Of a DNA stretch of 41,170 nt, positions 1 through 41,170 are shown piece after piece (position 1 is the stretch's first letter; each line of letters starts with the position of its first letter). Where the stretch lies: contig CBDETK010000001.1 in the NCBI GenBank assembly GCA_965242865.1, forward strand, positions 1 through 41,170, in the 5' to 3' direction. A program made the position numbers and the translations under genes. The notes under the pieces are model-generated. The model had not been told where the DNA came from and did no database searches. It worked only from the letters and a program-made list of their open reading frames with translations. This stretch comes from Candidatus Latescibacterota bacterium (GTDB lineage Bacteria > Latescibacterota > UBA2968 > UBA8231).

Positions 1-8887: not shown

Positions 8888-11800
8888 ATGATCTGCTCCA
8901 CCACGATCCGCGCCCTTGCGAGTGTGTTGCTCCCGTTCGCCTTGGCATCTGCTTCGTTCGCTGCACCGCTTCTCCTGCGGATACTCCCGGTCGAAGGCGA
9001 AACGTCCGCTGCGGTCACTGAATTGGAGCCATCCGCAAGTCCGGACGCTACAGAAGAAGCGTCATCGATCGAGGCCTCGCCGCCGCCAGCCGCAGAGAGC
9101 ATCGACGAGCTGTCAACACTCAGCCGCCAGCCAGCCTACGAGGTGCAGACGTTCGCCGGCATGCGGCCGGCGAGTTCCGAGCAAGTCGATCCGCAACCCC
9201 AAGTCGTCGCTCTCGTCCTCGCGGATACGCTGCTGGAGGAAGACTGGACCCGCGTCGAATCGGAACTCAAGCGACTCCGAAGAGGGCTCCCGCGCAACAC
9301 GGCGTTCCGACTCGCCGTGGTGAGCGAGTTGGGCTTGCAATTGCGTAGCGGAATTCGAAACGACCGCGGATTGACTGCGGCCCTGCGCGCTATGCGCGCC
9401 GCAGCACCTGAAGAGGAAGTGGACATCGCGGCGACCGTCAGCGGAGCTTACGACCGAATCGGTGCCGCGGCTCCGGTGATTGGTTGCGAGTGGAATGCCC
9501 TCTTGGCTATAGGCAGGCTGCCCAGTCTGCAGTCTGACCTCGGGATGCAAGCGGAAGCCTTCCTGAGCCACCGAATGCGGACTCACAAGGTGCGCTTCAG
9601 CTTCCTCCCGCTGGATGGTTTCGTGCCAACCGCAGCCGATCAAGCTAGTCGGTCGACCGGTGGAGTTGCGATAGCGAGCGTTTCCCAATATCTGGACCAC
9701 CTTCGCGAGGAGGCGCAATTCCACCAAGTGACTTGGAGCGTGCCTCCACTCGAGGAGGGGTTCCACCTGTACACGGCCGAAGTCCGCGAGTCCGTGTCTG
9801 GAGAGTTGCGAACTGTTCCATCTGCTGCAGTTGCCCCCAACTGGCTGCTGCCGGGACCCCTCCAAGTCAAGGGCTTTCGCCAGCGAGTCCGAGCGCTGTC
9901 GGCCCGCGCTTCAGGGGGTGACCTTGCTCCGGCGCAATTGGAACGACTGCGTGCGGAATTCGCCTCCTTGCAGAAGATCAACCCCCGGGACGAGGCTCTG
10001 CTGCGGACGACGGCCGTCCTTTACGCCGCACGCCAGGAATGGGCCCCGCTGGCCGACGCGCTCGCGGGCCTTGCCGAGATCTCCCCTGCGGATCCGCAGG
10101 TGTTCATGCGATTCGGTTTGGCAGCTATCCGAGCGAAGCAATGGGCGCGCGCCGAGCGAGCGCTCGTCCGCCTCCGGGGGATGACGCCTCAGGACACGCG
10201 GGTTCACGAAACACTCGCCCGAGTCTACTTGCAGCGCGAAAAGCCGGCCATAGCTCTGAGACTGCTGGACGACGGGGTCAGAATTGATCCTAGCCATCAG
10301 GCACTCTGGTTTCTGCGCGCCGACGCGGCGCGCGAGGTGGACGTGCTAGACACGACTGCCGACTCGCTGGAAAAGGGAATCGCCCTCCCCGACCCTCCTC
10401 TGCAACGCAGGACGGAACTGATTCGCCTGTACTTGTCAAACGCGCAAGTCGCGCGAGCGCTGCCCCATCTGGAAGCAGCACTCGCAAATCTCCCCGAAAC
10501 CGGAGAAGCGCTCGCCACCTATGCCGAACTGTCCGAGGCCGCGGGGCGTCCGGAGCAGGCACTGGGCCTCTGGGAGCGCGCTTCTCGCGCCGACCCGGAG
10601 CATGCGCCCGCGCCGGCGGCGCTGGCCCGGATCCATCTCGAGTTGGATCGACCTGACCGTTCTGCCGCAGCCGCGCGGGCGGGGCTCGGTCGCTTTCCCC
10701 AGTCCGCCGAACTCCACCATGCGCTGGCCCGAGCCTTGGAAGCCGGGCAACGACCGTACGATCTCCGGAACGCCCTGCGAAACGCCGTGGAGAGCGTTCC
10801 TGACGAAGAGCGCCTGCTTCTGCAATGGGCGCGTTCGGAGGACCTGTTCGGCCGACTAGCCCCCGCCGCCTATCGGCAGCTCGCGGAGCGACTCGCGCTG
10901 GAAGGCGGCGGCGACCTCGCGAGCATACTCGACAGAGGCTTCCGCACCGCGTTGCGAGAGCGCGACATACAGCTGGCCTCGTGGTTCGCTGATCAGGCTG
11001 CCGACTCCCAACCGCAATGGAGGGCACTGATCCAAGCCGCCGCCCCGGACGAGTCCGCGACGGTGGACGTGCTCGGCGGCCTCCACGCCTTGGCTTTCTT
11101 CGCCGGCGCTAACCAGACCGACTCGCCCACCTTGTTCTTCCAAGAGCACTGCCGCCGGGTCACGGCCATGTCCTCGAGGGCCAGCGAGAAGGTCTACGAG
11201 GACTTTATGCGACGCATGACCCTCTACTTCGAGACGGTCCGGGATCTCGGTGCATTCCAGGACGACCGCTCGGAGGGCGGATTCGCGATCCGTCTTTCGG
11301 CAACGGACAAGCGCGCCTTGCGAAAGACGCGCAGAGTCCTGACCCTGCTCGGCTGGAAACTCAGGGGGAACGCCAAGAAGGGCTACGAGGTCGTCCCGGT
11401 CTCGAGCGTCGCGGGCACGGATCGCCAAGAGGTGGCCTCGGCGCTGGGTGTAGAAGTGCTCGACCTGCAAGACGCCTTGGCGCGCAAGGAAGGCTACACG
11501 CTCCAGGTAGTGAGCGAGCCCGCCACGGTCGTCTTGGGAGAATCGACTTGGCGCCAGACGCTGTACGCGGACAAGATCCTGCCGGGCGGCTTTGCCGAAG
11601 CAGTCGTTCAGGACCCGCGCATCGGTGCGCTGTACCTCGGCATCAGCCGCATGCATCCCGCCGCGGCCGAAGCCTTGGTGTCCAGCGTCGGGTTCAAGCG
11701 CCTCCTGAATCGCTATGCGGAAGTTCTGCGCATGCACGGTTCGGCGCTTGCCGTCGAGAACGGAGCGGTGGTCGTGCCGGGCGGGGCGGACGCGGGGACA

Positions 11801-14026
11801 TCTTGGACGAACCTGGTCGGAGCCCGGCCCCAAGAGCCGAGTGCTTTCTTCCCTGCTCTTCTCAAGAAGGACGAAGGCCGCCTCCTCGGTTACTTCGCGG
11901 CGCTAGGGAATCTCGACCCCGCTCGCCAGCAGTTCCTGCTGCGTAACGCGGGCCGGTTGCGAGGGTTCTACGAACTCTACAAGCAGGCGCCGGAATTCAG
12001 CGAGGGCGGCCGCACGAAGGTGCGCGAGAGCCCGTTCTCGGAGTTGCTGCGCGAGCTGCCCTTGAACGCGGATGGCACCGTGGCGTTCCCGGGCGGGGCC
12101 GAAGTCTGGACGGTGATCAAGAGGGACGCTTCCGCCAGGCGCTTGGAGCGTCGTTTCCGCAAGGCCGTCGCTCCCGAGGTGGAGGACCAGATCCTGGCGC
12201 GTCTAGCGAAGACGAAGTTCCCGACCCGCACGGGGCCAAGGTCGCAGGTCGACAAGTTCCTAGCGCTCGCGCGCATGGACTTGCTGCGACCCGAACCGAT
12301 GGATGCGAAAACCGCGCTGTACTTCGCCCAGGCCTTCGTCGATTACGAGGAGGTGTTCCCGTACTTCGCGACGCTTACCGGATTGCAGGTCGATCAACTC
12401 CAAGGCTTCCTGGCTCTGGCGCGCAGCTTGGGACCGCTTGATGTCATCCGGCGCAATCGGATGCTCGGTCTGTTTCACGGTATCGCGGAGATCCTGAGCG
12501 TCGGACAGAGTCGGGGACTCCTCGACGCTGAGCGCGCCGCGCAACTGTTCCAGCTCGCTTGCGAGAGCCTCGCCCGAGCGCAGGCACCGGGCTCCTCGAC
12601 CGATGCCGCGCTAGCGCTCGTGGACGAACTGGTAGCGGGACAGTCACAGGAAGGTTCCGCTGCAAGCGCGGACGCCGTCGTGCGGGAGTTGCTGCTGGGA
12701 GCGGATGCTAGCGAAGAGCGGCGCGCGGACTACGCGCGGGTGCTCGAGTTGCAGAGCGTTCCCGCCTTGGAGACCCTCCTGCAGGCGCGTCGAGCCAGCC
12801 TCGGAGTCGCTTCGGGTGAAGGCGATCCGCAAGATGCGCTGGCTTCGCTAGAGGCGGCGATCAGTGCCGTTCCCACCGTCGTCGTGCCGAAGGAAACGAA
12901 GGTGGAAGGCGACGTCAAACAGGTGCTTGCTAGCTTCGACACGAGGGCGCTCTTGCAGGCGCAACGCCGGCTCGTGCGAGCGGCGTCTCGCACGAAGCCC
13001 CGCCAGCCGGAACTGGAGCGTTTGGCGAGGCGCGTGCGAGACGAACTGGCCCCGCATGTCGCGGCCGCACTCGTCGGAGCAGTCTACGGAGCGTACTTTA
13101 GGCCGGAAGACTTGCCGGTGCAGGACCCGCTGTTCTTGCGCAAGCATCAATTCTTCCGCTTAGACACGACGTTCAACGACAACTTCTTCCCCAGGTCCCA
13201 GTTGAGCGTGAGTTCCGAGGGCGCCGGGAGTTTCGCTTCCGGAGGCTTCGCGAAGTTCGCTTCCGTGGCCGGACATGTGGCGGCATTCGGCTTGCGCACA
13301 CTGGACCCCGATGCCGAGGCACTGGCGAGAATGCAGCTGGGCTCGTTGCGCGTGGCTCGCTGGCGTGACTTGCACGTGCGCGACATGCGGCGCTTTGCCC
13401 TGACGGTCCGGCTCGGGCGCGAATGGATCGTGGCAGCCGCGCTAGACGGAAATGCAAGGGCCGCGTTGCTGCGTCGCACCGGCGGCATCCTGCCAGTCAG
13501 TCGCACGCAGCAGTTGCTCGGGGCGCTAGACGAGCGCGCGTGGGACGCGATCTGGGATTCGGTTTCGCTCGCCGACCTGCACGCGCTCGGCGAGACGTGC
13601 TTGGAAGCATCGGCCGAACTCGGCATGCAGAGCCCCGTGCTGGAAGAACTGCTGGCGTCCCGCTCCGGCGCCGAAGGAGCGAACCGCTTGCACTCCGTTG
13701 GCGCAGTGCGTCCGGCAACCTTCAACTACGCCCGGCCGCGGAGGTGGAAGGACGGTCCGTACGAAGAGTACGAGCGGTACTATTCGGCGGACAAGATCGC
13801 CGAGCGCACGGCGGAATTGAGTCTGTATTTCTTGCAGGCGGGCGATAGCCTCGGGGTGTCCGTCGAACAGCTTGCAGCGTTCACCGAAATTGCCGCGCGC
13901 GACGTGCTCGCGGAAGTCCAGATGGGCGATATCTGGGACTGGCGGTCGGTCTTGAAGACTTTCTCCGCCCGTGCAAGGTCAGCCTTGGCGGACGCACTCC
14001 GAGGGAGGGAGGAGTCGGCTCTGTGA
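8888..14026 (+). CDS. Very large exported TPR-repeat protein
   Basis: 1712 aa with a signal-peptide-like N-terminus and helical TPR-like repeats in roughly the 370-670 aa region (e.g. ALRLLDDGVRIDPSHQALW, ALGLWERASRADPEH). Its stop overlaps the start of the VWA gene (GTGA). Confidence 0.8.
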   Translation: MICSTTIRALASVLLPFALASASFAAPLLLRILPVEGETSAAVTELEPSASPDATEEASSIEASPPPAAESIDELSTLSRQPAYEVQTFAGMRPASSEQVDPQPQVVALVLADTLLEEDWTRVESELKRLRRGLPRNTAFRLAVVSELGLQLRSGIRNDRGLTAALRAMRAAAPEEEVDIAATVSGAYDRIGAAAPVIGCEWNALLAIGRLPSLQSDLGMQAEAFLSHRMRTHKVRFSFLPLDGFVPTAADQASRSTGGVAIASVSQYLDHLREEAQFHQVTWSVPPLEEGFHLYTAEVRESVSGELRTVPSAAVAPNWLLPGPLQVKGFRQRVRALSARASGGDLAPAQLERLRAEFASLQKINPRDEALLRTTAVLYAARQEWAPLADALAGLAEISPADPQVFMRFGLAAIRAKQWARAERALVRLRGMTPQDTRVHETLARVYLQREKPAIALRLLDDGVRIDPSHQALWFLRADAAREVDVLDTTADSLEKGIALPDPPLQRRTELIRLYLSNAQVARALPHLEAALANLPETGEALATYAELSEAAGRPEQALGLWERASRADPEHAPAPAALARIHLELDRPDRSAAAARAGLGRFPQSAELHHALARALEAGQRPYDLRNALRNAVESVPDEERLLLQWARSEDLFGRLAPAAYRQLAERLALEGGGDLASILDRGFRTALRERDIQLASWFADQAADSQPQWRALIQAAAPDESATVDVLGGLHALAFFAGANQTDSPTLFFQEHCRRVTAMSSRASEKVYEDFMRRMTLYFETVRDLGAFQDDRSEGGFAIRLSATDKRALRKTRRVLTLLGWKLRGNAKKGYEVVPVSSVAGTDRQEVASALGVEVLDLQDALARKEGYTLQVVSEPATVVLGESTWRQTLYADKILPGGFAEAVVQDPRIGALYLGISRMHPAAAEALVSSVGFKRLLNRYAEVLRMHGSALAVENGAVVVPGGADAGTSWTNLVGARPQEPSAFFPALLKKDEGRLLGYFAALGNLDPARQQFLLRNAGRLRGFYELYKQAPEFSEGGRTKVRESPFSELLRELPLNADGTVAFPGGAEVWTVIKRDASARRLERRFRKAVAPEVEDQILARLAKTKFPTRTGPRSQVDKFLALARMDLLRPEPMDAKTALYFAQAFVDYEEVFPYFATLTGLQVDQLQGFLALARSLGPLDVIRRNRMLGLFHGIAEILSVGQSRGLLDAERAAQLFQLACESLARAQAPGSSTDAALALVDELVAGQSQEGSAASADAVVRELLLGADASEERRADYARVLELQSVPALETLLQARRASLGVASGEGDPQDALASLEAAISAVPTVVVPKETKVEGDVKQVLASFDTRALLQAQRRLVRAASRTKPRQPELERLARRVRDELAPHVAAALVGAVYGAYFRPEDLPVQDPLFLRKHQFFRLDTTFNDNFFPRSQLSVSSEGAGSFASGGFAKFASVAGHVAAFGLRTLDPDAEALARMQLGSLRVARWRDLHVRDMRRFALTVRLGREWIVAAALDGNARAALLRRTGGILPVSRTQQLLGALDERAWDAIWDSVSLADLHALGETCLEASAELGMQSPVLEELLASRSGAEGANRLHSVGAVRPATFNYARPRRWKDGPYEEYERYYSADKIAERTAELSLYFLQAGDSLGVSVEQLAAFTEIAARDVLAEVQMGDIWDWRSVLKTFSARARSALADALRGREESAL

Positions 14027-14904
14027 ATCTCTGTCGCTTTACCCAGCTCGCCGCGTTCGCGCTGCTGGCCGGTTGGTTTGGAAATCCGCTTGCCGAAGGA
14101 CAGGTCCTTTTCGAGACCGAGGTGCGCTTGGTCGAAGTGCCGGTCTCCGTTCAGGACGGCAAGCGCCGTTACGTGGCGGGACTGACCCAGGACCAGTTCG
14201 ATGTGTACGAAGGCGGGGAGAGCCAGCCGATCGTCGCCTTCGAAGCCGATTCGGCGGGTTTCTCCTGCGTACTGCTGATCGACACGACCGGGAGCATGCA
14301 GAAGACGCTGGCGGTGCTGAAGCGCTCCATTCTGAGCTTCATCGACGAACTGCGTCCGAACGACTCGGTCGCGGTGTACGCCTTCAGCACGCAACTCCAG
14401 TTGGTGCAGCCCCTGACCACCGACAAGGAGGCCGCCAAGCGGGCCGTATTGCGAACGCGAGCAGCGGGCAGCACGGCGCTGTTCGATTCGGTGTTCCGGG
14501 TCGCGAACGACCTGAACTCGGTGTCGGGGAAGAAGGCCTTGCTGGTGTTTACGGACGGTGACGACAACTCCAGCGTGCTGAACGCCCAATCGGCGGTGCG
14601 GCGAGCGCGCAACGTAGGCATGCCCGTCTTCGTGGCGGCACAGGGCCAAGCCTTGGAAAGCAAGCCGCTGCTCAATCAACTCTGGGACTTGGCGCGATCA
14701 ACCGGGGGCCTCGCCTTCGAGATTCGCAAGAGCAAGGACGCGGAGAAGGCCTTCCAGGCGATCGTCCGGGACCTGAAGTTCGGCTATTTGCTAGCGTTCC
14801 GACCGCCCGACGGGCCAAATGGAGATTGGCGGACCATCCGGGTGAGCGTGTCGGGCGTCAAGCGGGCGCGGGTGCGCGCGAAGACTGGCTACCTGTCACG
14901 ATGA
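14023..14904 (+). CDS. VWA-domain protein (Acidobacterial VWFA-related type)
   Basis: Signal peptide, FETEVRLVEVPVSVQD, MIDAS-like LLIDTTGSM, GSTALFDS, LLVFTDGDDN, LARSTGG and C-terminal RAKTGY. Confidence 0.92.
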   Translation: MNLCRFTQLAAFALLAGWFGNPLAEGQVLFETEVRLVEVPVSVQDGKRRYVAGLTQDQFDVYEGGESQPIVAFEADSAGFSCVLLIDTTGSMQKTLAVLKRSILSFIDELRPNDSVAVYAFSTQLQLVQPLTTDKEAAKRAVLRTRAAGSTALFDSVFRVANDLNSVSGKKALLVFTDGDDNSSVLNAQSAVRRARNVGMPVFVAAQGQALESKPLLNQLWDLARSTGGLAFEIRKSKDAEKAFQAIVRDLKFGYLLAFRPPDGPNGDWRTIRVSVSGVKRARVRAKTGYLSR

Positions 14905-15462
14905 AACCGCACGGTCGGCAGGAGTCTCGATTTGGCGGAATGCGATCCAACGCCGTAGCGCGGGCATCCAGATCAGCATTGGGTTTCCGTGATCGTGTCC
15001 GAAACAATCGTTGCGTGGAAACAGTTGAGCATCGCGAACCCGTAGCGGGTACGCCAGTAACCTGTCTGACTCCACCCGCAACGCGAGACACACCTCTTGA
15101 AGTCCGCACGGCTCGCAACCGACCTCACCAAGGTGGTGGTGGGCGACAATCCCGGACTGTCCGAGCAGCACTGTGTCCCCGATGCAGATCCTCGGTCGAC
15201 AGACACTCCGTACGTGTGACAGAATATACTTGGAACAGCCGAGCGTTCAGTGACCACCCACAACGTGCAGTCTCAGAGACACAACCGAAGGTAGTAAGCG
15301 TCGCGAAGACCCGCGGGGTCTAGCTTGCCACCTCGGTGTCTTCCATCACTTCGTTCCTACGGGCAGCCCGTTGCGAAGCGACAAAGTCCATGGAGCGTGG
15401 GCCTAGCAGCGAAGCGCCGAGACCACTCGTGGCAGAAGCATCCTCGGTTTGGAGTTAAGTTC

Positions 15463-16548
15463 ATGAGAATAGATCGCAACAGGTACAGCGTAGCAGAACT
15501 CTTGGAAATGTTGGATCGAAGAGACTTGAAGATCAATCGAGAGTATCAGCGAGGCTCTGGATTGTGGCCATCCGGAGCAAGGAGTTATTTCATCGATACT
15601 GTCATAGGGGGATTTCCATTCCCGAATCTATATATATATGAATTCATTCAGTCCGGAAGAGTCAAGAAGGAGTTGATTGACGGACAACAGAGACTACTGA
15701 CTATCAGGGATTTCGTGTGTGGGAAATTTGCCTTGGGGAGCGAGACCCGGCACCCCGGCCTGCGTTACAGTAGCATGGAAGAGGATGTTCGGGAAAAATT
15801 CATAGCCTATCCAATCCCTGTCAATGTGGTTCGAAATGCGAGGAAAGACGAGATCATTCAAATGTTCAGAAGGATGAACGCCTATACCTTGCCTCTTAAC
15901 TCTGCCGAAAAAAGACATTCTACATTCAATGGACACTTTAGGTGGTTTATCAATGAACTGAATGCTGAATTGAGCGAATTTTTCCTCGAATTTAATGTTT
16001 TCACGAAGAGACAGATGTTGCGAATGGCCGATGCCGAGTTTCTGAGCGACTGTGTACTAGCAATGGAGCGCGGAATCATCAGCACTAGCCCGGGGCATCT
16101 ACGATCTCTTTACAAGAAATACGACGACCAATTCAGCAATGCGACATTGTATAAGCAGCGGATCAGATTTGCTTTTGAGTATGTGAGGGATCATTTCTCT
16201 GGTTTGCGTAAGTCGTATATGATGAAACCGTATTCATTGCTATCGTTATTGACGGCTATAATTCACGCTCGCTATGAAATACCTGCTCTATCGCGGCAAG
16301 TTGAAATTGGCAGAACGGGGGACGTTTCACCGGATGTCAATCAGGCTGCAAGACTGCTCCTAGCATTAGCAGAGGCTCATGAAATAGAGGATCCCAGCAG
16401 CGAGTATGTGCAATATATTTGGGGTTGCTTGGCAGCAACCAATCGGGCGGCTCGACGGCTCGCTCGAATTCTAGGGGTATTTCGGGCACTCGGTTATCGA
16501 AATCCAACGGTAATCAGCAATGACATCGCTAAGCTACTTCCCAACTAA
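15463..16548 (+). CDS. DUF262 (ParB/Srx-like, GmrSD N-terminal type) protein, defence-associated
   Basis: REYQR, SYFIDTVIGGFPFP, ELIDGQQRL and FRRMN motifs; visibly AT-richer than the flanks; ATG 15463 follows GGAG. Confidence 0.88.
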   Translation: MRIDRNRYSVAELLEMLDRRDLKINREYQRGSGLWPSGARSYFIDTVIGGFPFPNLYIYEFIQSGRVKKELIDGQQRLLTIRDFVCGKFALGSETRHPGLRYSSMEEDVREKFIAYPIPVNVVRNARKDEIIQMFRRMNAYTLPLNSAEKRHSTFNGHFRWFINELNAELSEFFLEFNVFTKRQMLRMADAEFLSDCVLAMERGIISTSPGHLRSLYKKYDDQFSNATLYKQRIRFAFEYVRDHFSGLRKSYMMKPYSLLSLLTAIIHARYEIPALSRQVEIGRTGDVSPDVNQAARLLLALAEAHEIEDPSSEYVQYIWGCLAATNRAARRLARILGVFRALGYRNPTVISNDIAKLLPN

Positions 16549-16718
16549 TCCATTTTGACGCCTCTCGATACTCGAAAATGCACACCGAAGGCTAATGCAA
16601 GGTCGACACGGGATTCGCAAGCTTGATCGCTTCTCCACACAAGTGGGTTTGATATCCACATTGTGGCAGGTTTGGCATGACGCTAGTAGGTCAGTAATGC
16701 GCCTGCTACCGGAGTTGG

Positions 16719-17170
16719 TCGTTGCGGGCTGCATGAACTACAGCTCTCCGGCACGCAATGGCGATTGGTGCGAGGATGCCGGTCGTCACTCGGTGCGGAT
16801 CGGTACGTCCCGCGATGCGGCACGGGCCAGATCTCAACGAAGCGATGGACTTGCCCCGAAAGGTCTGGGCCGTTGTTTCGTTCGCACCGACCAAGCCTGG
16901 CCCGATCGTTCCTATGCTTGGTAGCGGAATCGGGATTCCGTCAGGGTACGCTCATGGCCTTCCCCGACCGGCCTTGACGGGGGCTTCACCCACACATGTT
17001 CGACTGCGAGGTCGGAGCCGGGACCATGTGGCTGGAGACGTTCCTCAGGATCCTCGGCCGGGGCCGAAGCCGTACCGTGTCGCTTTCATTGATCCCAGTT
17101 GACGGGGGGCCGACGGTCGTTACGTTGAGCATCCGAATCGGCTGTATTGGCACATGCAGCAGATTACGAT
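16719..17170 (+). repeat. Degenerate direct-repeat copy of 18567-~19095 (glyQ upstream region plus 5' coding end)
   Basis: Collinear matches, e.g. tcgttgcgggctgcatgaactacagctctcc vs tcgttgcggactccgtcaactgccgccctcc; cttggtagcggaatcgggattccgtcaggg vs cttggtagcggaatcggggttccgtcaggg; 24 identical nt at 16998-17021 and 18928-18951. Confidence 0.9.
16996..17170 (+). pseudogene. glyQ: glyQ 5' fragment pseudogene
   Basis: Reads [20 protein letters not shown], then after a 5-nt insertion [32 protein letters not shown]. The intact GlyQ reads [52 protein letters not shown]. Confidence 0.88.
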
Positions 17171-17324
17171 CCACAACACTGAGAGTCAGCCATCCTACAT
17201 GCTCGGATCGACCACGCTGGTCAGGGTACAGTTGACATGAAGACCGGCGCGCCTGAATTTTGTTATTCTAGGTAGGCACTCGAGTGCGCCATTTCTCAAG
17301 GTCCCGAAGGAGGCTTGAGCAACG

Positions 17325-18503
17325 ATGCGGATTGAGCAGATCGAAATCCGGAACTACCGTGTGTTCCGCAATGTGAAGCTGACCAAGCTCCCTTCAATGA
17401 CAGTGGTGGTGGGTGCGAACGGAACGGGCAAGTCAACACTCTTCGATGTGTTCTCGTTTCTGAAGGACGCCGTTGTCGGAAACGCGACTTCCGCGGTTGC
17501 CGGACGCGGCGGATTCAAGGAGATCGTCAGTCGCAATCAGAGGGGTCCGGTTGGGATCACCATCAAGTTTCGAGAGAGCGGCGGACGCCTAGCCTCGTAC
17601 ATCCTCGACGTGGCACTCAAGAAGGGACGAGTGATCGTGAATCGAGAAGTGTTGCGCTACCAACATGGTGTTGGTAGCGGCCGCTCGAGGCACCTCGTCG
17701 ATTTCTCTGCCGGAAGCGGCACGGCTATTGCGAATGAGTCGGTCTACGGCAAAGCGGGTGCAGTCGAGCATCGAGAGCCTTACGTGCTTGAAGATCCAAG
17801 CATTCTCGCCATAAAAGGGTTGGGACAGTTTCGTGAATTCCGCGTAGCCTCGGAGCTTCATAGCCTAATTGAGAACTGGCACACTTCGAACATTCATATC
17901 GCCGCCGCCCGACCAAGTGCCGAAGCTGATTGCGCCGAACACTTGTCTGCGCGAGGAGACAATGTTGCACAGGTTGCGCAATATCTTTACGAAAACCACC
18001 CCGAGCAATTTGGGAGGGTGTTAGCTAGCATGCGGTCACGCGTCCCGGATGTGGTTGACGTCAAAGCCATGCGGACCGAAGATGGCCGCTTGGTGCTGCG
18101 TTTCCAAGGCGGACGTTTCAAAGAGCCATTCACTGCTCGCTACGTGTCGGATGGTACGATGAAGATGTTTGCATACCTCATACTCCTCAATGACCCGAAA
18201 CCTCACCCATTGCTTGCGGTTGAGCACCCAGAGAATCAGCTCTATCCAGCATTCCTCGGGGAACTCGTTGAAGAATTCAGGGACTACGCACGGCGGGGAG
18301 GACAGGCTTTCGTGTCAACGCATTCCTCAGATTTCTTGGATGGAGTGAAACTTGATGAAGTCTACTGGTTGGAAAAAGCGGAGGGATTCTCTACGATCCA
18401 TCGCGCTCGGGACCAAGAGCTGCTCAAGAGCCTCGTAGACTCCGGTGATTATCTCGGTGATCTCTGGAGAAGGCGTCTGTTTGGCAAGGTGGATCCAAGA
18501 TGA
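17325..18503 (+). CDS. ABC-type/AAA_21 (AbiEii-like) ATPase
   Basis: MRIEQIEIRNYR start, Walker A GANGTGKS, signature VSDGT, variant Walker B AVEHPENQLYP, H-loop VSTHS, C-terminal LGDLW; RBS AAGGAGG upstream. Confidence 0.88.
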   Translation: MRIEQIEIRNYRVFRNVKLTKLPSMTVVVGANGTGKSTLFDVFSFLKDAVVGNATSAVAGRGGFKEIVSRNQRGPVGITIKFRESGGRLASYILDVALKKGRVIVNREVLRYQHGVGSGRSRHLVDFSAGSGTAIANESVYGKAGAVEHREPYVLEDPSILAIKGLGQFREFRVASELHSLIENWHTSNIHIAAARPSAEADCAEHLSARGDNVAQVAQYLYENHPEQFGRVLASMRSRVPDVVDVKAMRTEDGRLVLRFQGGRFKEPFTARYVSDGTMKMFAYLILLNDPKPHPLLAVEHPENQLYPAFLGELVEEFRDYARRGGQAFVSTHSSDFLDGVKLDEVYWLEKAEGFSTIHRARDQELLKSLVDSGDYLGDLWRRRLFGKVDPR

Positions 18504-18565
18504 ATGGATTGTCACTCGTGGTCGTACAACCATCCATGGCGAACTTCTTGTAGTGACTCTTGCCA
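18500..18565 (+). pseudogene. Decayed N-terminal stub of a DUF4276-like partner gene
   Basis: ATG overlaps the ATPase stop (ATGA) and reads MNGLSLVVVQPSMANFL**LLP, resembling the typical DUF4276 start (hhEEPSMxxFLxxLLP). It ends exactly where the repeat copy begins. Short, so the assignment is tentative. Confidence 0.55.
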
Positions 18566-18566
18566 A

Positions 18567-19095
18567 TCGTTGCGGACTCCGTCAACTGCCGCCCTCCAGT
18601 CCGCGACGGCGACTTGGGACACTCAGGGAGTCCGATCATCACCTGGTGCGAATCGGAGCCTTCCGAGGTCCAGGTCCGGGGCGGTGCCGGGGACACGATG
18701 GACCGGCTCGCCTAGGGCTCGGAGCGGCATCTCGTTCGCGCCGACCCAGCCTGGCCCGAACGTTGCTATACTTGGTAGCGGAATCGGGGTTCCGTCAGGG
18801 CACACCCGTGGCATGCCCTGATCAGCCTCGGCGGGAACTGTACCCGTACCTCCATGTTGACGTTCCAAGACGTAGTGATGCGGCTCAAGGACTATTGGGC
18901 TCGCCAAGGGTGCATCATTCAGGCGCCGTTCGACTGCGAGGTCGGAGCCGGCACCATGTGCCCGGAGACGTTCCTCAGGGTTCTCGGGCCGGAACCGTAC
19001 CGCGTTGCGTACGTTCAGCCCAGCCGACGGCCGACCGACGGCCGCTACGGCGAGAACCCGAACCGGCTGTACAAACACATGCAGCTGCAGGTGAT
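18567..19095 (+). repeat. Intact counterpart of the degenerate repeat at 16719-17170
   Basis: See the alignment evidence under 16719-17170. Confidence 0.9.
18764..18772 (+). promoter_or_regulatory. Extended -10 promoter element for glyQS
   Basis: TGcTATACT 81 nt upstream of the glyQ ATG; the degenerate copy has TCcTATGCT at the equivalent position. Confidence 0.55.
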
Positions 19096-19756
19096 TCTCA
19101 AGCCCGCGCCCGACGACGTGGTCGAGCTGTACCTCAAGAGCTTGGAAGAAATCGGGATCGATCTGACCAAGCACGATTGCAAGCTCGAAGAGGATAACTG
19201 GGAGTCTCCCACGCTAGGCGCTTGGGGGGTTGGCTGGCAGGTCATGCTGGACGGCCTCGAAATCACGCAGTTCACATACTTCCAGCAGTGCGGGGGACAG
19301 GACCTGGATACCGCGCCCGCGGAGTTGACGTACGGGCTGGAAAGGCTCACCGCGTTCATTCAAGACGTCGAGAGCGTCTATGACATCCAGTGGAACGACC
19401 GCTGGACGTACGGTGATGTCCGGCTGACCGACGAAGAGCAGTACTCGACGTACAACTTCGACGAGGCCGATGTCGACTTCGTGTGGCGAGAGTTCAAGCT
19501 CCACGAAGCCGAGTGCAAGCGCCTGATCGCCGCCTTCCACGAACGCGAAGACCCGCAGGCTCGACGTCGCTTCCCCTTGCTCGCGGCATTCGACCAGACG
19601 CTGAAATGCTCCCACTTGTTCAACACGTTGCAGGCGCGCGGGGCGATCAGCGTGACGGAGCGGGCTCAAGTGATTCAACGCGTGCGGAGCTTGGCGGTAG
19701 CGGTCGCGAACGCGTGGGTCGAGCAGCGAGAGGGACTCGCAGAGGTGACCGCATGA
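18854..19756 (+). CDS. glyQ: Glycine--tRNA ligase alpha subunit
   Basis: [61 protein letters not shown] and KCSHLFN motifs. Confidence 0.98.
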
Positions 19757-21828
19757 GCGATCTCCTGCTTGAAATCGGCACCGAGGAAATCCCGGCCCGC
19801 ATGATTGACGCGGCGCGTCAGGAATTGCAGCGTCTCACGCTCGAGGCGCTGAAGCGGGTGGACCTCGAAGCTGGCGTCCAGATCGCCGTGGAGGCGACTC
19901 CCCGCAGACTTGCATTGATCGCCGAGAACCTGCCGCCCAAACAAGAGGACCGCACCCTGACGATCTACGGCCCGGCCCAGAACATCGCGTTCGACCCGGA
20001 CGGCAACGCAACCCAGGCGGCGCTCGGCTTCGCGCAGAAGACGGGCACACCCGTCGACGAAATGAAGGTGAGCCCCGACGGCAAGCTCTGCGTCGAGCGT
20101 CCGCTGCTCGGTCGCTCCGCAGCGGACTTGCTGGCGGAAATCCTGCCCGAGGTGATCCTCGGCATCCATTTCCCCCGCAGCATGCATTGGACCGGTCGCA
20201 ACGGACCGCGCTTCATCCGTCCGATCCGCTGGATCGTGGCCTTGCTGGACGGAGAGGTAGTGCCGTTCAAGATCGGCGGGGTCGCCTCTTCCAACGAGAC
20301 TTGGGGTCACCGCAGGCTCGGTTCCGGAGCGCTCGCGGTAACCGGTGCCGACGATTACCGCAGCGCCCTCGCGGCGAACGGAGTGGTGCTCTCGACGGAG
20401 GAGCGCTGTCGCAGGATCGCGAGCGAATCGGAGGCTCTAGTCCCCGCGGGACTGCGCGTCCGCAGCAATCCCAGGCTCCTGCGGACACTCGCGTACGAGA
20501 CCGAATTCCCTAGCGCCGTGCTGGGGTCCTTCGACCCGGAGTACCTGGACCTTCCCGACGAAGTGCTCGAGACGGTGATGCTGACCCATCAGAAGTACTT
20601 CGCGATCGAAACGGAGAGCGGCTCCTTGGCCAATAGCTTTGTCGCGATCGCGAACTCGGGCGGTGACCCGGACGGCGAAATCCGCCGGGGGCACGAGCGC
20701 GTGCTGCGAGCTCGCTTCAACGACGCTCGCTTCTTCTGGGAGTTCGACCAGCGCCTGTCGCTCACTGACCGCGTAGAGGAACTGAAGACCGTGACGTTCC
20801 AAGCGACGCTAGGCAGCTACTGGGACAAGACCGAGAGCAACTGGGCGATAGCGCGCGGCTTGGTCACTGACTTGGAGTTGGACGATCCAACCGTCGACGC
20901 AACGCTACGGGCCGTGAGACTTGCGAAGTCGGACCTGACTACCGAAATGGTCGGAGAGTTTCCGGAACTTCAAGGCAAGATCGGCGGGCTCTACGCTAGA
21001 GCGCAAGGCGAAGCCCAGGAAGTCGCCGATGCGATCTACGACCACTACCTGCCAGCGGGCGCCGCGGACTCGCTTCCCCGCTCTGTCGCGGGTCAAGTGG
21101 CATCCTTGGCGGACAAGCTCGCGACCTTGGGCGGCATGTTCAAGATTGGCTTGGTTCCGACCGGCTCCAAGGATCCACTAGCTCTCCGCCGAGCCGCGTA
21201 CGGCGTTATCCGGATCATTGTCGAATGCGACTTGCCCCTCCAACTGAGCAGCTTGGTGAAGGTCGCGCGAGCGGGAGAGAACGCGTCCAGTCTGAGAGCG
21301 TTTTTCGTCGAGCGCCTGCGGCATTGGCTACAAGAATCTGGCGGCTTCACCCCGGATGTCGCGCAGGCGGTCCTAACTGCTTCGGACAATGTCCCTGTCG
21401 ACGTAGCGGCACGCGCTCGAGCCCTCGCGCACGTGCGATCCACGCCCGATTTTGCGTCACTGGCGGTGAGTTTCAAGCGCATTCGCAACATCCTCGAAAA
21501 AGCGGGAGGCACGGATGCGTTCGCAGACATCGGCCCCGACACCGCGCTGTTCGATTCGGATGCGGAAGTCGACCTGCACGAGGCGCTGGAACGGGTCGAG
21601 GACGAGATCTTCAGTCACAACTCGAGTCGGGACTACGCCGCGTCGCTGACCGAGATCGCAACGTTGAGGCCGCAGCTGGATCGGTATTTCGACGAGGTGC
21701 TCGTGATGGCCGAGGACGAGGCCGTGCGTCGCAACAGACTGGCCTTCCTCGCCCACATGCTGGTGCAACTCACGACGATCGCGGACTTCGCCGCCATCGC
21801 GCCCGAACCGTCAGGGAACCGCCCCTGA
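19753..21828 (+). CDS. glyS: Glycine--tRNA ligase beta subunit
   Basis: [69 protein letters not shown] and VRRNRL; ATGA overlap with glyQ. Confidence 0.97.
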
Positions 21829-21838
21829 TCCGCCCGGC

Positions 21839-22768
21839 TTACGGAGCGACAGGCTCCGGGACGTACTGCCGCAGAAAGCGCGCGCTCTGTCGCAACGAGA
21901 GCTTGCGGGCCTCCAAGGATCCCTCGTATGCTCGATCCTCGACTTCGACGCAGACCGGCCCGTCGTAACCCGTCGATGTAAGCGTCGAGAAGAACTGCCC
22001 CCAATTCACGTCACCCAAGCCGGGGAGCTTGGGCGTGTGGAACTGCAAGGGGTAGGCCAAGATCCCCACATCGTTCAAGAGGTGCCGATCGATCCGGACA
22101 TCCTTGGCATGCACGTGGAAAACGCGGTCGCGGAATTCGCGCAGCGGGGCGACGGCGTCCATGTGCATCCACGTCGGGTGCGAAGGGTCGTAGTTCAGTC
22201 CGAACGATGCGCTGGGAATGTCTTCGAACATGCGCCGCCAGATCGCGGGCGAGAAGGCGAGATTCTTGCCGCCCGGCCACTCGTCGCGGGTGAACGTCAT
22301 CGGGCAGTTCTCGATGCCGACCCGGACACCGCAATCTTCGGCGAACGCGATTAGCGGACGCCACACGCTCAGGAAGTTCGGCCAGTTCTCTTCGACGGAG
22401 AGAGTCCAGTCGCGTCCCACGAACGTGTTCACGGTCTCTAGGCCAAGGGCCTGCGCTCCGCGGATCACGCGGCGAATCTGATCCTGGGCGATCCGCGCCT
22501 CGTCTTCGTCCGGAGACAACGGATTCGGGTAGTATCCGAGAGCGCTGATCTGCACGCCGTGGCGTTCGACCGACTCGCGGATCTCCGCCATCAGGGCGTC
22601 ATCGAGGCTGGCCACGTCGATGTGCGTGACCCCTGCGTAGCGACGCTCGGCCTTGCCGGGCGGCCAGCACATGACTTCGATGCAGTCGTAGCCCTCCTCC
22701 GCGCCCACCTCGCAGATCTGGTCGAAGGAGAGTTCCGGCAAGATGGCGCTGACGTAACCGAGTTGCAT
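21839..22768 (-). CDS. Sugar phosphate isomerase/epimerase (xylose isomerase-like TIM barrel)
   Basis: [28 protein letters not shown] and VEVED metal-binding motifs. Confidence 0.9.
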
Positions 22769-22936
22769 GCCAGCCCCAGATTAGAGGATTCGGGTCGCGT
22801 GTCCGGCTGGACCGTCGGTACGACCGCCGAGGCTGGCTCGTGAGCGAAGGTCCAAGCGCAAGTCGCTCGGGCGCTGAACAGTCTGGCTCGTTCAGTGTCT
22901 GCACGGTTCGACCGACTCGATGTGCATGCCGTTTCG

Positions 22937-22970
22937 AAAAGGGAACGGCGGGGCTTGCGCCCCGCCGTTC
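22937..22970 (-). terminator. Rho-independent terminator
   Basis: Perfect 12-bp stem (22943-22954/22959-22970), GCAA tetraloop on the minus strand, followed by CCUUUU. Confidence 0.85.
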
Positions 22971-23026
22971 GTTGCAAACACAAGTTCACAAGGAGAAGGT
23001 GTTTTGAATTGCAATCGTGCTTCGTT
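22937..23026 (-). ncRNA. Candidate small RNA, copy 1 (anti-SD core plus intrinsic terminator); 5' end estimated
   Basis: Minus strand: ...ACACCUUCUCCUUGUGAAC...GAACGGCGGGGC-GCAA-GCCCCGCCGUUC-CCUUUU. Homologous to 24001-24093, including an upstream promoter-like motif. Confidence 0.7.
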
Positions 23027-23032
23027 CCCCAT

Positions 23033-23059
23033 GACGATTGAGCGGCACGGGTTTACGGC
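23033..23059 (-). promoter_or_regulatory. Putative ECF-sigma-type promoter of sRNA copy 1
   Basis: Minus strand GCCGTAAACCCGTGCCGCTCAATCGTC aligns without gaps to GCCGAAAAAGTCCGCCGCTCGCTCGTC upstream of copy 2; CGTC is a typical ECF -10. Confidence 0.55.
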
Positions 23060-23159
23060 AGGCCCCCGCGCAATCCCGGGCGGCGCGGCATGCTTTTACG
23101 AACCCTTTACATTGAATTCTCATCACGCATGACGAAACGCCCTCGATCCGACTGGCCGC

Positions 23160-23972
23160 TTACGCCGTTGAGGAGTCCAAATCCCGGTACGCGAGCAATT
23201 CAATGCCGTTGGCACCGACGGCGTCGAGCACGGCTGGATCGCACAGAGCCTGCATTTCGGCATGCCGACTCTCCTTGAGCCTCGTGTTCGCGGCGGAGAG
23301 TTCGGATCCGCAGTAGCCGGGGTGGCACACAAGCTCTCCCGTGCCCTGCGGCAACTCGCCCAGCAAGGCGACAAGCCATGCGGCATCCACGGCGCCGGTC
23401 GCCGCGAATCCGGCGAAGTAATCGCTCGTGCCGCACCCGGCCCGGGCCAGGCGCGTTTCGAACGGGACCCGCAACGAGCCCACGGCGGTCGCGATCCAGC
23501 GGCGTCCCGAGCGAACCGTCCCGAACGGAATGTCGAAAGGCTTGCGAATCCACCGGATGCCGAATTCGCGCGCGACCTCGGTTACGGCATCAAGCACGGG
23601 CGGGAAGACATGCAGGTGCTTGTGGGTGTCCAAGTGATCGAGTCCGATGCCCCGCGCCAAGAGCTGTTCCACCTGGGATCGGAATTCGCGGATCGCGTCT
23701 TCGCGCGTCGGCGGATCGACCAGCAGTCTTCCCAGCGACGGGGGCAGGGTCGTGCCGGGGCGCGCGACGGACACCCCCTCGACGAGCGTTAGGTGGCAGC
23801 CGACCGCTAGCGTGGGGCACTGGAGCGCCAAGCTGACAGCGTGCTCCAGCGCGGAGCCGTTCGCCAGCAGCGAGGCGGAGCGGACGATCCCGTGCCGGTG
23901 GGAGTGCAAGATCCCTTCGTTGACGTCCCGGGTGTACCCGAAGTCGTCAGCATTGACGATCAATCGCTTCAC
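23160..23972 (-). CDS. ChbG/HpnK (YdjC-family) carbohydrate deacetylase
   Basis: MKRLIVNADDFG, GCHLTL, HLDTHKHLH, ELVCHPGY and R..E..AL motifs. Confidence 0.93.
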   Translation of the reverse strand: MKRLIVNADDFGYTRDVNEGILHSHRHGIVRSASLLANGSALEHAVSLALQCPTLAVGCHLTLVEGVSVARPGTTLPPSLGRLLVDPPTREDAIREFRSQVEQLLARGIGLDHLDTHKHLHVFPPVLDAVTEVAREFGIRWIRKPFDIPFGTVRSGRRWIATAVGSLRVPFETRLARAGCGTSDYFAGFAATGAVDAAWLVALLGELPQGTGELVCHPGYCGSELSAANTRLKESRHAEMQALCDPAVLDAVGANGIELLAYRDLDSSTA

Positions 23973-24000
23973 ACGGGAAGCACGGTGGCAGGGGTTCCCT

Positions 24001-24035
24001 AAAAATAGAACGGCGAGGCTTGCGCCTCGCCGTTC
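24001..24035 (-). terminator. Rho-independent terminator
   Basis: Perfect 12-bp stem (24008-24019/24024-24035), GCAA loop and U5 tract on the minus strand. Confidence 0.85.
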
Positions 24036-24093
24036 GTGTCAACCACAGGTTCACAAGGAGAAGGTGTATTCGAACCGTAGTTTGTGTCAGCGT
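24001..24093 (-). ncRNA. Candidate small RNA, copy 2; 5' end estimated
   Basis: Same 19-nt core (plus strand GTTCACAAGGAGAAGGTGT at 24049-24067 and 22984-23002) and terminator GAACGGCGAGGC-GCAA-GCCUCGCCGUUC-UAUUUUU. Confidence 0.7.
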
Positions 24094-24099
24094 CTCTTA

Positions 24100-24126
24100 G
24101 ACGAGCGAGCGGCGGACTTTTTCGGC
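24100..24126 (-). promoter_or_regulatory. Putative ECF-sigma-type promoter of sRNA copy 2
   Basis: Minus strand GCCGAAAAAGTCCGCCGCTCGCTCGTC(TA), conserved with the copy 1 upstream motif. Confidence 0.55.
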
Positions 24127-24270
24127 AAGACTTGCGCACGAGCTGAAGAATATTCGCTCGTGCGGCCCGGCGCTGTCACCCTTGATAGGGAGTCGACTGG
24201 CGGCACGAGTCGGGCGAGTCGTCTTTTTCCCGCCGCCCAGCGTCTTGCCTAGTGGGCGGATGAATCGTTC

Positions 24271-24849
24271 ATGATCCCCGGATCCGAAGATCGCGCCCTC
24301 GTCCGGCGCGCGCGGCGCGGTGATGCCCGGGCCTACGCCGTTCTGGTATCGCGATGGGAGAAGAAGGTCTACAACTACCTGCTGCGCTCGCTAGGCAACC
24401 GGGAAGACGCTTTGGACGCATGCCAAGAGACGTTCTTGAAGGCGTATCGCGGCTTGCCGCGGCTCGCGGATACCGGACGATTCCCGCAATGGCTCTTTCG
24501 CATCGCCCACAACGAGGCCGCCTCCCTCCATCGTCGACCGCGGCCAGCTTCGGCAGTCGAAGACATCGAGACGACTGCGGATTTCGCGAGCCTGCCCGGG
24601 ATTCGGGTCGGAGGATTCGGCTACGGCGATGCCGAACTCGCTTTCCTCGTGGAGCAGGCACTCGGCACGCTGCCGGTGCGCCAACGCGAAGCGGTGCTCC
24701 TCAAGGTGACGTACGGGTTCAAGTTTGACGAGATCGCGGAGATTCTGGACTGTCCGGCCTCGACGGTCAAATCACGTCTGTATGCGGCCTTCGACGCTTT
24801 GCGCGAAGTGCTGGAGCCGGTTACTAATGCGAAGGAGGTACGCACGTGA
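24271..24849 (+). CDS. ECF (sigma-70 group 4) RNA polymerase sigma factor
   Basis: DALDACQETFLKAY and WLFRIAHN (region 2); LPVRQREAVLL...EIAEILDCPASTVKSRL (region 4). Confidence 0.95.
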   Translation: MIPGSEDRALVRRARRGDARAYAVLVSRWEKKVYNYLLRSLGNREDALDACQETFLKAYRGLPRLADTGRFPQWLFRIAHNEAASLHRRPRPASAVEDIETTADFASLPGIRVGGFGYGDAELAFLVEQALGTLPVRQREAVLLKVTYGFKFDEIAEILDCPASTVKSRLYAAFDALREVLEPVTNAKEVRT

Positions 24850-25508
24850 GTGTTTCACCGGAAGAAATCAGAGACTACCTGCTCGACGATTTGCCATCCC
24901 AGCGCAGGGCGGCTGTCGAAGCCGCGCTCAGGAGCGATCCGCAGGCCCGGAAGGAATTGGAAGTCCAGCGCAGGCTCTTGGGCGCACTGCGTTCCCTGCC
25001 GGAAGCGGAGGTTCCGGAGCACTCCTCGTTCGTACCGGATCCGGTACCGGCGGTAACCGCCCGCCCGGCATCCTCGCGGTGGGGCGCAGGGTACGGATTC
25101 CGCCTAGCGGCCGTCTGCGCGGCAGTGCTGGTGGGACTCTTCGGAGCGGTCTGGCTCAGTCAACCTACCGTCCAGCGCCTTCCGGATGGATGGATCGTTT
25201 CGTTCGGAGGTGCGCCGAAGGCGCCCGTTCCTCCCGGCCCGGCGGTCAGCGAGGAGCAACTCCGCGCTGCGATCCGGGAAGAAATCGAGCGGAGCTCTGC
25301 CCGTTGGGCGAGCGCGCTAATCGAAGTCTCAGCCTCGGCGGCGGGCGCGGAAGGCACCGAAGCGGAAGTCGCAGCACTCCGGCAGGAGGTCGCGGCAATG
25401 CATGCCGACTCCGTGGCCGCCTACCGATTCTTGAATGCCAAGCACGAACTTCTCAAGCGACAGCTCCTCGAATTCGATCTAGCCGCGATTCCGGAGACTC
25501 GGCCATGA
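24846..25508 (+). CDS. Probable membrane-anchored anti-sigma factor
   Basis: Overlaps the sigma stop (GTGA). N-terminal IRDYLLDDL...VEAAL resembles an anti-sigma domain without HxxxCxxC, followed by one TM helix (LAAVCAAVLVGLFGAVWL) and a coiled-coil C-terminus. Confidence 0.75.
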   Translation: MSVSPEEIRDYLLDDLPSQRRAAVEAALRSDPQARKELEVQRRLLGALRSLPEAEVPEHSSFVPDPVPAVTARPASSRWGAGYGFRLAAVCAAVLVGLFGAVWLSQPTVQRLPDGWIVSFGGAPKAPVPPGPAVSEEQLRAAIREEIERSSARWASALIEVSASAAGAEGTEAEVAALRQEVAAMHADSVAAYRFLNAKHELLKRQLLEFDLAAIPETRP

Positions 25509-26017
25509 AGATCTGTCTCGCATTGGTGATGCTGTGGGTTCCGCTCGGCGCGGCGGGCATCGAGCTGCTGGAGCCGGACCTGGTCGGGCAGATGGAAGCG
25601 CTGGAACGCGCGGTCGACCGGCGCTTCCGGCGCGCCACGGATGGCGGAGCGACCGCGATCAGCGCGACCCGCGGCATCTATCTCCCGGGATACGGCGTCG
25701 TCTTCTCGATCGAGGTCAACCTCGAGCCCGCCGCGAACCTGAGCCCGTTCCGCCGCTCTTACACCGCCGACGAGATCCGGCAGTTGAACGTTCGCAAGCG
25801 GGAGGGCCTGGAACCGTTGCGCCGAACCATGCGGATGGCTCTGGTCGACCTTGGCCCCCGCCTTACCGAACTAGCCCCGGAACTGCAGGTCGCCCTCGCG
25901 GTCTCGCTGTTCCACTTTCCATGGGAGGATCGGACGGAACTTCCCAGCCAGATCGTGATCGCGGCGGCGCGGGGCGCGCTGTCGGGCGAGACCAGGCTGA
26001 CCACGAGGTACTACTAG
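25505..26017 (+). CDS. Exported hypothetical protein
   Basis: ATGA overlap; MKICLALVMLWVPLGAAG signal peptide; GIYLPGYGVVF motif. Confidence 0.78.
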   Translation: MKICLALVMLWVPLGAAGIELLEPDLVGQMEALERAVDRRFRRATDGGATAISATRGIYLPGYGVVFSIEVNLEPAANLSPFRRSYTADEIRQLNVRKREGLEPLRRTMRMALVDLGPRLTELAPELQVALAVSLFHFPWEDRTELPSQIVIAAARGALSGETRLTTRYY

Positions 26018-26050
26018 CTCCGCCCCACGGAGCGTGGACGGGCCGCGGAG

Positions 26051-27715
26051 ATGGCGATGCAAGCAACGCGCGGGGCCCCAGCCGAGCAACCCGAGTGCCT
26101 CGGCACGGTGCTCGTCGAGAAGGGCCTGCTGCAGCAGAGCGATCTCGATCGGGCAACGCGCCTGCAAGCGGACCACGGGAGCTGTCTCGGCCGCACGCTG
26201 GTGGACTTGGGGCTGGTCAAGCCCCGCGATTTGCTGGAAGTCGAGTCCACGTACTTCGGAATCCCCTTGATCCACAAGGAGGACTTTCCGAGCGAACCGC
26301 CTTCTGTAGGTCATGTTCCGCCAGACTACCTGCGTCAGTTCCGGATGCTCCCCCTCGCGCTGGAGGGCGAGCACCTCGCGGTGGCAACGAGCGACCCGCT
26401 CGACTTGGAATCGCTCACCAGCATCAAGTCCCTGACCGGCCGACCCGTAAGGCTCGTCCTAGCCACGGAGAGCGACATTCTTGCCGCGATTGACGAGCGC
26501 TACGGCTCGCCGGAGAAGCGCGAGATCGCCGAGGCGAGCGCTGACGACATCGAGCAATTGCGCGACATGGCCTCCGAGGCTCCGGTGATTCGATACGTGA
26601 ACGCCATGATCGCGCAAGCCCTTGAAGAGCGCGCCAGCGACATTCACTTGGAGCCGCTAGAGGACGACTGCCAAGTGCGCTTTCGGATTGACGGCATCTT
26701 GGAACCCCGGAATGCCCCGCCCCGCCCGATGCGGGCGCCGGTCGTATCGAGGCTGAAGCTGATGGCGGGACTGAACATCGCCGAACGCCGCTTGCCGCAG
26801 GACGGGCGCATCGAACTCCGCATACTCGGCCGGGATCTCGACGTGCGCGTCGCCACGCTCCCGACACTCCACGGGGAATCCGTGGCGCTGCGCTTGCTCG
26901 ACCGCGCGACCTCCGGGGGCTTCAGTCTCGAATCGCTAGGCCTTGGAGAGGATCTGCTGGCGCGGGTGGCGCGCCTAGCTGCCGTGCCCCACGGCTTGCT
27001 GCTCGTGACGGGCCCGACCGGTAGCGGCAAGACGACCACGCTGCACGCCGCGCTGAAGAGCGTGAACTCCCCGACGCGCAAGATCGTGACGCTCGAGGAC
27101 CCCGTCGAGTATCGACTCGAGGGCGTCACCCAGATTCATGTCAATCCCCCGATCGGACTGACCTTCGCATCCGGGCTGCGGCACATCGTGCGGCAAGACC
27201 CGGACGTGATCATGGTGGGCGAGATTCGCGACGCCGAGACCGCCGAGACCGCCGTGCGGGCGGCCCTGACCGGGCACGCCGTGTACTCGACCTTGCATAC
27301 GAACGATTCCGCGAGCGCAATCACGCGACTGGCGGACATGGGTGTCGAACGCTATTTGCTGGCCTCCTCGGTCATCGCAGTCCTCGCCCAGCGGCTCGTG
27401 CGCCTGCTATGCGCGCGCTGCAAGACACCGAGCCGACCCGCGACCGACCCCGACGGGCGGCCCGTCCGCACCTGGCAAGCGCCCGGCTGCAAGGAATGCC
27501 GGGGCCAAGGGTACAGCGGCAGGATCGGGATCTTCGAGCTGCTGGAAATCACCGAGCCCATCCGGCAGACCGTCGCCAGCAACCACAGCGCGAGCGAACT
27601 CGGTGACGCGGCCCGGAAACAAGGCATGCGAACGCTGCAATGGGACGGATGGCAGAAGATCGAGCGGGGTCTGACAACCGTCGAGGAGGTGCTCGGCGCC
27701 ACGCCGGAAGGGTGA
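26051..27715 (+). CDS. gspE: Type II secretion ATPase
   Basis: ASDIHLEP, ERRLPQDGRI, GPTGSGKTTTL, EDPVEY, RQDPDVIMVGEIRD, STLHTND and CxxC...CxxC. Confidence 0.95.
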   Translation: MAMQATRGAPAEQPECLGTVLVEKGLLQQSDLDRATRLQADHGSCLGRTLVDLGLVKPRDLLEVESTYFGIPLIHKEDFPSEPPSVGHVPPDYLRQFRMLPLALEGEHLAVATSDPLDLESLTSIKSLTGRPVRLVLATESDILAAIDERYGSPEKREIAEASADDIEQLRDMASEAPVIRYVNAMIAQALEERASDIHLEPLEDDCQVRFRIDGILEPRNAPPRPMRAPVVSRLKLMAGLNIAERRLPQDGRIELRILGRDLDVRVATLPTLHGESVALRLLDRATSGGFSLESLGLGEDLLARVARLAAVPHGLLLVTGPTGSGKTTTLHAALKSVNSPTRKIVTLEDPVEYRLEGVTQIHVNPPIGLTFASGLRHIVRQDPDVIMVGEIRDAETAETAVRAALTGHAVYSTLHTNDSASAITRLADMGVERYLLASSVIAVLAQRLVRLLCARCKTPSRPATDPDGRPVRTWQAPGCKECRGQGYSGRIGIFELLEITEPIRQTVASNHSASELGDAARKQGMRTLQWDGWQKIERGLTTVEEVLGATPEG

Positions 27716-27733
27716 GGCGCGAGACAGGGGCAC

Positions 27734-28939
27734 ATGCAGACATTTCGCTACAGGGCGGTCAACGCGGACGGGCATGCGCTGAGCGGTTCGCTCGCCGCCG
27801 AGGACGGGCGGATGGCCGCGCGCGAATTGCGGAAGCGGGGCTTGGTAGCAACCGACATTCATGCCGAAGCACCCTCCCGCCGGAAACGGAGCGCCGGGCC
27901 GTCTTGGCGTCACCGGCGGGCCACGCTGCGGTTCACTGAAGAGGTCGCGACACTCTTACAAGCGGAGGTCCCGCTGGAACGAGCGCTGGAGACTGTCGCG
28001 GAGGTTGCCGAATCCGAGCGCGACGCCCTCGCCATTCGTGCGATCTTGCGTAACGTGCGATCAGGGGAGTCGTTCGCCGGCGCACTTGGCCTCCAACCGG
28101 ATCGCTTTTCCCGCCTCTACATCAACATGGTGCGGGCCGGCGAGGCGTCCGGAGCGCTGCCGGTCGTGATGGACCGGTTGGCTGCGTTCGAGCGCACTCG
28201 GGACGAAATGCGTAGCGAATTGTCCTCCGCGCTCGCCTATCCCGCGCTGCTGCTGGCGGTCGGCTCCGCGTCGTTGCTGGTCATGCTGTGGTACGTGGCG
28301 CCGAGCTTGACCGAGACGTTGCGCAGTTCAGGCACCGAGCCGACCCTGGCCTTGCAACTCATGCTGAGCGGCGGCGAGGCGCTACGCCGCTGGTGGCTGG
28401 TCCTGACGCTGCTACCGACAGTTGCGGCGGGCGCGCTCGTTTGGTGGGCGCGCACGGCCTCGGGTCGCCGGCGCATGGACGCGGCACTGCTCCGCGTCCC
28501 CGTGATTGGACGCCTCGTGCGGCATGCCGTCACGGCGCGCTTCGCCCGGGCGATGGCGACTCTCCTCGGCGCATCCGTGCCGATCCTTCCAGCACTCGGC
28601 ATCGCTCGAAGCGTGCTCGCGAACCGGGCGGTAGAAGCGGCATTGGAACCCGTCACGGAAGCGGTCAAGCGGGGCGAGACCGTCGCCCGATCCGTCGCTG
28701 GCACCCAAGTGTTTTCGGCCCTTGTCGGCAGGCTCCTAGCCGTGGGCGAGGAAACCGGCCACTTGGACCGCATGTTCGACCAAGTGGCGACGATTCACGA
28801 GCGCCAGACGCGCGAGGCGCTCAAGCGATTCAACGCGCTTCTCGAACCGCTCGTGATCCTGCTGCTCGGCGGCTTGATCGCCATCATGGTGTTCGGAACG
28901 CTGCTCGCGCTGTCCGGCGTCCAGCGCATGGGGTTGTGA
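27734..28939 (+). CDS. gspF: Type II secretion inner-membrane platform protein
   Basis: FRYRAV, MVRAGEASGAL, ALAYP, VGEETGHL and LLEPLVIL; three hydrophobic segments. Confidence 0.93.
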   Translation: MQTFRYRAVNADGHALSGSLAAEDGRMAARELRKRGLVATDIHAEAPSRRKRSAGPSWRHRRATLRFTEEVATLLQAEVPLERALETVAEVAESERDALAIRAILRNVRSGESFAGALGLQPDRFSRLYINMVRAGEASGALPVVMDRLAAFERTRDEMRSELSSALAYPALLLAVGSASLLVMLWYVAPSLTETLRSSGTEPTLALQLMLSGGEALRRWWLVLTLLPTVAAGALVWWARTASGRRRMDAALLRVPVIGRLVRHAVTARFARAMATLLGASVPILPALGIARSVLANRAVEAALEPVTEAVKRGETVARSVAGTQVFSALVGRLLAVGEETGHLDRMFDQVATIHERQTREALKRFNALLEPLVILLLGGLIAIMVFGTLLALSGVQRMGL

Positions 28940-29341
28940 ATGGAATCTAGGGAGCGACCCAGACCGAGCGCGGCGGGCATCACGCTGATCGAGATGCTCG
29001 TGACCGTGACGATCATCGCCTTGTTCGCGGCGGTTGCCTGGCAGCAACTCGCCCCGGTCGGGGACCAAGGCCGGCGGGCCGCGGCCCGTGCCCAGATCGA
29101 ATCGTTCATGACGGCGCTGCAACGCTTCAATCTCGACGAAGCGCGCTTTCCGGCTGCATCGGAAGGGCTCGAGGCGATCCGCCCCTACCTCGACAAGGAG
29201 ATCCCGCTCGATCCGTGGGGCAATCCCTACGTGTACCGCTTTCCCGGGGAACACGGGCCGGGACCGGAAGTCCTCTGCTTCGGGTCCGACGGTCAGCCGG
29301 GCGGCGAGGACGCCGCGGCGGACATCGTCAGCTGGCGGTGA
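28940..29341 (+). CDS. gspG: Major pseudopilin
   Basis: Prepilin site G/ITLIEML; P...GLEA, PLDPWGNPYVY and GSDGQPGG..DI motifs. Confidence 0.93.
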   Translation: MESRERPRPSAAGITLIEMLVTVTIIALFAAVAWQQLAPVGDQGRRAAARAQIESFMTALQRFNLDEARFPAASEGLEAIRPYLDKEIPLDPWGNPYVYRFPGEHGPGPEVLCFGSDGQPGGEDAAADIVSWR

Positions 29342-29353
29342 GGGCAGGCGGTC

Positions 29354-29797
29354 ATGCGCTTCAAGCGGGCCGGAGTGACCTTGCTCGAGGTCTTGGTGGC
29401 GACGACGCTGGCGGGACTCGCCCTCGCCGTAGCGTACCCGGGGTTAGACCGGGCGTTGGACGGCATTCGACTGCGCAGCGCCTCGGACGCGGCAGGAACG
29501 TTGCTGCTCCAGTCGCAACAGCACGCGGACCGGAACCGGGTAGCCGTGGCGGTACGCATCGATCCGTCGGCTGGCCTGATCCAGGCAGGCACGGGCGACG
29601 GGGCTTGGCATCGGGAACTTGAATTCCAACCGCCTGTTCGCATCGTCTTGCCCGACCGCGAACTGACGGTCGTCTTGCACCCAGGGGACATGCCCCCGAA
29701 CCTAACCGTGGCGCTTGCCGCCCGCGGGGACGGTCGGGTCGGCTTCAGCGTGGACCCGCTAGACGGCACGCTCCGGGACTTGAGGGCCGACCGATGA
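29354..29797 (+). CDS. gspH: Minor pseudopilin (GspH-like)
   Basis: G/VTLLEVL N-methylation motif; position after gspG. Confidence 0.75.
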   Translation: MRFKRAGVTLLEVLVATTLAGLALAVAYPGLDRALDGIRLRSASDAAGTLLLQSQQHADRNRVAVAVRIDPSAGLIQAGTGDGAWHRELEFQPPVRIVLPDRELTVVLHPGDMPPNLTVALAARGDGRVGFSVDPLDGTLRDLRADR

Positions 29798-30177
29798 TCC
29801 GCAAGAACGGATTCTCGTTGCTGGAAGTTGCGGTCGCCACGCTGCTGCTCGGCGTCGCCGCCGTGGGCATCCTTAGCGCGATCGGTTCGTCAGTGTCAGC
29901 GGCGGGCGCCGCGCGCGATCACGGCGAAGCCGGACTCCTCGCCAGGAGTTGCATGAACGAACTGCTCTCTCGCCGGTCTCTCGAACCCGGCGCAACTTTC
30001 AGGGGGCGGCATGGATCCGCTTCCGAATGGGAAGCGTTCGTGGAACCGCTCGATGGATTCGGTGCTGACGCGAAGGGCAACCGCCTGATGCGCGTCCGGC
30101 TGGAATGGCGGTGGCAGCGCGGGGGCGAGCGGAGATCGATTCGCCTAGAGGGCTACCGGAGGCTGCGACTGCCATGA
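29794..30177 (+). CDS. gspI: Minor pseudopilin (GspI-like)
   Basis: G/FSLLEVAVA motif; gene order; ATGA overlaps. Confidence 0.78.
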   Translation: MIRKNGFSLLEVAVATLLLGVAAVGILSAIGSSVSAAGAARDHGEAGLLARSCMNELLSRRSLEPGATFRGRHGSASEWEAFVEPLDGFGADAKGNRLMRVRLEWRWQRGGERRSIRLEGYRRLRLP

Positions 30178-30902
30178 ATCGACGCCGCGCACCCGCTTCC
30201 GGCATGGAGCGGTCAACGCGGGGCGCCACGCTCGTCGAAGCAGTGACCGCCCTGACGCTGCTGGCTCTATTGGCTACCGGTCTGGTCGCGGTGACCGGGA
30301 ACGGGTTGCGCGCTTGGGTCGAGACACGCGAAGCGCTGCGACAGGACCGGCGCCTCGGAATGGCGAGCTTGCGGCTGCACGAGGCCATCTCCTCTATCGT
30401 CCCGTTGGTCACGCCGCGACCGCGGGGAGAGTCGCCGCAACCGTTCTTTCAAGGGGAGGAGCGCACGGTGCGTTTCGTCACCGGGCATTCGCCCACGACG
30501 GGCGGGCGAGCGGGCCTGCGGTTCGTCACATTGGGGGCGATACCCGAATCGGGCGGTGTCCAGTTCGTCTTGACAGATGTCCCTTGCCCGAGTCTGCAGG
30601 AACTTGGCGCGCTTCTGGAGAGTCCCGCCTCGAACGCCGCGAGCCCCTTGGTAGGGGCGGAATCCTGGACTGTCGCGGAGGATCTGGTCGACTTTAGCCT
30701 CGAGTATTTGGAGATCCCTGCGGGGACTGACGAACCGGAACGCTGGGTGAGTCGCTGGCGCGACAAGAACAGAGTGCCTCGGGCAGTGCGCATCCGGTGG
30801 ACCTCGGGCGTGTCGAGTGCCGGATCGCGCGACGGGCAACAACGTTGGGTCACGGCATCAGTGCCTGCCGAGGCGGAAGCGCTTGGAGGGCTCGGCCGAT
30901 GA
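30174..30902 (+). CDS. gspJ: Minor pseudopilin (GspJ-like)
   Basis: RG/ATLVEAV motif, FFQG, W...W...PRAVRI; gene order. Confidence 0.78.
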   Translation: MNRRRAPASGMERSTRGATLVEAVTALTLLALLATGLVAVTGNGLRAWVETREALRQDRRLGMASLRLHEAISSIVPLVTPRPRGESPQPFFQGEERTVRFVTGHSPTTGGRAGLRFVTLGAIPESGGVQFVLTDVPCPSLQELGALLESPASNAASPLVGAESWTVAEDLVDFSLEYLEIPAGTDEPERWVSRWRDKNRVPRAVRIRWTSGVSSAGSRDGQQRWVTASVPAEAEALGGLGR

Positions 30903-31888
30903 CCCCGAGGTCGGCAGAATGCTCGGGTCGTCGATGCTCCGCACGGCGCGGTTCGGCCCTGCTCGCCGTGCTGGGCGGCGTCACGACATTGAGCTGTATC
31001 GCTCTCGCTCTCTCCTCGTCGGCTCGGACCGCCTTGGATCGCGCCGCACTGCGGGCGGACAGCGCGCAGGCGTACTTGCTGGCTCGCGGGGGCATCGAAG
31101 CGGCGCTGCACGAACTCGCGAATGGAACGGTTCGGAGAGGCTTTCTGTCGGGAAGCGTCCAGCGTGATTACAGCTTCCCGGCGGGCACCGCCGATGTGCG
31201 AATCGTAGCGGAGTCCGGAAAAATCAATGTGAACCGGTGCGGCAGGCAAGCGCTGCGAATCCTCATCGGCGGGCTGGTTTCCGCACCCGACAACGCGGGC
31301 TCTCTGGCCGACGGCATCGTGCAATACGGGCAGGGGTTGCTTGCGGGCCGCATCCGCCACTTCAATCCGTCGCAGCCCGGTTCTCCGGATTCGACCCAGC
31401 GGTCGTCTTTCGAGCGGCGATTCGCGTCTATACAAGTAGTTGAGGAACTCTTGACGGTTCCGGGCATCTCTCCAGACCTGCTTTACGGTACGTACCGACC
31501 CGTCGCGCCGGACAGCGGAAGGAAAGGGCTGCGAGAGATCGCGGGCCTGCGCCGCTACCTGCGAACGGAAGGATCCGCAAGTGTCGACATCAACGCGGCT
31601 CCCCGCGCCGTGCTCCTCGCTACCGGCCTGTCCGCGGCCCTAGCCGACGAAGTGCTCGCCGCTCGGGAGCAAGCCCCGCTTTCTCAGACCGGGGCGCTCT
31701 TCCGCCGAGCATCGCGAGCCGCCATGCACTTGCCGCTAAGCACCGGTGCCGATGCCGGAGAGTGGACGATCACGGCAACGGGGAGGGAGCTTGCGCGGCT
31801 CGCCTCGCGCACCGTCGCGGCGACGGTCGAGGCAAGCGAATCGACCGGTCGCTTGCGGGTCCGCCGCTGGTACGAGCGACCGCTCTAG
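30899..31888 (+). CDS. gspK: Minor pseudopilin GspK
   Basis: RG/SALLAVL (no Glu5), ESGKINVN, EELLTVPGI and VDINAAP motifs. Confidence 0.88.
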   Translation: MTPRSAECSGRRCSARRGSALLAVLGGVTTLSCIALALSSSARTALDRAALRADSAQAYLLARGGIEAALHELANGTVRRGFLSGSVQRDYSFPAGTADVRIVAESGKINVNRCGRQALRILIGGLVSAPDNAGSLADGIVQYGQGLLAGRIRHFNPSQPGSPDSTQRSSFERRFASIQVVEELLTVPGISPDLLYGTYRPVAPDSGRKGLREIAGLRRYLRTEGSASVDINAAPRAVLLATGLSAALADEVLAAREQAPLSQTGALFRRASRAAMHLPLSTGADAGEWTITATGRELARLASRTVAATVEASESTGRLRVRRWYERPL

Positions 31889-31893
31889 GGTCC

Positions 31894-33282
31894 GTGGATC
31901 GCACCGAACGCATGCTGGGAGGGGTTCTTGCCGGGTCGACTGGTTGCGGGATTGCCGTGCGGGGCGCGGATCTCGTCGCCGTCGCGGTGCGCGTTGAGCG
32001 CGCCGGCGTCGCCGTGCTCGGTCGGGTGCGTATTCCGGAATTCGCCGAGCGCCCTCCCCAAGAGTGGGGTCGGGAGTACCGGGGATTCCTTCTCCAGTGC
32101 GGGATCAAAAAAGGACACGCGACTCTCTGCATGCCGCGGCAAGACGTCGTCCTGCGGACTCTCGACCTGCCCCCGATGCCGACGCGAAAACTCGCGTCCT
32201 CGGTCACTCTGCAGGTGCCGGGCCTGCACCCGTTCGGAGACGAGGAAGTCCTACATGACTGGGTGTGTCCGGAGGGTCAGGTTGGCGAACTCGGGCGGCG
32301 GAAGATCCCGACGATCATTGCCCGTACCGCCACGATCAACGCCTATGAGGAGCGGTTCGCGGCGGCGGGCATCCACTTGTCCGCATGCACGGTCGCGGCT
32401 TCGGCGCTAACCGCAGCCACGCGTCTGCGCGCAACCTCGCTTTCCGAACCGATTCTGATCGCGGACATCGAGGGAGAGCAACTCGAACTGTATGGCCGAT
32501 CCGCTGGAAATCCGCTTTGGAGTGCCGCGATCGACCTCGGCGGCGTGACACTGGAAGGTGCCCTGCGCCTAGCACTCGAGGGCCTGCCGGGGCATGGCGA
32601 TCGGCCGACCGGGGTGGCATTCGCGGGAACGGAGATCCCCCCCGACCCGGTGACGGGTCTCGGCATCGTGCCGCTCCGCGACATGCTGCCCGAGCCGGTT
32701 CGCGCGGCCGAGGGGTTTGACTTGGTGCGCGACGCGGTGGCCTACGCGACAGCCATCGAGTCGGCCCGGCCCCGCGCCGGCCTGCGACTGAACTTGCTTC
32801 CTGCCCGCCGACGGACGTTCCTGTCGCTCCTCCCGTCCGGCCGCACATTGGTGCTACTGGGCCTGCTTGCACTTCTCGGCTGCGCACATCTCGCAGTCTT
32901 GGTGTTGGAAGATCGCAGCTATGCCGAGAGGCTTCGGAAAGAGGCTGCACGGCTAGAAGCGGACGCGGATACGTTCGCTCCCGACAATGCCGAGGCCGCG
33001 GATCTTCAAGTCAGTTTGGACTGGCTGCGGCATCGCCGGAATCGGGCCGCGCGCGACCTCGTCACGCTGCGCGAAATCTCCCGGATCCTTCCGCCGTCCG
33101 CATGGCTGACGGGCCTCACGCTGGACGACGCGACAGCGACCCTCACAGGGGTCGCAACGAACGCGAACCCGCTGCCGGGCATCATCGACGCCTCCTCAAC
33201 CCTCGGCACCCCGCGATTCTCCATGGCCCCCTCTAGAGGCGACCGTGGCGAGAACTTCCAAATCGAGGCAACCCGCCGATGA
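31894..33282 (+). CDS. gspL: GspL/PilN-like assembly platform protein
   Basis: Cytoplasmic domain, LNLLP motif, one TM helix and a PilN-like C-terminus (LREISRILPPSAWLT...LTG). Start GTG 31894 or ATG 31912. Confidence 0.75.
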   Translation: MDRTERMLGGVLAGSTGCGIAVRGADLVAVAVRVERAGVAVLGRVRIPEFAERPPQEWGREYRGFLLQCGIKKGHATLCMPRQDVVLRTLDLPPMPTRKLASSVTLQVPGLHPFGDEEVLHDWVCPEGQVGELGRRKIPTIIARTATINAYEERFAAAGIHLSACTVAASALTAATRLRATSLSEPILIADIEGEQLELYGRSAGNPLWSAAIDLGGVTLEGALRLALEGLPGHGDRPTGVAFAGTEIPPDPVTGLGIVPLRDMLPEPVRAAEGFDLVRDAVAYATAIESARPRAGLRLNLLPARRRTFLSLLPSGRTLVLLGLLALLGCAHLAVLVLEDRSYAERLRKEAARLEADADTFAPDNAEAADLQVSLDWLRHRRNRAARDLVTLREISRILPPSAWLTGLTLDDATATLTGVATNANPLPGIIDASSTLGTPRFSMAPSRGDRGENFQIEATRR

Positions 33283-33872
33283 GCGGCTTCAAGAATCTTT
33301 CCGAGCGAGACAAGCGAGCGCTCCGCGTCCTCGCGGTCGTCCTTGCCCTCGCCCTGCTCTGGCTGTTAGGTGGAACCCTGCCGGCATCCAGGCAGGCTGC
33401 CGCCGAGGCAAGCCTCGAAACGCTCGAGCAGCGATACCTGCTCGCTCGGCAAGTTGCGGCGCGGCAGCCCGCCCGCGAGCGCGAGTCGCGCCAGGTGACC
33501 CGCGCCATGGCGCAACTGGAAAGCGGGCTCCTGCAATCGCCATCGCCGGCACTGGCACAAGCCGAGGTGCGCACCGCGATGTCGGGCTTCTTGGAGCGGG
33601 CAGGGATCGAACTGGAACGATCGAGCTTCGCGCCGCCCGAGACGGCCGGACCGTATGACGCAGTCTCCTTGGGCGTCGAATTCAGGTGCGAGATGGAGCA
33701 ATTCGTGGACCTTCTGGCGACGCTAGCGAACGCGGAGACGCTCCTCGCTCCGCGGAATGTCGAGTTGCGGCCTGACGGTTCCGGGGCGAACTCGATTCGC
33801 GTAAGGCTCACGGTCGAAGGCTACTTGCGGAAGAGCACCGAGAACCGATTCGATGCGGAGGCCCTGCCATGA
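33279..33872 (+). CDS. gspM: GspM-like protein
   Basis: LSERDKRAL followed by a TM helix and coiled coil; gene order. Confidence 0.75.
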   Translation: MSGFKNLSERDKRALRVLAVVLALALLWLLGGTLPASRQAAAEASLETLEQRYLLARQVAARQPARERESRQVTRAMAQLESGLLQSPSPALAQAEVRTAMSGFLERAGIELERSSFAPPETAGPYDAVSLGVEFRCEMEQFVDLLATLANAETLLAPRNVELRPDGSGANSIRVRLTVEGYLRKSTENRFDAEALP

Positions 33873-34609
33873 GGCTCGCTTTCCGCTGGTGGGACATTGC
33901 CCTGCTTGCGACGTTCGTCCTGAGTTGCTGGCACCTCTGGCACTACTCCCGGGCGAAGAACGCGCGCAACGACATCTTCGACGGCGGCGCGCGGCAGGAA
34001 GAAGTTGCCGGTCTGGCGGAGTCGTCTACCCCGCCCGCGCTCCAAGCGGGGGAATTCACCGAGATTGCCGAGAGCATGCTGTTCAGGCCCGGCCGGGGCA
34101 CCGCGGTTCGAGTCTCTTCGACGCAGACCGTGCATTCGCCGATCGTCGCCCTGCCGAGGCTTTTCGGCGTCGCCGACTTGGGCGACGGACCGGCTGCCCT
34201 GCTCGCGGCGCGGCCGGGCATGCGGGCCGAGTGGGTGCGTCCGGGCCAGCCGGTCGGCGAATTCGTCCTGCGGTCAGTCAGCTCGGACGCCTTGGTGTTC
34301 CTCCGATCCGGCAGCGTCTTCACGGCCACCCCCGACGAACTGCGCAATCCAGAGCGCACGGCCACGCGAGCCGTACCGTCGAATCGCGTCAACGCGCCGT
34401 CACGGCCCGCGACTCGCATCGGCGACGAGCCCACTGCAAGTAGGCCGCCCGGAGGTGAGTATCGCGTGGGCGCGGAGTTCCGTCCGGGTCGCTTCGCCGC
34501 GGACCCGAATGACGGCGCGACGGATGGCACGACCTCCGGCGGATACGTCCGCCGGGTGCATCATTCTCCGTTCGGCGCCCAGCACTGGTGGGAAAGAGAG
34601 GAACGGTAG
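33869..34609 (+). CDS. Bitopic protein at the GspC/GspN position
   Basis: N-terminal TM, LFRP.R motif, PRLFGV...A...G..VGEF.L..V (PilP/GspC HR-like); immediately before the secretin. Confidence 0.65.
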   Translation: MRLAFRWWDIALLATFVLSCWHLWHYSRAKNARNDIFDGGARQEEVAGLAESSTPPALQAGEFTEIAESMLFRPGRGTAVRVSSTQTVHSPIVALPRLFGVADLGDGPAALLAARPGMRAEWVRPGQPVGEFVLRSVSSDALVFLRSGSVFTATPDELRNPERTATRAVPSNRVNAPSRPATRIGDEPTASRPPGGEYRVGAEFRPGRFAADPNDGATDGTTSGGYVRRVHHSPFGAQHWWEREER

Positions 34610-34615
34610 AGGGCC

Positions 34616-36586
34616 ATGACCGACACGGCATCGCAACTTGGCCGACAGGGCGGCCCGGCCACCGGTCTACGCCCTTGGCATCGTTCGTTCGGCGCGGTGG
34701 CGGGCATCGCGCTGCTGCTGGCAGGCATCACCGCCGATTCCGCGCGCGCACAAGGGCAGCCGGGGGAGGACGTGCCGGCGAACCTCTCGTTCAGCAACTT
34801 TCGCGACGCCAGCCTCTTGGATGTGGTCGATATTCTGGCGCGGCGCCTGCAACTCAATTACGTCGTCGATCCCGCGGTTCCGGACGGTTCCGTGACCGTG
34901 AATACGTACGGCCCGCTCGGAGAGGCCGATCTGCGCCCGTTGCTCGAGACCATCCTGCGGATGAACGGAGCGGCGGCCGTGCAGGTCGGGAACACGACCC
35001 GGATCGTGCGCTTGGATGATGCGCCGCGCATGCCGATCGATGCCCTCCCAGACGGGGCGGACCTGCCCGAAGACGAGCGCCTCGTGCTCAACGCGATTCG
35101 CTTGCGCCACGCATCGGCCGCCGAGCTTTCCGAGATCCTCGAGCCGTTCCTCGGCCCGGGCGGCCGCTACGCGGTGGTCGACAGCGCGAACGCTCTGCTG
35201 GTGCTGGACAACAGCCGCAACATGCAGAGGACCATGGACTTGATCGCGTTGTTCGACACGGAGGAACTGGTCGACCAAAAGATGCGACTGTTCGTGATCG
35301 AGAACAGCTTGGCCACTACCTTGGCTTCCGAGGTCGAGGAGATCTTCCAGACGATCCCGGGCGCCGCGCGTACCGACGCGATCCGGTTCCTGCCGCTTCC
35401 GCGAATCGGGGCGCTACTGGCCGTAAGCACCAGCGACAAGTACATGGAGGAAGCCGCGTCTTGGATTCAGCAACTGGACCAAGCTACCGTTTCCGGCGGC
35501 AGGCGCAATTTCGTCTACCGCGCCCAGTACGGAGAGGCAGCGAATCTGGCGGCGACAGTCCAGCAACTCTACAGCGGCGCTCCGACAGTCCTCGGGGGTG
35601 CAAGCGGCCAGGACGCGCTAGCATCCTTGAACACGGAAGCACCATTGATGGCGGAGCCGTCGCTGCGGATCGTAGCCGACACGATCAACAACCTCGTGCT
35701 GGTGCAAGCGACCAAGCAGGAATGGGAAGCTGTCCGCGGCACGCTCCTCGCGCTCGACACCGCTCCGCGACAGGTGCTCATCGACGCCAGGATTTACGAG
35801 GTGAGCCTTACCGATTCGCTCTCGAGCGGCGTGTCCGCCTACCTGCGCTCTCGATCCAAGGACCCCGCCGTGCGCAAGCTGGGCGTCGGCCTGAGGCCCA
35901 GCGGAGTGGCGAATCTCAGCATCGGCGCGCTCGTGAGCAACACGCGGGAATTGGCGATCTTCCTCGAAGGCAGCGCGGAGGAGGGCCGGACCAAGGTGAT
36001 CTCGGCGCCGTCGCTGATCGCGACGGACAACATCCCGGCCGAGATCGTGGTCGGACAGACCATTCCCACGCTGTCGTCCCAAGCCGTCGTGGGCGGCGCG
36101 TTCTCCGAGGGCTCGTCGCTCTTCACCAACACGGTGAGCAACGTGCAAACCGGCGTCCGGCTGTCCGTGACCGCGCGGGTCAACGCCTCGGGCATCGTGA
36201 CGCTGCGGATCATGCAGGAGGTCTCCACGCCCACCGGCATCACCGGCACGATCCAGTCCCCGACGATCGATCGCCGGAATGTCAGCACACAGGTAACCGT
36301 GAAGGACGGAGACACGGTCGCGATCGGCGGGATCATCCAAGAGACCAGCATTTTCAACTCAAGCCGCGTACCGATCCTCGGACGGATCCCGGTCCTGGGG
36401 AGAGCCTTCGGCAGCACGGAAGAGACTACGAGCAAGACCGAGTTGATCGTGCTGCTGGAGCCGCGCGTGATCTACGACCAGAACCAAATCGCGAGCGCCA
36501 CGGACGAACTCATGGCCCGGCTCGAGTCGCTCCGGCGGGTGGTGCGGGCCTCAGAACCGGTCGGCGAAGACGACGTAGCTGAATAG
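34616..36586 (+). CDS. gspD: Type II secretion secretin
   Basis: N-domain repeats, [48 protein letters not shown] and [12 protein letters not shown]. Confidence 0.95.
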
Positions 36587-38239
36587 GAGTCCGAGCAATC
36601 CCGCTGCGACCACGTAGTACAGCATCGGGTAGATCGTGCGTCGAATCAGCAGGCCTTCGCGCCCGACCAAGCCGACAGTGGCGCTGGCGGCCACCACGTT
36701 ATGCACGGTGATCATGTTGCCGGCGGCCCCGCCCAGCGCCTGCAAGCCGAGCACGACTAGGTGCGAGACGCCGATCCGGTCGGCGACGCCGTACTGGAAG
36801 AGGCTGAACATCAAGTCGCTGACTGTGTTGGAGCCGGCCACGAAGGCGCCCAAAGCCCCGATCATCGCCGCGAAGAACGGCCATGCCGCACCCGCGACCG
36901 CGGCGGCGAACCCAGCGAGTTCCAACGGCATGCTCTGGAGTCCCGAAGCATTCGCGTCGGAATCGATAAAGACCCGCACGAGAGCCACGGCGAACAGCAG
37001 GGCGAACGCCGGCCCGGCGAGCATGCGCGCGGATGCCGACCACGCGCTACGGACCTGGCGTCCCGACATGCCGTGCAGCGCGGCGGTCGCCAGCGAGACG
37101 ATCAGGAAGATCGTGCCGGGCAAGTACAGCGGCTGGATGCCTTGGGACAGTCCCGTGCCTAGGATGTTGTCCCAGCCGACTTGAATGGATGCGAGCCAAG
37201 CCTTTAACGGCAGGGCGGGCAGGCGCGTGATCACGAGCAAGACCGCCACGAGCACGTAGGGCATCCATGCCCGGGCCAGAGGCATGGGATCGCCCTCGCT
37301 CTTGGGCTCGCCGCTGAACGTCCCGACCCACTCCGCGAGCCACGACTCGCGCGGCGGAAACTCCCACGGCTCGACACCGGAGAGCAGGAATCCGCGTTGG
37401 GCGGCCACCACGACGAGCCCCAGACCCAGCAGGCCCCCGAGCAGGGACGGAAATTCCGGCCCGAGGAAGACTGCCACCAAGATGTACGGCACCGTGAACG
37501 CCAAGCCCGCGAAGAGCGCGAACTTCCAGATGCCGAGCCCCTCGCGGAAGGACCGGTTGCTGCCGAAGAAGCGGGTCAGCATCCCGCAAATGATGAGCGG
37601 GATCAAGGTTCCGACGATGGCGTGGGGAATCGCCGCAAACACCCCGATCTGATAGATGAACTCCGAGTACTGCAACCCGGCCTGCGCGATCGCGGTCTCG
37701 ACCGTTTCGACATTCAGGGATTCCGCCATGCCGACGAGGATCGGTGTGCCCACCGCTCCGAAGGTCACCGGGGTGCTCTGGATGATCAACGTACACATGA
37801 CCGCGGCGAGCGCCGGGAATCCAAGGGCCAGCAGCAACGGGCCGGCGACGGCCGCCGGTGTGCCGAAACCCGAAGCCCCTTCGATAAAGGCGCCGAACAT
37901 CCACGCCACGATGATGAGCTGTACCCGCCGGTCGCGAGAGACGTTCATGAACCCGTGGCGGATGGACAGCGCGGCACCGCTCTCGGACAAGGTCTGGAGC
38001 AACAGGATCGCTCCGAAGATGATCCACAGTAGCGACACGGCAATGAGCACGCCGCGAATCGACGCGGCGAGCACGTGGACGACCGACACCTGCCAGAAGA
38101 ACAGCGCGAAGCAAGCGGTCATCGCGTACGCGACGGGCATGGCGCGCGTCGCGGGCCAGCGCAACGCGACGAGGAATACCATCACTGCCAGAATCGGCAG
38201 CAGGGCGATGAAGGCGTTAAGGGCGGAAACTTCGGGCAC
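36551..38239 (-). CDS. lctP: L-lactate permease
   Basis: Polytopic; [32 protein letters not shown] and GGAAGNMI motifs. Confidence 0.92.
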
Positions 38240-38430
38240 GGGCGGATTTCAAGCCTATGAAGCCGCCCGCCTCGCTGTCAAGCGGAACGCTAGCTTGGGT
38301 AACGCCATCTACGTGCCAAGTTCGGGTCGACCTGGTTCCGATTCACCCCGCGCGGCATCTCGACGGAGTCTGGCGAGTCGGCGACACGGCCAGCCGCTGA
38401 AACGCGTCGCGGGCGCCATCGGACAGAGCT

Positions 38431-39489
38431 TCAGCGAGGGTCTTGGAGACCGGCCTGACGGGAGCCCCCGATATCGATTCCCGGAACCCCAGGGTCCGCG
38501 GCATGCCCTGTCCCGGAATCCAAATAGTATCCAGAGCCGACGAAGACGGGCACGCCTTGCGCGAACACGCGCTTCACGAAAGCGACCTTCCGTTCGACTC
38601 GCCCGGTAGCTGGATTCATGGTGCGGTAGTACAGGTAGGCCTCTCCGAACGCGTCCACCACGCCCATTACGTCCCGGCCGCCGAACTGACCGGCCAGATC
38701 GCCCCATTCGTGCAGCGGCGCTCCATTCACTGAGATCTTCCGACCAGAGAGCCACTGCCCGCCCATCGCGTCCAATCCGAACACGTATGCCGGACCGTTC
38801 GCCCAGCGGGGGTCATCTTTGAACGCGCCGGCGCCGAAGTACCCCTTTTCCTCGACGATGAATGCCGCGCAACGGACGAATTCCTTGAGGGCTTGATTGG
38901 ACGGCTCGGAGGCCAAGGCTGCTGCGTTGACAGTGTCGGCGGCGCACGACGCCGGGAGATCGCGCGGGTAGACCCCGGAACCGATCACCGCCTTGGTCCC
39001 GTTCCAGTCGATCGCCCGAATGAACGCGATCTTGTGGGCTGGGATCATCGTCGCCGGGTCGGCGAACGAGTAGTACCAGAACCCGCTCCCGTAGTTCTGG
39101 ACGATGTCGACGCCGTGGGCAAGGTAGTCGCCCCCGAACTGATCGGTCAGCAAGCCAAACGGGCGGCCCTCGAGATCCTGGCGAATCGCATGCACGAAGA
39201 ACCTCGCTTCGTAGCTGCTCGGAATCGCCTCGACCACGAACACATAGGTCGACCCGCTCTTCCAGCGCTCGTCGTTGTGGAACGCGCGATACGCCTCGGC
39301 CTCGCCCATTTCCATCGCGTACTCGTGAGCGCAGTTCACGAACGCCCGCGCGTCGTCAGGTGTCTGGACAGCGGCAGCGACAACGGAACGCTCGGCGCAC
39401 GGCACTTCGTCAGCTCTCGCCGCATGCGTAGCGCCGAGCAGCACTGTGGAGACAAGGGCGACGCATGAAAAGGAGCCTCTCGGTGACAT
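38431..39489 (-). CDS. Exported protein with two tandem single-Cache domains
   Basis: Signal peptide; duplicated unit AFVNCA...AFHNDERWKSGSTYVFV...YYSFADPA..K.AF...IGSG.Y and EFVRCA...AFKDDPRWANGPAYVFG...YYRTMNPA...K.AF...VGSG.Y. Confidence 0.85.
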   Translation of the reverse strand: MSPRGSFSCVALVSTVLLGATHAARADEVPCAERSVVAAAVQTPDDARAFVNCAHEYAMEMGEAEAYRAFHNDERWKSGSTYVFVVEAIPSSYEARFFVHAIRQDLEGRPFGLLTDQFGGDYLAHGVDIVQNYGSGFWYYSFADPATMIPAHKIAFIRAIDWNGTKAVIGSGVYPRDLPASCAADTVNAAALASEPSNQALKEFVRCAAFIVEEKGYFGAGAFKDDPRWANGPAYVFGLDAMGGQWLSGRKISVNGAPLHEWGDLAGQFGGRDVMGVVDAFGEAYLYYRTMNPATGRVERKVAFVKRVFAQGVPVFVGSGYYLDSGTGHAADPGVPGIDIGGSRQAGLQDPR

Positions 39490-39495
39490 GATTCA

Positions 39496-39501
39496 ATTCT
39501 A
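39496..39501 (-). promoter_or_regulatory. -10 element (TAGAAT) suggesting a leaderless transcript
   Basis: Minus strand TAGAAT-tgaatc-ATG with no SD between the box and the start. Confidence 0.5.
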
Positions 39502-39745
39502 GCGTGAGCCGAGCACCGTCCCGGTGTCGACTTTCTCTGGCGGCGAAGGCGCGCGGCTCTCTGACCGGAGTTCTTGGTTATCGGGCCATCGAGTGCGTCC
39601 GGGATCATCTCAGACACTCTACGACTGCTAGCCAAGATTCACTAGCATGGCCGTTCCCGCATGCGAATCAGGATGGGCGCAGACGCCCCACCGGGTCCCG
39701 TCTCTGGAACGTAAGATTCGACCGTCCTTGGACCTGCAAGGGGGA

Positions 39746-40357
39746 TCACGGTCTCCGAGGGAGGCTTGCGAAATGATCCCGAACCAACTGTTTGGCTTCC
39801 GCGAACGTATGATCTCTGGGTTCTCCCGGAGCCCTGATCCCGGCTCGGAGTTTCGCCCATGGTCGACCTTGGTGAAACGTGTCCCACCAGCTGCGCGCCG
39901 TGTTCTGACGGTTTCTTCCTTGGTCGTGCTTTCCGAAACCCTCTAGGCAACTGTTCCAAACGGGCTGATACCGTGTGATCAAGGCGCGTTCAGCAAACAC
40001 GATCCAAACGGGCTTGATTGGAAGCGCCCGGAACACGAAATCCTCAAGCGAGAGGTTGTCAGCTTGGTTGATCGACTTCTCGTGGTCCCTGAGGCGGAAC
40101 TGGAGCGCTGGCTTGGAAACATCCCCTTCTCCGCCCTTTCTCGAGCCGGGAGCGACGGCCTTCCCAACATAGATCGGAACCTCGGTGTTCGCGACCGGCT
40201 CGTACTCCGGTATCGCTCCCCTGTAGTAGAGCGCGTAGATACCTGGCCCTTCGATATCGTCACGGTCATCAATCGAACGACATGGCTGCGACTCGAAGTG
40301 TGCGACCGTACCGGCCATCAGGTTTTCGTACGTGAGCGGGTCCCAGAGATCCGCCAT
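39746..40357 (-). CDS. Eco29kI-family GIY-YIG type II restriction endonuclease
   Basis: GPGIYALYY...PIYVGKA, LQFRLRDH, FAERALI, PVWN...GFGKHDQG and WDTFH.GR.WA match the Eco29kI/Cfr42I layout. Confidence 0.9.
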   Translation of the reverse strand: MADLWDPLTYENLMAGTVAHFESQPCRSIDDRDDIEGPGIYALYYRGAIPEYEPVANTEVPIYVGKAVAPGSRKGGEGDVSKPALQFRLRDHEKSINQADNLSLEDFVFRALPIKPVWIVFAERALITRYQPVWNSCLEGFGKHDQGRNRQNTARSWWDTFHQGRPWAKLRAGIRAPGEPRDHTFAEAKQLVRDHFASLPRRP

Positions 40358-41170
40358 CAGACCCTCCTCAGTTCAACGACAGACTCGTACAAGGCGCACC
40401 CGTTTGCTTTGCCCGCCCGGACGCTGGAATTGACGATACTGTTCCCGACCCGGGTGTCACGAGGCACGTGTATCTCGGCGATCTCGAAACCCTGCGGTTC
40501 TGCGATCTTCGCCAGAAACTGGTCGGTCGGAATCGGGACGCCCTGCAAGACCGAGTTCCCTACGACTACCAAGGCCGTCCCGCCTCTACGCAAGCACCAT
40601 GCAGCACCCTCGGCAAATCGAGCGCAATCGTTGAAGTAGCGGGCCGCGTAGTTGGCCCAACCTTTACCCCCGTAAAGACCCTTCTCGGGATTCTTCTCGC
40701 GCAGGCAGTCGATGGTTTCCCGAATCCCTCGGTCTGTGATGGAAGGATCGAGATCGATTCGCTCCCGATCCCTTGCGTTCTGCCAGTAGGTCCCGAAGTT
40801 CAACTCTTCCAACTGCTTTGCATCTCGCGGTGACGAACAGAATCCGAGCCAATATAGCTGGGGCCGGGTGTTGCGGTTGTAGTGGTAGTTGTTCAGATAC
40901 GGAGGTGATGTGACGAGCAGTTGCACGCTACCCTGCCGTACGTTTCTGTAGGCATCGAAGAACGACTGCCTGAAGACGTTACCGGGCTTGCGGTCGCTGT
41001 TGAGGCGAGCATTGCGATACCACGCTGCGTCCTCTGCCATCTGGGCGACTTTGCCTCGGATCGTCTCTGCTACGTCGCAGTCATGCACCTCGGGCCGTCC
41101 CCACTGTCACCTTGCGGCCCAAGCTTGGCTCGTACGAATAGTTTGAGTACTGCACCATGGTCGCGGCGAA
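40357..41170 (-). CDS. Site-specific amino-DNA methyltransferase (SPPY, N4mC type), partial; apparent +1 frameshift near 41099-41102
   Basis: LLVTSPPYLNNY, LRRGG.ALVVVGNS and LYESVV motifs; 1-bp TGATG overlap with the endonuclease. The upstream peptide FAATMVQYSNYSYEPSLGRKVTVG is in a different frame from RPEVHDCDVAE. Confidence 0.82.

What the first reader, a model, noticed from the sequence alone, without database searches (positions are those of the whole stretch)
22937..24126. Two sibling small RNAs with an anti-Shine-Dalgarno core, flanking the deacetylase gene
Seen: two intergenic segments about 1065 bp apart share an identical 19-nt block (minus strand ACACCUUCUCCUUGUGAAC) and a perfect 12-bp hairpin with a GCAA loop and U-tract. 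The one stem difference is compensatory (G-C in copy 1, A-U in copy 2), which points to selection on RNA structure. The sequence between these blocks has diverged more. The core contains CUCCUU, complementary to the AAGGAG ribosome-binding site. Known: sibling base-pairing sRNAs with anti-SD seeds repress translation in other phyla. Inference: these are ~90-nt trans-acting sRNAs, and I do not recognise the family.
Basis: partly seen in the sequence, partly recalled or inferred. Interest (0 to 1): 0.85.

Follow-up and report, generated by a model that had tools for sequence, protein, structure and literature searches.

The report
Twin terminator-ended RNA elements, function unproven
Two near-identical short elements, each a pyrimidine-rich block followed by a strong transcription terminator, flank a deacetylase gene and are plausible but unproven small regulatory RNAs or leader attenuators in an uncultured soil-type bacterium.

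Summary
On the minus strand, two about 73-nt units (22937-23008 and 24001-24074; 63 of 73 columns identical) each hold an identical 19-nt CU-rich block, a 13-nt linker, a perfect 12-bp GCAA hairpin (-27.0 and -24.9 kcal/mol) and 4-5 U. The one stem difference is compensated.

No Rfam family matches. No small ORF is supported: all six codon differences are non-synonymous.

These are the only perfect 12-bp stem-loops on the 41-kb contig. Copy 2's terminator follows no gene. The pre-terminator part is more conserved than the homologous upstream DNA (p 0.004).

The sRNA reading stays untested. I found no promoter, no RNA data and no orthologues I could fetch. A 5' stem-loop and an antiterminator were both no better than chance.

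Copy 2 ends 28 nt before the deacetylase start codon, so a cis-acting leader or attenuator is a serious rival.

The contig is probably foreign to its assembly. It carries GlyQS, which 30 of 30 congeners lack, and looks acidobacterial. So "two copies per genome" and "absent in relatives" carry little weight.

Verdict: a credible candidate, a new member of a known kind, of moderate interest.

The parts
22937..22942 (-). Copy 1 tail after the hairpin: CCUUUU (4 U at 22937-22940)
   Evidence: Read. It fails the 5-T rule of the terminator scan. In a 97.4%-identical strain, 22942 differs.
22943..22970 (-). Copy 1 terminator hairpin: 12 perfect pairs with a GCAA loop
   Evidence: I20. Folds at -27.0 kcal/mol. 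Present in all folds.
22971..22983 (-). Copy 1 linker, 13 nt, 9 of 13 identical to copy 2
   Evidence: Alignment A2.
22984..23002 (-). Copy 1 19-nt CU-rich block holding CUCCUU
   Evidence: Unpaired in the 81-nt fold.
23003..23072 (-). Copy 1 upstream region. The first 6 nt are conserved. Weakly conserved islands follow (UGCCG.AAA, GCCGCUC..UCGUC). It could be a promoter or a leader RNA.
   Evidence: The anchored alignment of the 60 nt upstream gave z 3.5, and 2 of 1000 shuffles reached it. 35 of 62 columns are identical.
23160..23972 (-). YdjC/ChbG/HpnK-family deacetylase gene between the two copies
   Evidence: Pfam PF04794, 2.6e-59. Sources name homologues as ChbG/HpnK family deacetylase.
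24001..24007 (-). Copy 2 tail: UAUUUUU. It ends 28 nt before the YdjC GTG at 23972.
24008..24035 (-). Copy 2 terminator hairpin: 12 perfect pairs with a GCAA loop. A-U stands where copy 1 has G-C.
   Evidence: I24. Folds at -24.9 kcal/mol.
24036..24048 (-). Copy 2 linker
   Evidence: Alignment A2.
24049..24067 (-). Copy 2 19-nt CU-rich block
   Evidence: It sits in a 17-nt loop in the 101-nt fold.
24068..24139 (-). Copy 2 upstream region, in the divergent gap before the ECF sigma gene. No minus-strand gene lies upstream of it.
   Evidence: The only sigma-70-like candidate (GTGACA-N19-AATATT) ends 81 nt before the block and has no counterpart in copy 1.
21839..22768 (-). Xylose-isomerase-like TIM-barrel gene, 168 nt downstream of copy 1's U tract
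   Evidence: Pfam PF01261, 1.6e-43.
24271..24849 (+). ECF sigma factor gene, divergent from copy 2
   Evidence: Pfam Sigma70_r2 and r4_2.

Best explanation
The two units are paralogous genes for short minus-strand RNAs that end at the 12-bp terminators. The length is about 75-90 nt if transcription starts just upstream of the conserved part; the 5' end is unknown.

The invariant CU-rich block ahead of the terminator would be the working part. It is unpaired or sits in a loop in the predicted folds. It would pair with purine-rich ribosome-binding regions (AAGGAG-like) of target mRNAs and block translation initiation, as sibling base-pairing sRNAs do.

Copy 2 probably doubles as the 5' leader of the deacetylase gene, so the short RNA may be released by premature termination.

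Shown: the sequence anatomy, the terminators, the lack of coding signal, the uneven conservation, and the lack of any Rfam match.
Inferred: transcription, the 5' end, trans action and the targets.
For: - There are two copies with an identical 19-nt block and perfect 12-bp GCAA hairpins followed by U runs.
- The hairpins fold at -27.0 and -24.9 kcal/mol, and the one stem difference is compensated.
- The folds score z -4.0 to -4.9 against shuffles.
- Homology ends exactly at the U tract.
- The pre-terminator part has 33 of 39 columns identical, against 35 of 62 in the homologous upstream DNA (Fisher p 0.004).
- Copy 2's terminator follows no minus-strand gene, so it is an orphan terminator.
- Among the 25 longest of 49 inverted repeats on the contig, only 3 are stem-loops of 12 bp or more with a separate loop. 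Two of them are these, and they are the only perfect ones.
- The terminator scan of 1-40000 found 20 sites against about 26 expected from shuffles. Only copy 2 has more than 7 pairs.
- The small ORFs over the units differ at 6 codons, all non-synonymous, and an indel shifts the frame just upstream.
- A 97.4%-identical strain keeps the whole 2-kb arrangement without gaps. It shows no change in 22943-23026, with changes at 22942, 23027, 23028 and 23038.
- There is a precedent: sibling sRNAs with anti-SD motifs in Neisseria (PMC5362039, passages read).
Against: - No sigma-70-like promoter lies in either upstream region at a shared position.
- The 5' stem-loop that RNAalifold proposes is no better than in randomly mutated controls (p 0.31-0.64).
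- The U tracts are short, 4 and 5 U. The abstract of PMC5558911 (search listing) says Hfq-binding sRNAs have 7 or more.
- Both copies lie upstream of, and co-oriented with, a gene. Copy 2 is 28 nt from the start codon with no room for a promoter, which fits a cis-acting leader.
- With crude start calls, SD-like motifs stand before only 4 of 21 genes on the contig, against a 12.5% background.
- The strain comparison is not significant. I estimate p of about 0.14 for no change in 84 of 391 intergenic nt given 8 changes.
- Copy 2's variation was cut from the list.
- No convincing target site lies at a start codon on the contig.
Confidence: 0.4

Rival explanations
1. The units are cis-acting leaders or attenuators. 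One promoter in the divergent gap drives leader 2, YdjC, leader 1 and the TIM-barrel gene. Each terminator stops transcription unless a factor prevents the hairpin. That factor could be a protein or ligand that recognises the conserved block, or an alternative upstream pairing. The two sugar-modifying genes would then be switched together.
For: - Both units lie upstream of, and co-oriented with, a gene.
- Copy 2's U tract ends 28 nt before the YdjC GTG, and Pfam places the domain start at residue 3. The start call is therefore sound, and no promoter fits between them.
- In folds of the nascent RNA, an upstream segment (UGCGC...CYUGCCG) pairs with the 5' half and loop of the terminator in both copies. 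A C/U there matches the G/A change in the stem.
- The upstream homology has conserved islands.
Against: - The antiterminator pairing is no stronger than for shuffled upstream sequences or other 116-nt windows of the contig (p 0.07-0.26).
- No riboswitch or leader family matches. The best hit is rpsL_pseudo at 20.6 bits against a gathering score of 70, for copy 1 only.
- Copy 1 is 168 nt from the next start codon.
- Neither downstream gene has an SD complementary to the block.
Confidence: 0.3
2. The units are a duplication scar. An ordinary intrinsic terminator with some adjacent DNA was copied when the YdjC gene was placed here. One route would be a single crossover of a circle carrying one copy. 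Both hairpins now serve only as plain terminators or insulators, and the CU-rich block has no role.
For: - The direct repeats flank exactly one gene.
- A 19-nt identical run is not unusual at 86% identity (my estimate).
- The compensated pair can arise through a near-neutral G-U step.
- No promoter, structure or target signal beyond the terminator is significant.
Against: - It needs the duplication to end exactly at the U tract.
- It needs the upstream similarity to be chance, yet only 2 of 1000 shuffles reached it.
- Otherwise the uneven conservation (p 0.004) points to constraint on the block.
- Copy 2's terminator has no gene to terminate.
- The arrangement predates the split of strains that are 2.6% apart.
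- Contig lengths shared between the YdjC, TIM and ECF protein clusters hint that relatives with YdjC at 83-92% keep the neighbourhood. This is weak inference.
Confidence: 0.2
3. The element acts at the DNA level. The 28-bp palindrome or the 19-bp block would be an operator for a regulator of the two downstream genes or of the divergent ECF sigma operon.
For: - The palindrome is perfect and kept symmetric in both copies.
- Copy 2 lies in a divergent promoter region.
Against: - A GC-rich 12-bp stem with a GNRA-type loop and a one-sided T run is the standard form of an intrinsic terminator (established knowledge).
- Copy 1 has no plus-strand gene to regulate.
- The block is not palindromic.
Confidence: 0.05
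4. The units encode a small protein. A 46-codon minus-strand ORF crosses each unit.
For: ORFs 22892-23032 and 23999-24139 are both 46 aa and share a 23-residue stretch.
Against: - All 6 codon differences in the shared stretch are non-synonymous and none is synonymous.
- A 1-nt indel just upstream of the block puts the N-terminal parts in different frames.
- The C-terminal ends differ, and the frame runs through the terminator hairpin.
Confidence: 0.02

Closest known systems
Sibling base-pairing sRNAs with anti-Shine-Dalgarno motifs, e.g. NmsRA/NmsRB of Neisseria meningitidis (PMC5362039; passages read)
   Same: Two paralogous short units lie close together. Each has a pyrimidine-rich motif complementary to the SD and ends in a terminator. 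The NmsR pair is 70% identical; this pair is 86%.
   Different: The NmsRs lie in tandem in one intergenic region. They have mapped starts and promoters, and targets validated with reporters. Here a gene lies between the copies, and no transcript, promoter or target is known. No sequence relation was tested or is expected.
Rho-independent (intrinsic) terminators, including orphan terminators used to predict sRNA genes
   Same: GC-rich 12-bp stem, 4-nt loop and a one-sided U run.
   Different: Copy 1 has only 4 U. Both carry a conserved 45-nt sequence upstream of the stem, which a plain terminator does not need.
Transcription attenuators and riboswitch expression platforms in 5' leaders
   Same: The terminator lies 28 nt before a start codon (copy 2), with conserved sequence upstream of it. 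The element is repeated before two functionally related genes.
   Different: No aptamer family matches. The candidate antiterminator is not beyond chance.
Rfam RF01773, the rpsL_pseudo leader (best weak Rfam match)
   Same: The weak alignment rests on a small hairpin with a CUU-rich loop plus a terminator hairpin.
   Different: The score is 20.6 bits against a gathering score of 70, with E 0.21. Only copy 1 matches, and no ribosomal protein gene is nearby. It is not a member.
Hfq-binding sRNA terminators (PMC5558911; abstract seen in the listing)
   Same: A GC-rich terminator hairpin at the 3' end of a short RNA.
   Different: That abstract states seven or more T residues. These elements have 4 and 5.

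Membership tests
Any Rfam 15 family | Covariance-model score at or above the family's gathering score | tested here: not met
   There were 0 matches in the whole window at gathering thresholds. In 22700-24400 at E up to 10 there were only 3 weak matches; the best was 20.6 bits against 70.
Intrinsic terminator | Stable GC-rich stem-loop directly followed by a U run on the transcribed strand | tested here: met
   The stems fold at -27.0 and -24.9 kcal/mol. Copy 2 passes the scan, while copy 1 has 4 U and fails the 5-T rule.
Trans-acting base-pairing sRNA | Own promoter or transcription start giving a discrete short transcript | tested here: inconclusive
   No sigma-70-like site lies at a shared position. 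No RNA run is listed. Other sigma types are not covered by the tools.
Trans-acting base-pairing sRNA | Conserved, accessible seed | tested here: met
   The 19-nt block is identical in both copies. It is unpaired or in a loop in the folds. The comparison rests on only two sequences.
Trans-acting base-pairing sRNA | Target mRNAs with complementary sites at translation start regions | tested here: inconclusive
   A duplex scan of the 41-kb contig gave no convincing site at a start codon. The host genome itself is not available.
REP/MITE-type dispersed repeat | Many dispersed copies in one genome | tested here: not met
   There are 2 copies in the contig and none elsewhere in the 6.0-Mb assembly, by pattern at up to 3 mismatches and by covariance model. 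Most of that assembly seems to belong to another organism, so this covers only 41 kb of the real host.
Transcription attenuator / riboswitch | Alternative antiterminator pairing that competes with the terminator | tested here: inconclusive
   The pairing is present in both copies but is not stronger than in controls (p 0.07-0.26).
Transcription attenuator / riboswitch | Terminator placed in the 5' leader shortly before the regulated gene | tested here: met
   Copy 2 ends 28 nt before the YdjC GTG, and copy 1 ends 168 nt before the TIM-barrel ATG.
Small protein gene | Conserved reading frame with an excess of synonymous change | tested here: not met
   There are 6 non-synonymous and 0 synonymous codon differences, and an indel shifts the frame.

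The most novel reading that the evidence does not exclude
These are a lineage-specific pair of regulatory RNAs of an uncultured acidobacterium, forming a new family. Their invariant CU-rich block, reminiscent of the anti-SD tail of 16S rRNA (recalled, not tested), would mask ribosome-binding sites in trans. Copy 2 would be released by premature termination in the leader of a ChbG/HpnK-type deacetylase gene. One element would then act both as a cis attenuator and as a trans sRNA, next to a divergent ECF sigma operon.
Probability: 0.3. Interest if true: 0.55.

Novelty: new member of a known kind. Interest (0 to 1): 0.35.

Why it matters
If these are real RNAs, they would be a regulatory RNA family in a poorly studied soil lineage. 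The contig looks acidobacterial, and there the tools gave me no described sRNA to compare with. They would also be a compact case of an element that may act both in cis (attenuation) and in trans (SD masking). As it stands this is a well-formed candidate, not a discovery. Its main practical value is as a precise target for RNA-seq or Term-seq, and for a covariance-model search once related contigs can be fetched.

The side result also matters for anyone using this assembly: the contig seems not to belong to the genome it is filed with.

Tried and rejected
1. **Homologues in the assembly's relatives.**
- BLAST of the 83-nt unit over 41 genomes gave only short hairpin-like pieces. The best foreign hit was 27 nt at E 0.0056.
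- Covariance model R1 over 31 genus genomes matched only the two copies. One hairpin-only hit in G015 had E 0.91.
- I first read this as "species-specific". I then found that the contig is probably foreign to the assembly, so these negatives say little.

2. **Neighbour genes in the assembly's relatives.** These are explained by the same cause.
- YdjC was in 0 of 30 congeners and 0 of 167 phylum genomes.
- The TIM-barrel gene was in 1 of 30 (G018, 64% identity). No element lies at that locus.
- The ECF sigma found only paralogues at 43% identity or less, in 19 of 30.

3. **Exact 19-mer in public collections.**
- Genome contigs gave 2 loci and metagenome contigs gave 2 loci.
- All four lack the hairpin and are chance hits.
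- Close relatives of the contig appear only in Logan/ENA sources. These collections therefore probably do not hold the lineage.

4. **RNA evidence.** No RNA holder is listed. The 5 runs are of unknown kind.

5. **Laid contigs.**
- The list of differences was cut at 23592, so copy 2 could not be compared.
- X5 left parts of the stretch without cover.

6. **Structure and promoter tests.**
- The 5' stem-loop is not better than mutated nulls.
- The antiterminator is not beyond chance.
- No shared sigma-70 promoter was found.
- I looked by eye for ECF-type and sigma-54-type motifs and found nothing convincing. That is inference, not a tool result.

7. **Local alignment of the upstream regions alone.** It was not significant: 82 of 500 shuffles reached the score. 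Only the alignment anchored at the block was significant.

8. **SD usage.** The genome-wide profile mostly reflects the large contig C13, which is another organism, so I discarded it. The contig-only count is small and uses crude start calls.

9. **Plasmids.** blastn in distant mode with 22900-24150 found no match.

10. **Small ORFs on either strand.** Rejected. The plus-strand frames after the AAGGAG differ between the copies (read by eye).

11. **Papers.**
- One search was a listing.
- One search gave passages of PMC5362039.
- One search listed 12 of 1,797 papers. It does not establish whether sRNAs have been described in Acidobacteria.
- Supplements were not consulted.
Full report
**What is there**

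On the minus strand of the window, two units share the same build:
- a 6-nt conserved lead-in;
- an identical 19-nt pyrimidine-rich block, ACACCUUCUCCUUGUGAAC, at 22984-23002 and 24049-24067;
- a 13-nt linker with 4 differences;
- a perfect 12-bp hairpin with a GCAA loop, at 22943-22970 and 24008-24035;
- a short U run, CCUUUU in copy 1 and UAUUUUU in copy 2.

Over the 73 columns from lead-in to U run, 63 are identical. The block occurs twice in the window at up to 3 mismatches and never in 100 shuffles. The hairpins fold at -27.0 and -24.9 kcal/mol. Units of 81-101 nt fold 4.0-4.9 sd better than shuffles.

**How much of it is beyond chance**
- *Compensated pair.* It has a chance probability of about 0.02-0.04. 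Its G-U intermediate is nearly neutral at -24.0 kcal/mol. It argues for a kept hairpin, but only modestly.
- *Identical run.* A 19-nt identical run is not unusual at 86% identity (my estimate).
- *3' boundary.* More telling is where the similarity stops. At the 3' side it ends exactly at the U run.
- *5' boundary.* At the 5' side it falls to 35 of 62 columns. That is still more than chance when the alignment is anchored at the block: z 3.5, with 2 of 1000 shuffles reaching it. A free local alignment of the upstream parts alone was not significant (82 of 500).
- *Uneven conservation.* The pre-terminator part (33 of 39 identical) is significantly better kept than that upstream DNA (Fisher p 0.004).
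- *Rarity of the hairpins.* Among the 25 longest of 49 inverted repeats on the contig, only three are stem-loops of 12 bp or more with a separate loop. These two are the only perfect ones. The terminator scan of 1-40000 gave 20 sites against about 26 expected. All but copy 2 had 5-7 pairs.

So strong intrinsic terminators are rare here, and both sit behind the same conserved block.

**Surroundings**

The units flank a YdjC/ChbG/HpnK-family deacetylase gene (23160-23972, minus strand). Downstream of copy 1 lies a xylose-isomerase-like TIM-barrel gene (21839-22768, minus). Upstream of copy 2 an ECF sigma gene runs the other way (24271-24849, plus), followed by a type II secretion operon.

Copy 2's terminator has no minus-strand gene ahead of it. 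Its U run ends 28 nt before the deacetylase GTG. That start call is sound because the Pfam domain begins at residue 3. Copy 1 lies 157 nt after the deacetylase stop and 168 nt before the TIM-barrel ATG.

**What it is not**
- No Rfam family matches the window at gathering thresholds. The permissive search gave only a 20.6-bit resemblance of copy 1 to the rpsL_pseudo leader, whose gathering score is 70.
- It is not a dispersed repeat in the DNA available.
- It is not on any plasmid in PLSDB.
- It is not coding. Two 46-codon minus-strand ORFs cross the units, but their six codon differences are all non-synonymous. A 1-nt indel shifts the frame just upstream of the block.

**An important caveat on the comparative data**

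The window is the whole of contig C1 of its assembly, and it probably does not belong to the same organism as the 5.6-Mb contig C13.
- C1 carries glyQ and glyS. GlyS is found nowhere else in the assembly.
- C13 has its own dimeric glycyl-tRNA synthetase, at 521.5 bits against a cut-off of 243.
- None of 30 congeners has GlyS, and 0 of 12 congeners searched match PF02092.
- The best GlyS identity among the 167 other genomes of the phylum is 36%.
- The deacetylase's named homologues, at about 60% identity, are from Acidobacteriia and Bryobacterales MAGs.

So the negatives do not show that the element is single-species or that the genome has only two copies. They cover only 41 kb of the real host.

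Real relatives exist. Deacetylase orthologues at 81-92% identity, and 90%-identity clusters of the TIM-barrel and ECF proteins, are on contigs of up to 6.7 Mb. Matching contig lengths hint that the three genes stay together. That scan gave four chance hits without hairpins.

**The one strain comparison**

Contigs in three coded runs span 22500-24500 with 52 differences and no gaps. A strain 2.6% apart therefore keeps the whole arrangement.

Around copy 1 the differences fall at 22828, 22873, 22942, 23027, 23028, 23038, 23154 and 23157. None lies in 22943-23026. That pattern fits a constrained 84-nt unit, but it is not significant (about p 0.14 by my estimate). The list was cut before copy 2.

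**Mechanism**

*sRNA reading.* The anatomy fits a short terminated transcript whose working part is the invariant CU-rich block. That block is unpaired or lies in a loop in the folds. As a trans-acting sRNA it would pair with AAGGAG-like ribosome-binding sites. There is precedent in sibling sRNAs with anti-SD motifs (PMC5362039, passages read).

Against this reading:
- No shared sigma-70-like promoter was found.
- The 5' stem-loop proposed by RNAalifold is no better than in mutated controls (p 0.31-0.64).
- The U runs are shorter than the seven or more reported for Hfq-binding sRNAs (abstract of PMC5558911 in the listing).
- SD-like motifs are not frequent before the crude gene starts of the contig: 4 of 21 against a 12.5% background.
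- No start-codon target stands out on the contig.

*Leader or attenuator reading.* This rival is serious. Both units sit before co-oriented genes, and copy 2 leaves no room for a promoter. In nascent-RNA folds an upstream segment pairs with the terminator's 5' half and loop in both copies, with a matching C/U for the G/A change. That pairing is not stronger than in shuffled or genomic controls (p 0.07-0.26).

The two readings are not exclusive. A leader that terminates early releases a short RNA.

*Duplication scar.* A pure scar remains possible. It needs the duplication to end exactly at the U run and the upstream similarity to be chance.

**Verdict**

Whether it acts in trans, in cis or in both ways is open.

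My odds:
- sRNA, possibly leader-derived: 0.4
- cis attenuator only: 0.3
- scar or plain terminators: 0.2
- DNA operator: 0.05
- small protein: 0.02

It is a new member of a known kind. It is of moderate interest until transcripts or orthologues are seen.

Noticed in passing
window 1-41170 (whole contig C1 of the assembly): The contig is probably foreign to its assembly. It carries glyQ and glyS, while the 5.6-Mb contig C13 has a dimeric GlyRS and 0 of 30 congeners have GlyS. The best GlyS identity in the phylum is 36%. Named homologues of its deacetylase are acidobacterial.
   Followed up: yes
window 23160-23592: The 3' part of the deacetylase gene differs from a close strain at 32 listed positions in 433 nt (about 7%). 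There are no listed differences in 22500-22827 and 12 in 23593-24500. This mosaic suggests recombination or relaxed constraint in that part of the gene.
   Followed up: no
window 24068-24100, plus strand: Next to copy 2's block, the plus strand reads GAAC-N15-CGTCT, loosely like an ECF-type -35/-10 pair. It faces the ECF sigma gene and overlaps a CGTCT...AGACG palindrome. I saw this by eye only; the ECF consensus is recalled.
   Followed up: no
window 6299-7579 and 17325-18503: Two AAA-type ATPase ORFs give sub-threshold NCBIfam matches to anti-phage ATPases: IteA at 224 bits against a cut-off of 510, and MAD3 at 113 bits against 420. They are not members by the cut-offs.
   Followed up: no
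window 26051-36586: A type II secretion gene set lies downstream of the ECF sigma and a putative anti-sigma ORF. It includes a GspE-like T2SSE ATPase, a GspF-like protein below cut-off, and GspD over cut-off at 367.5 bits against 351.
   Followed up: partly
window 24273-24292, 25032-25047, 23294-23319: Several palindromes are built on CGGATCCG. They may be a restriction-type site or chance in GC-rich DNA.
   Followed up: no
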